Assembly (NCBI GenBank): GCA_048882325.1
Contig: JBHLRS010000003.1
Span: 64,001-128,000 of the forward strand
DNA from: Candidatus Thorarchaeota archaeon
GTDB lineage: Archaea; Asgardarchaeota; Thorarchaeia; Thorarchaeales; Thorarchaeaceae
Direction of reading: 5' to 3'
DNA: 64,000 nt
Both the position numbers and the translations under genes were made by a program. Positions within the stretch are counted from its first letter, which is position 1. Every line of letters starts with the position of its first letter. Shown piece after piece: positions 1-64,000 of this stretch. Below the pieces are notes generated by a model, which was not told the origin of the DNA, made no database searches, and saw only the letters and a list, made by a program, of their open reading frames with translations.

Positions 1-565
1 GTGTAAAGGTACTTGACTCCACCAGAGCTGGAAGTCCAATCTCAACAGGTAGGCCGATGGCTAGTGCATCGCCTCCGAAAATAGTCTTCATTAGAGATTC
101 CTGTACAAGAGGAGGCACAGCTGAAACAGCCATCATTGATCCACTGTCCACATATAGACCAATTGTTGTGTTCTCCCAGGCGCTTGGATCAATTGGAGAA
201 CTATAGTATGATACTATACTATTACCAAATCCTTCAGGTATGACAATAAATGCATCTAGATTACCCTGCAAGAGAGCTGCCTGTCCGGTGGTATTGTCAT
301 CATAGTCTTGAATTACAAAGACTTCTGATGCAGTGAGATTGTCAACAAATGCATATCCCCACTCTGCCTCAGGGCTTGCATCGTCTAAATTCAACAGGCC
401 TATATCAAAACTTGTTGTGGTTCCTTCTCCGATTGCTCCGAATGCGAATCCAAACACGAAGGTCACGACAAGCGGGAATATGATTAGTAGAAAGAGAACG
501 GCTGGCTCCCTTCCGGTCTTCTTCAATTCTTTCTTTGTAAGTGCTAGTATCCGTCTAAGATTCAT
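1..565 (-). CDS. ABC-2 type transporter permease (runs off window start)
   Basis: ATG at 565 just after the ATPase stop. Reads MNLRRILALTKKELKKTGREPAVLFLLIIFP..., a typical ABC-2 permease N-terminus with an extracytoplasmic loop. Confidence 0.85.
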   Translation of the reverse strand, partial: MNLRRILALTKKELKKTGREPAVLFLLIIFPLVVTFVFGFAFGAIGEGTTTSFDIGLLNLDDASPEAEWGYAFVDNLTASEVFVIQDYDDNTTGQAALLQGNLDAFIVIPEGFGNSIVSYYSSPIDPSAWENTTIGLYVDSGSMMAVSAVPPLVQESLMKTIFGGDALAIGLPVEIGLPALVESSTFT

Positions 566-567
566 GA

Positions 568-1314
568 TTATACTTCCTCCCTCAGATTCTTTCCTGTGAG
601 TTTCAGAAACACTTCTTCCAAATCCGAAACTTTATGTTCTTCGATCAGTTCAGTTGGAGTTCCAAGCGCAATTAACCTACCCTCATCGATGATGGCAACT
701 CTGTCGCAAAGTTCCTGAGCCTCCTCCATGTAATGAGTAGTGAGAATGATTGCCTTACCCTGTGCTTTCAATTCACGTATGAATTCCCAGACAGCACGAC
801 GGGATTTTGGGTCCATAGCAACTGTAGGCTCATCTAGCAAAGCAACTTTCGGGTCATTGACCAAAGCCATAAGCATGCTGACTCTACGGATCATACCGCC
901 GCTGTAATCTTTTGCACGTCTCTTGATATGATCCTCCATCCCAATCTTCTCGACCATAGTTTCGATTCGGTCTTTGAGAACGTCCTTAGGTATTAGGTGC
1001 ATCTCTCCGATTAGAGCTATATTCTCTTCACCAGTAAGGAACCGATAGAACGCAGGCTCCTGCGGACAGACACCAATTATCTCACGAACACTCTCTGGGT
1101 CAAAGACCACGTCATGGCCATCAATGACTGCAGAACCATTAGTTGGTTCAATCAGAGTATTGAGAACATTGACTGTGGTGCTCTTCCCAGCACCATTTGG
1201 TCCGAGGATTCCGAACAGCTCGCCCCACCCAATCTCAAGGCTGAGATTGTCGACAGCTGTAATATCATCGAACATTTTTGTTAGATTGCTGATTGTGATA
1301 GCAGATTCTGACAT
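568..1314 (-). CDS. ABC transporter ATP-binding protein (DrrA-like exporter)
   Basis: Walker A GPNGAGKS, signature YSGGM, Walker B LLDEPT, H-loop TTHYMEEA. Confidence 0.95.
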   Translation of the reverse strand: MSESAITISNLTKMFDDITAVDNLSLEIGWGELFGILGPNGAGKSTTVNVLNTLIEPTNGSAVIDGHDVVFDPESVREIIGVCPQEPAFYRFLTGEENIALIGEMHLIPKDVLKDRIETMVEKIGMEDHIKRRAKDYSGGMIRRVSMLMALVNDPKVALLDEPTVAMDPKSRRAVWEFIRELKAQGKAIILTTHYMEEAQELCDRVAIIDEGRLIALGTPTELIEEHKVSDLEEVFLKLTGKNLREEV

Positions 1315-1478
1315 TGTAAATCACGAGAATAACAATGCATAGAATGAATATAAGAAGTGGACAATCTTTGAAACACATCGCAGTTTGTGCCGCAAACTAG
1401 CCTGTGTGACAATAAATCGCTTAATGTTTAAAGGGATGAAGCATTACTTTGGCCACCTGAATTTGGAGGTTTTCCTGA

Positions 1479-2477
1479 TTGCGAGTTCTCATTACAGCTC
1501 CATTCACCAATACTGGAATACGGGAACTACAGGATGCAGGCTTAGAAGTAGACCATAAGAGCTGGTTAGAAACAGGCATGCTTCACATGGGTGGATCACT
1601 TCTCAAGATGGTCAAGGAGGGAAACTATGAGATTGTCATAGTGGAAGGTGATGAGCTGAAGGAGGAAGTTATCAATCAGACTGAACTGAAGTTAATTGGG
1701 TCAGTACGAGGATCCCCCAATAACATCTCTCTCCAAGCCGCAAATGCAAAGAAGATACCCGTGATTGCTGCACCTGGTCGAAATACTATTGCGGTTGCTG
1801 AACATACAATCGCATTGATGCTAGCTCAGGTCAGGAAACTCATAGTGGCAGAACGGTTTCTTAAGAAAGACTTCTTTGTGGATGAATTCAAAGATTTTGC
1901 CAATATGTATTCGACTCTCATGGGAACTGAGCTGTTTGGAAGAACTGTGGGAATAATTGGACTTGGTCAGATTGGGTATGCGGTGGCTAAGCGTCTAAGA
2001 GCTTTTGGTGTGGAGTTACTAGTAGTAGATCCTTATGTTGATGATATGAAGATCAAGGAGGTCGGTGGTAAGCTTGTTGAGCTTAATGAGCTTCTAAGAA
2101 GTTCAGACATCATAACGATTCACTGCAAACCAACTGAAGAAACAATGGGAATGTTAGGTGCAAAAGAGTTTGAAAAAATGAAAAAGACAGCAATCTTGAT
2201 CAATACAGCAAGGGCTTCTATAGTCGATGAATATGCGCTTCGTGATGCTCTGATTAATGGGACCATTGCAGGTGCGGGTTTGGATGTCTTCTCAATGGAG
2301 CCTGTTGATAGTGACAATGAGTTTCTTGAGCTAGACAACGTGACAGTGATGCCTCATATGGGAGGAAATACAGAAGAAACCATTCAGCGTCAATCAAAAA
2401 GCATTGTAACCGGCATCCTAGCTTATCTTAAAGGCGAGAAACCCCCGAACATCTTGAATCCAGAGGTCTTCAATTAG
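1479..2477 (+). CDS. D-isomer-specific 2-hydroxyacid dehydrogenase (SerA-like)
   Basis: GIIGLGQIG Rossmann motif, INTARA, LDVFSMEP, PHMGG. GGAGG upstream of the TTG start. Confidence 0.9.
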   Translation: MRVLITAPFTNTGIRELQDAGLEVDHKSWLETGMLHMGGSLLKMVKEGNYEIVIVEGDELKEEVINQTELKLIGSVRGSPNNISLQAANAKKIPVIAAPGRNTIAVAEHTIALMLAQVRKLIVAERFLKKDFFVDEFKDFANMYSTLMGTELFGRTVGIIGLGQIGYAVAKRLRAFGVELLVVDPYVDDMKIKEVGGKLVELNELLRSSDIITIHCKPTEETMGMLGAKEFEKMKKTAILINTARASIVDEYALRDALINGTIAGAGLDVFSMEPVDSDNEFLELDNVTVMPHMGGNTEETIQRQSKSIVTGILAYLKGEKPPNILNPEVFN

Positions 2478-2487
2478 GGGATTAGCA

Positions 2488-3987
2488 ATGGTAGTAGCAG
2501 CAATCGATGCAGGTACAACAGGAGTCCGATGTATGATTGTTGATGCAAAGGGAAAAACTCCCGGCATCTCAAGAACTTCATGGGACTATACTACACCTCC
2601 TGACTTTGAGATTGCTAAGGACTTCAATCCGGCTGACTTCTGGAAGCTTGTTTGCTCTGTCATTAAAGGAGCAATCAAGAATTCAGGAATCAAAACCTCA
2701 GATCTTAGAGCTGTGGCAACCACCAGTCAAAGACATGGTATTGTCTTACTGGATTCCAAGGGGAAGGAGCTTCATGGCTGTCCTAATATTGATGCACGTG
2801 GAGCAATGACTCAGTATCTTGTCGATGAATCTCTCGGTGTCACATATCATGAGATTACAGGATGTTGGCCCCCAATGATGTTTGCACCATCAAGACTTAG
2901 CTGGTTTGAGGAAGAAAAACCCGAGCTTTACCGGGAAATTGCACATCTTCTACCAATCTGTGATTGGATTACATACAGACTCTCCGGGATGTATGTGACA
3001 GACACTTCATCTGCAAGTGCTACTGGTTTTCTTGATGTCCGAACCAACAAATGGAGTGAAGAGGTTGCCTCTTCTCTGAGCATAGATCTGAGTATTCTCC
3101 CTGAGATTCACCAGGTGGGTGAAGTGGTCGGCGAGGTGACAGCAGAGGCTGAGAAAGAGATCGGTCTGCCTAAAGGTCTCCCTGTTGTTCAAGCTGGCGC
3201 AGATACACATTGTGCCCTTCTCGCGAGCCAGTCGCAGGTTGGTGAAATCACAGTCATTGCAGGCAGTACTGCACCTGTGCTGATGATTCTTGACAAGCAT
3301 CTCTGCGTACCAGAGCAAAAAATCTGGACTGGAACTCATGTGATTGAAGGTCAATGGGTTCTTGAAAGTAATGCCACATTGACAGGAGCAGTTTTGGAGT
3401 GGGTTGTTCAACTCCTCTGTGAAAGGGCTGAAGATCCGGTGAAATGTAGAAAGAAAACATTTGACGACCTTGATGATTTACTTGCTAACATACCACCTGG
3501 TAGTGACGAAACCCTTGTCACTCTCGGCCCAAGTATCATGGACGCTCAACAAATTGCTGATGTGAAACAAGCACGGATGATGTTCCCACAACCAGCATTA
3601 CCACAGGTCATCCCTTTGGATGCCCCAAGAATGATACACGCAGTTCTTGAGAATATAGCCTTTGCAATCCGTGGCAATGTAGAACAACTTGATGAATACA
3701 GTCAATCAATTGGAATAAAGGCAATTGGAGGAATGACCCAGTCGAATATCTGGCCGCAGCTCTTAGCGAATGTTTTGAACAGACCAGTATTGACCCCTAT
3801 ACAATCTGAGGGAAGCCTTATGGGGGCTGCAATATGTGCCACAATTGGAGCTGGTTATTACTCATCAGTGACAGATGCAGCAAATGCAATGGTTCGTTGG
3901 AGACCAACCTTTGAACCTGATGAACGCGCAGAACGATATAATCGATATTACTCAAAATGGAACGACCTGTGGTGCAATGGTGATTGA
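2488..3987 (+). CDS. FGGY-family carbohydrate kinase (LsrK/xylulokinase-like)
   Basis: IDAGTTGVR, TTSQRHGIVLLD, NIDARG, AGADT, GGMTQSNIWPQLLANVL. Confidence 0.9.
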   Translation: MVVAAIDAGTTGVRCMIVDAKGKTPGISRTSWDYTTPPDFEIAKDFNPADFWKLVCSVIKGAIKNSGIKTSDLRAVATTSQRHGIVLLDSKGKELHGCPNIDARGAMTQYLVDESLGVTYHEITGCWPPMMFAPSRLSWFEEEKPELYREIAHLLPICDWITYRLSGMYVTDTSSASATGFLDVRTNKWSEEVASSLSIDLSILPEIHQVGEVVGEVTAEAEKEIGLPKGLPVVQAGADTHCALLASQSQVGEITVIAGSTAPVLMILDKHLCVPEQKIWTGTHVIEGQWVLESNATLTGAVLEWVVQLLCERAEDPVKCRKKTFDDLDDLLANIPPGSDETLVTLGPSIMDAQQIADVKQARMMFPQPALPQVIPLDAPRMIHAVLENIAFAIRGNVEQLDEYSQSIGIKAIGGMTQSNIWPQLLANVLNRPVLTPIQSEGSLMGAAICATIGAGYYSSVTDAANAMVRWRPTFEPDERAERYNRYYSKWNDLWCNGD

Positions 3988-3988
3988 A

Positions 3989-4624
3989 ATGTATGAGAAG
4001 GAGAAGAAGGAACTACTTGACATCTGCCTTGAGATGATCAAGCATGACTTGGTCATAGGCTCTTCAGGAAATGCGAGCTTGCGAGTTGGGGATCATGTTG
4101 TAATCTCTCCAAGTTCCGTTCATTACGCTGAAATGACCGTGGACGATGTTGTCGTCATCGACCTTGAGGGAAATGAGGTTGAAGGAACGAGAAATCCCAG
4201 TGTGGAGACACCAATGCATCTTGAGATCTATAATAATCGAAATAATGCTCTAGCGGTTGTACATACTCACAGCCTGTTTGCATCAGCTATGGCGATTCTT
4301 CATGAACCACTACCCCCAATTCTTGATGAGATAGTTCCCAAGATTGGGGCTGGGATTCGAGTCAGCAAGTACGCAATGCCCGGCACGAAACAGCTAGGAA
4401 AGAATGTTGTCGAAGTTCTTGAAGAACGAAGTGCTGCTCTAATTGCAAATCATGGCTCTGTGTGTATCGCAAAGACCCTGAAAGACGCACTCTTTCTCTC
4501 TATCCTCCTTGAACGAGCTTGCAAGATTTACATGACTGCTAAGCAGGTAGGAAAACCAATTGAACTCCCTGAGGATGTCGTTGAGGATGAGCAGGATATC
4601 TGGGAGATGATGCAGGAATTCTAA
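3989..4624 (+). CDS. Class II aldolase/adducin family (FucA-like)
   Basis: GNASLR, PSVE..MH, HTHS, NHG metal ligands. Start set at ATG 3989 after a GGTGA SD. Confidence 0.9.
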   Translation: MYEKEKKELLDICLEMIKHDLVIGSSGNASLRVGDHVVISPSSVHYAEMTVDDVVVIDLEGNEVEGTRNPSVETPMHLEIYNNRNNALAVVHTHSLFASAMAILHEPLPPILDEIVPKIGAGIRVSKYAMPGTKQLGKNVVEVLEERSAALIANHGSVCIAKTLKDALFLSILLERACKIYMTAKQVGKPIELPEDVVEDEQDIWEMMQEF

Positions 4625-4634
4625 GGGTGATAAG

Positions 4635-6416
4635 ATGTCCGGCTTCATTGGTCGAATCTTAGTCGCAGACTTATCGAGAGAGGAGATTGGTATCATTGAG
4701 ATTGACAAATCCATAGCGACTCACTTCCTCGGCGGGAGTGGTTATGCTGCACGTCTGCTTTATGACTATCTGGATTCCAATGTCGATCCTCTTGGTCCTG
4801 ACAATATTTTACTCTTCATGACAGGTCCTTTGACTGGGACGCTTGCTCCTTGCACTGGGCGTCATGTTGTATGCGGAAAATCTCCAATAACGAACCTCTG
4901 GGGTGAGTCGCATGTGGGCGGACACTTTGGAGCGTTTCTGAAATTCTCAGAATTTGATGGAGTAATGATTAAGGGTTGCGCCAAGAAACCAGTAACATTG
5001 CACATCGATGGCGGGAAAGGTGTACTACGCTCTGCTGAAAACCTATGGGGTAGGATGACTGGACCAACTCAAAAGTCATTGAAGGATGAACTTGGAAGAG
5101 TCCAAGTTGCGTGTATTGGGCCTGCAGGTGAAAATCTGGTCAAATTCGCCAGTATTGTCACCAATGAACGAGTTTCTGCACGATGTGGCTTAGGAGCTGT
5201 AATGGGCTCAAAGAAGCTCAAGGCTATCGCGGTTGGTGGTAGGACCAAAGTGCCTATTCACTCGCTTCAACAGTTTGAAGAACTTGCGCAGTCTTCGAGA
5301 AAGACACTCGGTGAAGCCATGTCAATGCTTAGTGATCAGGGTACAGCAATGTATGTTGACATTGCCATGATGTTCAATGATATACCGATTAAATATTTTC
5401 AAGAGATTGAGTTTGATGATATAGATTTGATCAATGCACAGTCCATGAAGGAGATTCTAACAGGACGGATTGCATGTTACTCCTGTCCCATTGGTTGCGG
5501 AAGAAAGGTTTCAGTCCCAGAATACGAACTGAATGATGTTGGTGGACCTGAGTTTCAAACAATTGCTTCGTTTGGTTCCAACTTACTAATCTCTGATTTA
5601 AAGAAGATAGCACTCATGAATACACTATGCAATCAATATGGGATGGATACAATAAGCTGTGGAAGTACCATTGCTTTTGCTACATATCTGTGCGATCTTG
5701 GAAAGGCGGATTATGGATTCACTTGGGGGAATCCTGACAAAGTCATTGAAACAATCCACACTATCGCCAAAAGAGAAGGTGTTGGTGATCTATTGGCTGA
5801 GGGATCTGTGTCCCTCGCTAGAAGACACTCGGCTGAGGATTCTGTACTTCATGTGAGAGGTATGGAGATTCCAAATCATGACCCAAGAGCTTTCTCTGGA
5901 ATGGCTACAGTATACACCACTGCTTCCCGAGGAGCTTCTCACATGGAGGGTGACATGTATTCAGTAGACATGGGGCAGGAATTTCGAGAGTTAGGCATTA
6001 ATGCGGGTGACCGACTAGAGAATGACAACAAAGGTATAACAGCTGCAAGAACTCAGGATTTCAGAGCTTTCTTTGACTCCGTGATAATGTGTCAATTTGC
6101 CATTGTTCCACCAGAAAAAATCATTGAACTGGTCAATCTCGCAACCGGCTTCTCCCTCACTCTTAACGACATCCTAGTCATTGGATCTCGAGCGGTCACC
6201 ATGAAACGATTATTCAACCTCAAGTGTGGTCTGAAGACAGAAGATGAGAAACTTCCTAGAGCATTGTTGACCCCCCATCCTGATAGTGTCACTGATGACT
6301 TTGTACCCGATGTTGAAGCTCAACTGGATGAATATTATGCATACCGGCGGTGGAACAGAAAAACAGGTCGTCCGTCTACGGAAGCACTTGAAGATCTAGG
6401 ATTATCACATCTATAG
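4635..6416 (+). CDS. aor: Tungsten aldehyde:ferredoxin oxidoreductase family protein
   Basis: CIGPAGENLV, GLGAVMGSKKLKAI, CYSCPIGC, GMDTISCG, HDPR motifs. Confidence 0.92.
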   Translation: MSGFIGRILVADLSREEIGIIEIDKSIATHFLGGSGYAARLLYDYLDSNVDPLGPDNILLFMTGPLTGTLAPCTGRHVVCGKSPITNLWGESHVGGHFGAFLKFSEFDGVMIKGCAKKPVTLHIDGGKGVLRSAENLWGRMTGPTQKSLKDELGRVQVACIGPAGENLVKFASIVTNERVSARCGLGAVMGSKKLKAIAVGGRTKVPIHSLQQFEELAQSSRKTLGEAMSMLSDQGTAMYVDIAMMFNDIPIKYFQEIEFDDIDLINAQSMKEILTGRIACYSCPIGCGRKVSVPEYELNDVGGPEFQTIASFGSNLLISDLKKIALMNTLCNQYGMDTISCGSTIAFATYLCDLGKADYGFTWGNPDKVIETIHTIAKREGVGDLLAEGSVSLARRHSAEDSVLHVRGMEIPNHDPRAFSGMATVYTTASRGASHMEGDMYSVDMGQEFRELGINAGDRLENDNKGITAARTQDFRAFFDSVIMCQFAIVPPEKIIELVNLATGFSLTLNDILVIGSRAVTMKRLFNLKCGLKTEDEKLPRALLTPHPDSVTDDFVPDVEAQLDEYYAYRRWNRKTGRPSTEALEDLGLSHL

Positions 6417-6464
6417 TTCCTCATCCGATAGCTTATTCCGTCGGGTAACTAGGAACAAGTAACG

Positions 6465-7406
6465 GTGATTGCAATCCAGACAATCGATGTTCTAATTATC
6501 CAGATAGTCATTTTCTACGGATTCATCCTTGCAGGCTATCTGGTAGCTCGATTGTCGAGAAAGGGTCAGGTTGCGAACAAATATCTCAGCTCATTACTCA
6601 TCAATATACTCGTCCCAATTCTTGTATTCTATGCTCTTCTAACACCAACTCCCATATCGCTATCATTCAATGAGATTGTACTCTTCATTGTGATTGCTAT
6701 TGTTATTCACCTTCTTGGTCCCTCTTTGTTATATCTCCGCTTTCGTAGAGTGGAAATGGAAAATCAAACCAAAGGAGCCCTCTACCTTTGTTCGACCTTC
6801 ACCAATGCTCTTTTTGTACCCTTACCTCTTGCACTGATTTTCTTGGGTTCTATTGCGATGCCATTTGTGATACTGTTTTCATTGACACAGATGGTCCTTC
6901 TCGTCAGTATTGGATCTCTCATAGGATCAACATTTAGTGAGAAGGAAACTGGCCCAAAGAGAATAGTTGAAGATATGATTACATTTCCCCCCCTCCTAGC
7001 GGCAATTCTATCCCTTATTCTCATTGGATTGAATGTTAGACTTCCTGAAGACATAGCTCTAATTCTGTCATTGAACTCGCCATTAACCACGTACCTCGCA
7101 CTTGTTTCGGTAGGTTTAGGTATCGGAATCAGTTTTTCTCTAACCAATATTCGGACTTCACTGAACGTTGTAGCAGTCCGTCAACTAATAGTCCCACTAT
7201 TGGTCATTCCTCTAGTCTTGCTTTCAACCCTACCTACGGTCCCCTTACAGGTACTTTTCTTGGAGGCCCTAATGCCTCCCGCGATACTAACGGTGGTCTA
7301 TGCTTCGGAATTTGATTTGAATGTTGAGATCGCTGCTACAACAGTTACTATAGGCACACTCCTCCTCTTGCTCCTTATCCCAATTCTTTTACTCCTCTTT
7401 GGGTAA
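6465..7406 (+). CDS. AEC (auxin efflux carrier) family transporter
   Basis: About 10 TM segments. N..F.PLP, FPPLLA and EALMPPA motifs. Confidence 0.85.
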   Translation: MIAIQTIDVLIIQIVIFYGFILAGYLVARLSRKGQVANKYLSSLLINILVPILVFYALLTPTPISLSFNEIVLFIVIAIVIHLLGPSLLYLRFRRVEMENQTKGALYLCSTFTNALFVPLPLALIFLGSIAMPFVILFSLTQMVLLVSIGSLIGSTFSEKETGPKRIVEDMITFPPLLAAILSLILIGLNVRLPEDIALILSLNSPLTTYLALVSVGLGIGISFSLTNIRTSLNVVAVRQLIVPLLVIPLVLLSTLPTVPLQVLFLEALMPPAILTVVYASEFDLNVEIAATTVTIGTLLLLLLIPILLLLFG

Positions 7407-7463
7407 ACATTTCATGCGCAAACTGAAGGCATATATCAAGTCGATATACAAGAACCAAGACTG

Positions 7464-7793
7464 GTGAGTACCTTGGATGAGCGTGAATCTGAAGAAACCA
7501 ATAATCCGGATGAGATAAAGAAGTCACTTGACGACATAGTCAAGAAGCTCGATCAGGACTCTAATGCAAGCAAGAGCTGGGGTGCCTCAGTGTCTTCTCA
7601 TCGTGATGAATGGGAAGAGCTGAAGACGAAGATTCACGATAGGCAAAAAGCACTGAAGCAGTTAGTTGCTGACAAGAGGGCTGGAATAATTGGCATTGAC
7701 GAGTTTAATGAGAAATACAAGAAGATCCAGGATGAACTAACCGAACTTGAGTTTGCAGTCTACAATATGAGGCTTGGAACCAAAGTTCAATGA
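7464..7793 (+). CDS. Hypothetical coiled-coil protein with SHOCT-like segment
   Basis: Charged helical ORF. LVADKRAGIIGIDEFNEKYKKI resembles a SHOCT motif. Confidence 0.6.
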   Translation: MSTLDERESEETNNPDEIKKSLDDIVKKLDQDSNASKSWGASVSSHRDEWEELKTKIHDRQKALKQLVADKRAGIIGIDEFNEKYKKIQDELTELEFAVYNMRLGTKVQ

Positions 7794-7803
7794 TATGACT
7801 ACC

Positions 7804-8856
7804 TCATTCAGCACGAGCTCGCATCACCAAAAGTGCTGACTCGATTGCTACCATGATACCAAGTATACCTGATAGTGCAGCTAGACTGAGGTTCACAGTG
7901 TTGTCGATGATATCCTTTGGTCCTTCCTCAATTCCCACAATTAGAGCTGCAAGATTGAAATCCATCATCCAGATATAATTGGATTCCGCAAAAGATATGG
8001 TCTTCCACCAGACCAATATTCCACCGTAATCTGCCTGCAACTGGTATGCAAACTCTCCACTTGCTTGTAACTTCGCCACATCTGAACCAATGATGAGGTC
8101 AATACTCCCATTTCTGATTGCTTGTTGAACTTCAAAGAGTTTTGCTCCTGATATTGTGGTTTCCTCAATTTGAAGAACCGCATCTGTTGTAATCCCAAAC
8201 GCTTTAGCGACATATGCTTCTGCTGGAAAGGCGACCACGGCATGCATGTCCGAAAAGCCATACATATCATCAAGAGACTCGATCTTGTCTTTCAGCTCGC
8301 GGATGGACTCCTCAAACACCATGAAATTCGTGTTCCACTCGTCTGACAACGAACTATTGAGAGTAGTCAATGCTGCTCGGGTGGCATTTGCCACAGCCAA
8401 TGCATTTTCAGGGAGTAGCCAAAATCCATGAGGATTTCCCTGATGATCTTGCTCTTCCAGTTCCTCACCAGGCATTGGTGAATATTCAGCTCCATACTCC
8501 TCATAGTTCTCCATAGCTCCATCACTATGGAACGTGATGTAAGGCGTCGATGTCAGGTTAGCTAATTCTTCCTCCCAGTGAAAATGCCCTGTAAAGACAA
8601 GTAAATCGGCCGCATTTGCACTTGCGATGATTTCAGGAGTTATTGAGAATGCATGAGGTTCTGTTTCTTGCTCTAGCAAGACTGTTGTGTTATAGCGTGA
8701 ACCGCCAATTACCTGAACAATCCCCGCCAGAGAGGAAACTGAAACTCCAATACTAGGTGAATTTGTAGTCTGGGCATTGCCCTCGATAGTCACTCCACTC
8801 ATTATGATGGGTAATAGAAACAGAATGAGTGGGACTATTGACACTTTCCTCCGCAT
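7804..8856 (-). CDS. Metal ABC transporter substrate-binding protein (ZnuA/TroA family)
   Basis: Signal peptide, EPHAF, ADLLVFTG, NPHGFWLLPENA, C-terminal TM anchor. Confidence 0.9.
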   Translation of the reverse strand: MRRKVSIVPLILFLLPIIMSGVTIEGNAQTTNSPSIGVSVSSLAGIVQVIGGSRYNTTVLLEQETEPHAFSITPEIIASANAADLLVFTGHFHWEEELANLTSTPYITFHSDGAMENYEEYGAEYSPMPGEELEEQDHQGNPHGFWLLPENALAVANATRAALTTLNSSLSDEWNTNFMVFEESIRELKDKIESLDDMYGFSDMHAVVAFPAEAYVAKAFGITTDAVLQIEETTISGAKLFEVQQAIRNGSIDLIIGSDVAKLQASGEFAYQLQADYGGILVWWKTISFAESNYIWMMDFNLAALIVGIEEGPKDIIDNTVNLSLAALSGILGIMVAIESALLVMRARAE

Positions 8857-8893
8857 TGTATCAATCTCTCCTGCACATCATCTAGCCAAATCC

Positions 8894-8921
8894 TTAATAA
8901 CAATTATGAAATAGTTACTAA
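8894..8921. promoter_or_regulatory. Candidate ribbon-helix-helix operator between divergent SBP and regulator genes
   Basis: Imperfect inverted repeat TTAATAAC-N12-GTTACTAA (7/8 match) in the AT-rich divergent promoter. Confidence 0.45.
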
Positions 8922-8945
8922 TCGAATCTATTTGGGGTGCTATTG

Positions 8946-9350
8946 TTGCCTTTCAAACCTATTGCTTTCTCCATGACAGAAGAAGACCTTGAGGAGCTCG
9001 AATTTCTCAAGAAGGCTGGTGAATTCTCAAATCGGTCTGATGTGGTCCGGCATGCAGTCAAAGCACTAATGTCAGAATATAGAAAAATCGAAAGCGCTCA
9101 GGGAGTCGTCACTGCAGTGTTCACAGCACTCTATTACAAAAAAGGGCAAGGTCACAACATCCGCACTGTTCAACACGAATTCAAGGATCAAATTTCAGCA
9201 ACAATTCATTCTCACACAGATGAGGGCTCTTGTATCGAAGTAATGATTGTCACAGCAAAAGCTGATATCGTGCGTGACTTTCTCAAAAAGCTCCGAGCTC
9301 AAAAGAAAGTTCAGAAAGTAGAAGCACACCTCATCGGAGGGAGCAATTGA
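8946..9350 (+). CDS. NikR-family metal-responsive regulator
   Basis: N-terminal RHH (FSNRSDVVRHAV) and C-terminal metal site QHEF...IHSH...C. Confidence 0.88.
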   Translation: MPFKPIAFSMTEEDLEELEFLKKAGEFSNRSDVVRHAVKALMSEYRKIESAQGVVTAVFTALYYKKGQGHNIRTVQHEFKDQISATIHSHTDEGSCIEVMIVTAKADIVRDFLKKLRAQKKVQKVEAHLIGGSN

Positions 9351-10153
9351 TGGCATCTGTTCATCTGTTTGATGCACAAGATCTAGCAGTTCGTTATCCG
9401 AATGGTGAGCTCGCACTGCATGATGTTTCATTTAAGATAAAGTCTCCAAGTTTCATGGCCATAATTGGACCAAATGGCTCTGGAAAATCTACTTTGATAA
9501 AGGCCTCTCTAGGACTTATCAAACTCTTCAAAGGAAGCATCAAAGTCAGCGGTCATGATTCTGTAAAAAACGCAGGTAAGATCAGAAAGATTGTGAGATA
9601 TGTACCCCAACGAGACCGTATTGAACTAACTGTACCTATGAAGGTAAAAGATATTGTTCTTATGGGTAGACTTCTGAAGAAACTTCCACCTCGGTTTACG
9701 ACATCCAAGGACATCAAAAACGCGAGAGAGGCATTGGAGCAGGTAGATATGATTGATTTGTGGGATCGGCCATTCCCAGAACTATCAGGTGGTCAAAGAC
9801 AGAGAGTCCTAGTGGCTCGAGCTTTGGCAAGCGATGGTTCTATCCTTGTGCTTGATGAGCCTCTAGCTGGTACAGATGTTGAGAGTCAGGACTTAATTGT
9901 AGACGCGCTGGGTAGATATCATAAGGAAAATGATGTCAGTATTGTGATGGTAACACATGACCTTAATCCAATACATACTCTTGTGCAGGATGTTTTGCTT
10001 CTCAAGAACACTGTGATCGGAATTGGTGAGCCTTGCTCAGTCATGGATCCCGAACTGATGAAACTGGTATATGGTCCAACTGCAAGAATAGTAGAGCATT
10101 CAGGACATCGTTACTGTGTGACCCGTGACTCAGGAATTGATCGTCATGATTGA
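9350..10153 (+). CDS. Metal ABC transporter ATPase (ZnuC-like)
   Basis: GPNGSGKS, YVPQ, LSGGQRQR, LDEP, VTHD. Confidence 0.92.
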   Translation: MASVHLFDAQDLAVRYPNGELALHDVSFKIKSPSFMAIIGPNGSGKSTLIKASLGLIKLFKGSIKVSGHDSVKNAGKIRKIVRYVPQRDRIELTVPMKVKDIVLMGRLLKKLPPRFTTSKDIKNAREALEQVDMIDLWDRPFPELSGGQRQRVLVARALASDGSILVLDEPLAGTDVESQDLIVDALGRYHKENDVSIVMVTHDLNPIHTLVQDVLLLKNTVIGIGEPCSVMDPELMKLVYGPTARIVEHSGHRYCVTRDSGIDRHD

Positions 10154-11075
10154 AATCATCCAACTCATCATCGACAGCCCATTTCTTCAACGAGCTCTCA
10201 TTGCAGCGATTTTGATAGCACTGGTAGCCGCGGCGAGTGGCACCTTTCTTGTCTTTCGCGGTCTTTCTTTTATGGCGTCAGGTGTTGCACATGCTGCGTT
10301 GGGTGGAACAGCCCTAGGCATTTTTCTTCAAGACTCTGGTCTAGTCCCATGGTTTGATCCGATACTTGGTGCTTTATTGTTCAGCGTACTTGTAGCAGTT
10401 TTCACTGGTTATGCAGGAGAATCAGGCATCACGCAAAAGATGGAGGTAGCTGTTGGAGTATCGTTTGCGCTATCAATGAGTCTTGCTGTCTTCTTGATGT
10501 ACTATATACCACCTTATCGAGTTCCACAGATATGGGGCTATCTGATTGGTGATATCCTTCTCCTGAATAATCTCGATGTCATCTTATTAGCAAGTACCGC
10601 TATTCTGCTAGGTTTCATTACTCTGCTTTTCAACAAAGAATTCGTCTATGTGAGCGTAGATATGGAGGGTTCTGTAGCACATGGGATGAATGCTCGAGCA
10701 TACCACTATCTGATGCTAGTTGCATCTGCTCTTGCAATAGCCCTCGCTACTAAAGCTGTTGGGGCTATTCTAGTCTACGCTGTCATGGTCGCTCCTGCTG
10801 CTGCATCCAATGAGATTGTGAAATCAGTTCGTGGAGTTATTATCTCTGTATTTCTCATTGCAATTGTTGCGGAATTTGTTGGAATTGCAGCTTCATTTGT
10901 CGTCTTTGTTTCTCCAAGTGCAATTGCTGGAATTCTTGCTGCTCTATCATATCTTCTAGCACTGCAGGTCAAGCGTGTCCGTGAGAGAGTTCATGTCGAG
11001 CCAAATGATGAGAAGACAGAAGATATGGTTGAGGTATTCAAAGAAGCTTCTATTACTCATGAACACGATCACTAG
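10146..11075 (+). CDS. Metal ABC transporter permease (ZnuB-like)
   Basis: FLQRALIAA, SGVAHAALGG, YLIGDIL, VGAILV. His-rich C-terminus. Confidence 0.92.
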   Translation: MIEIIQLIIDSPFLQRALIAAILIALVAAASGTFLVFRGLSFMASGVAHAALGGTALGIFLQDSGLVPWFDPILGALLFSVLVAVFTGYAGESGITQKMEVAVGVSFALSMSLAVFLMYYIPPYRVPQIWGYLIGDILLLNNLDVILLASTAILLGFITLLFNKEFVYVSVDMEGSVAHGMNARAYHYLMLVASALAIALATKAVGAILVYAVMVAPAAASNEIVKSVRGVIISVFLIAIVAEFVGIAASFVVFVSPSAIAGILAALSYLLALQVKRVRERVHVEPNDEKTEDMVEVFKEASITHEHDH

Positions 11076-11175
11076 CTATATCATCCATTCCAAGTAGAGT
11101 AAACAAGGACGAATCGGTCGGTATGTTTAAGAGCGAACTGAAAATTCTCGATTTCCAAGGTCGGTGCTAAGAAAA

Positions 11176-11574
11176 TTGAGCGATGAGACCCCAGAAAGAA
11201 GCGAGATGATACGCTCCACAATTATTACTGTGCTACTCACTGTAGTCTTTATGGTTTTAGGACTGGCTTTTTGGGCTTGGTCTTCGCCAGATGTCATTGA
11301 AACAAGCCCTGTCGGGGCTATTAATCTCATAAATCCAGCTGTCACTATACTCATCGAAGTCCTAGTTATGCTTATGGTTTTCATCTTCCTCTCCGTGACA
11401 GTGATAAATCTGAGACTGATGCTAAGTAACATTAGAGCTGGTTGGACTGAAGTCGTTGTCATTCTTGCCTTTATCGCTATCGTCACAGTTTCTATGTTTG
11501 GTCTTGGCGTCGGAGCTGCGACTGTGATTCTTTGTCTTGGTTTTGTTGTATACCTTTATCTGCTTCAAGACTGA
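11176..11574 (+). CDS. Hypothetical membrane protein (4 TM)
   Basis: Hydrophobic ORF with four predicted helices. Start uncertain. Confidence 0.7.
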   Translation: MSDETPERSEMIRSTIITVLLTVVFMVLGLAFWAWSSPDVIETSPVGAINLINPAVTILIEVLVMLMVFIFLSVTVINLRLMLSNIRAGWTEVVVILAFIAIVTVSMFGLGVGAATVILCLGFVVYLYLLQD

Positions 11575-11588
11575 GCACTCCCACTCTT

Positions 11589-11753
11589 CAGAACTCGCGG
11601 ATGCACCAGAAGCTTTATGAGTATAGGACTTGGATTTCGAGTCAGCGCCCAGTGGCAGGAATGCCAAGGGCCAGTAGCAAAGGAGTCCTCACAACTCTTC
11701 GGAATTGTCGGATTGAATATCTTTGGCAAAGTTCTGACTTCCGCTGAGTTCTG
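11589..11753 (+). ncRNA. Putative structured RNA element (unknown family) upstream of psmA
   Basis: Closing helix CAGAACTC-GCGG/CCGCTGAGTTCTG and inner helix CAGAA(G)CTTT/AAAGTTCTG. Contains a GGAA tetraloop hairpin and a C(UUCG)G hairpin. Confidence 0.55.
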
Positions 11754-11776
11754 TCGACTGCTTGGAGGAAGATATT

Positions 11777-12505
11777 GTGTTTGGGATCTCTGGCGCTGGT
11801 TATGATATGAGTACCAGCATATTCAGCCCTGACGGAAGGATATTCGCTGCAGAATATGCAAAGAAGGCAGTAGAACAAGGAGCTACATCTATAGGAATCC
11901 TTGTAGAAGAAGGAGTCATTCTTTTAGCTGAGAAGAAATTGCAGCCCCTTCAAGAACCTGATAGTGTTGAGAAGATTTCAAAGATTGATGAACACGTAGG
12001 TGTAGCAACATCTGGGTTGATGGCTGATGCACGGAAGCTTATTGCTGAAGCAAGAGTAAAAGCTCAGTCCTATTGGTTAACATTTGAAGAGCCAGTCCCT
12101 GCTGAAGTATTGGCTGAGCACATTTGTGATATCAAGGCACAGTTCACACAGGGTGGCGGAGCCAGACCTTATGGCGTCGCAATGATGTTTGGATCAGTTG
12201 ATCATGATGGATCTCCCAGACTGTACGTCACTGATCCTGTGGGAACATATTGGGGTTTTCTGGCATCCATTATTGGACGAGGTGCCACAAGTGCTGGCGA
12301 GGTTCTTGAGAAGAAATACAATCGGAAGATGAGTCTAAATGATGCGATTGAACTTGCAATTGACTCACTCCGTGAAGCTAGCGACAAGAACTTGACTGCA
12401 GACACAATCGAGATTGCCAAGATACCCGTAAAATCACGCACCTTCGAGAAACTCTCGAGTTCTGAGATTGAACACTTCCTCAAAACTACTACGTCCACTG
12501 AATAG
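11777..12505 (+). CDS. psmA: Proteasome alpha subunit
   Basis: YD..SIFSPDGR.F..EYA, SGLMADAR, RPYGVA, TDP.G. GTG start after GGAGG (11764-11768). Confidence 0.95.
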   Translation: MFGISGAGYDMSTSIFSPDGRIFAAEYAKKAVEQGATSIGILVEEGVILLAEKKLQPLQEPDSVEKISKIDEHVGVATSGLMADARKLIAEARVKAQSYWLTFEEPVPAEVLAEHICDIKAQFTQGGGARPYGVAMMFGSVDHDGSPRLYVTDPVGTYWGFLASIIGRGATSAGEVLEKKYNRKMSLNDAIELAIDSLREASDKNLTADTIEIAKIPVKSRTFEKLSSSEIEHFLKTTTSTE

Positions 12506-12519
12506 GAGATGACCAACAG

Positions 12520-13251
12520 ATGTCCGGTGGAGGGTCTGGTAAAAAGACTGGTGAGAAATGGCTTGAGCTAGATGCAGTTGTCATTGGTATTCAGAAAGGT
12601 CATCTTCGATTTGAGCTGTTTGTAGATCCTAATCTTGCTTTTGATTACAGACGTGGTGAAGACATTCCGCTTGAAGAGATTTTGAAATCCTATGAAGTTT
12701 ACGAGGATGCAAAACGCGGTGAACGTGCAACAGATAGTCTCGTGAAGGATGCATTTGGATCTGATGAAGTCTTTGACATTGCACCAGAGATTATCAAACA
12801 GGGTGAATTCAGACTGACCCATGAACAACGAGAGCAACTGGTCTCAGAGAAAACTGAGACAATTATTGATCATATAGCTAAACGTGCAATGAATCCTCAG
12901 ACGGGGCACCCCCATCCACCTGATAGAATTCGACAGGCTATGGAAGAAGCAAAGGTCCGTGTCGATCCTTTCATTAGTGTAGATGAGCAAATCCCAACTG
13001 TTGTAAAAGCACTTCGTGTGATTATACCAATCTCCTTTGAGAGTGTAAAACTACAAATCACTCTACCTGCTTCCTTCTCTGGAAAAGGCTACAACATGGT
13101 TGCTACTGCGGGTGTAATCAAATCACAATCATGGGGCCAGGATGGGTCATGGACAGGACTAGTTGAGATTCCTGCACAGAAACGACAGGAACTCTATGAT
13201 GAGCTCAATAAACTGACGAAAGGTCAGATTAGAATCGAAGTCGTCAGATGA
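12520..13251 (+). CDS. sdo1: Ribosome maturation protein SBDS/SDO1
   Basis: RFELFVDP, DAKRGERA, NPQTGHPHPPDRI. Conserved superoperon position. Confidence 0.95.
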   Translation: MSGGGSGKKTGEKWLELDAVVIGIQKGHLRFELFVDPNLAFDYRRGEDIPLEEILKSYEVYEDAKRGERATDSLVKDAFGSDEVFDIAPEIIKQGEFRLTHEQREQLVSEKTETIIDHIAKRAMNPQTGHPHPPDRIRQAMEEAKVRVDPFISVDEQIPTVVKALRVIIPISFESVKLQITLPASFSGKGYNMVATAGVIKSQSWGQDGSWTGLVEIPAQKRQELYDELNKLTKGQIRIEVVR

Positions 13252-13308
13252 GCATGAATGAAGGTAAAGAATTGAAATCATATCATTACAGAATGAGGGA
13301 ATTAATCA

Positions 13309-14214
13309 TTGGCAGTATATTTCCAGAAACGAGAAGTAGTTGTCCCCGGTCAATTGCTTGCAGAAGGTAGGTATAGACCCTCCTTTGGCACATACATCGA
13401 GGATGGCAAGATATTCTCCTCTCTTGTAGGTTTAGCCGAACTAAGAGGAAACACTGTGAAAGTGGTCGCTCTTGAAGGTGCATATATCCCGAAGGAAGGA
13501 GATTTAGTAATTGGAACAATAACTCTAGTTGCAGGTAATAATTGGAAGGTTGACATAGGTGGCCCCTACGGCGCCTCACTTCACGCAAATAATGCGTTAA
13601 GACGACCCTATTCGGATGATATCTCTGAATACATGGATATTGGAGATGTTATCGCGGCAGAAGTCATCGCTTTTGACAGAGGGAGTGGTCCTTTCCTTGG
13701 TATGAAAGGTCGAGGACTCAGGGTGCTTCAGGGTGGAATGGTTCTAAATGTCAGTCCTGCTAAGATACCACGGATTATTGGTAGAAGAGGATCTATGATC
13801 AATATGATCAAAGACCACTTGAATATCCAAACAATGGTGGGCCAGAATGGTCGAATTTGGATACGTGCTCCAAGCACGGAAATTCTGCGGCTTGCAATTA
13901 AGGCGTTCAAGACAATTGAATCTCAAGCACACACATCTAAACTCACTGATAGAATCAGTGCGATGCTTGCTGAAGAGATGAGCGGTCTAACGCCTGAAAT
14001 AGAGCCCGAAGAAGAAAGCAGTCCCGAAGAACCGACATTAGAAACATCGGATGAGGTTGAAACAGAACCAGCACCTGAACCTGAATCGGAAGTGGAGACT
14101 GAAACAGAGCCTGAAGTTGTGACTGAATCAGAGGAGGAATCTGAACCAGTGAAGACTGAGGCTGAAAAAACAGAATTAGATGAGAAACAAACAGAGGAAG
14201 TGAGTGAAGAATGA
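13309..14214 (+). CDS. rrp4: Exosome RNA-binding subunit Rrp4 with acidic C-terminal tail
   Basis: VVVPG, YIPKEGDLVIG, KH motif PRIIGRRGSM, GQNGRIW. Confidence 0.95.
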   Translation: MAVYFQKREVVVPGQLLAEGRYRPSFGTYIEDGKIFSSLVGLAELRGNTVKVVALEGAYIPKEGDLVIGTITLVAGNNWKVDIGGPYGASLHANNALRRPYSDDISEYMDIGDVIAAEVIAFDRGSGPFLGMKGRGLRVLQGGMVLNVSPAKIPRIIGRRGSMINMIKDHLNIQTMVGQNGRIWIRAPSTEILRLAIKAFKTIESQAHTSKLTDRISAMLAEEMSGLTPEIEPEEESSPEEPTLETSDEVETEPAPEPESEVETETEPEVVTESEEESEPVKTEAEKTELDEKQTEEVSEE

Positions 14215-15029
14215 GTCCTGAAGTAAAGCCCGATTTTCTAATTAGTCCTGAGGGCTTGAGGGTAGATGGTCGAAGAGTTGATGAATTACGACCTATCGAA
14301 CTAAAGGTAGGAGTTCTCAAGCAAGCTGATGGATCAGCATCCATCCGCCAAGGAAAGACCTACATCATTGCTGGTGTATATGGTCCAAGGGAGCTTCACC
14401 CGCGACACTTGACACTGAATGATCGAGCATACCTTAGAGTTGAATATCGTATGGCTACATTTTCTGTCCCTGACAGGAAGAGACCTGCTCCATCTCGAAG
14501 AGAGAAAGAGATCTCTATGGTAATAGCTAATGCTTTGAAACCAGCACTATTCCTTGCGGAGTTTCCGAAAGCAGTGGTTGATGTTTTCATTCAGGTGATT
14601 CAAGCTGACGGTGGAACACGATGTGCTGCGATTAACGCAGCCTCATTGGCACTGGCTGATGCAGGGATTCCTATGAGGAGTCTTGTTCCTGCTGTTGCTG
14701 TAGGCAAAGCAGACGGCAAACTTCTAGTTGACCTCGGAGATGAGGAAGACAAGTACGGTCAAGGTGATGTGCCTATGGCAATAATCCCGACCACAGACGA
14801 AATCACACTACTTCAGCAAGACGGATCCTTCACACGTGAGGAACTTGCTGAAGCAATGCAAATGGGAATTAACTCCTGCAAATATCTCCATGAGCTACAG
14901 AAAGAAGCACTTCGACGTGCCTATGTCAAGAAAACCACTGAAAATGGTGATGAAGACGATGATGAGGATGACTTTGAAGACGACCTAGAAACAGATCTAG
15001 GAGAAGCTGAATTGATGGAGGATGAATAA
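14211..15029 (+). CDS. rrp41: Exosome catalytic subunit Rrp41
   Basis: RVDGR...LRP, ADGSA, DGGTR, DL...ED..G..D.P catalytic residues. Confidence 0.96.
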   Translation: MSPEVKPDFLISPEGLRVDGRRVDELRPIELKVGVLKQADGSASIRQGKTYIIAGVYGPRELHPRHLTLNDRAYLRVEYRMATFSVPDRKRPAPSRREKEISMVIANALKPALFLAEFPKAVVDVFIQVIQADGGTRCAAINAASLALADAGIPMRSLVPAVAVGKADGKLLVDLGDEEDKYGQGDVPMAIIPTTDEITLLQQDGSFTREELAEAMQMGINSCKYLHELQKEALRRAYVKKTTENGDEDDDEDDFEDDLETDLGEAELMEDE

Positions 15030-15030
15030 G

Positions 15031-15858
15031 ATGGGAGATTATAGTACAGAAACAATCAGTCACATTGACCGCGAGTTCATTTCCGACCTCCTGAGGAAAG
15101 GAGAGCGTCTTGATGGGCGGGCATTCAACGAATATCGTGACATTGAGATTGAGGCTAATGTTGTTGCAGCGAAAGCCGAAGGTTCAGCTCTTGTCAGGCT
15201 TGGTGACACAACGGTAGTTGCTGGTGTCAAGGTGCTTGTTGGTGAACCTTACCCAGACTCGCCTGATGAAGGAGTCACTATGGTCACCGCTGAGATGTCT
15301 CCAATAGCATCACCACTATTCGAATTGGGTCCGCCCAAGGAAGATGCAATAGAACTTGCACGAGTGGTTGACAGAGGCGTGCGTGAATCAGAAACGGTGG
15401 ATGTCAAGAAACTCTGTATTAGAGAAGGCAAGAAGGTCTACATGGTTTTCGCAGACGTTTATCCAATGGAGTACGATGGCAACCTTATTGATGCATCATC
15501 AATCGCAGTCAATGCAGCCCTGCTTACAACAAAGTATCCTGAAATAAAATGGGAGGATGATAAGCTTGTTTCTACAGGTGAGATTCTCTCCCTTCCAATA
15601 AACAATGTAGCAGTAGAGCATACAGTAGCAAAGATCGATGAACATCTGATCCTTGATACGATACTAAAGGAAGAATTCGTTCAGGACTGTAGACTAACCA
15701 TGGCTATTGATAAGGAAAAGAACTTCACAGCTATGCAGAAAGGTGGTGGATCCGGTCCCATATCTTTGGAGCTAATCGACCAAGCTATGGAAATGGCTCT
15801 AGTGGCAAGCGAGGACATCCACAAAGTCATCAATGAGGCTGTAAAGTCAGTTGAGTAG
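15031..15858 (+). CDS. rrp42: Exosome subunit Rrp42
   Basis: RLDGR, AEGSALVRLGDT, ELARVVDRGVRES, DGNLIDA, MQKGG. Confidence 0.96.
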   Translation: MGDYSTETISHIDREFISDLLRKGERLDGRAFNEYRDIEIEANVVAAKAEGSALVRLGDTTVVAGVKVLVGEPYPDSPDEGVTMVTAEMSPIASPLFELGPPKEDAIELARVVDRGVRESETVDVKKLCIREGKKVYMVFADVYPMEYDGNLIDASSIAVNAALLTTKYPEIKWEDDKLVSTGEILSLPINNVAVEHTVAKIDEHLILDTILKEEFVQDCRLTMAIDKEKNFTAMQKGGGSGPISLELIDQAMEMALVASEDIHKVINEAVKSVE

Positions 15859-15868
15859 ATAACAATGA

Positions 15869-15890
15869 GATGATGGGGGCACCCCCAATC
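15869..15890 (+). terminator. Stem-loop after rrp42
   Basis: GATGATGGGG...CCCCAATCATC inverted repeat immediately after the stop. Confidence 0.45.
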
Positions 15891-16008
15891 ATCCATTTCA
15901 TACTCACAAATAGATAGCTTATTAAGAAAAACTGCTGGGCGACTGATAGGTTCCAGCAGCCTAACCTCACCCCATTTGGAGTGAAGCAGAAACCAAGGAG
16001 ACCCAACA

Positions 16009-16410
16009 ATGGCACGAACCAAGAAGGTTGGCAGCACAGGAAGATTTGGACCAAGATATGGTGCTAAATTACGTCGACGAGTTCTCGATATAGACAGGCG
16101 AAGGATGGAACCAACTCGGTGTCCTCAATGTGCTACAAAGGCTTTGAAGAGAAAAGCAGTAGGACTATGGCAGTGCAGCAAGTGCGACCTACTGTTCGCT
16201 GGTGGTGCCTATGTACCGTATACAGATGCCGGCAAGGCTGCCAAGAGAGCTATTGCTCAGAGAGTTTCAGGCGATTTTCTAGCACTTCGAGATGATGAAG
16301 ACATCGAAGATGCAGTTGATTTCCTACCGAATGTTGAGAAGGAGGAAATCGTGATTGATGCTGAAACTGCCACTACAGAGGAAGTTGAAGCGCCAACTGA
16401 AGAAGAGTAA
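16009..16410 (+). CDS. rpl37ae: 50S ribosomal protein L37Ae (eL43) with acidic extension
   Basis: KKVGSTGRFGPRYG, CPQC...WQCSKC, FAGGAY. Confidence 0.95.
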   Translation: MARTKKVGSTGRFGPRYGAKLRRRVLDIDRRRMEPTRCPQCATKALKRKAVGLWQCSKCDLLFAGGAYVPYTDAGKAAKRAIAQRVSGDFLALRDDEDIEDAVDFLPNVEKEEIVIDAETATTEEVEAPTEEE

Positions 16411-16426
16411 CTAAGGCCGGACCAAT

Positions 16427-16984
16427 TTGCCGAGCTTACTTATCACAACCTCACGGAAGACATCGAATCGAGTGCGCTCATTTGCACGTGATTTATGGGC
16501 CGTATTACCGGGAACTGAGAGATTCAATCGTGGAGGAATGGGATTAACAGAATTAGCTGCACGAGTTGGAAAATCTGGAGCCAATGGTGCTCTAGTCATT
16601 TCTATGTGGAAGGGAAATCCTAGTCTTCTTGTCTTTACGAACTCAGCTGGTGAAGAAGTAGCGTCGATTAAGATGGAGAGTGCAAAACTCCGTCGTGAGG
16701 TTAATCGTGAGAAGAAGACAAGGGTTGCTGGAACTGCAGGAATCTTCCTAAAATCTGATAGCAGTACACAGACAAGGGAACTTGCGGATTTGCTTTCTTC
16801 ATTTCTTGGCGTTGAAACGTTTGAGCTTGCTAAGATTAGCGATGCGCAAGTTGAAGAGCATTGGTCACTAGTTTGGTTAGAGGACTTGCCTTCTGGAAAG
16901 ACTCTTTGGACCCATTACAACTCGACCGACGGAGTTGAAATTGGTCCAAGAATAAGAGTGACTTCAATCAGGAGAAAAGAATAG
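16427..16984 (+). CDS. Brix/Imp4 domain ribosome biogenesis protein
   Basis: ITTSRKTSNRVRSF, NRG, EIGPRI. Conserved superoperon position. Confidence 0.88.
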   Translation: MPSLLITTSRKTSNRVRSFARDLWAVLPGTERFNRGGMGLTELAARVGKSGANGALVISMWKGNPSLLVFTNSAGEEVASIKMESAKLRREVNREKKTRVAGTAGIFLKSDSSTQTRELADLLSSFLGVETFELAKISDAQVEEHWSLVWLEDLPSGKTLWTHYNSTDGVEIGPRIRVTSIRRKE

Positions 16985-16985
16985 C

Positions 16986-17246
16986 ATGAGTTCCAACATC
17001 GTTTCAGGTAAATCACTGATTGAGATCCCACTAGGGTCCAAAGAAACTGCTGAGATACTTCTTGCTGCACTGAAACCCGAAACTAAGTCTGGCCCCTCGG
17101 ATAGAGCCACTACAAATGTATCAATTCGTGATACAGTTTTAGTCATTGAAGTTGAGGCTGGAGATATTACAGCTCTTCGTGCTGCAATGAACTCCTACAT
17201 TTCATGGGTATCTGCTTGCATTAAATCACTGGAACAATTGGACTGA
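16986..17246 (+). CDS. pcc1: KEOPS subunit Pcc1
   Basis: AL.PE, A.DITALRAAMNSYISW. Confidence 0.92.
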   Translation: MSSNIVSGKSLIEIPLGSKETAEILLAALKPETKSGPSDRATTNVSIRDTVLVIEVEAGDITALRAAMNSYISWVSACIKSLEQLD

Positions 17247-17329
17247 TACAGACCAATCAAAACGCTTAAGTCACAACTCAGAAGGCGCAATCTGAAAGAG
17301 CTGTTTGTGAAGACAGGAGAGCAACAAGA

Positions 17330-17692
17330 ATGGCACAAAACATCCCTCCGGAATTGGAGAAGGACCTTAGGAAATTCGACAATCTCAGACGTCAAGAGGA
17401 AGGGTTTTCTAATTTAGTTCGGACCTATAAAGAACAAGTTGAGCAGCTTAAAGAAACGCTTTCGGAACTTGCTTCTCAACCAGATGATGTAGTAACATAC
17501 AAGACCGTGGGGCAGGTTATGTTTCGAGTTGAAAAACCCACTTTGATTGATGAACTTGAAAATAGGGTTCGCGAATTGGATAGCAGCATTAAGAAAGCTG
17601 AAACTAAGCTTAAGAGTCTCACACCCGAACTCGCTGAACTACAGAAGACCATCCAATTAGAACTCGCTAAACGAAACCTGACTTTGCAGTGA
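17330..17692 (+). CDS. pfdB: Prefoldin beta subunit
   Basis: Coiled coil - YKTVGQVMF hairpin - coiled coil. Confidence 0.9.
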   Translation: MAQNIPPELEKDLRKFDNLRRQEEGFSNLVRTYKEQVEQLKETLSELASQPDDVVTYKTVGQVMFRVEKPTLIDELENRVRELDSSIKKAETKLKSLTPELAELQKTIQLELAKRNLTLQ

Positions 17693-17697
17693 GAGCG

Positions 17698-18000
17698 ATG
17701 AGTCCTACGCTGAATATAGGGCTTCCTCAGCTTTCGGAGGAAGTTCTTGAAGAACTTGCGGAAGAATGTGAGGCGCAAGTTAGCAAGTTTATTCTGAAGA
17801 GGATTCCTGAGAAGAGTATTGATACATTATTCGTTAGCTGTACATTGGAATTAATGGATGGCCAGCTGGATCTTGATGTCCAACTTGAGATTAGCCAGCT
17901 TTTCGATACTGGTCATACCCTTGATAATCTATTGCAGGAGGCAACAGACTTTGGGGTTGAGTGGTTTGAGAATCAGCTGACGGAGATGAAAAAGAAATGA
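17698..18000 (+). CDS. DUF3194-like protein
   Basis: IGLPQLSEE.LEEL motif and conserved position after pfdB. Confidence 0.7.
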   Translation: MSPTLNIGLPQLSEEVLEELAEECEAQVSKFILKRIPEKSIDTLFVSCTLELMDGQLDLDVQLEISQLFDTGHTLDNLLQEATDFGVEWFENQLTEMKKK

Positions 18001-19004
18001 GTCTCAAAGCTCTCCTGAAAGGCTCAAAAAACCCACTCATTCTAGGTCATCAGAATGCGGATCCTGATGCAGTTTGTTCTATGATTGCTTTTGCTAAACT
18101 CTACCTGTCAATCAATCCGAAAGGAACACCTCAATTGGCAGCAGATGATGTTAGTCGGTTATCCAATCAAGTTTTACAAACATTTAGCCCTGAGATACTA
18201 ATCTCAAATACTGTGGAATTAGATCATGATCTGCTAGTACTTCTGGACACAAACAGTCGATTTCAGCTTGGAACCGGACTACAACATGTTCCTGTAGATC
18301 CAAACATGACAATAGTCATCGACCATCATGAACACAATCCTGAAATTGATCAAATCGCTCTGCATCAGTTTGTACATGAAGATCTATCATCCACCTGCGA
18401 AATCATCGTGAATGTCTTTTCAGATTTGGGCATTCAGATTGATTCAGGCACTGCTAATTTACTATTAACCGGAATGATTTTTGACACACGTCGTTTCTTT
18501 TATGCTGACTCAAGAACACTATCTGCAGCAATTAGCCTCATCAAGGCAGGTGCCGAGTACGACAAGTGTGTCAAGTCTTTATTGATTCGACCAGACCGGT
18601 CAGAGAAAATCGCTCGGTTGAGAGCTGCTGGTCGTGTGAAGGTGCACATCATTGACGAGTGGATTGTAGTAACTTCCAAGATTAATGCGTTTGAAGCAAG
18701 TGCATGTCGAGGTCTCATAGAACTAGGTGCAGATGTTGCCATAGTTGGAGGCAGTCCATCAAAAGGCGTGGTTCGATTTAGTTCGCGCAGTACAAGAGAC
18801 TTTTTTGAGAAGACGGGAGTCAGTCTTGGGTCTGATGTGATGGAGCCACTAGGTCAACTCATTGAAGGTGAAGGTGGCGGACATGCAAATGCCGCTGGAG
18901 CAAATGGAAAGACGAACTTGGAGAAAGCAATGGACCATTCGGTGGAGCTCATTAGGAGGTCTGTCGAAGCAAAGTCAAGTTCGGATGAAGGGATCTCAAC
19001 CTAG
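17997..19004 (+). CDS. DHH family phosphoesterase
   Basis: HQNADPDA, LLDT, IDHH, DT, GGGH.NAAG. Confidence 0.92.
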   Translation: MSLKALLKGSKNPLILGHQNADPDAVCSMIAFAKLYLSINPKGTPQLAADDVSRLSNQVLQTFSPEILISNTVELDHDLLVLLDTNSRFQLGTGLQHVPVDPNMTIVIDHHEHNPEIDQIALHQFVHEDLSSTCEIIVNVFSDLGIQIDSGTANLLLTGMIFDTRRFFYADSRTLSAAISLIKAGAEYDKCVKSLLIRPDRSEKIARLRAAGRVKVHIIDEWIVVTSKINAFEASACRGLIELGADVAIVGGSPSKGVVRFSSRSTRDFFEKTGVSLGSDVMEPLGQLIEGEGGGHANAAGANGKTNLEKAMDHSVELIRRSVEAKSSSDEGIST

Positions 19005-19017
19005 GAGGTATCTCAGA

Positions 19018-19860
19018 GTGCCCTTGATAGAGTTTGCAGATTTTAGCTTCAAGTATTTGGGAGCGGACTCCTTGGCACTCAGGAAATTGAACTTCAATAT
19101 CGAGCATGGCGAATATGTTGTCATCACCGGTCCAAGTGGCTGCGGCAAAACCACTCTATGCCGAGCCATCAATGGACTTGTTCCTCAGTTTCATCGTGGA
19201 TATATTGCAGGGAATGTCATTGTTGATGGAAAAAACACCCGAGAGAACAGTGTTGCTGAGCTTGCCCCAATTGCAGGATTGGTATTTCAGCAACCTGAAA
19301 ATCAATTGGTCACACTAAACGTGGAACGTGAAATCGCTTTTGGTCCTGAGAATCTTGGAGTTGAGCCTGGCGAGGTTCGTCGAAGAGTTGAGGAACTGAT
19401 TGAGATGTTGGACCTAGAGCATTTGAGAGAGAAACATCCCCATGAGATGTCAGGGGGTGAACAACAGCGAGTGGCTATGGCTGCAACGCTGGCTCTCAAA
19501 CCTAAAGTGTTAGTTGCTGATGAACCAACATCAAATCTAGACCCACAGAGTGCTGAAATGATTCTTGATTTGATTGCAGATTTGAACAGACGTGATATGA
19601 CTGTTATCCTAGTTGAACATCGGTTAGATCTTGTTTCAAAAGATGCATCCAGAATTATTCTAATGGATAGAGGTCAGATTGTCGCGGATGGCGTTCCACG
19701 GGAAATATTAACCATGGACATCTGTCAAGAGATTGGAGTGGGGATACCTAAGGCAACTCAACTCTACAAGCGATTGAATGCCCGTGGATATCGTTTTAAT
19801 GAAGTACCCCTCACCGGTGCAGAATTTGCAGCAATGATTCAGGAGGTCAAGGGGCGATGA
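19018..19860 (+). CDS. ecfA: ECF transporter ATPase EcfA1
   Basis: GPSGCGKT, FQQPENQ, MSGGEQQR, DEPT. GTG start after GGAGG. Confidence 0.9.
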   Translation: MPLIEFADFSFKYLGADSLALRKLNFNIEHGEYVVITGPSGCGKTTLCRAINGLVPQFHRGYIAGNVIVDGKNTRENSVAELAPIAGLVFQQPENQLVTLNVEREIAFGPENLGVEPGEVRRRVEELIEMLDLEHLREKHPHEMSGGEQQRVAMAATLALKPKVLVADEPTSNLDPQSAEMILDLIADLNRRDMTVILVEHRLDLVSKDASRIILMDRGQIVADGVPREILTMDICQEIGVGIPKATQLYKRLNARGYRFNEVPLTGAEFAAMIQEVKGR

Positions 19861-20681
19861 TAATCCTCGAAGATGTTCATTTCGCGTATGATGGTTTGTA
19901 TACAGCATTGCGAGGTGTATCGCTCCAGATTGATGATGGTGAAAGAATTGCTATAATGGGTAGTAATGGGGCTGGAAAGACCACTTTGGTTAAGCATTTG
20001 AATGGTCTACTTCGTCCGGACCAGGGAAGGGTCATTCTAGATGGAGTTGACACAAAGCACTACTCTGTCGCTGAACTAGCTCGAGAGATTGGTCTCGTGA
20101 TGCAAAATCCTGACCATCAGCTTTTCTTGGACAGCGTCGAACGAGAAATTCTCTTTGGCCTAGAAAATCTTGGGTACTCGGAGGAGGAGTCCAAGACACG
20201 GTGTGAAACTACACTGAACGATCTTGGTCTTGCAGGACTTTCTGAGCGCTCCCCGTTCACACTTTCAGGCGGTGAGCGAAAGCGCGTAGCGTTGGCTTCA
20301 GTCCTAGCTACAGAACCCAGAGTTCTCTCTCTAGATGAACCGACGATAGGTCAGGACGCACGTCAGAAAGAAAATCTTGCAAAGATGCTCAGTGACCTAA
20401 ATGATAAGGGCAAAGCAGTGATTGTGGTCACACATGACATCGAGTTTGTAATTGAGAATTTTCCACGCACAATTGCAATGGCTAATGGTCAAGTTGTGGC
20501 TGATGGTCCAACAAACTCGGTCCTGAGCAATACTGAGGTGATAGAACGATGCTCCCTGACAAGACCTCAGTTAACAAGTGCGGCTAGCAGTCTTCATGAG
20601 ATATTCCCAGAGATTCCTGAACGACTAACATTGATGGATGATTTGGAGGAAGTCGTAGTGAAGGTATTGGGAGGTGGATGA
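19857..20681 (+). CDS. ecfA: ECF transporter ATPase EcfA2
   Basis: GSNGAGKT, QNPDHQLF, PFTLSGGERKR. Confidence 0.9.
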   Translation: MIILEDVHFAYDGLYTALRGVSLQIDDGERIAIMGSNGAGKTTLVKHLNGLLRPDQGRVILDGVDTKHYSVAELAREIGLVMQNPDHQLFLDSVEREILFGLENLGYSEEESKTRCETTLNDLGLAGLSERSPFTLSGGERKRVALASVLATEPRVLSLDEPTIGQDARQKENLAKMLSDLNDKGKAVIVVTHDIEFVIENFPRTIAMANGQVVADGPTNSVLSNTEVIERCSLTRPQLTSAASSLHEIFPEIPERLTLMDDLEEVVVKVLGGG

Positions 20682-20682
20682 G

Positions 20683-21453
20683 ATGGCATTCCTCGAGGTT
20701 TTTCAATATACTCGCCAAGATTCGATAATCCATCGACTAGACCCACGAGCAAAGCTGTTCATGTCCATCGTTTTGGCTGTAGTTTCTTTGCTCTTTCTTT
20801 CGATAATTCCACTCTTGTTGATTCTCTGCTGTCTGATACCAATTCTTGGCGCGGCGAAGTCGCTTACACGATGGGGTAGGAGCATGAAGGGGTTGTCCAT
20901 TCTACTGATATTCATCATAGTCTTCAACACGTTGCTATCATCTGAACCCAATCCATTCTCTCATTCCGTGGCGCTCACACTGCGACTTGTTGCGCTCATG
21001 ACTTCTTTCTCCATATTCTTTCTGACAGTTCATCCTGATGAGCTATCTCAGGCATTGATTCAGATGCGGGTCCGATTTGAATTTGCATTTGCAATGAGTA
21101 TGGCAATGAGGTACGTTCCTACTCTAGGGCAAGAGGCCTATGCAATAATGGATGCTCAAAAGGCACGAGGAGTGGAGCTAGATAAGGGAAACCTTCTGAA
21201 ACGGATTCGTAATATTGTACCTATCATAGTTCCATTGATAATTGTGTCAATCAGACGCGCTTTGTCAATTGCAGAAAGTATGGAGTCTAGAGGGTTTGGT
21301 GCAAGCGACACAAGGACTTACATGAATCCTTTGAAATTCAGAAAACACGACTGGGTGGTAGTAGTTATCTTCCTGCTCGTTCTTATCTTCGTGGTGTATG
21401 TACGTCTATTTGTAACACTGCCTTCTTGGATGCTTTGGCAGATAGCTGTATAG
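20683..21453 (+). CDS. ecfT: ECF transporter transmembrane component
   Basis: LDPRAKL, AQKARG, AESMESRGF. Confidence 0.92.
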   Translation: MAFLEVFQYTRQDSIIHRLDPRAKLFMSIVLAVVSLLFLSIIPLLLILCCLIPILGAAKSLTRWGRSMKGLSILLIFIIVFNTLLSSEPNPFSHSVALTLRLVALMTSFSIFFLTVHPDELSQALIQMRVRFEFAFAMSMAMRYVPTLGQEAYAIMDAQKARGVELDKGNLLKRIRNIVPIIVPLIIVSIRRALSIAESMESRGFGASDTRTYMNPLKFRKHDWVVVVIFLLVLIFVVYVRLFVTLPSWMLWQIAV

Positions 21454-21547
21454 AGGATTGACCTTATTCTGCGAGTGAGAAATATCCCACGATGATTTAT
21501 ACGTATGAATAGTCTATTTCTAGTCGCAATCTGTAGGTGAAGTTCTA

Positions 21548-22120
21548 GTGCCAACCAAGTTACCAAAAAGACAGCTCTACACAATAAAGGATCTAATGAA
21601 CGATCTGAAGAAGCTAGATGCTACGCCTAGTGTACTTTATGATGTGGGGACCGAGCTCATTTATCGAGAGCTTGATTGGTGTAGAAAGACCCTTGGCGAT
21701 GACCACCTTGTTACGAAGAATCTGACCGATTTGATGGAGTTCATGCAACGTGATTATGAGAATCTCCTAGTCACCGGAGAGCTCTGGCAAGCAAAAGACA
21801 CTCCTAAATCTGCACTCAATGCTTTCTTGAAAGATAGACCTGATGAGTTCTTAAGCCATCCAATTGGACTCTTGAGTGCTCAGGTTTCGGACTGTCTGAA
21901 GAAAGCTGATGATTTACGCCGTCAAGAAAAGAAAAAATACAAGAAACTTGAGAAGCGTGTGCGCGCAGAAATTAAAGCTGACGAGAAGAATCCAAATCTC
22001 TGGAACAACCTCAGAGTCTTATTGTGGATTCTCGGTAAGTATACAGAATCGAGTGAGGCCTTCAAAAAAGCGAAGGATCTTGGTTGGTCTATAGAAACGA
22101 GTACTCTAGTTGCACTCTGA
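21548..22120 (+). CDS. Hypothetical protein with C-terminal TPR-like repeat
   Basis: NPNLWNNLRVLLWILGKYTESSEAFKKA fits a TPR pattern. Confidence 0.65.
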   Translation: MPTKLPKRQLYTIKDLMNDLKKLDATPSVLYDVGTELIYRELDWCRKTLGDDHLVTKNLTDLMEFMQRDYENLLVTGELWQAKDTPKSALNAFLKDRPDEFLSHPIGLLSAQVSDCLKKADDLRRQEKKKYKKLEKRVRAEIKADEKNPNLWNNLRVLLWILGKYTESSEAFKKAKDLGWSIETSTLVAL

Positions 22121-22196
22121 ACTGTTTTTGACGATAACACATGTTTCGGATAACATGTATAAACAATTGAAAATTGTCATCTACTAGGGATGAACC

Positions 22197-23135
22197 ATTT
22201 CAGAGCACAAATCAGTATCAGAACCTGAATTACTAGGAGTCATTGATAGCCCCCCTTCAATCCGCTCAATCACTGCTCTTTCAACTGATGACAGGTGTCT
22301 CTACTCAGCAGACGATGATGCTATGATTACCGTTTGGAAGAAATCCAATCTTCGGACCTTTGAACAGTTTCAAAGCAAAAGCAGTACTTACCTGAAATCA
22401 CTCCTAGTTGATGATCACTACCTATATGGTGGGACTCTCTGGAATGATTGTAGCATCAAATTATATGACAAATCAAGTTTGGAACTACTCAATAGTTTTG
22501 AGGGATCTCAGGGCACAGTTTTTGCTCTCGTGTCTGACCACAGCAACCTCTTCTGCGGTTCTGGAGATTCAAGAGTGACTATTTGGAACAAGGATGACTG
22601 GAGTGAATTAGGAAGTTTTAGAGGTCAGAAACACTTCGTTCTCTCACTCTCTATCGATGAGAACTATATCTATGCAGGAGGAATTGACGATTGCACAAAC
22701 GTCTTCTCTCGGGATGATCATAGTCAAGTAGTTTCACTAAGAGGGCATGAATCCAATGTTCTTTCGCTGGCTTGTGACAAGAGGTTTCTGTATTCAGGTT
22801 CTGGCGAACTTTGGTGGGGCGGACCTGGCTCACCGCGACCGCCGCAATTTGAAAGTGCCATTCGAGTTTGGGATAAGAAAGACTGGAGCTGTGTTGCTAT
22901 TCTTGAAGGACATACTGACAATGTCAATGCAGTATCTGTAGCCTCCAACTATGTCTTTTCAATCTCTGATGATTCAACTCTGCGGATTTATTCCAAAAAG
23001 GATTGGAGTGAAACACTCTGCGTACATGTTGATACCAGACGAATCGATGCAATGACATCTGATGATAGGTCAGTCTTCATTGGTTGCGCTGATGGAACAA
23101 TTCGTCAACTATCAAAACATGCTATTATCTCTTAG
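22197..23135 (+). CDS. WD40-repeat beta-propeller protein
   Basis: Repeated GH....V..L......LYSGS.D..IRVW[DN] units. The frame extends upstream of ATG 22323 to a stop at 22191-22193, with a probable ATT start. Confidence 0.88.
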   Translation: MSEHKSVSEPELLGVIDSPPSIRSITALSTDDRCLYSADDDAMITVWKKSNLRTFEQFQSKSSTYLKSLLVDDHYLYGGTLWNDCSIKLYDKSSLELLNSFEGSQGTVFALVSDHSNLFCGSGDSRVTIWNKDDWSELGSFRGQKHFVLSLSIDENYIYAGGIDDCTNVFSRDDHSQVVSLRGHESNVLSLACDKRFLYSGSGELWWGGPGSPRPPQFESAIRVWDKKDWSCVAILEGHTDNVNAVSVASNYVFSISDDSTLRIYSKKDWSETLCVHVDTRRIDAMTSDDRSVFIGCADGTIRQLSKHAIIS

Positions 23136-23488
23136 AAACCAACCGGCTCAATTTGTCTTAGAAAAGCTTGGAACTCGAGTGCTCTACCTTCCGGATCCTG
23201 AGCAAAGAACTGGTATATCTCATATTTCTCGACCTCCTGGGGTTCAGAAGTTGCGATGTGACTCAACAAATTATACATCGCATCAACATCCTCCTTTGTT
23301 GGATAGAAGAATGTAATCATCCCATCTATCTCTGGTGTATCTCTGTGACAGAATCCAAGGAGGAGGTTTCCATGGCTGAGAATTATGCAATCCTCCTGCT
23401 CTAACCAGACATACATGCCAACCTCACTTACATAGAATTCCACTATCTCTTGAAGCATTGTAGTCCTGAAGAACACAATCCCTGCCAT
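23132..23488 (-). CDS. VOC/glyoxalase family protein
   Basis: EFY...G, FF.QDPEGRALEFQ. Confidence 0.85.
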   Translation of the reverse strand: MAGIVFFRTTMLQEIVEFYVSEVGMYVWLEQEDCIILSHGNLLLGFCHRDTPEIDGMITFFYPTKEDVDAMYNLLSHIATSEPQEVEKYEIYQFFAQDPEGRALEFQAFLRQIEPVGF

Positions 23489-23700
23489 AACGCTCACCAT
23501 GACACATTGATACAGAAACCCTGATATGTTTTGGGAGATTCCCGTTTTCTAGAAATGTCTCAAATCCGAATTGCTTGTTTCGGTTTTTAGCTCTCTGTGT
23601 TGCCAATCCAGTACATTTCGAACCCGTTGATTTCAGGCAAATAGATAATCAATTCCTCTTTCACATACACACTCGAAAAGATGCTGGAGGACCAAAAGAG

Positions 23701-24003
23701 GTGTCGATAAGAGCTGGAAGGACTCCCAGAAGCACATTTGAGATTCTCGGTGCTTTAATCACTCATGGACCCATGTGTCCTAAGGAGCTAAGCAAAAAAC
23801 TTGACATGGCTCCCCGTACTGTTAGCTTCGCACTTAGGAAACTGCTGAGTGAGAAGATTCTACGCAGAATTCCGAATCTATACGACATGCGCCGCCCCAA
23901 GTATCAGGTGAATATGGAGCAAGCCCGCCATCTGTTGGAGAAGTACAGAGACACTCCCTATGTGTCTGCTCTGTCTCCTGTTGTATGGAGAAAAATGGCA
24001 TAG
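23701..24003 (+). CDS. Winged-helix transcriptional regulator
   Basis: GPM.PKELS..L..APRTVSFALRKL. GGAGG upstream of GTG. Confidence 0.85.
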   Translation: MSIRAGRTPRSTFEILGALITHGPMCPKELSKKLDMAPRTVSFALRKLLSEKILRRIPNLYDMRRPKYQVNMEQARHLLEKYRDTPYVSALSPVVWRKMA

Positions 24004-24007
24004 ACTA

Positions 24008-25135
24008 TCATTTTTTCCATTGATCATAAAGTTGGATTGCTCGCTCAATTCTCATGCTGTGCGCAAGCGGCAGAATATCAGCTGCGGGTAATGATTCTAC
24101 ATTGAGCGATTGAAGGGACATTGCTTTTGCATCAGTTAGATACTTGACCAAGACAGAATCTTCGACGCTTCCATCAGTCAAAAGCTGATTCAATGAATTC
24201 AAACCAATCAAGGCATCATCAATAAAGAAGGCGAGTGCCAATCCTCTTAGGAATATCGTTTCTGATCCCTGTTCTTCTGGGTCCACCATTAGACTGATGA
24301 TTCTGCATATCTTTGATCGAGATTCAGATGTCTGCTCATGGATAGCTTCACCTGATATAAATCGATTAATTTGATCCATCAAATCCTGATACAGTTCATC
24401 GATATGTTCAACCATCTGAGAGATGGGTTTTGTGATATGTTTTCCTTCGGAAGGAGTCCAATCAATCAAATCCATGTTAATAGATAGGGTGCTTCCACCA
24501 TCAAAAACTGCATGATGCTCTTCAGCAGGTTCAGCAAATCCTGCTAGTATGGTGAGAAGATCTCTGCCGCAGCAATTGCAAATCACACCACCCATCACAG
24601 TTCGTTCAATTATTTTGAACGATTCAAGAGCATGTTCCGCATCTCTTGCTCTCCGCATCCTTACTCTGCCATCTCTGAGAATGTGAACCCTGATTTCTTC
24701 CATATTTCCCCAGGCATAAGCAAGTTCCTTGCTACATCGCATGTCTTCATATCTGGATGACACACAATCCAAGAGCCAACAGAGTATTGCAGGATCAAGC
24801 ACTCCATACTTCATCATATCGCCAGGATTTACACCATTGAAGATTCTCATCTCAGCCATAAGGAGATCAGGTGAATCCATGCAGGGCTTGGAGAGTAGTA
24901 CACCGCCCTCGGGTTGCTCTGGAGCTGGTTTCTCTGTGTTCTTAGCTTCTCTAACAAGAGCAATGAGGTCATCTCTCTGAGAAGCGTGTTTCTCCAGAGC
25001 AAGGACTGGACAGGATGACACCTCGGCATTTTCCACGATGACTGCCCTGGCAAAGGCTCCACAAGTTGTATATCCACATAAACCGCAATCAATCTCAGGC
25101 GTGTTTTTTCTGCTTTTTGTCCAGACACTACTCAT
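24008..25135 (-). CDS. Fe-S binding protein (N-terminal CxxCxxxxC...CP domain)
   Basis: DCGLCGYTTCGAFA...SCP and a later CNCC. Confidence 0.75.
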   Translation of the reverse strand: MSSVWTKSRKNTPEIDCGLCGYTTCGAFARAVIVENAEVSSCPVLALEKHASQRDDLIALVREAKNTEKPAPEQPEGGVLLSKPCMDSPDLLMAEMRIFNGVNPGDMMKYGVLDPAILCWLLDCVSSRYEDMRCSKELAYAWGNMEEIRVHILRDGRVRMRRARDAEHALESFKIIERTVMGGVICNCCGRDLLTILAGFAEPAEEHHAVFDGGSTLSINMDLIDWTPSEGKHITKPISQMVEHIDELYQDLMDQINRFISGEAIHEQTSESRSKICRIISLMVDPEEQGSETIFLRGLALAFFIDDALIGLNSLNQLLTDGSVEDSVLVKYLTDAKAMSLQSLNVESLPAADILPLAHSMRIERAIQLYDQWKK

Positions 25136-25419
25136 TCGTCACAATCCTCAGTCATCCAATCGTAAGTTCATTTGGAGGACCATAGAATCCGTATGTTGTC
25201 ATTTTCAATGGTCATAAACAACTCAATATGAGAGATTTCTCTGTGTCTAAAAAAAGCAATGTCTTCGGCCAATTCTTGGAAAACCCATTTCGGAAGCTAC
25301 TTGTTCGGAAAACTACGCATTAATTGAAAATCGTCGTCAATTTCAGAACAATGCTGTTGACGCTAATAGAAAACAGTAACATGTCATTATCTTATTGGCG
25401 AATATCTTTGCGACTTGCT

Positions 25420-25668
25420 ATGCGACTACCCAAAAGTGCTCTTCATATACTCACATTTCTCACAAAAAGCGGACCACTCCCTCCAAGAGTAATAAGTAAG
25501 GAAGCTAATGTGCCGCTTCGAACTGTGACCTTTACTTTAGACCGTTTAGTGAACACGGAAATCTGTGAGAGAATTTCAAACCTTAGTGATATGAGACGTA
25601 CGCTCTATGTAGTAAATCACGAGAAGGCAAGAGCAGTCTTTGCTAGATATGACATGCTGGTTAAATAA
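25420..25668 (+). CDS. Winged-helix transcriptional regulator (paralog of 23701 gene)
   Basis: GPLPPRVIS...PLRTVTFTLDRL...NLSDMRR.LY. Confidence 0.8.
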   Translation: MRLPKSALHILTFLTKSGPLPPRVISKEANVPLRTVTFTLDRLVNTEICERISNLSDMRRTLYVVNHEKARAVFARYDMLVK

Positions 25669-25687
25669 TCGCAAGAGGTTGTAGATC

Positions 25688-26068
25688 GTGATGAACTACT
25701 CTGAATTGAAGTCGAGGTGCAGAGATGCAATGACATGTTCTGCCAGTGAAGAAAATGAGGAAATGTCTTCAGTCCTTTGTCAAAACGATTGGGTTCGGAT
25801 ACTCACAGTTCGTGATTCTGACACTATTGGTCTATGGAGAATTGAGGTGGAGGTTTCGCTTCCTTTTCAAAAAGATCCTGTGTCTGGAAAGAATGTAAAA
25901 CACTTTGTTCAAGACCTCATCACACATCTTGAGTATCTTCTTAGACTTGACAATGAAGGATTGACACTGGGAGTGCTATCCCGTGATGGTCTTTGGACTG
26001 CATCTCTCGAAATTGATGACCTACCAGAAGACAATCTGTTCAAAGCGCTCATACCTCCTTATGTGTAA
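25688..26068 (+). CDS. Hypothetical protein
   Basis: 126-aa ORF with a GAGGT SD. No family recognised. Confidence 0.65.
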   Translation: MMNYSELKSRCRDAMTCSASEENEEMSSVLCQNDWVRILTVRDSDTIGLWRIEVEVSLPFQKDPVSGKNVKHFVQDLITHLEYLLRLDNEGLTLGVLSRDGLWTASLEIDDLPEDNLFKALIPPYV

Positions 26069-26142
26069 CTGATTTTTCCTATCTAGCGAGTTTTTTATGA
26101 GGGCTGCATTCATGGAATAGTATATCCATTGGTTGTGTTTCC

Positions 26143-28164
26143 ATGAGTTTCGACATATCAAAAGGGATGACTATCAAGCTCTCTTCCGGGCTTCCACCAG
26201 AACCTGTTTTTGATCCACAATATCGCAGAGCCCCAAATCGAGGGTATGACCTATCACCAGCTGAAACTGTTGTGGCAGTAAAGAATGCACTTCGATATGT
26301 ACCTAAGAGTCTTCATGAAACTCTTGCTCCGGAGTTTCTAGAAGAACTTATGACTCGAGGTCGAATCTACGGCTATCGATATCGTCCCGCTGGACTAATC
26401 AAAGCAAAATCCATCGATGAGTACAAGGGCATACTAGAAGCTCGAGCGCTGCAATTGATGATTGACAACAACCTAGATTATGATGTTGCTTTATATCCTT
26501 ACGAACTTGTGACGTACGGTGAGAGTGGTCAGGTATGTCAGAACTGGATGCAATATCGATTGATTATGAAATATCTTGAAACGATGACAGACGACCAGAC
26601 GCTAGTAGTCAGCTCGGGGCATCCCGTAGGTCTATTCCCCTCACATAGGAATGCACCGCGGGCTATATGCACAAATGGACTCATGGTTGGGATGTTTGAT
26701 ACACTTGAAGGGTTTCACCATGCTGCAGCTATGGGTGTTGCAAACTATGGTCAGATGACTGCAGGTGGTTGGATGTACATAGGCCCTCAAGGAATAGTCC
26801 ATGGAACCTACATCACGCTTCTGAATGCAGGACGCATGTATCTAGGAATTCCTGATGGTAGAGATTTAAGTGGAAAAGTGTTCCTGACATCTGGACTTGG
26901 TGGGATGAGTGGCGCCCAGGCTAAGGCTGTGGAAATAGCTGGAGGAATTGGTATCATTGCGGAGGTTGACAAGAGTCGTATCAACACACGCAGCGAACAA
27001 GGTTGGTTAAGTAAATTCTCCTCGGACCTAGATGAGATCTTTAGTTGGGTGGAGGAGTATCGATCAAGCAGTGATCCGGTTTCTATTGGTTACTATGGTA
27101 ATGTAGTTGACCTGTGGGAGTATGTGGTGAAGAACGGAATCAAGATTGAACTGGCATCAGATCAAACCTCCTGCCATGATGTCTATGGTGGAGGATATAC
27201 ACCACAGGGAGTGTCATTTGAAGAGGGCCGAGAACTGCTTCGAACAGATAGAACACGGTTTGATGAACTTGTCAACCAGTCCCTCCGCAGGCAGTTCGAA
27301 CTCATAGAAACAATGACCAAGCAGGGGACCCACTTCTGGGACTATGGGAACAGCTTCATGAAGGCTGTCTTCGATGCTGGTGTGAAAAGAATCGCAAAGA
27401 ATGGAGAAACCACATCTGATGGATTCATCTTTCCATCCTATGTTGAGGATATCATGGGACCACTTTGCTTTGACTTTGGCTATGGCCCCTTCAGGTGGGT
27501 ATGCCTTAGTGGGAATCACGAGGATCTAGTGGCAACTGACAAGATGGCAATGTCACGAATCAATCCCGACCGCCGAGGTCAAGACAGAGATAACTACATC
27601 TGGATTAGGGATGCTGAGAAGAACGAGTTAGTGGTCGGCTCTCAAGCCCGTATTCTATATGCAGATGCCTTAGGTCGGGTAGATATCGCACTGTCGTTCA
27701 ACAAGTTGGTCAGAGAGAAGAAGGTTGGTCCCATTATGTTGGGCAGAGACCATCATGACACAGGAGGTACCGACTCACCCTTCAGAGAGACCGCCAACAT
27801 TCGAGATGGTAGTAACGTCATGAGCGACATGGCCCATCAATCTTGGGCTGGGAATGCTGCTCGTGGGATGACACTTTGTGTTCTGTCAAATGGCGGTGGT
27901 GTCGGAACAGGGAAAGCAATCAATGGTGGATTTGGTCTGGTGCTTGATGGTAGCGAGCGAGTCGATAAGATCATCCAGTCTGCTCTTGATTGGGATGTGA
28001 TGGGAGGCGTCGCACGTCGTGCGTGGGCTAGGAATGAAAATGCAATTGAAACTGCCATAGATTGGAACAAACGCCTTGGGCCGAACGGGCAAATCTCGCT
28101 TCCCTTTCTCTCAGAGAAGGGTTTAGTAGAGCGTCTAGTTGAGGAAGCACTCAAAGAGGTATGA
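26143..28164 (+). CDS. hutU: Urocanate hydratase (long form)
   Basis: NNLD..VA.YPYELVTYG, YGQMTAGGWMYIGPQGIVHGT, GLGGMSGAQ, GRDHHD. Confidence 0.97.
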   Translation: MSFDISKGMTIKLSSGLPPEPVFDPQYRRAPNRGYDLSPAETVVAVKNALRYVPKSLHETLAPEFLEELMTRGRIYGYRYRPAGLIKAKSIDEYKGILEARALQLMIDNNLDYDVALYPYELVTYGESGQVCQNWMQYRLIMKYLETMTDDQTLVVSSGHPVGLFPSHRNAPRAICTNGLMVGMFDTLEGFHHAAAMGVANYGQMTAGGWMYIGPQGIVHGTYITLLNAGRMYLGIPDGRDLSGKVFLTSGLGGMSGAQAKAVEIAGGIGIIAEVDKSRINTRSEQGWLSKFSSDLDEIFSWVEEYRSSSDPVSIGYYGNVVDLWEYVVKNGIKIELASDQTSCHDVYGGGYTPQGVSFEEGRELLRTDRTRFDELVNQSLRRQFELIETMTKQGTHFWDYGNSFMKAVFDAGVKRIAKNGETTSDGFIFPSYVEDIMGPLCFDFGYGPFRWVCLSGNHEDLVATDKMAMSRINPDRRGQDRDNYIWIRDAEKNELVVGSQARILYADALGRVDIALSFNKLVREKKVGPIMLGRDHHDTGGTDSPFRETANIRDGSNVMSDMAHQSWAGNAARGMTLCVLSNGGGVGTGKAINGGFGLVLDGSERVDKIIQSALDWDVMGGVARRAWARNENAIETAIDWNKRLGPNGQISLPFLSEKGLVERLVEEALKEV

Positions 28165-28168
28165 TATT

Positions 28169-29701
28169 ATGCCAGTCATGATTGACGGTGAGAGTCTCAC
28201 AATCGAAGATGTTGTGCAGGTGGCAAGACATAACGAACCAGTCATTCTGGACGACGAAGCTATCCCCCGAATCAAGAGCAGTAGGGCAGTCGTGGAAACT
28301 GCCATCAAAGAGGGAGAAGTAGTCTATGGTGTCAATACTGGTTTTGGAGACCTCTCAGATGTACCAGTAAACAAAGTGGATTTAGCTCGCTTGCAGGTGA
28401 ATCTGATTCGCAGCCACAGTGCAGGAGTTGGACCTCCCTTTTCAAAGGAAGTTGTCAGAGGAATGATGCTTCTACGAGCTAATGCATTGGCAAAAGGCTA
28501 CTCTGGCGTTCGTGTGGAGGTCATCGAAACCCTCATCGAGATGTTGAACAAGGATGTAGTTCCAGTCATACCTCAGCAGGGATCAGTTGGATCTAGTGGC
28601 GATCTTGCACCCTTGGCACATATGGCACTTGTTCTTATTGGTGAGGGTGAGGCCTACATTTCGGGCAAGGTTCTCAGTGGCAAAGAGGCTCTAAACAAGG
28701 CTAAAATCAAACCGCTTGTATTGCAAGCGAAGGAGGGTGTGGCATTGATCAACGGCACACAGCCAATGAGTGCAGTTGGGACTCTCGCTGTTCATGATGC
28801 TTTGAATTTGGTTCTTGATGCAACCATCGCATCCTCCATGAGTCTTGAAGCACTGCGTGGGACTCGAGTGGCTGCAGATGAAAGGATTCATTCTACTAGA
28901 CCTCACGAGGGACAGACTGATGTGGCCAGGGCTCAGAGGAAGATACTCCTGGACAGTGAGATTAACCAATCACATGCAGATTGTGGAAAAGTACAAGATG
29001 CGTACTCACTACGCTGTATCCCACAGGTTCTAGGTGCATCATTGGATGCGATACGCTACGTATATAGTGTTCTGGAGGTAGAAATTAATGCGGCAACAGA
29101 CAATCCTCTAGTGTTTGGTGCTGACGGAGTTGTCTTGTCTGGAGGAAACTTTCATGGTCAACCTATCGCACTCGCTATGGACTTTCTAGGAATTGCAGTG
29201 TCTGAGATAGCAAGTATATCAGAAAGGAGAGTCAATCGTCTCGTCAATCCAAACTTGAGTGAACTACCTGCTTTTCTTACTACTGAAGGTGGGTTGGAAT
29301 CTGGCATGATGATTGCTCAATATACTGCTGCTGCGCTCGTTTCAGAGAACAAGATACTAGCCCATCCAGCAAGTGTTGATTCCATTCCTACTAGTGCTGA
29401 TCAAGAGGATCACGTAAGCATGGGAACAATAGCCGCACGCAAGGCTGCGAACATACTCGAAAATGCACAGAATGTTGTCGCAATCGAATACATGTGTGCA
29501 AGTCAGGGCCTAGATTATCTTGCTCCATTACAACCATCAGAGCCTCTTGGCGAAGCTTTCAAGGTTATCCGGACCGCTGTACCCAAGTTAGAAGATGATC
29601 GCTCCTTAGCTCCTGACATCAGTAAGATTCGAGACCTGATGCTTGCAGGGGCCATCGCAGGTTCAGTTGAGTCAATCACTGGTCCTCTGTTTGAGAATTA
29701 A
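28169..29701 (+). CDS. hutH: Histidine ammonia-lyase
   Basis: YGVNTGFG, LIRSHSAG, GSVGSSGDLAPL, QDAYSLRC, GGNFHG, QEDHVSM. Confidence 0.96.
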   Translation: MPVMIDGESLTIEDVVQVARHNEPVILDDEAIPRIKSSRAVVETAIKEGEVVYGVNTGFGDLSDVPVNKVDLARLQVNLIRSHSAGVGPPFSKEVVRGMMLLRANALAKGYSGVRVEVIETLIEMLNKDVVPVIPQQGSVGSSGDLAPLAHMALVLIGEGEAYISGKVLSGKEALNKAKIKPLVLQAKEGVALINGTQPMSAVGTLAVHDALNLVLDATIASSMSLEALRGTRVAADERIHSTRPHEGQTDVARAQRKILLDSEINQSHADCGKVQDAYSLRCIPQVLGASLDAIRYVYSVLEVEINAATDNPLVFGADGVVLSGGNFHGQPIALAMDFLGIAVSEIASISERRVNRLVNPNLSELPAFLTTEGGLESGMMIAQYTAAALVSENKILAHPASVDSIPTSADQEDHVSMGTIAARKAANILENAQNVVAIEYMCASQGLDYLAPLQPSEPLGEAFKVIRTAVPKLEDDRSLAPDISKIRDLMLAGAIAGSVESITGPLFEN

Positions 29702-30963
29702 GGTCCAAGCCTTGTATGAATCACCTGCCCATTGGAAATCACTGTGTGAACAAGATTTACCCCAAATCTCCAGGTGAGAAATTCAGGATTGGGACAGTCG
29801 AGAATGAGAATGTCCGCGGTTTTCCCAACCTCGATACTCCCATAACTTGAACCTCGATCCAATGCATGCGCTGCGTTGATTGTGACGGCAGAAAGAGCTT
29901 CTCTTGGTTTCATTTTCATTTTGTAGCATGCGAGTGCAATTGTGAAAAATAACGACTCGTTTGCGCAATTGGGATTGAAATCAGTGGCTAATGCAACGGG
30001 AAGTCCCATATCAATCATCTTGCGTGCGTCAGCATAATTAGTGTCCAAACTGAATGCCGTTGCAGGTAGTAATGTGGCAATCGTTCCAGCTTTCAACATA
30101 TCTTCTAACCCATCATCTGATGCCATTAATAGATGGTCGGCTGAAACAGCACCAACCTCTGCAGCAAGAGATGCACCCCCCAGTTGAACAATCTCATCAG
30201 CATGAACCTTGAGCTTCATTCCTTCCTCTTTTGCAGCCAAAAGGATGCTCCGAGACTGTTCAACATCGAACACACCCTGCTCACAGAACACATCGCAAAA
30301 CTCCGCAAGTCCGCTCTCCGCCACATCTGGCATCATCTCATCAGTAACCAGACTAACATAAGCATCAGTCTTTCCATCATACTCTGGAGGGACTGCATGA
30401 GCACCCATGAAGGTTGATACAAAATTGATAGGTAGTTTTTCACGTAGCTCATTCACCGCTCTGAGCATCTTCAGTTCATTCTCATTGTCGAGACCATAAC
30501 CACTCTTTACTTCTATTGTAGTACTTCCCATGCTTAGCATTCCTTCTGCATAGGAAAATGCATTCCTGACCAACTCATCTTGGCTCGCTGTTCTTGTTGA
30601 ACGTAGAGTACTTAGAATCCCCCCACCAGCCTCAAGAATCTCAATATAGGATTTTCCAGCCAACTTCATCGCAAAGTCATTCTCTCGAGACCCTCCAAAT
30701 GCAAGATGTGTATGGCTGTCAATGAAACCCGGTGTAGCAAGCATTCCAGGAAACTCCATTACTGGGAATCTCGGTTCCTCAGTCATCAGTGCAAGTATAT
30801 CCTTAGTAGGTCCGACTGCCATAATTTTGTCATTTTTGATTGCAATGGCGCCGTTTTCAATGATTGAAATCTCATTCAACTGTTCTCCAGTCTTTGGAGC
30901 ATTGCTATACCCTTCCAGAGTTGCAATTTGTCCTATATTTGTGAGGAGGAGGTCTGGTTTCAT
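29698..30963 (-). CDS. hutI: Imidazolonepropionase
   Basis: PGFIDSHTH, EVKSGYGL, DVFCE, HADE, ATDFNP. Confidence 0.96.
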   Translation of the reverse strand: MKPDLLLTNIGQIATLEGYSNAPKTGEQLNEISIIENGAIAIKNDKIMAVGPTKDILALMTEEPRFPVMEFPGMLATPGFIDSHTHLAFGGSRENDFAMKLAGKSYIEILEAGGGILSTLRSTRTASQDELVRNAFSYAEGMLSMGSTTIEVKSGYGLDNENELKMLRAVNELREKLPINFVSTFMGAHAVPPEYDGKTDAYVSLVTDEMMPDVAESGLAEFCDVFCEQGVFDVEQSRSILLAAKEEGMKLKVHADEIVQLGGASLAAEVGAVSADHLLMASDDGLEDMLKAGTIATLLPATAFSLDTNYADARKMIDMGLPVALATDFNPNCANESLFFTIALACYKMKMKPREALSAVTINAAHALDRGSSYGSIEVGKTADILILDCPNPEFLTWRFGVNLVHTVISNGQVIHTRLGP

Positions 30964-31078
30964 TCTGGTCACACAATCATAAGATACGGACTATCTGATT
31001 TAGATTATGCTTCAACGAATCAGACGGATTAATTAGGGTTGACCCCTCGAAACCCACAAGGCAGTACAGGAGCACTAA

Positions 31079-31663
31079 ATGATGGACTATTTAATTCTTA
31101 GCTGGAGCGATGTTTACAACCTGACTCTCCAACTCTCAGAAAGAATTGTGGATAGTGGATTCGTTCCTGATGTCATTGTAGGAATTGCGAGAGGGGGCTG
31201 GATTCCAGCACGAATACTCTCAGATGTTCTCTATGCAAATACTCTACAGAACATCCGTATAGAGTACTATACTGATGTAGGTGCAAAAGGGAAAGAGCCT
31301 AGAATTACTCAACCCCTCACAGGGTCAATGAAGAACAAAACTATGCTTTTGGTAGATGAGGTTTCAGATACCGGAGATACACTGTCCCACGCTATCGAGC
31401 ATGTGAAAGAGCTTGGGGTTTCCGAGGTACGATCGGCAGTACTCCACTACAAACCTACATCAATTGTGAAACCTGACTATTTTATGGTCGAAACAACAAG
31501 CTGGACAGTTTATCCATGGGAGAATCGTGCATCAATAATTGATCTCGTCAAAATCTTCAAGAAAGAAGATGAGTCACTCACTATGAAGCAAATTCGTGAT
31601 AAACTAGTGTTCGAGGTTGGATTCGAACCAACAGTTGCAGATTACTTCATCAAGCGTTTATGA
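31079..31663 (+). CDS. Purine phosphoribosyltransferase (Gpt/HPRT-like)
   Basis: GIARGGWIPAR, LLVDEVSDTGDT, W..YPWE. Confidence 0.9.
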   Translation: MMDYLILSWSDVYNLTLQLSERIVDSGFVPDVIVGIARGGWIPARILSDVLYANTLQNIRIEYYTDVGAKGKEPRITQPLTGSMKNKTMLLVDEVSDTGDTLSHAIEHVKELGVSEVRSAVLHYKPTSIVKPDYFMVETTSWTVYPWENRASIIDLVKIFKKEDESLTMKQIRDKLVFEVGFEPTVADYFIKRL

Positions 31664-31678
31664 AGTGAGGTTAACCCA

Positions 31679-32260
31679 TTGCGGATCGTGCAGATAGGGA
31701 GTGAAGATGAAAAGAAGATTGTTGGCATCACTGAGGTTCAGAATCTGAGGGGACTCAACCAGAAGGAGTTGATAGACCTTGCCGCCTCCCAATCAGGTGA
31801 TCACCTCACAGTGCAACTTCTCAATGGACTGTTAATCGCTGATGAAATACACCTGCTTTCTGCTGCACAGAACGCCATAAATGCGCAAAATGGGAATTAC
31901 ATGCTCTCTAGGAGTTTAGATGTGGAAATCATTGTATTTGCTTCGACACAGCGACAAATAGGAAGGGCTCTCGACACTCTGGGAGTCTATGATGGTCTTG
32001 AAGAGATCGCAGTCGTTATAGTGGGACCTGACGTCGCTTCAGTGGAACGTACTATTCTTTTTCTGGTTGAGCGAGTGGGTGATGAGATAATTCCACCATT
32101 CCCAGATACCAGAGAACGAATTAAGCGAATCAAAGATCACTATCAGATTAGTGACAAAGAAATTGATGCAATATCAGAAGCAGACGATGTTGAATCAAGA
32201 ATGATTGCCCTCTCACGTTGTCTTGCTAGCAGGGTGGCTCTCGTTGCATTAGAAACTTGA
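31679..32260 (+). CDS. cgi121: KEOPS subunit Cgi121
   Basis: VQLLN..LI....HL..A...A, SRSLDVEIIVFASTQRQIGRAL...G. Confidence 0.88.
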   Translation: MRIVQIGSEDEKKIVGITEVQNLRGLNQKELIDLAASQSGDHLTVQLLNGLLIADEIHLLSAAQNAINAQNGNYMLSRSLDVEIIVFASTQRQIGRALDTLGVYDGLEEIAVVIVGPDVASVERTILFLVERVGDEIIPPFPDTRERIKRIKDHYQISDKEIDAISEADDVESRMIALSRCLASRVALVALET

Positions 32261-32261
32261 A

Positions 32262-32795
32262 TCAATACATGTCATCGCGCATAGTCATGATAGACAGAAT
32301 ATCAGTCTTATCTTCAATCACGGAGAGACCTGTCCATTCTCCAACAATCTCGACCAACACCGTTTTGTCAGGTTCATCTAAGTCGACTCTCCGAGGAATT
32401 ACAGATGCGACAGCCTTGACCACATCCATGTTCTCCAGCTCTGTATGGCGTCGTCTAACCGTCACTCGAAAGCTCTCATCTTCTCCAATCTTATGAAGTA
32501 ATCTCTCAGTAGCTTCCACAATGGAAGCCATTTCTGATTCTACACATTCTTCCAAAGGAGTGAATTTAATGGCAAATCGGAATTGATAGGGATTCTCAAT
32601 TGCCAATTCTCTGAGGTGTTTTATCACCTCAAAGGGATTGAGTGATGTTCTACAAGCAAGAAGCCCAGATATTGGTGTTCGCGAAACCTTGAAACCAGGA
32701 TCTTCCAACAAATCTCCAATGAAGTATCTGATCTCTGATATTGCAGCACGTTCACGGTCTCTTGGACATGCTACAAGTAAATTGTATTCTCGCAG
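32262..32795 (-). CDS. THUMP domain RNA-binding protein
   Basis: ESFRVTVRRR, VDLDEPDKTVLVEIVG. Frame extends to a probable CTG start (xREYNLLVACPR). Confidence 0.85.
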   Translation of the reverse strand: MREYNLLVACPRDRERAAISEIRYFIGDLLEDPGFKVSRTPISGLLACRTSLNPFEVIKHLRELAIENPYQFRFAIKFTPLEECVESEMASIVEATERLLHKIGEDESFRVTVRRRHTELENMDVVKAVASVIPRRVDLDEPDKTVLVEIVGEWTGLSVIEDKTDILSIMTMRDDMY

Positions 32796-32805
32796 TCTCT
32801 CCGCC

Positions 32806-33513
32806 TCACATATCCGCGTCGATGATTCGTGTACTCCAGAATCTCATTGCATCCGAATCAACCCTCAAATTCGCTTCAATCTGTGTGATGGGTAAGGCAC
32901 CTTCTCTGTAAATCTTGATATTCAGGGGGTCTCCCTTTGTTTCAGATTCTTCAACACCAACTATGGTAGAGTTGTCATGAGCTAATGATGGCCCGCCATC
33001 GATATACAGATCAACCTCGTCACCAAGCTGTTCCACTGCAACTGACAAGTTGAATGGACTTGGACCACCACTTCGATTTGCACTAGTTCCAACAATGGGC
33101 CCTCCGATTTTCTTAGCAATCCCCCGTGGCACTACATGATCTGGTACTCGGACAGCTATTGTTTTCCTACCAGCTGTGATATGTGCCGGTACATCAGGGT
33201 TTGGCTCAACAATCAATGTTAGAGCTCCTGGCCAAAACATCCTTGCAATGACCATTTCCAGTCCATGAAAATCGTGATATATTCCACACTGAGATTCATC
33301 TGCGAATAATAATGGAAAACCAAGTCTTCGATCTCGTCGCTTTACAGCAATGAGTCTTTCCAACGCTTCACGGTTTCTTGGGTCACAACCGAGTCCATAA
33401 CTTGTGTCGGTCGGATATGCGACAATACCCCCTGCAGCAATTACCTCTGCAGCTCTCTCGATGGCAGCTTCACTTTTCTGAAGATCCTCGATTCGCATGA
33501 TTTCAGTGCTCAA
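32806..33513 (-). CDS. sua5: Threonylcarbamoyl-AMP synthase (TsaC/Sua5, YrdC domain only)
   Basis: AYPTDTSYGLGC, K.R, FWPGALT, AVRVPDH, TSANRSG. Confidence 0.93.
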   Translation of the reverse strand: MSTEIMRIEDLQKSEAAIERAAEVIAAGGIVAYPTDTSYGLGCDPRNREALERLIAVKRRDRRLGFPLLFADESQCGIYHDFHGLEMVIARMFWPGALTLIVEPNPDVPAHITAGRKTIAVRVPDHVVPRGIAKKIGGPIVGTSANRSGGPSPFNLSVAVEQLGDEVDLYIDGGPSLAHDNSTIVGVEESETKGDPLNIKIYREGALPITQIEANLRVDSDAMRFWSTRIIDADM

Positions 33514-33588
33514 TTATGTTCCCATCTTAATCCCTGCAAACACACATATGGCCCTTACGTTCGAAGGACAATCTAAGGAGGAATTCAC

Positions 33589-34593
33589 ATTCACGGAGTG
33601 ATTCTCGCAGCTGGCAAGGGAGAACGCCTAGGACCTCTATCATCAGCGATTCCCAAAGCACTGGTCAATGTTGCAGGCAAAACCCTCCTAGAGTGGGCTA
33701 TAGAACGACATACTCTTGCAGGAATTGACAATGTAGTCATTGCTGTTGGATGGAAAGGCTCGTTAATTGAGAAATTCATAGTCGAGTCAAGCCTGAATGT
33801 AAGAGTTGTTCATGTTCCCAACTATGAGATTGGCCCTCTCCAGACATTTCTCACTGCCATTGAAACCTTTGATGGTAGCTTCCTCCTTTCCCCAGTTGAC
33901 GCATTAGTCGAACCGGCAACTATGGTCGGGATTCTCAATCATCATTCTGATGAACAACTTACACTCGGAACAAGCTCCTCAAAAGTACTTGGAACTCTTG
34001 TACAATGTGGACCGGACGGTATAGTCACTGCAATTGCAGATAATGTTTTGAACAGCGATGATGCAGTACGGAGTGCAATGTTGCTTATTGCACACACCAG
34101 GATCAGAGATCTCTGTAAATCCGCTCTCGATAATGGGAAGACAAGAGTAGTACAGTTACTGGATCAAATGGTGATGAATGGTACTCTAATTAGCTGTTAT
34201 GAGGTTTCACATCCTTGGTTCGATATTGACACCCTGTCAGACCTTCTTAGGGCGAATCAATATTTCCTTCAACGAAACAACATTGCTCGAAACGATGCAC
34301 TCCATATTCCATCAGGTGATAGTGTTGATTTTGATGACAGTCTATCACTTCAACCCAACATCCGGTTAGGAAAAGGAACATCACTTCAAGGGCCCGTATT
34401 GATATCCTCTGATTGCGTAATAGGAGAAGACTGCAAAATTGGTCCCAATGTCACTATTGGTACCAATACTCAGGTTTCAAAGGGCTCAGAAATAACAGAT
34501 TCGGTAATTTTTGGCGAGTCGAAGGTGTCAGCAAATTGCCGCATCCACATGAGTGTAGTATTCCATTCCAACATGTACAAAGCAGAGGTGTAG
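33589..34593 (+). CDS. Sugar-phosphate nucleotidyltransferase with left-handed beta-helix
   Basis: ILAAGKGERL.PL...PKAL, WFDIDT..DL, hexapeptide repeats. Probable ATT start. Confidence 0.88.
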   Translation: MHGVILAAGKGERLGPLSSAIPKALVNVAGKTLLEWAIERHTLAGIDNVVIAVGWKGSLIEKFIVESSLNVRVVHVPNYEIGPLQTFLTAIETFDGSFLLSPVDALVEPATMVGILNHHSDEQLTLGTSSSKVLGTLVQCGPDGIVTAIADNVLNSDDAVRSAMLLIAHTRIRDLCKSALDNGKTRVVQLLDQMVMNGTLISCYEVSHPWFDIDTLSDLLRANQYFLQRNNIARNDALHIPSGDSVDFDDSLSLQPNIRLGKGTSLQGPVLISSDCVIGEDCKIGPNVTIGTNTQVSKGSEITDSVIFGESKVSANCRIHMSVVFHSNMYKAEV

Positions 34594-34596
34594 ATA

Positions 34597-35205
34597 CTGC
34601 CTAGTAAGTTTAGAGTCAGACGAATATTCAAGGGCTTAGTTCTATGGATAGCACGTCCACTTGCAAGAGCAGGAGTGCGACCAAATACGATTACGTATGT
34701 CAGTTTGCTTTTGGCTCTCCTTGCTGCTCTAATTCTAAATATATCAGGATCCTCAATTCTCTTCGGTATTCTAGTTTTTCTTTCAGGTCTTTTCGATGGT
34801 GTTGATGGGGCAGTAGCTCGCGAGGGTGATGTCGCCTCGGATGTAGGCGCTTTCACTGACTCTGTCACAGACAAGGTTTCGGAAGTCGTCATTCTAGCTG
34901 GAATCGCAGTGGAGTTTTCTGGTCAGACCTTCCTCAATATGCTTGTAGAATGGTGGGTAATCATAGCAATCATAGGTTGGTTGCTAACCAGCTACACGCG
35001 GTCTCGAGCAGCTAGTCTGGGCGTATCAGATCTAGACATCGGATTGGGAGCCCGCTCTGAAAGACTATTCACCTTGGTAGTGTTTTCCGTCCTGAATCTA
35101 CTTCTCTGGGGCTTGGTGGTGGTCAGCTTAATGGGAGTCCTTACAGCAGGATACAGGTTCTACAGATACCAAAGTGATATTGTCAATCAACAAATGGAAG
35201 GCTGA
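34597..35205 (+). CDS. CDP-alcohol phosphatidyltransferase (archaeal phospholipid synthase)
   Basis: PN.IT, DGVDGAVAR...S..GAFTDS.TD, SY.R.RA, R.ER. Probable CTG start. Confidence 0.9.
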   Translation: MPSKFRVRRIFKGLVLWIARPLARAGVRPNTITYVSLLLALLAALILNISGSSILFGILVFLSGLFDGVDGAVAREGDVASDVGAFTDSVTDKVSEVVILAGIAVEFSGQTFLNMLVEWWVIIAIIGWLLTSYTRSRAASLGVSDLDIGLGARSERLFTLVVFSVLNLLLWGLVVVSLMGVLTAGYRFYRYQSDIVNQQMEG

Positions 35206-35259
35206 TGCAGACCATCATACTTAAGAGCCAAATCAATCAGGCCGGCAACGAATCACTGA

Positions 35260-35694
35260 TTGGAGTTCCAATTCATGGCCAAATTCAGAGCAGATCACTA
35301 CCTTATTGCTGAGTTTGAACAACTATCCGACACAAAAGCGACTGGAGAACAAGTCCTTGTAGCACTAAAGGAGCTACCTGAATTGAAGGACCTAGCAATT
35401 GTTTCCAAAAGAATGGAGGGTAAGTCTTGGTCCGAAATCCTGGGTCGAATCGATGTTCCAACAGGATCAAAGGCATTTTGGGCCATGATAAAGAAAGATG
35501 TAAGTGAGCGAGAGCCCTATCACCTGTTCATTAGGTTCGATATGAACGCTGAGGGTGACACCATAGATGATGCACGGTCCAATGTCAAATCCTGGGTGGA
35601 GAACAACGTGGTCCCAAGGATTGAATCGAAGACCAAGGTGAAAACAATCAAGGTACTTCAAGCGAATGAAATCTTCATGCCAAAACTGGACTGA
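35260..35694 (+). CDS. Hypothetical protein
   Basis: 144-aa ORF with normal composition. No family recognised. Confidence 0.65.
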   Translation: MEFQFMAKFRADHYLIAEFEQLSDTKATGEQVLVALKELPELKDLAIVSKRMEGKSWSEILGRIDVPTGSKAFWAMIKKDVSEREPYHLFIRFDMNAEGDTIDDARSNVKSWVENNVVPRIESKTKVKTIKVLQANEIFMPKLD

Positions 35695-35700
35695 CTGTTA

Positions 35701-36708
35701 TTACTCCTCTAGAACATCAATGAGGTAAAGGTCACTTCCCACTGCTTGAACAAGCTCGGGTCGTGAGTCGCCATCGATATCACCAATAGCAAGATGCGAA
35801 TCTGTAGACTTCCTCGATGTCTTCAGTGAACTATCCTCAATTATTCTTCTGCCAACAAACCCAAGAACGGTGATTGTTGAGTTCGAATGACTTGAAACTA
35901 TCTGTCCATCTCCGTTATCCCAGAAATTACCAATCCTGATCGATGTCACAGGCTTTGGAGCTTTTACTGTATCGTGTCTCTCCATGGCCCCTTTCACAAT
36001 ACCAAACAAGGTCAGGTTACGCCCATCCGACACGGTGACGACTTCAGAATTTCCATCTTGGGTCATATCTCCTGTAGCCACAAGACCAATCTCTCCCCCA
36101 GCACTTATTTTTGCACGTTCGTGGAGTCTATCGTCTGCATATTGATAGACAAAGAGATACCCTGAGTCATCCCCAAAGACAAAACGACTGTATGGGAGAC
36201 CCTTGCTGTGTAGTGGTTGAATGGAGAAGACAGGTCTCTCCAGCACCTTGTGTGCAAGTTTGTCCAAAGCCACATCGTACCAGCCATAGCAACGTAGATT
36301 TCCATCAGTCGTGGCTGCTATAACTTCAGACCTATCATCATTTAGAACATTGAGAACAACAACTGCTGTTGGAAGACTACCCAAGGGAGTTGTTGCCATC
36401 ACCCGCAGTTCCTCATCCATATGGACAAGCACTCGAAGGATGTTGTCAAGCCCTCCAATCACAAAATCTGGCTTCCCGTTTCCAATCACATCCCCGATGC
36501 CCATTGCAGCTAGGGGAGGGAGACCACTCACACGTCCAATCTCATTGGCTTCAGGATTCGCCCCTTCCTCAATCTGATAGACTATCACATCACCATTCAA
36601 ATTAGAAATGACAGGATTTGTTTTTCCATCACCAGATAGGTCGACAAGCTCTACAGATGTGATGACCTCTTTGAAGGATAACTTTGAGATAACTTCAAGA
36701 TTGGTCAT
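35701..36708 (-). CDS. FG-GAP/VCBS-like repeat beta-propeller protein
   Basis: Repeated D.[DSI]G[DN]G..[ED][VLF]V blades, e.g. GDIDGDSRPELV. No signal peptide. Confidence 0.8.
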   Translation of the reverse strand: MTNLEVISKLSFKEVITSVELVDLSGDGKTNPVISNLNGDVIVYQIEEGANPEANEIGRVSGLPPLAAMGIGDVIGNGKPDFVIGGLDNILRVLVHMDEELRVMATTPLGSLPTAVVVLNVLNDDRSEVIAATTDGNLRCYGWYDVALDKLAHKVLERPVFSIQPLHSKGLPYSRFVFGDDSGYLFVYQYADDRLHERAKISAGGEIGLVATGDMTQDGNSEVVTVSDGRNLTLFGIVKGAMERHDTVKAPKPVTSIRIGNFWDNGDGQIVSSHSNSTITVLGFVGRRIIEDSSLKTSRKSTDSHLAIGDIDGDSRPELVQAVGSDLYLIDVLEE

Positions 36709-36851
36709 GTGGGGCGTCCTCTATATTGAAAATGCAGGAAACCTCGTTATAATTAAAACTTGTTCCATCATGCTCAACCTATCGTTTGGACCAACCTCAG
36801 AGATTATGAACTGATGAGCTTAAGACCCCCTTTGCTGAAAGTGAATACGCT

Positions 36852-37397
36852 ATGAGTGAGAGAAAATCAATTCCAAAGTTGGATAATGAACTCTGGACTG
36901 AGAACGCTGAATCTGTATCCAAGGAACTACGTGAATTTGCACAAGAGTTTGGATCTTTCACTCCTGAGCTCTTTGTCCAAATCAAGTTTCATCTGCTCAA
37001 GGGTCAAGGTTTCACAAAACAGAGTAGAGATGAACTATGTGAGCTTTCAATTCATGGTAAAACTTGTCCCAAATGTGACCTGCTTTATGTTGCGAAGAAG
37101 TGTCTACTGTGGTATCGCTTATTCTGGACAATTAGACCAATATACATTGAGCGAGCTCCACCATGCATAAAACTTGCATTTGAAAAGAACAGCATTAAGA
37201 CCGTCACAAGTTATCTTGCAAGAATCAACGTCTTCAATCCACCATTCTATATACCAAAAGGAGGAACCTCCTGTAACTCAATGCGTCGTTATGGCTATTG
37301 CAGACCTAATGAATACTGCAGGGCAATGACTTCTGATTACATCTTAGAATACAATTCAGCTCGAGAGCGCGTGAAACAATCTCGGAAGTTGGGGTAG
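36852..37397 (+). CDS. Cys-rich protein resembling the primase large subunit Fe-S C-terminal domain
   Basis: APPCI ... SCNSMRRYGYC....YC. Confidence 0.5.
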   Translation: MSERKSIPKLDNELWTENAESVSKELREFAQEFGSFTPELFVQIKFHLLKGQGFTKQSRDELCELSIHGKTCPKCDLLYVAKKCLLWYRLFWTIRPIYIERAPPCIKLAFEKNSIKTVTSYLARINVFNPPFYIPKGGTSCNSMRRYGYCRPNEYCRAMTSDYILEYNSARERVKQSRKLG

Positions 37398-37446
37398 TGA
37401 TGTCTTAAATACCAGCATAGACCCTGTTTATTGGGGTCTCTAGGTT

Positions 37447-38955
37447 ATGCCAAACAAGCTCAATATTGACACCATCAAACTCATCCGCCTGACTGGGTTG
37501 AGAGAATCTGAGATTGATGAAGCTCGTAGACAACAGGGATCTGATTGGGATCATATCCAAGGGGCTGTTACAGAGCACAATCGATTTATCTCAATGGGTG
37601 AGAAACACACTCGTCAGAAAGCTGTACAGGACCCGGTTCATGGGGCAATTCTCTTTGAACCATGGGAGCTAGACATCATTTCGACTTGGGAAATGCTACG
37701 CCTTCGATACGTTCGTCAGTTAGGTCCAGCTCATCTAGTTTACCCTGGTGCGACTCACACAAGGTTCGAGCATTGTATTGGTACAAACTTCTTGGCTCAG
37801 AAATCCATTCGTGTAGTGAACTATTGTGATGATCTGGATACAGCTTGTTTTGTCCCATTCTCTCGTCTTCTTGATGAGTATCATCAAAAACTGTTCAGAG
37901 CTGCGGCAATGCTTCACGATGTCGGTCACCCACCCACTTCCCACACTATTGAATATGCTCTAGAAGCTTGGGTCGGACTCGATCATCTAGATCTTGGCGA
38001 GTTCTTGATACTGCACAGTAGTATCACAGATGTTCTGAAGCAGAATGACATAGACCCTGCTGATGTTGTGAATATCTTCCGAAGACGCACCAAAGATCCG
38101 GTCATGAGCCTTCTCTCAGAGTTTTTAGATCACCCTCTTGACATTGACAAGACAGACTACCTTATTAGAGATGCACACTTCAGCGGTGTTCAACTTGGGA
38201 TATTCCCTGCTGAAAGAGTGATGCTGACCAACCGTGTAGTGAGAAATCGAAAGGGCCAGTATATCCGTGCATTCATGTTGAAAGCCATCCACTCTCTGGA
38301 GGCGTTGATTCTTAGCAGGAACTGGATGTTCTCAGACCTATACCTTCATCACGCTGTAAAACTGGCGGAGGCACTAATCTCCAAAGCGACCTATTTCAGA
38401 ATGAGAGAAGAGGACCTGTCAAAGAATGAATGCATAGGTCTATTCACACGAATGACTGATGGTGACTTATTCAGATGGTTAGACGCATCTGAAATTGATT
38501 TTGTACGTGAGTATGTGTCACGAATTCGTTACAGAAAGCTGTTCAAAGTTGTACTTTCTCGTTCTCTTGCATCATTTGAGAAAGACACCCAGAAGATGTT
38601 CAAAGAAATGCTTCATAATATTCCAAAACTCATTGAGGCAGAGAACAATCTAATTGACAAAGAGGGGAGTGTCGTAATAGATGTGGTTTCACCCCCTCTA
38701 GGCGAGAAGACCTTGGGCAAGATTCCACTTCTTGTGGGTGGTGAAAAAGGATTTGACATTGTGAGTCTTGACGAAACAAAAGAGGGACGACCTTTGATGC
38801 ATGTCTTAGAACAACAGGCTCGTACAATTCCTTCCGTGAGAGTTTATGCTGATGCTAAAATCGCAGACAAGGTGAGACGGCAATTTGACAAAGCCTACCC
38901 GGTTTCGGATACACCTCCTCACCGAGAGGAGGAATATGACCTTACGGACTACTAG
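37447..38955 (+). CDS. HD-domain phosphohydrolase (SAMHD1/YwfO-like dNTPase family)
   Basis: DPVHG, RLR.VRQLG, YPGATHTRFEH..G, LHDVGH.P.SH, D.DK.DYL.RD. Confidence 0.92.
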   Translation: MPNKLNIDTIKLIRLTGLRESEIDEARRQQGSDWDHIQGAVTEHNRFISMGEKHTRQKAVQDPVHGAILFEPWELDIISTWEMLRLRYVRQLGPAHLVYPGATHTRFEHCIGTNFLAQKSIRVVNYCDDLDTACFVPFSRLLDEYHQKLFRAAAMLHDVGHPPTSHTIEYALEAWVGLDHLDLGEFLILHSSITDVLKQNDIDPADVVNIFRRRTKDPVMSLLSEFLDHPLDIDKTDYLIRDAHFSGVQLGIFPAERVMLTNRVVRNRKGQYIRAFMLKAIHSLEALILSRNWMFSDLYLHHAVKLAEALISKATYFRMREEDLSKNECIGLFTRMTDGDLFRWLDASEIDFVREYVSRIRYRKLFKVVLSRSLASFEKDTQKMFKEMLHNIPKLIEAENNLIDKEGSVVIDVVSPPLGEKTLGKIPLLVGGEKGFDIVSLDETKEGRPLMHVLEQQARTIPSVRVYADAKIADKVRRQFDKAYPVSDTPPHREEEYDLTDY

Positions 38956-38960
38956 GACAT

Positions 38961-48042: not shown

Positions 48043-49142
48043 ACAGAGCCAGCCTGTTTCTCCTTTTCTTTGTCCAGATCCTTGACACGCTTCTCAATAC
48101 CACCTTCAGCTTTTTCAATTCGCTTCTGAATGTCCTTTATTCGTTTTTCTCGTGATGAGACCTCGTTCTTCATTCGCTTCTCGGACTGTTGATACACCTT
48201 AGTGGCGTCATTCCACTCTTGTTTTGCTAGCCGTAATTGTTCCTCCAAGCTCTCAAAATGAATCCTCTTGACCTCTGCTACATTCCAGTAGTCCTGAACT
48301 TCTGACTCAAGTCGTGAACGAACAGTGTCCAAATCAGAATTGAACTGTGCTAGCTCCGTGTGCAGATTCTTCAGGTCATTGACGATACCGATTATTTGTG
48401 GGTCTTGTCTGTAATCAGGGTCTGGCAATCCAGATAGAATTGAAGATATCTCAGGAATCGATGAAGCTGTGGGCTTTGGTGCTGGTCTTAGCGGAGGTGG
48501 TGTAAGGGTCGGAGCTTTTGCGGCAACTTTGGTCATAGGCGGTTGCGCAGTTGGTTTTGGTTCTGGAGCTGGTGTCTTCGCCGCTGGTGGTCCCACAGGA
48601 GCTGTTGGCTGTGGTTGTGCTGGACTAGGACTTGGTGGTCCTGTTGCTCCGGGTGGAGCAGACCCAGGTGGTGTAGCAGGAGCTGCTGTAGGTGGAGCTG
48701 ACGCAGCAGGCGGTGGAGTGGCCGGCATCGCTGGAGTTGCATCACGTTGAGTTTCCAGCTCTCCCATAAGCTCTTGCACCTCACTCGCTCTGAGCATTCT
48801 TGTTTCAATGATGCCTTCTCCTTCCTCCTCAATACCGACCTTGTCCGCTTTAGCAAAAGCTTCCATCGCTTTCTCCATCTCAGACTTTGGTTTAGTAGTT
48901 CCCTCGGCAGCTCTCACGCGGTCTCGGGAGACCTGACTTGGTTTGACCCACTCATCATTGGTGGTCACTCTTGCTTCGCTTGTTGAAGATACAGGCGGTG
49001 GAGCTGCTTGAGGAGTAGGAGTTTCAGCTGGAGAGGAGATAGTCTGCGGCCTTGACTCTACAGACAATAGGTTTCCTCCACAGCGTATACAGTACTTTCT
49101 AGTGGGCTGATTTGCCCTACCACATTTGGGACAGGTTCTCAT
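48039..49142 (-). CDS. Zinc-ribbon / proline-rich / coiled-coil protein
   Basis: CPKCG..N....KYC..CG, a long Pro/Ala/Thr-rich linker, and a ~110-aa C-terminal coiled coil. Confidence 0.8.
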   Translation of the reverse strand: MRTCPKCGRANQPTRKYCIRCGGNLLSVESRPQTISSPAETPTPQAAPPPVSSTSEARVTTNDEWVKPSQVSRDRVRAAEGTTKPKSEMEKAMEAFAKADKVGIEEEGEGIIETRMLRASEVQELMGELETQRDATPAMPATPPPAASAPPTAAPATPPGSAPPGATGPPSPSPAQPQPTAPVGPPAAKTPAPEPKPTAQPPMTKVAAKAPTLTPPPLRPAPKPTASSIPEISSILSGLPDPDYRQDPQIIGIVNDLKNLHTELAQFNSDLDTVRSRLESEVQDYWNVAEVKRIHFESLEEQLRLAKQEWNDATKVYQQSEKRMKNEVSSREKRIKDIQKRIEKAEGGIEKRVKDLDKEKEKQAGSV

Positions 49143-49289
49143 AATGGTCCAGCTCCATCAAGCGAATCAACTAACATTAGATACATCTATACTGTAAAGG
49201 TTTTCTGAGATACAAGTGCGCCACTCTCTATAACCAAGGTAAGCTAATATTCGATATTCGTTGACGTAATTCACCGGTGATATGACTTG

Positions 49290-50873
49290 ATGAGTCATGC
49301 AATCGAAGCACTCCTTATAACTGACAAAGGTGGAAGTCCGAGATTCTACATGCAACTGGATCCCAAAGCTCTCAATATGGATCCGGTGATGGCTTCCAGT
49401 TTCTTTGCTGCCATTGACATGTTCTCTAAGGAGGTATTCGATGAGAAAGCTCCGGTTGTCCAGGTTGACTATGGTGCACGACTATTCACTTTGATTAATG
49501 GTGTAAACACAAACATGATAGCTGTTAGTGTTCAACGGCTTGGACAAGAGTCGATAGACATTCTTGATTCTCTTCTTGCTGAGTTTGAACTTGACTGGCT
49601 TGAAATTGTAGATCCTTTCCAGTTCAGTTTTGAAACATCTTTTGTTGATGTGTATTTGGAGGCATTCGGTGAGCGTGTTATGGAGAAGCTCTCACTCCGA
49701 TTACTCGGTGAAACATGGGTTCCTTACTTCACAACAAAACCAGACGCGCTTGAATCTGTCTTCAGTATCCTCATGGATTACATTAATGGTTCTAGGAATG
49801 TGAAGGAGATAATCGAGGTCAGTGGTCTCTCACGTCGTGAGGTTGTCCTTGATCTCTCAAAGCTATGGGCACATCGAGTAATTCGATTTCGAAACATGTT
49901 CAATTTCAATGACTTCATGACCACTGGAACTCAGTTTGTGAGATATGCACAAGCAACATCCGCTGAAACACAGGATTTGCAGTCGCTTCATCCTGATATG
50001 GCTGGGGTGATCCCACATCTTGCAGGTATGATAGATGGACGTCGAACTGTCCGAGAAATCCTCGCAGTGCTTGGCACCCGCTATGATGAGAGCGAACTGC
50101 TTCGAGCATTAGACTATCTAATTGAAGTTGGAGTGATTGAAGCCCTAACTCCTGAAAAAAGGCGAATTCTCCTTGTAAAGGAGGCTCTTGAGCTCGCAAT
50201 CAGAGTGGCTGAAGGGACTTACAACGTTGCAGAGGCAACCAATGCATTGCAGTTTGTTATGAAGACTAGTAAGACCCCTGAGGCCCTAAGTCAGATTCAA
50301 CTCAAAGATGGTAAGTGGAAGGTTGACTTTGATTTCAAGATACTCGAAGGTCTGAACCATAAACGGCTCATGTTACTATTTGGGGAATGGATGAAGATTC
50401 TTGCCCAGTTCGTCAATGCATTGAATCCCGTCAAACTGAACCTGTACATCGGAAATCTGACCACTGTGATTTCGCAAAGAATAATCTGTCGATACTCAGC
50501 ATTCGACCTAAGAGGGTTCGAGGAATTTGCTTATTGGCTGGAGATACTAAGTACCCCTACGAAACCTCACGTTGGACCGATTGAAACCAGTCACCTACGG
50601 ATTGCATGGTCAAACGCTTTGGAGGAATTGGGGTATCTTTTAGTAACCCGCGGCCACATCATTTACAAGTCTGAGAGTATTACACAGATTCGGTCAACGT
50701 CTGGAACCCCACTCATAGACCTTCTTCCAACAGAGTGGGTTGGACGAGACCGAATAGAGACCTTTGAGCGAATAATGGTGGAATATGCAAATCTAGGTCC
50801 AGCAGCAAAGCTGACATTACTTGTCCTTGCGACTCAACGTGGTATCTTGATACCCAAAGAAATCATCATTTAG
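49290..50873 (+). CDS. Longin-like domain plus tandem winged-helix protein (NPRL2/Npr2-like)
   Basis: Longin-type N-terminus (LLITDKGG...DP.MASSFFAAI..FS.E) and two [IM].G.R.V.EI repeats. Confidence 0.7.
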   Translation: MSHAIEALLITDKGGSPRFYMQLDPKALNMDPVMASSFFAAIDMFSKEVFDEKAPVVQVDYGARLFTLINGVNTNMIAVSVQRLGQESIDILDSLLAEFELDWLEIVDPFQFSFETSFVDVYLEAFGERVMEKLSLRLLGETWVPYFTTKPDALESVFSILMDYINGSRNVKEIIEVSGLSRREVVLDLSKLWAHRVIRFRNMFNFNDFMTTGTQFVRYAQATSAETQDLQSLHPDMAGVIPHLAGMIDGRRTVREILAVLGTRYDESELLRALDYLIEVGVIEALTPEKRRILLVKEALELAIRVAEGTYNVAEATNALQFVMKTSKTPEALSQIQLKDGKWKVDFDFKILEGLNHKRLMLLFGEWMKILAQFVNALNPVKLNLYIGNLTTVISQRIICRYSAFDLRGFEEFAYWLEILSTPTKPHVGPIETSHLRIAWSNALEELGYLLVTRGHIIYKSESITQIRSTSGTPLIDLLPTEWVGRDRIETFERIMVEYANLGPAAKLTLLVLATQRGILIPKEIII

Positions 50874-50937
50874 TTGTGCATTTCGTCTGAAGAACTGTTA
50901 TCTAAGAAAATTGAAGAAACCTATGTGGTGACCGTGA

Positions 50938-51453
50938 ATGAGCCCTTCCTATCTATTGAAAATTGTCACAGTTGGAGCTGCCTCAGTTGGGAAAACTAGT
51001 ATTATCATAAGATACTCAACAGGCACGTTCCGTGAACATTACTCTCCAACACTTGGTGTGGGTTTTGCATACAAGAAGATGGAGGTCGATGAGGACTCCG
51101 TGAACCTACAGATTTGGGACCTAGGCTCGCAGGACTTCCTTGAGCGGACGCGTGCCAATTACTACCTGGGAGCTCAAGGTGTTGTCTTCATGTTTGATGT
51201 CACATCTTGGGAGTCACTAAATGAAGTCATTGATTGGAAGAAAGAAGTCGACAGAAATCTTGATGATTACAAAGCACTTCTGGTAGGAAATAAGACCGAC
51301 CTTGCAATGGAGAGGGTAGTTTCCACTGAAGAGGGTCAGAAGATTGCGAAGCAAATGGGGGTAGACTACATAGAAACGTCAGTTCGTCTTGACATGAATG
51401 TGAATACTGCCTTTGAGATGATAGCAAGAAGTATCATTTCATCGTTCCACTAA
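50938..51453 (+). CDS. Rab/Ras-like small GTPase
   Basis: G1 GAASVGKT, G2 PTLGV, G3 WDLGSQ, G4 GNKTD, G5 ETSV. No C-terminal prenylation Cys. Confidence 0.93.
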   Translation: MSPSYLLKIVTVGAASVGKTSIIIRYSTGTFREHYSPTLGVGFAYKKMEVDEDSVNLQIWDLGSQDFLERTRANYYLGAQGVVFMFDVTSWESLNEVIDWKKEVDRNLDDYKALLVGNKTDLAMERVVSTEEGQKIAKQMGVDYIETSVRLDMNVNTAFEMIARSIISSFH

Positions 51454-51604
51454 AACCTGTACCCGTTCAACTGAGCTCTGTCAATTTCTTATGAAGCTTT
51501 GAATTATATTCTATAGAAGGTCCTATTGCGTTACCCATCTCTTCAAGGTCTGGTAGAATCCACCAGATTGTTTGATCTGAAAGTACTATATCGATGCAAC
51601 TTTT

Positions 51605-53074
51605 CTACTTTGAAGCCTTCTCCCTTGCAATCTCCAACGGCGGCATGACTTCCTTTGGAATTGGGCAAACGTATTTTTTACCAGTCATTCTCTCTGCATG
51701 CTCATCCTTGATTTTCTTCAGTAAATCGGGCTTAGTGAAGAGGTCGACTGCCGTACCCGCTATAACCTTGGATGCGAAGATGAGCGACTTATGTCCGATA
51801 CTCATTCCGCAACAAGCAACCCATTGCCAGTCATGTCCAGCACCTTCAAGAACTGCAGTAGCTGTTTGGAACTCCATGGTTGGGGCAATCCAACTGACAT
51901 CTGCAGTGTCCGTTGATCCTGGCCACACTATTCCCTCATCCCATGGGTCATGTATCTTGCTGTCAATGTGAACATCGTCTTCCACCAATTTCTCCCATCC
52001 AGGACGTTTTGAAGCCCTTAGAAGCTCTATCTTCTTCTCCTTTGTCACCGATTTTGCAATTTCCTCTGCGAATTTCATCTCCTCATCCGTGTAAGTAGGT
52101 GCACCTATCTCTCTCATATTGGTAATGACAAGCTCACTAAGACACTTACTAGGGAGCTCATTAGAGAGGCCCTCTAGAAATTCTACCTTCAGTTCAGTCT
52201 GGGTCATTAACGCTGCCCCCTCAGCAATCTTCAGTACCCAGTCATAGATGTGGTTGACCTGTTCTCGTTCTGGAGCTCGAATATAATACCATGTGCGGGC
52301 ATAATCAGGGACAACGTTAGGCTGCCTACCTCCCTCTTCAATCACGTAATGAACACGTGCCTCCTGTATCACATGCTCTCGCATGAAGTTTACACCTACA
52401 TTCATGAGTTCAACCGCATCGAGTGCGCTTCTCCCAATATAAGGTGTAGCGGCTGAATGGGCTGTCTTGCCATAGAAATGAAACTTCGCTGAGTTCATGG
52501 CTAGCGAACTCCCTAGTCCCGCAACATTGAAGCGGCCCGGATGGTGACTTAGTACTGCATCAATACCCTCAAAGCATCCTGCCCTGACCATGAAGACTTT
52601 ACCACTATAGGTTTCCTCGGCTGGGGTTCCAAGAAACTTGACCGTTCCTTTCATACCGTGTTTTTCCATTACCGTCTTCGTGGCTATCGCTCCAGTCACA
52701 CCCGTCATTCCATGGATATTGTGTCCACATCCATGTCCAGGTGCCCCCTCCTCTACGGGTTCTCGATATGGTACTGGTTTCTGCGAGAGCCCCGGAAGGG
52801 CGTCATATTCTCCCATAAAACCGATTGTTGGGTCTCCTTTTCCATAGGTTGCTACAAATGCGGTTGGCATGTCTGCAACACCCATCTCAACCGAAAAGTC
52901 ATGTTCCTCCAGAATCTTAGCAAGAAACTTCGAGGACTTGTCTTCCACAAGACCAAGCTCTGCAAATTCCCAAACTTTGTTGCTCGCTTCGATTATCATC
53001 TGTTCATTGTCTGTTATCCAATCCCATGCATCTTGCTTCATTTGGTTGACCCAATCCACAACCAACTCACTCAC
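51605..53074 (-). CDS. M20D amidohydrolase (AbgB-like)
   Basis: GEYDALPGLSQ, GHGCGHN, GTPAEE, GRSALDAVELM, GSTD.ADVSW. Confidence 0.92.
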   Translation of the reverse strand: MSELVVDWVNQMKQDAWDWITDNEQMIIEASNKVWEFAELGLVEDKSSKFLAKILEEHDFSVEMGVADMPTAFVATYGKGDPTIGFMGEYDALPGLSQKPVPYREPVEEGAPGHGCGHNIHGMTGVTGAIATKTVMEKHGMKGTVKFLGTPAEETYSGKVFMVRAGCFEGIDAVLSHHPGRFNVAGLGSSLAMNSAKFHFYGKTAHSAATPYIGRSALDAVELMNVGVNFMREHVIQEARVHYVIEEGGRQPNVVPDYARTWYYIRAPEREQVNHIYDWVLKIAEGAALMTQTELKVEFLEGLSNELPSKCLSELVITNMREIGAPTYTDEEMKFAEEIAKSVTKEKKIELLRASKRPGWEKLVEDDVHIDSKIHDPWDEGIVWPGSTDTADVSWIAPTMEFQTATAVLEGAGHDWQWVACCGMSIGHKSLIFASKVIAGTAVDLFTKPDLLKKIKDEHAERMTGKKYVCPIPKEVMPPLEIAREKASK

Positions 53075-53168
53075 TCTTAAATCTGGCCTGATGTGAGTAG
53101 TTTCATAATTCTTGCTACAAACTTGCTATTGATATTGACTTTCACAGATGATTTGCAGAGTGACTGAG

Positions 53169-54214
53169 ATGCAAGAAAAAGAGGAGAACGTGGTTTACAA
53201 ATTTATAGAACCAGTCTTGGTAGCACAAATCAGAATACATGGTTACTCAAGTGATTTACCAGTAGCATTTTCTAAACTACAAGAACTTGTTAGAAACCTT
53301 GTCATTGGCAGTCCTATTGTGGTTCATCATTGGGGAGTCAACGATGAACACGGTCATGATATGGATGTATGTGTTCCGATAAAGAAGCAAGTAGAAGAGA
53401 GAGGTGTTATGATTACAACTCTTCCTGCAAAAGATGCGATGACAATGATACACAAGGGACCATATTCAGACATTGGACCATCGTACTCGAAGATCTCAAG
53501 TCACACCTACGAACGAGGACATCCCATAGCGGAATCATCTCGAGAAATATATCATCACTTAGATGTCAACCACCCGGAAGACACTATCATCGAGATTCAG
53601 ACGATTCTACATGATTGGACACAGAGGTATTCAGCAAAGCTGGAATCTGTTCTGGGCAAGACAATAAAAGAAGAAGTCCTTGCCCCTTTGAATGGTCTTG
53701 ATGTTGACTCATCTGCTGATATTCGACAGAAAGCCCTCTGCAGATCACTTGATTTCTTGGAAAATCTAACAGATGATGATCAACAGTATGAAATTCTGTC
53801 GCATTGCGCACATGTTTTCCCTGTGGAACTCATTCCTCCGATGAGAGCACTGTTAAAGTCAACTGAAGTGTAGATAAGGTGATTGAAGCAATGCTGGCAA
53901 AAGGAGGATACTATCCAAAGATCATTAATCGAGAAGGCTCAATTATTTTTACAGAAAAGAGTCCTGCTAACCCAACAGCCTTCAAGGATGCCCAAACAGA
54001 TGCTCATCGAAAAAAGGCTTACTGTTTTTGTCCACTAATCAGGGACTACCTTGATGAGGTTCCCCAGATTTTCTGTATTTGTTCAGCAGGATGGCCGAAA
54101 CAACTTTGGGAGGGTATTTTTGAAAAGCCACTCAAGATAGAGATAGTACAGTCTCTGACAAAAGGGGATGACACGTGCGAATTCGCTATTCATATCCCTC
54201 CAGAAATCTCATGA
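53169..54214 (+). pseudogene. GyrI-like effector domain plus Cys-rich C-terminal domain, split by a frameshift
   Basis: GyrI motifs H.GPY, REIY. Frame changes at ~53865-53873 and continues as SVDKVIEAM...YCFCP...FCICSAGW...GDDTCEFAI. Confidence 0.65.
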
Positions 54215-55615
54215 AACAGGCAGTAGAATACGATATGCCGTTCCTCTGTCTTCTTTGATGAGTTCTATTGATCCTCCATATCCTTCAACGACTTTCTTGC
54301 TCAGATACAGACCAAAACCTCCGCCAGTTGTTGAAGTTCCTTTCTCAAATAGGTCTGGTAGTATTTCTTCAGGAATGCCAGGGCCATCGTCTCTGATGAT
54401 GGTCTGTACATCTGATCCCTCTTGGGACACTTCTATAGTCACTGAAACATCACCCTCAGAATACTCTGCTGAGTTGCGCAGAAGATTGTCAAAAACTATG
54501 GCAATCAAACGAGCACTTTCGAGTTCAACGTTTGGTAATGCTGATTGAAGAGTGACACTGAGATTGGGGTGTGCTTTCTCAGCTTGAACTTTCACTTTTT
54601 CCAGTATTTTTATGAGGTCTCTTTCCTCCGCCGCTCCAGGTCGACCAAATACATCAAGAAGATGCACCATCCTCTCAGAAGCCGCCTCTACAGTCTGAAT
54701 GTATTCCTTGACTGTATTATCCGCATCCATCAACATCAACGCCGCCTCTGCATGATTCATAATGACCTGCAGATCGTTTCTGATATCATGCTGCAGAAAA
54801 GAGGCATAGAGCTCAAGGTCTCTATGAGATTGAGCCGCTTTTCGATCAGCCATTATACGTTGTGTGATATCTTCTTTCACAGCGACATAGTGTGTTATAA
54901 CGCCCTCTGAACTGAAGATTGGCGAGATCCATGCATCCTCCCAGTATAGATCCCCATTCTTCTTTTTATTGACAAAAAGCCCCCTCCAAGGACGACCCTC
55001 CGTCAGAGTTCTCCAGAGGTCTTCATGTGTTTCTACCGGAGTCAATTCTGATTTGAGAATTCTCGGATTTTTCCCTACTGCCTCTGCCATGGAGTACCCA
55101 GTAAGTGATGAGAACTTTGGATTGACATACTCTATTGTTCCTTCGGAATCTGTGATGACTACAGAAGTTGGACTTTGTTCAACAGCTCTAGAGAGTTTAC
55201 GAAGATCCTCCTCCGCTTCTCTCTCTTTTGTTACATCTATCACTACTGCAATGGCGCCAATGATCTTATCAAACTCATCCTTTCTCGGTACTGCAGAAAC
55301 TCGCACAACAATTGTCTTACCGTCCTTTCGTTTCATTAAGAGTTCGTATGCTGAGGAAACACCTGCCAGTCTGTCTGATGTTTCCCTACGCAAAGTGTCT
55401 AATTCCTTCTCAGAAACAAGATCAAAAACATTCATCCCTCTTAGTTCGTTGAGTTCATATCCTAGTATCTTTGCAAAGGCATCATTCACAAAAACAAGGT
55501 TCTCATCAAGATCTGTGATTCCAACCCCCTCTGGAAGAAGAGCCAAGAGGTCCCTATAACTCCTCTTGGTCATTCTCAGGATATCTGGGCTAGCATCGGT
55601 CTTTCGTGACGACAT
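54209..55615 (-). CDS. PAS-PAS sensor histidine kinase
   Basis: Two PAS/PAC domains, H-box QHDIRNDL, N-box NLLRNS, DDGPGI, GFGL. Confidence 0.93.
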   Translation of the reverse strand: MSSRKTDASPDILRMTKRSYRDLLALLPEGVGITDLDENLVFVNDAFAKILGYELNELRGMNVFDLVSEKELDTLRRETSDRLAGVSSAYELLMKRKDGKTIVVRVSAVPRKDEFDKIIGAIAVVIDVTKEREAEEDLRKLSRAVEQSPTSVVITDSEGTIEYVNPKFSSLTGYSMAEAVGKNPRILKSELTPVETHEDLWRTLTEGRPWRGLFVNKKKNGDLYWEDAWISPIFSSEGVITHYVAVKEDITQRIMADRKAAQSHRDLELYASFLQHDIRNDLQVIMNHAEAALMLMDADNTVKEYIQTVEAASERMVHLLDVFGRPGAAEERDLIKILEKVKVQAEKAHPNLSVTLQSALPNVELESARLIAIVFDNLLRNSAEYSEGDVSVTIEVSQEGSDVQTIIRDDGPGIPEEILPDLFEKGTSTTGGGFGLYLSKKVVEGYGGSIELIKEDRGTAYRILLPVS

Positions 55616-55797
55616 TTTTGGCTCCACCAAGGGTCCGCGGAATTTTCGGTTGTACCAGATGTATCGTAAATAGACTTTCCGATTTGACTGAGGACCAGCA
55701 ATACACAGGACTAAGCAGAATTTTCTTTCATCCTACCTTGACAGCAAGCTCATATAGTACCAGTTTCAAAGAGGTTAACGAACGGAGTGTTCCCCAA

Positions 55798-57132
55798 ATG
55801 ACCTCCTTAGAATCTACACGAAATATGGCCATCTTCTGGGATGTAGAGAATGTTGCTGATGAATCAGCTACACACAAAGCTATGACAGAGAAGATACGCC
55901 AAGCTGGCAAGGTAACACGTGCATTTGCCTTTGCGGATTGGGATTCTCGTCGTCAGATGGCTGAGGAGCTCTACTCTCTCGGTTATGATTTGATTCACGT
56001 TCCTGACACTAAAGACAACGCTAGTGACTATAAGATGGCTGCATACATTCTGGACCATCTTATGCACTATCCCGAAACCAAGCTCTACGTCCTGATTACA
56101 GGCGATGGAGATTTCAAACTCATCGCAGGTGCACTCAAGGAACGTGGTGTGGAACTATGGTTAATTAGTAATCCTATAATCACTGCATCAGAATTGCCAG
56201 ACATCGCAACGGTATACAGTGACATATTCTCCTTCAGACCTGCCTTGGATTGTGTTCGTCCTGAAGACTGTGATGAGTCAGTCCAGAGTATTGTCCAATT
56301 GAGGCATCTTGCTGCAGTACAGCTTCAAGAAGTGATTCGAGTAATTACTAAATCAGGCAGCAAGCCAGGAGTAGGGCATGCCAAGCATGTGATGCAGTCT
56401 CTCAATCCAGACTTTGATGAGGCCTCAATAGGATTTGGCCACTGGAATGATTTCCTGGATTGGTCAGAAGCTCAGAATTACATCATTAGAGAAGGTGAGA
56501 TGCCCGGTACCATTCTTACACTCCCAGATAAGATTGCTCCTGAAACAGTCAAGATGACACAAGAGGTTAATGATGCGTTTGCGTTCGTGGCTAAGATTGC
56601 TGAAGAAGGGCTCAACGATGGGCCACCTTACAATCTCATAGAACTTGGTAACAGGCTAAGTGAACGTGGACTGGAATTCGATAAAGTTGGTTATAGAAGG
56701 TTCTCAGACTTTGTTCTTGCTGCTGAAAAACGCGGTTTGATTCGGATTGTTTCACCAGAGAAGGAAGGAGACCCTCCGATTGTACTTCCAGTCTATGATG
56801 TAGACCAAATGCAAGATTGGTTCGAGAGGAACGTTGAACGCATATTTGGTCCATCAGTCAATGTTCCCAAAACTTCGTTTCTAAAGAAGATCAGTCTGAT
56901 GCTTCTTGAAACCCAGACAACTCTTAGCGAGCTTGAGAACTGTCTGACAATACCCGAAGTTAAGGAAACTTACAATGAGATACTGACCGCAAGTGAGATT
57001 CCCTTCCTTCCACCGTTCCAACAATCATTAGCGCATATTTTGATAGGCAAAGGACTCGCGTGCTCGAACATTGTTGAAAAGGTCAATGAGGAACTCAGTC
57101 CCCTTGGGATTAAACTCCAATGTCCCGAATAA
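55798..57132 (+). CDS. NYN (LabA/DUF88) ribonuclease with OST-HTH/LOTUS domains
   Basis: IFWDVEN, KDNASD, ITGDGDF. LOTUS-like FDEASIGFGHWNDFL and GYRRFSDFV. Confidence 0.85.
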   Translation: MTSLESTRNMAIFWDVENVADESATHKAMTEKIRQAGKVTRAFAFADWDSRRQMAEELYSLGYDLIHVPDTKDNASDYKMAAYILDHLMHYPETKLYVLITGDGDFKLIAGALKERGVELWLISNPIITASELPDIATVYSDIFSFRPALDCVRPEDCDESVQSIVQLRHLAAVQLQEVIRVITKSGSKPGVGHAKHVMQSLNPDFDEASIGFGHWNDFLDWSEAQNYIIREGEMPGTILTLPDKIAPETVKMTQEVNDAFAFVAKIAEEGLNDGPPYNLIELGNRLSERGLEFDKVGYRRFSDFVLAAEKRGLIRIVSPEKEGDPPIVLPVYDVDQMQDWFERNVERIFGPSVNVPKTSFLKKISLMLLETQTTLSELENCLTIPEVKETYNEILTASEIPFLPPFQQSLAHILIGKGLACSNIVEKVNEELSPLGIKLQCPE

Positions 57133-57182
57133 CAGAAGGGTTATGTATAGCTCCGCATACATAAAATGAGGACGTGATTACT

Positions 57183-58271
57183 ATGAATCCATATGAGAAA
57201 CTTGCACAAGTTCTTGACACCATCCCAAATGGGTACCCACCAGCTGATGATGGTTCACATCTAAAAGTGCTTGAATGGATATTCACACCTGAGGAGGCTG
57301 CACTTGCTGGTCAGTTGAAACTTAGTGGTGAATCTTTAGATGAGATAAGCACACGATTGAATAGGCCAAAGGATGAATTAGAGAAACTCCTTGACGTAAT
57401 GATTGAGAAGGGTCAGATCAACTCCTGGATGTCCAAGAGTGCAGGTGCTAGGAAATATGGATTGATGCCTTTTGCTGTTGGTATATATGAGGAACAGCTG
57501 AATCGGATGGATGCCGAGTTTGCTCAAATTCTAGAACAATACTTCCAAAATGAAACTGGATTCAAGAGGGTTGTAGCAACAGAACCTGTCATATTTCAGG
57601 TAGTACCAGTCAATCAAGCAGTAACCACAGAGCTTGAGATTCACAATTTTCAGCAGGCTGAGCAACTAATCGAGTCTGCTGCCTCCTGGGGTGTAAGAGA
57701 TTGCATATGCAGAAAACAGAAGTCCCTCATTGACGAGCGTTGTGACTATCCTCTATCAGTCTGTCTGGCTTTTGCTCCAAATAGAGAAAATGCGTTCGAT
57801 GATGATGAGCTCACAAAATCGATAACGAAAGAGGAATCTCTCAGACTTCTCAAAGAGGCAGAAGACGCTGGACTTGTTCATTGTACCTACAATGTCCAAT
57901 CTGGTCAAACATTCATCTGTAACTGTTGTACCTGTTGTTGTGGTGTATTGAGAGGAGTCGACAAAGTAGCTGAACCCCGTCAATACATCAAGACCGATTT
58001 CGTGATGACAGTCAATGCTGACCTGTGCACTGGATGCGAAACCTGTATTGATCGATGCCAGTTTGGAGCACTCAGTATTCCGGAAGACATAGCTGTCGTT
58101 AATCCAAAACGTTGTATTGGATGCGGAGTCTGTGCTGTTGTGTGTCCAGAGGGTGCTCTGAAGATTAAACGTGTTGAAACTCCAGAGAAACCAGAACAAC
58201 CAACCAACCAGTTAGATTGGATGACGCAACGCGCCATGTCACGGGGTGTTGACCCATCAGACATAATGTGA
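57183..58271 (+). CDS. 4Fe-4S ferredoxin-domain protein
   Basis: CICR, ICNCCTCCC, CTGCETCIDRC, CIGCGVCAVVCP. Confidence 0.88.
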   Translation: MNPYEKLAQVLDTIPNGYPPADDGSHLKVLEWIFTPEEAALAGQLKLSGESLDEISTRLNRPKDELEKLLDVMIEKGQINSWMSKSAGARKYGLMPFAVGIYEEQLNRMDAEFAQILEQYFQNETGFKRVVATEPVIFQVVPVNQAVTTELEIHNFQQAEQLIESAASWGVRDCICRKQKSLIDERCDYPLSVCLAFAPNRENAFDDDELTKSITKEESLRLLKEAEDAGLVHCTYNVQSGQTFICNCCTCCCGVLRGVDKVAEPRQYIKTDFVMTVNADLCTGCETCIDRCQFGALSIPEDIAVVNPKRCIGCGVCAVVCPEGALKIKRVETPEKPEQPTNQLDWMTQRAMSRGVDPSDIM

Positions 58272-58320
58272 ATGACTAGTCTTAAGAAGAACCGACTAGA
58301 ACATCATTGTGAAGCTGCAT

Positions 58321-59304
58321 ATGACCACTGATACCGATCCAAAGAAACAGAATGAGTCAAGAAAGGGACGAACAAAACGATATATTCCCAATCTGGCAGA
58401 GTTCTATTTCAAACCATCATTTGACTGGACTAGAAAGGATGCTGAACGCCTTTATAATCGAACTAAATCGCCCTCATCAAATCTGAAGTTGGATAGTATC
58501 AGATTCGAAGACTGCGTCACGGGGATGAAGAATCTCCCTGATGAATCAGTGGACCTGATTGTTGCTGATCCACCTTTTGGCATTGAATTTGATGGTAAGA
58601 GTAGCGTATACAATCGCGATGAGCGTTTGGTGGTTGAAGGATACGAGGAAACAAGTGAGTCCTATCATGCTTTCACGATTCGCTGGTTGGCTGAACTACC
58701 AAGAATAATGAAATCCGAGTCATCAGCATATGTCTTCAGTGGTTGGACAAACCTTGATGCCATTCTTCAAGGAGCTCGAGAAGCTGGCTTAGTGACGCTA
58801 AACCACTTGATATGGCATTATCCATTTGGCGTCTATACAAAGAAACGATTCGTCACAAGTCATTATCACATCGTACTCCTTGTCAAAAATCCTAGAACGT
58901 ATTTCTTCAACAAGATAGAGAACTATCCTGAGGATGTCTGGTCGGTCAAACGTCAGTATCGTACAGGTCAGGCAAAGAATGCGACGAAGCTTCCCCTTGA
59001 AGTGGTCGCAAGATGTATCGACTTCTCTTCAAAACCTGGTGATATTGTGCTTGATCCCTTCATGGGGAATGGGACAACTGCTGTGGCTGCAAAACTGAAC
59101 TATCGACACTTCATTGGTTTTGAGATAAACGAAAAGCTTCAATCACTGTTAGAGGATGAGATTGCTGCTGCAAAACCAGGCTCATCTTATGTTCCATACA
59201 GTGACCGATTGCCAACGATAGAGGAGCTTGCAGAGTTATATCCAAAAGCCTATCGTGAATACATCCGGAGGGAGAAGGAACCCTCGTCCAAGAAAAGAGA
59301 CTGA
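58321..59304 (+). CDS. DNA methyltransferase, N4/N6 beta class
   Basis: Motif IV DPPF precedes motif I VLDPFMGNGTT. Confidence 0.92.
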   Translation: MTTDTDPKKQNESRKGRTKRYIPNLAEFYFKPSFDWTRKDAERLYNRTKSPSSNLKLDSIRFEDCVTGMKNLPDESVDLIVADPPFGIEFDGKSSVYNRDERLVVEGYEETSESYHAFTIRWLAELPRIMKSESSAYVFSGWTNLDAILQGAREAGLVTLNHLIWHYPFGVYTKKRFVTSHYHIVLLVKNPRTYFFNKIENYPEDVWSVKRQYRTGQAKNATKLPLEVVARCIDFSSKPGDIVLDPFMGNGTTAVAAKLNYRHFIGFEINEKLQSLLEDEIAAAKPGSSYVPYSDRLPTIEELAELYPKAYREYIRREKEPSSKKRD

Positions 59305-60749
59305 TGCTCATGGATGCAGAGGAGCTATATCAACGACATGGGTCTGAACGTGACCAATTAGCTGATGCAACAAGTGTCAGTGACCTCTATACCAGACAAT
59401 ATGGTTCTGAGCTAGCACGATGGGAATCTCATCTAATGAAACAATTCCAGGAAAGAGAAACAAACCGCTTATTCAGGTATCGTGGGTTTGTTCATCATAC
59501 GCGTGATTCTTCTCTAATCCTTTTGACTCCAAGCCCGTGGTTAATGGAGGGAGAGTTCATCTTCATTGACAGAGACCACGAGTTACCCCCAGATGGGGCG
59601 TACATAGATGTCATAGGTTCTCGAATTGCCGCTCCTCGAGTACTTCAAGAATCAAGAACAACAATTCGCGCTATTGCTTCTGAAAAATGGGATGCACACC
59701 CCATTGATTTTCTAAAAGAATTGCAACCCCCCATGAGTCTCAAAGAGCTATCAAACATTCTCTTTGAATATGTAGGAATGGCTGAAGCGAGCAAAAGAGT
59801 TTTCGCACGACTTTTTGTTTCTAGTCCACCGTATCTAGATAGTATTGGGGGATTGACAACAGGAATTCAAGCAATAGCAAGGAAAGCTCAGGTTCGTCGG
59901 CTACTTTCATTCATAAGAAACGTCATTCCTCCTGCAATGAAGGGTAGACCACCTACCCTGAGGAATGTTCAAGGAATCAAGGTCCGAGTCCCCCGTATAT
60001 GGAGATTTGACATTGGATCGTATTCAATCAATAGGATGCAACAACTCTGTGTGCAACGTCAAGACCAAGCAGGATTTAGAGAGGTTTCTCTTGGTACACT
60101 GACTAGTTCGGAAACTGCCTTCCTTCCTGATGTTCCTCTTGCGCTTGCGTCTGAAGACTTCTGGGTTGAACCGGGAAACCCCAAGCAACTCCGACTACCA
60201 ATACTGAAGTCTGCAATAACCTATCAGATGCTCACACCTGAGATTGGGAAAAGGAGTATCGATTCTGGCACTGAACATATATTATCTAGATTAGAAAACC
60301 TGCGAGAAAGTTTTGGGTTAGACGAGAAATCTCTTGCACGGGGGAATATACTTGATGCTGACGCTCTTGGAAGACCACTCAGCACCCTTCGTTTAGCTCG
60401 CTCAACAGCTCGAGCGTATTGGAAAGACAAGGTGACTGCAAAGGACTTGAAGTATGAATGGAACCACGTTCTTGAACCAGCACTCAAGGAATTCATGGAA
60501 CTTGCTGAGTTGGACCATGATGCTGAGAAGGCATGGGGACCGGATAGTAGAATTGACAAGTTCAACACTAAGGTATTGAGAGCGGTCAAGAAACTAGATA
60601 CTGGAAAACAAGGGTCTCTTGGACCTACTTTGAGTGATATTGCAGAAGAAGCAGGTGTTGAGCGTCATGTAGCTGCAGAGACCCTTGCACGGATGAAGGA
60701 CAGTGGAATCCTCTACGAACCACGCCCGGGTCACTACAGGTTAGTATAA
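59304..60749 (+). CDS. Degenerate MCM-like protein with C-terminal winged helix
   Basis: Lid-like RPLSTLRLARSTARAYWKDKVTAKDL. C-terminal L..M..SGILYEPRPGHYRLV. No Walker A/B seen. Confidence 0.55.
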   Translation: MLMDAEELYQRHGSERDQLADATSVSDLYTRQYGSELARWESHLMKQFQERETNRLFRYRGFVHHTRDSSLILLTPSPWLMEGEFIFIDRDHELPPDGAYIDVIGSRIAAPRVLQESRTTIRAIASEKWDAHPIDFLKELQPPMSLKELSNILFEYVGMAEASKRVFARLFVSSPPYLDSIGGLTTGIQAIARKAQVRRLLSFIRNVIPPAMKGRPPTLRNVQGIKVRVPRIWRFDIGSYSINRMQQLCVQRQDQAGFREVSLGTLTSSETAFLPDVPLALASEDFWVEPGNPKQLRLPILKSAITYQMLTPEIGKRSIDSGTEHILSRLENLRESFGLDEKSLARGNILDADALGRPLSTLRLARSTARAYWKDKVTAKDLKYEWNHVLEPALKEFMELAELDHDAEKAWGPDSRIDKFNTKVLRAVKKLDTGKQGSLGPTLSDIAEEAGVERHVAAETLARMKDSGILYEPRPGHYRLV

Positions 60750-60754
60750 TTGAT

Positions 60755-61351
60755 TTATGAGAATGATTTGAAGAACTCCTGGGGTTCTTGTCCCTCTTCT
60801 ATTATCTCAATCTCTTGTACCCCAACTCGTTCAGCATCATATCTTCTTGCGAGAATAGTGCCGTCAAATTTCTCACGGGCTGTGGCGTCTTTACCCCGCC
60901 AGACCCAAATATCATCGAAGGTGTCCAAAAGAAATACATCATCGCTCTTTAGAGAGTCTCTGCTGAGGTCAACTTCTGCAAAGAAGGTTTCGTCACCCTC
61001 ACGATGAACTCGCCAGAGTTTGTGTTCGTGTGTTTCCATCTGGACTTTCTTCAAGATTCCCTCAGTATCTTCATCTGTGAGACGGAAGTCATCGAATAGT
61101 GCCTTGAAGTCTTCCGGTTCATTTCCTCCCTCAATCCTGTCGATGTCTGCTTTTCCCTCACGGTCAGTATCTCTCATTACTGCTGACGCAGCCGTAAGGA
61201 ATTTTTCATCCACAGTTGAGCTAGGTCCAATCCACAGATAGATCTTCATCCCAGCATCGACAAGATAGCAATCACCTCGTCCGAATGCACCGGGATCTTT
61301 CATCTTCACAAGTCGTCCTTTCTGTATATGGTATACAATTGATTGCGGCAT
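60755..61351 (-). CDS. Two-domain gelsolin-like actin regulator
   Basis: F.RGDCYLVD...IYLWIG..S..DEK and L.SDDVFLLD....IWVW.G..AT.REK. EG.EP..F in both domains. Confidence 0.92.
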   Translation of the reverse strand: MPQSIVYHIQKGRLVKMKDPGAFGRGDCYLVDAGMKIYLWIGPSSTVDEKFLTAASAVMRDTDREGKADIDRIEGGNEPEDFKALFDDFRLTDEDTEGILKKVQMETHEHKLWRVHREGDETFFAEVDLSRDSLKSDDVFLLDTFDDIWVWRGKDATAREKFDGTILARRYDAERVGVQEIEIIEEGQEPQEFFKSFS

Positions 61352-61441
61352 GTTTTCGCCTCTCCTATCAGCCATAATTTAGCATTCATGTATAAATTAA
61401 AGTCCGATATAGTGAAGGAATGGTTTCGAGTCCCAAATTAT

Positions 61442-62092
61442 TCAGATAACCAAGCTCAGAGTTACATTGTACCAGTATGACCATGGTTGGCTGGGACGAT
61501 AAAAGTAGAACCAAACAATCATCGGGATTCCAGTGGTCACATCAATGATTGCCTGCCACTTATGAACATCGTACGAGTCATTCGAGCTATATCCAAAGAA
61601 GAAGGAAGTTCTCAGATGCACGGAGAGATATGTTTCATGCTCAATGTGGGACAATCTAATCTGGTTTGGAAACAGATTGTCCAAGTGGGACCATCCTCCT
61701 ATTGGAAGCAGACACCTCGAAATATGAGAGTTGATGCCATATCTGAACTCTAAAGGAATAGTTGTTCCATTCGCAAATTGAGAGGACGTCTTCTCATAAT
61801 CTACAATATTGTCAATGAACGAATCCGAGTAGAATACAATGGAAACATTGGGAAGTGACATCACCTCAACATGGATTCGTGTATTGTTCATCTCCACAAA
61901 TGGTGGAGGAAGATCGGTAGTCCCGGTGGTTGTTATCCCCGTCACGCTAACGTCATACATGAATTGGTCCCCCTCTTCAATAGACCAAGAGAATGTCATC
62001 GACTCCCGAATGTATTCTGTAAGAAATCCAACTGAAACTGTAATCATGAAAGTGAGAAGGACTGCTGCAACGATTCTTTGCCGATGATCCAT
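61442..62092 (-). CDS. Hypothetical membrane-anchored/secreted protein
   Basis: N-terminal TM followed by a beta-rich domain. Confidence 0.65.
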   Translation of the reverse strand: MDHRQRIVAAVLLTFMITVSVGFLTEYIRESMTFSWSIEEGDQFMYDVSVTGITTTGTTDLPPPFVEMNNTRIHVEVMSLPNVSIVFYSDSFIDNIVDYEKTSSQFANGTTIPLEFRYGINSHISRCLLPIGGWSHLDNLFPNQIRLSHIEHETYLSVHLRTSFFFGYSSNDSYDVHKWQAIIDVTTGIPMIVWFYFYRPSQPWSYWYNVTLSLVI

Positions 62093-62210
62093 TTTCCGAC
62101 ACCACTTGCAACTATACTTTTGTAACAAGTCGTGCCTTTTGGTCGTTACGATTACAGAATGGAAAACTATCTATCCTCAAAGAGGTATGAACATCAGGTT
62201 TGGTGAGTAG

Positions 62211-63014
62211 ATGCCAGAATTACCAGAACTGCAGATAATTGCTGAAAGACTGACAAGTCTTCTATCAGGTATGACAATAAAGAAGGCAACTGTTCACAAC
62301 CATATTGTTGTTCATGGTCGACCCGTCGATGAATTTGTTTCAAAATCTATTGGAGAAACCTTCGAGTCCGTGAATGCAGATGGTAAGTTCCTGATCTTCT
62401 CACTAACAGATTTTGATATTGTACTAAATCTCATGTTGACCGGTCGGTTGCGAGTGATACCCCGTTACAAAAAACCCTCAAGCTATGATATGGTGTCTTT
62501 TCAGATCAAGGACATGACACTATGGTATTCGGATGCAAAGAAAATGGGTCGGATTTACCTCGTTGAGAAGGGTGACTATTCATCTGTAGCTGATTTTGAG
62601 AAACGAGGTCCCTCTGCACTGGACCCTGCTCTTACACTTGATATTTTCAAACAACGGTTGAAGCGTCATAACGGTCAGATCAAGAACGTGCTTCGGAATC
62701 AACGCTTTGTAAAGGGAATTGGAAACGCCTATGTTGATGAGATTCTGTTGTACGCTGGAATACTCCCATTTCGCAGACGATCTACTCTTTCTGATAGAGA
62801 AACTAAGAATCTCTATCTTGCGATGCAAAAGGTTCTCAAACGAATTCTGGATATCATGTCTGAACGGTCACTTGATGAGATATCTATTGAAAAGAGGGAC
62901 TTCTTGATGGTTCATAATAGGGGTGGAGAGATATGTCCTCTCTGTGGAGGTAGAGTTTCTGAGATTACTGCAAAACGGTTTAAGACCAACTATTGCCAGA
63001 CATGCCAGAAGTAA
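62211..63014 (+). CDS. Fpg/Nei family DNA glycosylase
   Basis: MPELPE, L.L.G, GIGNAYVDEIL, CPLCG...YCQTCQ. Confidence 0.93.
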   Translation: MPELPELQIIAERLTSLLSGMTIKKATVHNHIVVHGRPVDEFVSKSIGETFESVNADGKFLIFSLTDFDIVLNLMLTGRLRVIPRYKKPSSYDMVSFQIKDMTLWYSDAKKMGRIYLVEKGDYSSVADFEKRGPSALDPALTLDIFKQRLKRHNGQIKNVLRNQRFVKGIGNAYVDEILLYAGILPFRRRSTLSDRETKNLYLAMQKVLKRILDIMSERSLDEISIEKRDFLMVHNRGGEICPLCGGRVSEITAKRFKTNYCQTCQK

Positions 63015-63064
63015 TATGAGTGACCAAAGCTCTACGTTCCTGCACCCTTTGAGAGTGAACTGAC

Positions 63065-64000
63065 ATGGACAAATGGGAAGAACAGTTCCTTCGTGAGATT
63101 GTTGAGCTGGACACCAACAGCGACGAGAAGAAGAACTATGCAGTCTGTGCCGAAATCATCAAGAAGTATTGTCAAGAGGCCGGACTTGAGGTTGAGGTCT
63201 TTGACTCGATGAATGATGGAATACCTCAACCAAATGTCGTTGCAACAATGGATGTTGGAGCAAAAACGACAGTCTTACTTTGTACACATTATGATGTGGT
63301 ACCTGCAGGGGAAACCGATGAATGGAAGAAACCTCCTTTCGAGTTGACTATTGAGAAGGGGAAAGCATACGGTCGTGGCGTGAGTGACAACAAGGGTAAT
63401 ATTGTTGCCACTGTCAGCTCCGCAAAGGAACTCATCAAGAAGAACTCGTCGAAGGTCAACTGGAAGATACTCATCAGTCCAAATGAAGAAATAGGTGGAG
63501 TATGGGGTATCGACTATCTCATGAATGGACCTCCCAAAATACGGGGTGACTTCGGTATTGTTGTAGACTCCGGTCCTGAGTATGTCAGCACTGGTGCGAG
63601 TGGTGTCATCTCTGGTACAATAACCGTGCGAGGAGTTCAGGGTCATGCTGGTTATCCCTTCAAGTTTGCCAATGCCATACATCTCTCGATTCCGCTGATG
63701 CAGGTCATGCTTGACTATGTTGATATCCGACGAAAAGTGACATCTAAACTTCCAGCCCCACCAAGCAGTCCTCATCAGACACTCTGGGGTAGATTCTCAA
63801 TGACGGTCTACAATGCAGGGAGTAAAACAAATACTATCCCTGGAAAGGCTGAAATCTCCTTCGATTGTAGGACTATTCCTGAAGAGAAAATTGATGAAGT
63901 CGTCAAAGACATCGAGGATTTCTTTGAAAAAGCGAAGGACGAAACCTTTGTAGACGCTTCCCTCGAGTTCAAGACAAAACACGCTGGATGGGGCTCTGAC
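63065..64000 (+). CDS. M20 metallopeptidase (ArgE/DapE family), runs off window end
   Basis: Read by hand from ATG 63065: MDKWEEQFL..., THYDVVP, YGRGVSDNKG, NEEIGG, GHAG, N.IP. Confidence 0.9.
   Translation, partial: MDKWEEQFLREIVELDTNSDEKKNYAVCAEIIKKYCQEAGLEVEVFDSMNDGIPQPNVVATMDVGAKTTVLLCTHYDVVPAGETDEWKKPPFELTIEKGKAYGRGVSDNKGNIVATVSSAKELIKKNSSKVNWKILISPNEEIGGVWGIDYLMNGPPKIRGDFGIVVDSGPEYVSTGASGVISGTITVRGVQGHAGYPFKFANAIHLSIPLMQVMLDYVDIRRKVTSKLPAPPSSPHQTLWGRFSMTVYNAGSKTNTIPGKAEISFDCRTIPEEKIDEVVKDIEDFFEKAKDETFVDASLEFKTKHAGWGSD

What the first reader, a model, noticed from the sequence alone, without database searches (positions are those of the whole stretch)
11589..11753. Unannotated ~165-nt structured RNA directly upstream of the proteasome/exosome superoperon
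Seen: nested long-range helices 11589-11600 with 11741-11753 (12 bp, one bulge) and 11607-11616 with 11728-11736. AGGACT(11625)/AGTCCT(11684) pair, or alternatively a GACTTG/CGAGTC hairpin forms, and the two are mutually exclusive. Also present are GCCC..TGGCA-GGAA-TGCCA..GGGC (GNRA loop) and ACAA.TC-TTCG-GA.TTGT (C(UUCG)G loop). It ends 11 nt before the psmA SD. Both canonical tetraloops read correctly on the + strand. It sits where many archaea have RNase P protein genes. I cannot match it to tRNA, SRP or RNase P RNA. Inference: a new cis-regulatory leader/switch or a standalone ncRNA.
Basis: partly seen in the sequence, partly recalled or inferred. Interest (0 to 1): 0.75.

Follow-up and report, generated by a model that had tools for sequence, protein, structure and literature searches.

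The report
Structured psmA-operon leader RNA, Thorarchaeota
Just upstream of the proteasome/exosome operon of a Thorarchaeota (Asgard archaeon) genome lies a likely promoter followed by a roughly 120-base folded mRNA leader that matches no known RNA family, is conserved across the family, and probably controls how the operon is translated.

Summary

**Layout**
- 11589-11604 is an unconserved spacer.
- 11605-11621 (ACCAGAAGCTTTATGAG) behaves like a BRE/TATA promoter.
- 11622-11643 is a variable spacer of fixed length.
- The RNA probably starts near 11644 and runs to 11763, directly abutting the psmA SD (11764-68; GTG start at 11777).

**Fold**
- A 5' hairpin spans 11647-11671.
- A long imperfect stem-loop spans 11680-11763.
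- Its core is a nearly invariant bulged helix, GGAA-YU-GYCAG / CUGRC-UUCC.

**Evidence**
- A covariance model finds one copy per genome, in 76 of 86 genomes of the family and 14 of 16 genera.
- It finds none in 125 genomes from 26 other Asgard families.
- All 20 divergent hits examined, and the 49 leaders collected earlier, lie directly upstream of psmA.
- In 69 leaders, 27 of 34 pairs show compensatory changes (0 of 500 shuffles reach this).
- Rfam gives no hit.

The two long-range helices, the GACTTG/CGAGTC hairpin and the UUCG tetraloop are not conserved.

**Function**
This part is inferred. The most likely role is a cis-acting, protein-bound translational operator, possibly a UUCC/SD anti-SD switch.

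Another first-stage note on this same genome describes the same stretch. The scan has nothing on other DNA.

The parts
11575..11604 (+). Non-conserved spacer after the stop codon of the upstream 136-aa membrane-protein ORF.
   Evidence: This stretch is unalignable and of variable length among same-genus genomes.
11605..11621 (+). Promoter-like motif ACCAGAAGC-TTTATGAG. The BRE-like part is 11606-11613 and the TATA-like part is 11614-11621.
   Evidence: The motif is invariant in most genera. In other genera it varies but stays T/A-rich: CTTATTTG, GGTTTAT, CTTTAAT. It resembles the T/A-rich boxes upstream of this genome's tRNA genes. It occurs once in the genome. Its spacing to the first RNA hairpin is 31-34 nt in 60 of 69 leaders. 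Its function as a promoter is inferred.
11622..11643 (+). Spacer between the TATA-like box and the predicted transcription start. It contains the species-specific GACTTG/CGAGTC inverted repeat (11627-11643).
Evidence: The length is conserved but the sequence is not.
11644..11646 (+). Predicted transcription start (A 11644, about 30 nt after the first T of the TATA-like box).
   Evidence: This is inferred from the constant TATA-to-hairpin spacing. No RNA data were available.
11647..11671 (+). 5' hairpin H2. The lower stem is GCCC/GGGC (11647-50 with 11668-71) and the upper stem is UGGCA/UGCCA (11653-57 with 11662-66). The loop is GGAA.
   Evidence: It appears in the single-sequence MFE. All 8 pairs show compensatory changes, with 72-83% of cells paired in 69 sequences.
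11672..11679 (+). Single-stranded linker (CAGUAGCA), mildly A-rich across homologues.
   Evidence: The linker is 36% A against 25% for the whole leader. This is a weak signal.
11680..11687 (+). 5' arm of the closing helix P-out (AAGGAGUC).
   Evidence: It pairs with 11756-11763. Compensatory variants are GUAAUC/GAUUAC, GUGAUU/AAUUAC and CAGCAAC/GUUGCUG. Seven of 8 pairs show double changes.
11690..11697 (+). 5' arm of the middle helix (CA.AACUC).
   Evidence: It pairs with 11746-11753. All 7 pairs show double changes, and 67% of cells are paired.
11700..11712 (+). 5' arm of the core: CGGAA (11700-04), bulge UU (11705-06), GUCGGA (11707-12). The consensus is YGGAA-YU-GYCAGR.
   Evidence: The core is 96.7% paired in 69 sequences. 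Pair types include C-G/U-A/A-U, U-A/C-G/A-U and A-U/G-C. The core helix is predicted in 59 of 69 single-sequence MFEs.
11713..11732 (+). Variable apical region. It is an open loop here and a GCCCAC...GUG(A)GG hairpin in other clades.
11733..11743 (+). 3' arm of the core: UCUGAC (11733-38) and UUCCG (11739-43). It contains the near-invariant CUUCC (11738-42), which is also complementary to the SD.
   Evidence: The alternative pairing with GGAGG/GGAAG comes and is inferred.
11746..11753 (+). 3' arm of the middle helix (GAGUU.UG).
11756..11763 (+). 3' arm of the closing helix P-out (GACUGCUU). It ends one base before the SD.
11764..11779 (+). Shine-Dalgarno GGAGG (11764-68), spacer, and the psmA start codon GTG (11777-79; ATG in many relatives).
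   Evidence: These are read directly from the sequence. They are conserved in the alignments. Pfam Proteasome and Proteasome_A_N match the ORF read from 11777.

Best explanation
The locus is the promoter plus a structured 5' leader of the psmA-SBDS-rrp4-rrp41-rrp42 mRNA.

**Proposed path of expression**
- A BRE/TATA-like box (11605-11621) directs transcription from about 11644.
- The transcript first forms a 5'-proximal hairpin (11647-11671).
- It then forms a long imperfect stem-loop (11680-11763). The closing helix of this stem-loop ends one base before the SD.
- The near-invariant core of the stem-loop is a bulged helix, GGAA-YU-GYCAG paired with CUGRC-UUCC.

**Proposed mechanism**
The leader acts in cis on translation initiation and/or stability of the operon mRNA. 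The most likely mode is as an operator for an RNA-binding protein that recognises the bulged core helix. Products of the operon itself (Rrp4/exosome, SBDS) are the obvious candidates.

The UUCC strand of the core is also complementary to the SD (GGAGG/GGAAG). Anything that opens the core would therefore free an anti-SD sequence and close the ribosome-binding site. The GGAA strand would act as an anti-anti-SD.

**Shown**
- Conservation, synteny with psmA, single copy per genome, covarying helices, and + strand.

**Inferred**
- The promoter and transcription start, cis regulation, protein binding, and the anti-SD switch.
For: **Conservation and distribution**
- The element is single copy in its own genome.
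- The CM R1 gives exactly one hit per genome in 76 of 86 genomes of the family, 14 of 16 genera.
- It gives 0 hits in 125 genomes from 26 other Asgard families.
- All 20 divergent hits examined lie directly upstream of psmA. The 49 leaders collected earlier were picked because an SD and psmA-type start follow the motif.

**Selection**
- Leader identity to the window is 0.54-0.85. Third-codon-position identity in the adjacent psmA is 0.37-0.55.

**Structure**
- On the MAFFT alignment A2, 87% of cells are paired and all measures exceed the shuffles (0-3 of 500).
- RNAalifold recovers the core helix on its own.
- On the CM alignment of 69 sequences, 82% of cells are paired and 27 of 34 pairs show double changes.
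- That alignment has 187 double-changed cells against 82 +/- 8 in shuffles (0 of 500). The covariation score is 0.317 against at most 0.125 for slid partners.
- Single-sequence MFEs recover the core in 59 of 69 leaders. By eye they give the same architecture in most of 49 leaders, including distant ones with quite different arm sequences.

**Strand**
- 82.0% of cells pair on the + strand against 73.4% when read on the - strand.

**Promoter**
- The motif is T/A-rich like this genome's tRNA promoters, has fixed spacing to the first hairpin, and varies among genera while staying T/A-rich.
- Conservation begins abruptly at the motif.

**Link to translation**
- The closing helix abuts the SD in all sequences.
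- In one clade the leader's SD and start codon drive a 13-17 codon uORF that overlaps or abuts a second SD and psmA start. The leader-SD module is therefore kept even when separated from psmA.

**Alternative fold**
- With the 5' arm of the core blocked, the alternative MFE pairs CUUCC(R) with (Y)UGGAGG in most leaders.
- The two states differ by a median of 3 kcal/mol.
Against: - There are no transcript data. No RNA run was listed, so the transcription start, the 5' end and even expression are all inferred.
- Single-sequence folding energy is only weakly better than shuffles (z = -1.76).
- The BRE-like part is far more conserved than a core promoter needs. It could be an additional DNA-binding site, or it could even be transcribed.
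- No protein partner has been shown.
- The anti-SD pairing cannot be tested by covariation, because both strands are nearly invariant.
- The anti-SD pairing is weak in lineages with CUUCU, CUUUC or UUUCU. In those lineages the core helix is the one that gets compensated.
- Constrained-MFE differences of a few kcal are expected for almost any enforced 5-bp helix.
- The CM-derived alignment is fitted to the structure, which inflates pair counts.
Confidence: 0.6

Rival explanations
1. The leader is a passive 5' UTR structure. The 5'-proximal hairpin and the long stem-loop only stabilise the operon mRNA against 5'-end-dependent decay, or keep the SD in a defined open context. No effector and no switching are involved.
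For: The hairpin begins about 3 nt from the predicted start. The SD is unpaired in the MFE of the leader alone in 35 of 69 sequences. Internal loops and apical parts vary freely.
Against: Pure stabilisers do not need the near-invariant sequence seen in the core helix and its YU bulge (GGAAYUG / UCUGRCUUCC), while every other helix drifts with compensation.
Confidence: 0.17
2. The element is a standalone or 5'-UTR-derived small RNA of about 120 nt. It is made from its own promoter and acts in trans. psmA is expressed by read-through or after processing.
For: It has its own promoter-like motif and a compact, conserved fold.
Against: There is no oligo-T or terminator-like site between the structure and the SD. 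The last helix ends one base before the SD, so psmA has no room for a promoter of its own. The element always sits immediately upstream of psmA, or of a uORF coupled to it. It occurs once per genome.
Confidence: 0.12
3. The element is a metabolite-binding riboswitch. The long stem-loop is the aptamer, and the UUCC/SD pairing is the expression platform.
For: Mutually exclusive pairings of the UUCC strand with GGAA or with the SD are possible. It is a long conserved leader with no Rfam match.
Against: The conserved nucleotides lie inside a helix rather than in junctions or internal loops, which are variable. It is a single unbranched stem with no multi-helix junction. No metabolic logic links a small molecule to proteasome, SBDS and exosome genes.
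Confidence: 0.06
4. Conservation reflects DNA-level elements only, such as transcription-factor sites downstream of the TATA box. No RNA structure matters.
For: The promoter-like motif is invariant. Single-sequence z-scores are weak on both strands.
Against: There are compensatory double changes in 27 of 34 pairs. P-out arms have been completely replaced yet still pair. The excess of G.U pairs on the + strand also argues against this.
Confidence: 0.04

Closest known systems
Autoregulatory mRNA leaders bound by a product of the operon (bacterial and archaeal ribosomal-protein leaders such as the L1 and L10 leaders; the archaeal L7Ae 5'-UTR K-turn). This comparison rests on my own knowledge.
   Same: It is a structured 5' UTR next to the SD of an operon that encodes RNA-binding proteins. 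It has a helix-plus-bulge element conserved in sequence, while the surrounding helices drift with compensation.
   Different: No Rfam leader family matches. No K-turn (tandem G.A) motif is present. rRNA mimicry could not be tested. The operon encodes proteasome alpha, SBDS and exosome subunits rather than ribosomal proteins. The L37ae gene lies after a 150-nt gap with its own TATA-like box.
Translational switches with an anti-SD / anti-anti-SD arrangement (expression platforms of translational riboswitches and RNA thermometers). This comparison rests on my own knowledge.
   Same: One strand (CUUCC) can pair either with an upstream GGAA strand or with the SD. The two states are mutually exclusive and close in predicted energy.
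   Different: There is no aptamer-like conserved junction. No ligand or temperature logic is evident. The SD-sequestering state has no covariation support.
5'-terminal stabilising stem-loops of mRNAs (for example the E. coli ompA 5' UTR). This comparison rests on my own knowledge.
   Same: A hairpin begins within a few nucleotides of the predicted 5' end.
   Different: The 5' end has not been mapped. The element is much larger and has a sequence-invariant core.
Plastid-psbJ-4 3'UTR RNA (RF04340), the only Rfam match at E < 10.
   Same: Both are long hairpins. The match covers 11689-11753.
   Different: The score is 18.2 bits against a gathering score of 55.2, with E = 1.6. It is a plastid family. 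This is a chance match.

Membership tests
Any Rfam 15 family (including RNase P, SRP, 5S, riboswitches and r-protein leaders) | Covariance-model score at or above the family's gathering threshold | tested here: not met
   There were 0 hits in the whole window at gathering thresholds. The only hit in 11450-11900 at E <= 10 is an 18-bit chance match.
tRNA / tmRNA | Cloverleaf detected by ARAGORN | tested here: not met
   ARAGORN found no genes in the window.
C/D box sRNA | Conserved C box (RUGAUGA) near the 5' end and D box (CUGA) near the 3' end, forming a K-turn, in an RNA of about 50-70 nt | tested here: not met
   CUGA occurs in the core 3' arm but varies to CUGG or CUGU, and it pairs as a Watson-Crick helix. 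UGAUGA occurs only in some g1 species, downstream of CUGA, and is absent in other genera.
MITE / repeat element with terminal inverted repeats | Multiple copies in the genome; conserved terminal inverted repeats | tested here: not met
   There is a single full-length copy in the genome. The 5' 'TIR' arm is not conserved in relatives.
Small protein-coding gene (ORF 11617-11805) | Reading frame and length conserved among homologues | tested here: not met
   The ORF from the ATG inside the TATA-like box ranges from 4 to 97 codons. Most g1 species have a TAG at codon 12, and frame-breaking indels occur.
Structured cis-regulatory 5' leader | Lies between the promoter and the SD of the regulated gene, on the same strand, with conserved synteny | tested here: met
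   All 20 divergent hits checked are directly upstream of psmA. The last helix abuts the SD. Promoter position is inferred. The + strand is favoured.
Structured cis-regulatory 5' leader | Secondary structure conserved with compensatory changes | tested here: met
   27 of 34 pairs show double changes and 0 of 500 shuffles reach the observed values.
Structured cis-regulatory 5' leader | Alters expression of the downstream gene | not testable with these tools
   This needs reporter or toeprint assays. No RNA run was listed.
Riboswitch | Conserved unpaired nucleotides in junctions or loops forming a ligand pocket | tested here: not met
   Positions conserved at 90% or more lie in the core helix, its bulge and the SD. 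Internal loops and the apical region vary.
Riboswitch | Binds a small-molecule ligand | not testable with these tools
Ribosomal-protein-type autoregulatory leader | The leader mimics the protein's rRNA binding site | tested here: inconclusive
   rRNA genes are missing from this assembly and from two single-contig relatives, except for a 23S fragment. No comparison could therefore be made.

The most novel reading that the evidence does not exclude
The leader is a feedback operator specific to one Thorarchaeota family (f1). An RNA-binding product of the operon (exosome cap Rrp4 or SBDS) binds the invariant bulged helix. This releases the CUUCC strand, which then sequesters the SD. Synthesis of proteasome alpha, SBDS and the exosome core would thereby be coupled through one RNA switch. 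This would be a first autoregulatory leader for RNA and protein turnover machinery in Asgard archaea.
Probability: 0.2. Interest if true: 0.75.

Novelty: new member of a known kind. Interest (0 to 1): 0.55.

Why it matters
Few cis-regulatory RNAs are known in archaea, and I am aware of none in Asgard archaea. Two full-text literature searches found no description of this element.

This leader sits in front of the conserved operon that encodes the proteasome alpha subunit, SBDS and the exosome core. These are machines shared with eukaryotes. A conserved, covarying leader gives a concrete and testable handle on how their synthesis is coordinated in the closest archaeal relatives of eukaryotes.

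It also supplies a ready covariance model for annotating Thorarchaeota genomes, and a well-defined candidate promoter for a lineage with no mapped transcription starts.

Tried and rejected
**Structures and identities rejected**
Its 5' arm is not conserved.
It shows no compensation, has A.C mismatches, and its partner column covaries elsewhere.
- The GACTTG/CGAGTC and AGGACT/AGTCCT alternatives are not conserved. The first is 44% paired, and hairpins in other clades sit in shifted registers.
- The C(UUCG)G hairpin has a non-conserved loop and competes with the 97%-paired core helix.
- A MITE is ruled out because the element is single copy.
- A small ORF is ruled out because it is not conserved.
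- A C/D box sRNA is ruled out because the boxes are not conserved.
- A regulon motif is ruled out. The promoter-like 17-mer occurs once in the genome at up to 3 mismatches apart from chance-like partial matches.
- A copy of the core motif elsewhere in the genome was sought. None was convincing.

**Attempts that gave nothing usable**
- RNA-seq evidence: no RNA holder was listed.
- rRNA mimicry: rRNA genes were not available in this assembly or in two single-contig relatives.
- A-rich linker as an exosome or Rrp4 site: the enrichment is mild (36% A against 25%) and is not used as evidence.
- Energetic bistability of the SD-free and SD-sequestered folds was computed but is too unspecific to count as support on its own.
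- Literature searches found no description of this element.
- A pattern scan of genome contigs also hit many bacterial contigs. These are chance matches to the 19-base pattern, because no psmA or leader follows.

Full report
**Context**

The finding lies in the 202-nt gap between two genes on the + strand.
- Upstream is a 136-aa ORF (11164-11574) with no Pfam match, read as a membrane protein from its hydrophobic sequence.
- Downstream is psmA. Alignment with relatives places its true start at GTG 11777 (ATG in many species), preceded by GGAGG at 11764-11768.
- After psmA come SBDS, rrp4, rrp41 and rrp42.
- After a 150-nt gap containing its own TATA-like box come L37ae, Pcc1, prefoldin beta and others.
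- Record titles of homologous contigs identify the lineage as Thorarchaeota, Asgard archaea.

**Checking the observation**

That fold is no better than shuffles. The z-score is -0.95 on the + strand and -2.1 on the - strand.

Rfam gives nothing at gathering thresholds and only an 18-bit chance match at E < 10. ARAGORN finds nothing. The stretch is single copy in its genome, so it is not a MITE despite the terminal inverted repeat.

**Conservation**

BLAST against relatives shows the stretch is conserved throughout the genus. Conservation starts abruptly at ACCAGAAGCTTTATGAG (11605-11621).

The same motif sits about 172 nt before the psmA start in other genera.

A covariance model (R1) was built from 49 distinct leaders.
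- It finds exactly one hit per genome in 76 of 86 genomes of the family, 14 of 16 genera.
- It finds none in 125 genomes of 26 other Asgard families sampled.
- All 20 divergent hits I inspected lie directly upstream of psmA.
- Four of the genomes without a hit were examined. They have a diverged leader (G052), a degenerate one (G053) or a rearranged one (g23). A fifth, G078, lacks the orthologous psmA in its assembly.

Leader identity to the window is 0.54-0.85. Third-codon-position identity in the adjacent psmA is 0.37-0.55. The leader is therefore under purifying selection.

**The 5' part is most simply a promoter**

The motif is T/A-rich, like the boxes about 30-38 nt upstream of this genome's tRNA genes: CTTAAATC, CTTTTATC, GTTTTATT.

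In other genera it changes to CTTATTTG, GGTTTATG or CTTTAATT. It keeps T/A-richness rather than a fixed sequence.

The distance from its first T to the first base of the first conserved hairpin is 31-34 nt in 60 of 69 leaders, while the intervening sequence is free to vary. With a TATA box at about -30 to -23, a figure from my own knowledge of archaeal promoters, this places the start at about 11644.

It is paired in only 44% of cells across relatives, and hairpins in other clades sit in different registers.

The ATG inside the motif opens ORFs of 4 to 97 codons in different species, so it is not a conserved coding sequence. The motif occurs once in the genome.

No RNA run was listed, so the transcription start remains inferred.

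**The conserved RNA structure**

Window coordinates are taken from the MFE.
- **H2:** 11647-50/11668-71 and 11653-57/11662-66.
- **P-out:** 11680-87 with 11756-63, ending one base before the SD.
- **Middle helix:** 11690-97 with 11746-53.
- **Core:** CGGAA 11700-04 with UUCCG 11739-43, a UU bulge at 11705-06, and GUCGGA 11707-12 with UCUGAC 11733-38.
- **Apical region:** 11713-32, variable.

The evidence comes from several alignments.
- On a plain MAFFT alignment of 37 leaders, 87% of cells are paired and all five measures exceed the shuffles (0-3 of 500). The covariation score is 0.220 against at most 0.126 for slid partners.
It has 10 pairs with double changes, reached by 70 of 500 shuffles.
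- Column 153 (U to C) is compensated by column 120 (A/G).
- RNAalifold on 49 sequences calls the core helix unaided. Pair types there are C-G/U-A/A-U, U-A/C-G/A-U and A-U/G-C.
- On the CM alignment of 69 leaders, 82% of cells are paired and 27 of 34 pairs carry double changes. There are 187 such cells against 82 +/- 8 in shuffles (0 of 500). The covariation score is 0.317 against at most 0.125, and the core is 96.7% paired. This alignment is fitted to the structure, so its counts lean towards that structure.
- Without any alignment, single-sequence MFEs contain the core helix in 59 of 69 leaders.
- By eye, most of 49 leaders fold into the same hairpin-plus-long-stem architecture. This includes distant leaders whose P-out arms are entirely different but still complementary: GUAAUC/GAUUAC, GUGAUU/AAUUAC, CAGCAAC/GUUGCUG.
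- Reading the same pairs on the - strand drops pairing from 82.0% to 73.4%, which favours the + strand.

Positions conserved at 90% or more are confined to three places: gGAAYUG.uYaG, guUCUGRCU.UCc and cuUGGAGGA. These are the core helix with its bulge, and the SD.

**How it probably works**

Three facts tie the element to translation initiation rather than to a separate RNA.
- The closing helix abuts the SD.
- No terminator-like or oligo-T site intervenes.
- In one clade the leader's SD and start codon drive a 13-17 codon uORF whose stop overlaps or abuts a second SD and psmA start.

Sequence invariance inside a bulged helix, with every other helix free to drift, is the signature of a protein-recognition site rather than a small-molecule pocket. 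Products of the operon (Rrp4/exosome, SBDS) are the natural candidates. This is inference.

The near-invariant CUUCC of the core 3' arm is complementary to GGAGG (with one G.U) and to GGAAG.
- When the 5' arm is blocked in silico, most leaders refold so that CUUCC(R) pairs with (Y)UGGAGG.
- The SD-free and SD-sequestered states differ by a median of 3 kcal/mol.
- One diverged leader (G052) has CCUCC, which improves SD pairing at the cost of the core.

Against this, lineages with CUUCU or UUUCU compensate the core helix, not the SD pairing. The alternative fold also cannot covary, because both strands are fixed. I therefore rate the switch as a plausible but unproven extension.

**Rivals**
- A passive stabilising UTR fits the 5'-proximal hairpin but not the invariant core.
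- A standalone or processed sRNA is disfavoured by the lack of a terminator and by the SD-abutting helix.
- A riboswitch is disfavoured by the absence of conserved junction nucleotides.
- Purely DNA-level conservation is contradicted by the compensatory changes.

**Comparison with known systems, and novelty**

The element works like an autoregulatory mRNA leader or a translational operator. Its possible anti-SD / anti-anti-SD layout resembles riboswitch expression platforms. It is not a member of any Rfam family, and two literature searches found no description of it.

It is a new member of a known kind: a new structured 5'-leader motif restricted to one Thorarchaeota family. Mimicry of an rRNA site could not be examined, because the assemblies lack rRNA genes.

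An earlier first-stage note on this same genome (e1-5554662, 11613-11779) reads the stretch as a leader of about 135 nt, which agrees with the boundaries found here. The scan holds nothing on other DNA.

Noticed in passing
L067, L069, L071, L083, L123 (leader region; e.g. L083:4270-4340 on the - strand): In one clade of the family, the leader's SD and start codon are followed by a 13-17 codon uORF. Examples are GTG TTT GCA ... TAG, and ATG ATT CCT ... TGA. The uORF's stop overlaps or abuts a second GGAGG and the psmA start. It looks like a duplication of the psmA 5' end that created a translationally coupled uORF.
   Followed up: partly
window 11164-11574 (+): A 136-aa hydrophobic ORF with no Pfam match lies upstream. 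Its C-terminus (..VYLYLLQD/E*) and its position just upstream of the psmA promoter are conserved across most genera of the family.
   Followed up: partly
L227, L228, L229, L226 (other contigs of family genomes): Family genomes carry a second proteasome alpha paralogue (41-44% identity to this psmA). The CM gave only one hit per genome, and the leader hits I examined sit at the orthologous psmA, so the paralogue appears to lack the leader.
   Followed up: partly
window 15859-16008: The 150-nt gap between rrp42 and L37ae contains a TATA-like GATAGCTTATTAAG (about 15913-15927). The superoperon is therefore probably split into at least two transcription units here. The L37ae ORF is 133 aa, about 50 aa longer than the Pfam domain.
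   Followed up: no
G000 contig C20, upstream of tRNA-Gly(tcc), and contig C44, upstream of tRNA-Cys: Inverted repeats (AAGACC ACGA GGTCTT; AGGA...TCCT) lie between the TATA-like box and the tRNA 5' end. This recalls the species-specific hairpin in the psmA promoter spacer. It may be chance.
   Followed up: no
G000 contig C26:31242-31332: ARAGORN calls a tRNA-SeC (tca) in this genome, which suggests selenocysteine use.
   Followed up: no
G000 whole genome; G049 and G073: No 16S or 23S rRNA genes were found in this assembly or in two single-contig relatives, apart from a 23S 3' fragment in G073. They are either unassembled or withheld.
   Followed up: partly

Follow-up and report, generated by a model that had tools for sequence, protein, structure and literature searches.

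An NPRL2-like longin/winged-helix protein paired with an atypical Rab-like small GTPase in Thorarchaeota

The closest described relatives of the protein reported here are NPRL2 and Npr2 of GATOR1/SEACIT (6ces_N, 8fw5_B and 8adl_S), with which it shares a longin domain followed by two winged helices and a small GTPase as partner. An NPRL2-like family has already been described from MAGs of Thor and Loki in passages of Liu et al. (bioRxiv 10.1101/2020.10.19.343400), and the asCOG ‘NPRL2-like longin domain’ is also named in PMC9834061. The Asgard FLCN/SMCR8-type longins, for which sections of PMC12290439 propose GAP activity, have in common with the present family a glycine and a proline before β2 and a conserved arginine on a nearby loop; as portrayed there, they occur mainly in Heimdallarchaeia, carry a contiguous GP motif and have DENN-type partners. 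Small GTPases encoded in one operon with a regulator of the roadblock/longin superfamily are known from the bacterial MglA–MglB system, a Ras-like GTPase and its roadblock GAP, and from the Asgard operon of a LAMTOR1-like protein, a Rab-like GTPase and a DENN protein outlined in the text of Liu et al. The GTPase described below has the same core as Thor-Rab (7ezb; PMC10933270) and the eukaryotic Rab1, Rab3 and Rab35.

Compared to NPRL2, the regulator has ~240 extra C-terminal residues, which hold the predicted GTPase site and have no counterpart in the aligned part of NPRL2, and its partner is a 171-aa Rab-like GTPase that lacks a roadblock domain, whereas that of NPRL2 is the Rag/Gtr dimer. 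In contrast to the longins of PMC12290439, as far as that text characterizes them, it features a G-x-P motif, NPRL2-type downstream domains and a predicted GTPase contact elsewhere in the protein. MglB is a roadblock alone that contacts MglA via the roadblock dimer, whereas here contact is predicted via a helical domain. Unlike Thor-Rab and the eukaryotic Rabs, the GTPase has the G3 motif D-L-G-S-Q, the G5 motif S-V-R and no prenylation cysteine. The domain layout of the regulator and its distribution across Thor, Loki and other Asgard genomes agree with the family as given in the text of Liu et al., to which the gene almost certainly belongs. That text is silent on the adjoining GTPase, the D-x-G-S-Q motif, the helical domain and the split or fused C-terminal module, and no paper in the library of texts searched gave an account of this operon, of its G3 signature or of its interface.

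The two genes lie on the forward strand of the window, a 64,000-nucleotide stretch of a Candidatus Thorarchaeota contig (JBHLRS010000003.1), where a first-pass annotation had placed them. The NPRL2-like regulator gene spans positions 49290..50873 and encodes 527 amino acids from the ATG at 49290, or 528 from the in-frame TTG at 49287 immediately 5′ of it. Close homologues are 527 aa long and begin with MSHAIE, so the start is likely at 49290; residue numbers used here count the TTG as residue 1. The Rab-like GTPase gene (50938..51453, 171 aa) follows after a spacer of 64 nt (50874..50937), in which a Shine-Dalgarno-like GGTGA (50927–50931) is found 6 nt 5′ of the GTPase ATG. This spacing and the motif suggest that the genes are co-transcribed. 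A bacterial-type scan found no terminator-like hairpin in the spacer, which is weak evidence given the scan type, and promoter and terminator counts were at chance level for the bacterial models used. All seven sequencing runs listed, from two studies, are DNA runs, five of which may be the source. The divergent upstream gene was considered as part of the module and rejected: it is conserved only beside the closest relatives, at 11 of 73 loci, the regulators of which are all at least 89% identical. It encodes a zinc ribbon, a Pro-rich region and a coiled coil.

The regulator begins with a longin domain (residues 4–141; 49296..49709), delimited by its AF2 secondary structure (β-β-α-β-β-β-α-α) and by VIA matches to many solved longin domains with Z scores of 10–11.7, which identify a generic longin fold and not NPRL2 specifically. 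Two winged-helix repeats follow. The first (residues ~143–215; 49713..49931) reads WVPYFT...INGSRNVKEI...LWAHRVIRF and aligns to NPRL2 ~174–250; the second (residues ~216–289; 49932..50153) reads IDGRRTVREI...LDYLIEVGVIEAL and aligns to NPRL2 ~251–328. Compared with each other, the repeats are 38% identical over 32 aa (E 6e-5, single comparison). The sequence strings on which the first-pass annotation had based its reading are all present, namely WVPYFT at residues 144–149, DYINGSRNVKEI at 164–175, DLSKLWAHRVIRF at 189–201 and MFNFNDF at 204–210, and so is the second G.R.V.EI repeat, DGRRTVREI, at residues 250–258. The remainder of the protein is made up of a family-specific helical domain (residues 290–430; 50154..50576), which carries the predicted GTPase-binding surface, and a C-terminal helical module (residues ~444–528; 50616..50870) that is a separate ~109-aa gene in the paralogous operon. 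The helical domain is marked by the invariant motifs EKRRILL (290–296), W368..A373-Q374 and D407-x-R-G-F-E-E-F..W417-x-E419; residue 292 is Arg in 34 and Lys in 5 of the 41 family members, and residue 293 is Arg in 30 of 41.

The N-terminal half of the regulator is very probably homologous to NPRL2. A profile built from 41 family sequences retrieved human NPRL2 as the first PDB match (E 2.2e-6), with query residues 143–286 aligned to NPRL2 174–328, and yeast Npr2 as the third (E 0.17); a shallower family profile also placed NPRL2 on top (E 0.0048). Structural comparison gave the same picture. When the model without its longin was compared by VIA to 48,161 solved chains, NPRL2 (8fw5_B) ranked first (Z 9.9, rmsd 3.8, 148 residues aligned) and Npr2 (8adl_S) second (Z 9.3, rmsd 4.0, 146 aligned); the other rows span just one winged helix, and single-domain winged helices of the RRE/PqqD type rank lower. 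In Foldseek, which had been proposed as a check, all 13 matches of the full regulator model at E <= 1e-3 are from GATOR1/SEAC entries, and GATOR1/SEAC chains occupy ranks 1–8 for the model without the longin (best E 3.4e-3). The likeness to the post-longin region of NPRL2, which the first-pass annotation had proposed, is borne out by the profile E value and by VIA ranks 1 and 2.

As a single sequence, the 528-aa regulator produced no more than sub-threshold matches in Pfam and NCBIfam (HTH_NPRL3, PqqD and ApyI); HTH_NPRL3 covers the first winged helix with E 0.0068 and 16.8 bits, its cut-off being 27.2. Among the 41 family members, HTH_NPRL3 is matched by six (best E 2.4e-4) and the NPR2 model (PF06218) by none at E <= 0.1; the latter was also found nowhere in the genome at E <= 1e-3. 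With a longin-only profile of 22 sequences, neither NPRL2 nor any other longin was retrieved from the PDB, and ribosomal protein eL8 (E 0.01–1) was treated as noise. For residues 290–528, no chain stands out among the 48,161 solved chains, with Z about 5–6 over helical stretches and about 5 for the 290–430 domain; because such values are within the noise range of VIA, we make no claim of a new fold. A search of the ESM Atlas with residues 288–527 gave no usable match by features. IML1 (PF12257) is unmatched in the source genome (93% complete), but it is unmatched in control genomes too.

The adjacent gene encodes a small GTPase by Pfam (Ras, E 1.2e-46, 158.7 bits; Gtr1_RagA, 20.3 bits, lies under its cut-off of 22), and its best solved relatives are Rab3, Rab35 and Rab1 (E 3e-36 for Rab3B), with Thor-Rab at E 6e-30. 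It has a G1 motif GAASVGKT (residues 13–20), T38 as G2, an atypical G3 motif WDLGSQ (residues 60–65; 51115–51132), NKTD (118–121) as G4 and ETSVR (residues 146–150; 51373–51387) as G5. The C-terminus, ...IISSFH, contains no cysteine, and two relatives that could be read to the end likewise lack a C-terminal cysteine. The Rab-like character, the two unusual motifs and the missing lipidation site had all been described correctly from the sequence. What can be added is that the G3 substitution is a conserved signature of the family and not a one-off. D[LM]GSQ is present in 58 of 59 partner GTPases, placing a serine at the glycine position of DxxGQ, and Gln65 is invariant in all 23 that were aligned. 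In the source genome, DLGSQ occurs in just 2 of 22 small-GTPase matches, both of which adjoin the two regulator paralogues, and among the rest the closest GTPase shares 38% identity. The motif resembles an Arf/Rag-type D-x-G-G-Q with its second glycine replaced.

A further check that had been suggested shows that the gene pair is conserved. In 54 of the 63 loci that could be assessed, the GTPase lies on the same strand and begins no more than 500 bp downstream, and a single unrelated gene intervenes in four more. L015, L016 and L052, all from a single subclade, have no adjoining cognate GTPase, and their regulators keep all the interface residues described below. The source genome contains a second regulator paralogue with a GTPase of its own, and the GTPase tree resolves into two clades (100/100 support) that track the fused and split forms of the regulator: the pair was duplicated jointly. 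The paralogous operon consists of a 422-aa gene, a 109-aa gene and the GTPase, and loci of the split clade give split matches to the regulator, with stand-alone representatives of the C-terminal module of 85–106 aa. At one locus (L055), a stand-alone copy of residues 284–522 directly precedes the GTPase. A third, distant paralogue (a 427-aa frame, E 1.5e-33) was set aside, as no GTPase was matched within its 4-kb locus. Mere neighbourhood of the two genes, the extreme case among the alternatives, is unlikely given pairing at 54 of 63 loci, duplication of both genes together and a G3 signature private to the paired GTPases.

All 177 homologues of the regulator are Asgard ‘hypothetical proteins’, with source names bearing Thor, Loki and other Asgard labels. 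In a sample of 301 genomes from the phylum, the family was found in 57 of 76 genomes of the source's own family and in 8 of 224 elsewhere. This distribution lends no support to the ‘ancestral’ status that the first-pass annotation had inferred for the system. Its description as ‘minimal’ does not fit either: the regulator has 528 aa, compared to 380 aa in human NPRL2, and two extra modules.

To examine the pair as a complex, we predicted regulator and GTPase together, with GTP and Mg present. The prediction reached an ipSAE of 0.79 (runs of 0.80, 0.79 and 0.77), whereas the best of three controls scored 0.00. Of 157 solved complexes, 116 attain a value of 0.79, as do 2 of 215 mismatched pairs; this benchmark holds only roughly here, because we supplied our own alignments and included ligands. 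At least 75% of the contacts are shared between runs, the partner pLDDT is at least 87, and 25 residue pairs are listed. The confident contacts all fall within regulator residues 290–459 (290, 293, 362–377, 409–420, 454 and 458–459), and on the GTPase they involve switch I (34–43), switch II (65–80), Ser16 of the P-loop and Gln65. The lowest-error contacts place the E412/E413 pair on switch I residues 36–39, with E413 near the Mg-binding T38. The predicted interface residues coincide with the invariant columns of the family. No solved complex contains the 290–430 helical domain (VIA, 48,161 chains), which makes it unlikely that the prediction recalls a known structure. We conclude that the two proteins are probably cognate binding partners. 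The first-pass annotation had looked to such a model for an arginine finger; binding is predicted, but the named contacts are confined to residues 290–459. No longin residue is among them, and a residue that is not named is uncertain and does not argue against contact.

On this basis, we consider it reasonably likely that, in Thorarchaeota, the pair forms a dedicated two-component GTPase switch. The longin and the two winged helices would represent the NPRL2/Npr2-homologous half of the regulator and the C-terminal half an archaeal, family-specific addition, and the second gene would supply the cognate Rab-like GTPase, marked by D-x-G-S-Q at G3. The regulator is predicted to grip switch I, switch II, Ser16 and the catalytic Gln65 with its most conserved surface, formed by E290 and R293 within EKRRILL, the helix bearing W368-A373-Q374 and the stretch R409-G-F-E412-E413-F...W417, and would thereby read and control the nucleotide state. 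The direction that we prefer is GTPase activation, that is, an off-switch, in which the finger could be supplied by the invariant R292/R293 or else by R65 on the longin loop, in the manner of NPRL2; the NPRL2-like half may then serve as a dimerization or output platform. Assignment of the regulator as a GAP is tentative. A role as an effector or scaffold of the GTP state is possible without being likely, and a GEF function seems somewhat doubtful. The earlier proposal of a longin-regulator/GTPase switch is thus upheld in its homology, its pairing and the predicted binding, whereas an NPRL2-style longin arginine finger and the ancestral status find no such support.

A variant in which the regulator is a minimal GATOR1-like GAP would give catalysis to the longin. 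The longin, probably as a dimer, would dock onto the GTPase, and R65 of the Y62-G63-x-R65 motif in the β3–β4 loop would act as a finger of the NPRL2 Arg78 type, aided by G16-x-P18 in the β1–β2 loop. The regulator is homologous to NPRL2, and the finger of GATOR1 is Arg78 on a longin loop according to passages of PMC8534245, which also distinguish a strong docking mode from a separate, weak catalytic mode, so that a second mode of the longin is conceivable here. Sections of PMC12290439 describe GAP-type longins, some from Asgard archaea included, as having for their signature a GP before β2 plus an Arg finger, and the motif residues are conserved in the present family (of 41 members, 37 each have G16 and P18, 36 have Y62, 38 have G63 and 31 have R65). 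However, Gly and Pro are one residue apart and not contiguous, and 10 of 41 members have His, Gln or some other residue in place of R65. As NPRL2 is not recovered with the longin-only profile, R65 is at most a putative equivalent of Arg78; in one member the match (E 2.4e-5) is to the GEF-type longin model Fuz/Mon1 and not to an NPRL model. With the confident contacts located outside the longin, although unnamed residues are merely uncertain, we regard this mechanism as unlikely.

The position of E412/E413 raises the alternative that the helical domain opens switch I for nucleotide exchange, with the two glutamates acting as an acidic wedge at the Mg2+/phosphate site; such a wedge would presumably resemble the glutamate finger of Sec7. 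The contacts with T38 and its neighbours are those of lowest predicted error, and residue 412 is Glu in 27 and Asp in 6 of 41 members, with E413 conserved in 27 and D407 in 32. In addition, most longin-containing complexes are GEFs in the accounts given in parts of PMC10933270 and PMC8534245. Against this stand the high complex score obtained with GTP and Mg included, a closest eukaryotic homologue that is a GAP subunit, and the lack of fold likeness to any known GEF among the 48,161 chains compared by VIA. Gln65 and the interface arginines R292/R293 would suit catalysis of hydrolysis at least equally well, and an exchange mechanism of this kind is, in our judgement, also improbable.

Fainter still is the prospect that the regulator is an output device, for example a winged-helix protein that binds DNA or a peptide under the control of the GTPase in its GTP-bound form. 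Modules of tandem winged helices are typical of DNA binding in archaea, the second winged helix resembles the peptide-binding RRE/PqqD domains (4 members of the 41 match PqqD, with E 7.3e-4 at best, and VIA gives Z 7.3 between the winged-helix region and the PbtF RRE), and the predicted contacts lie on the switch regions, as they do with effectors. But the predicted interface includes P-loop residue 16 and Gln65, and contacts to the P-loop and the catalytic Gln are unusual for a pure effector, judging by solved effector complexes. In VIA comparisons, the tandem unit is closer to NPRL2/Npr2 than to any DNA-binding protein. The winged-helix domains of GATOR1, for their part, make protein contacts, as stated in passages of PMC8534245.

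The favoured two-component switch can be extended to both paralogous pairs. The 290–430 helical domain might represent a new class of small-GTPase regulatory domain that lacks a structural assignment, whether GAP or GEF, and the two regulator–GTPase pairs might assemble into a 2:2 heteromer via their longins, prefiguring NPRL2–NPRL3 with RagA–RagC. We hold this to be quite unlikely; if it were true, the NPRL2 lineage would have served a Rab/Arf-like GTPase before its recruitment to Rag signalling.

Because the NPRL2-like family has already been published, what is gained here is a testable system and not the discovery of a new homology. Asgard genomes encode dozens of small GTPases and of longin and roadblock proteins, among which this locus is a rare, directly testable case of a conserved, co-duplicated pair with a private G3 signature and a predicted interface. 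It could show whether the GAP activity of longin proteins of the NPRL2/FLCN/SMCR8 type predates eukaryotes, which class of GTPase these proteins first served and whether the helical domain represents a GTPase regulator of a new kind.

The N-terminal half of the regulator is homologous to NPRL2, the operon that it forms with a Rab-like GTPase is conserved and has been duplicated as a unit, and the G3 motif of that GTPase is private to the pair. In the window, which comes from a Thorarchaeota genome, the regulator ORF (49287/49290..50873, + strand, 528/527 residues) is followed after 64 nt by the GTPase ORF (50938..51453, + strand, 171 residues). An in-frame TTG (49287) immediately precedes the ATG at 49290, and the latter is the probable start, since close homologues are 527 residues long and begin with MSHAIE; our regulator numbering starts at the TTG. 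The closest database proteins are 'hypothetical proteins' from Candidatus Thorarchaeota MAGs (89–94% identical). All strings cited in the first-pass annotation were located in the two ORFs: WVPYFT (residues 144–149), DYINGSRNVKEI (164–175), DLSKLWAHRVIRF (189–201), MFNFNDF (204–210) and the second-repeat motif DGRRTVREI (250–258) in the regulator, and WDLGSQ (60–65) and ETSVR (146–150) in the GTPase. The claimed repeats do align with each other (38% identity over 32 residues, E = 6e-5 in a single comparison), and the GTPase has the traits ascribed to it, including a C-terminus (...IISSFH) devoid of cysteine.

The single regulator sequence gave a sub-threshold match to the Pfam model HTH_NPRL3 (E = 0.0068, 16.8 bits, cut-off 27.2, residues 150–186). 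Human NPRL2 was the best PDB match of a 39-sequence profile (E = 0.0048). An exhaustive HMMER scan of 1.84 billion proteins yielded 54 representatives at E ≤ 1e-3; with remote relatives added, a 41-sequence profile matched human NPRL2 at E = 2.2e-6 across both repeats (query 143–286, NPRL2 174–328), yeast Npr2 ranking third (E = 0.17). All 13 Foldseek matches of the AlphaFold2 model of the whole regulator (pLDDT 77.6, pTM 0.69) at E ≤ 1e-3 are chains of GATOR1/SEAC entries. In this model, residues 1–141 adopt a standard longin fold (Z 10–11.7 to many longin domains). To take away the pull of that domain, residues 140–528 were modelled separately (pLDDT 86.3, pTM 0.84). Foldseek returned no match to the resulting model at E ≤ 1e-3, its ranks 1–8 being GATOR1/SEAC chains (best 3.4e-3, rmsd 4.3, 162 columns). 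In a Foldseek-independent fold scan of 48,161 representative chains, the top rank went to human NPRL2 (8fw5_B, Z 9.9, rmsd 3.8, 148 aligned, regulator 140–289 to NPRL2 169–328), followed by yeast Npr2 (8adl_S, Z 9.3, rmsd 4.0, 146 aligned). The remaining rows each cover one winged helix of at most 80 residues; the predicted tandem arrangement is therefore NPRL2-like beyond the mere winged-helix fold. The likeness to the post-longin region of NPRL2 proposed in the first-pass annotation was thus correct. The Pfam NPR2 model matched none of the 41 family members at E ≤ 0.1 and nothing in the window's genome, a sequence search with the longin domain alone gave no match to NPRL2, and residues 290–528 have no clear structural relative among the 48,161 chains.

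The GTPase matches Pfam Ras (1.2e-46); among solved structures it is closest to Rab3, Rab35 and Rab1 (E about 3e-36), and it matches the Thor-Rab crystal structure at 6e-30. G1 (GAASVGKT), G2 (T38) and G4 (NKTD) follow the canonical pattern. G3 reads D-L-G-S-Q, in which serine replaces the glycine of Ras-like proteins. Because D-x-G-G-Q is the G3 form of Arf, Rag and G-alpha, the motif can be seen as a version of that form in which the second glycine is replaced. Among the 59 GTPases encoded beside a regulator relative, 58 carry D[LM]GSQ and one DLGGQ. A tblastn search of the window's genome found 22 small-GTPase matches, of which only two carry DLGSQ, namely those 3' of the two regulator paralogues; the next most similar GTPase there is 38% identical. 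D-x-G-S-Q is the signature of the regulator-paired GTPase family.

Gene-pair conservation was assessed in one genome per prokaryote species. The scan found 73 regulator loci, ten of which were left out of the pairing count (nine cut by contig ends, one with too little downstream DNA). In 54 of the 63 assessed loci, a GTPase gene on the same strand starts no more than 500 bp downstream. In four more it lies ~1.46 kb downstream, one unrelated gene for a secreted protein being inserted in between, and two have a match more than 2 kb away, that of locus L015 being partial and 41% identical. No GTPase match was found in three loci, L016 and L052 (4 kb of room) and L066 (only 1.3 kb). L015, L016 and L052 form one subclade, ~60% identical to the query regulator, that retains all interface residues.

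The GTPase tree comprises two clades (100/100 support, 41 and 18 rows) that match two regulator forms: a fused form of 526–535 residues, as in the window, and a form of 410–425 residues in which the C-terminal module is a separate ~109-residue gene between regulator and GTPase. This correspondence indicates that the whole operon was duplicated and the C-terminal module fused or split. The window's genome holds a paralogous operon (G000:C66:3310-5476; L075:1498-3679) encoding a 422-residue regulator, a 109-residue protein homologous to ~445–528 and the second DLGSQ GTPase. A third, distant paralogue (L076; G000:C22:27946-28947, − strand, 427-residue frame, E = 1.5e-33 to the 41-sequence profile) lacks a GTPase match within its 4-kb locus. 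In L055, which belongs to a Promethearchaeota MAG, residues 284–522 recur as a stand-alone copy directly 5' of the GTPase; the order (L055:3169-7095) is a 34%-identical second GTPase, a full NPRL2-like gene, the 284–522 copy (helical domain and C-terminal module) and the cognate, 71%-identical GTPase. Such a gene order points to the helical domain as an autonomous module. In a 301-genome phylum sample, the regulator family occurs at E ≤ 1e-20 in 66 genomes, including 57 of the 76 that belong to the window's own family and 8 of the 224 sampled elsewhere.

Upstream of the regulator lies a divergent gene (48039..49142, − strand) for a 367-residue protein with an N-terminal zinc ribbon (sub-threshold in Pfam), a long central low-complexity stretch rich in Pro and Ala, and a coiled coil at the C-terminus; its position next to the regulator is shared only by the closest relatives (11 of the 73 loci, each at least 89% identical in the regulator). 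Two GNAT acetyltransferase genes occupy 46409..48042: a putative one of 315 residues (−) and one of 160 residues (+; Acetyltransf_1, 4.1e-17), which at its stop shares 4 nt with the end of the zinc-ribbon gene. An M20-family peptidase gene (51605..53074, −; Peptidase_M20, 4.1e-12) converges on the GTPase gene, a position kept in close relatives of the locus, and a 473-residue ORF (54209..55630, −) looks, from its translation alone, like a PAS-domain histidine kinase. Elsewhere in the genome, a 657-residue frame (G000:C2:180580-181959, −) matching the family profile in its longin part (E = 5.7e-10), and also the Gtr1/RagA model (24.6 bits), appears to be a longin–GTPase fusion like those reported from Asgard archaea.

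The complex was predicted from the regulator (39-sequence alignment), the GTPase with its alignment, GTP and Mg. It scored 0.79 (runs 0.80, 0.79, 0.77; best of three controls 0.00), a value that 116 of the 157 solved complexes attained, as did 2 of the 215 mismatched pairs, although these counts are only a rough guide here, our own alignments and riding ligands having been used. At least 75% of contacts recur between runs, and partner pLDDT is at least 87. Since the helical domain is without a solved relative, the score is unlikely to reflect recall of a known complex. The confident interface is predicted to involve regulator residues 290, 293, 362–377, 409–420, 427–439 and 454–459 and GTPase residues 6–8, 16 (P-loop), 27–28, 34–43 (switch I), 45, 56, 58, 65 (catalytic Gln), 67, 71 and 77–80 (switch II), the lowest-error pairs joining E413, W417, M369 and A373 to GTPase 36–39 in the model. 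It coincides with the invariant regulator columns E290, R292, R293, W368, A373, Q374, D407, G410, E412, E413, W417 and E419; in the wider family, W368 is conserved in 38, E290 in 36 and E419 in 35 of 41 members. The regulator is thus predicted to bind the switch regions and active-site rim directly, via its helical domain.

Through such binding, the regulator may control the nucleotide cycle of its GTPase. We tentatively favour a GAP role because the sole homologue with a characterised function is a GAP subunit, because Gln65 is invariant (23 of 23 aligned partners) and because the conserved R292 and R293 sit in an interface to which the P-loop and Gln65 also contribute. Less probable is a role as GTP-state effector or scaffold, and slightly less so again one as GEF, in which E412 and E413 would form an acidic wedge. 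Single members of the 41 match the longin models of FUZ/MON1/HPS1 ('First Longin domain', E = 2.4e-5) and INTU/CCZ1/HPS4 (E = 0.0063), tri-longin families of GEF rather than GAP type. The first-pass interpretation is thus partly supported: homology and pairing have held up, and an NPRL2-style arginine finger in the longin domain has some support in the conserved G16-x-P18 (37/41 each) and Y62-G63-x-R65 (R in 31/41) loops, but the complex model lends it none: no longin residue is named among the confident contacts (an unnamed residue not amounting to an absent contact), and a longin-only profile, which might have aligned R65 with NPRL2 Arg78, retrieved no NPRL2. The GP motif and Arg finger are common to GAP longins and some Asgard longins, according to PMC12290439.

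Earlier reports already describe homology of NPRL2-like Asgard proteins (Liu et al., bioRxiv 10.1101/2020.10.19.343400), list an asCOG 'NPRL2-like longin domain' (PMC9834061) and place the small-GTPase genes of Lokiarchaeon MK-D1 generally outside operons with longin/roadblock genes (PMC10933270). In the literature text searched, no account was found of a D-x-G-S-Q GTPase as conserved neighbour, of the co-duplication with a split or fused module or of the predicted helical-domain interface. The regulator is almost certainly a member of a published family, with some features unreported in that literature, and provides a directly testable Asgard regulator–GTPase pair.
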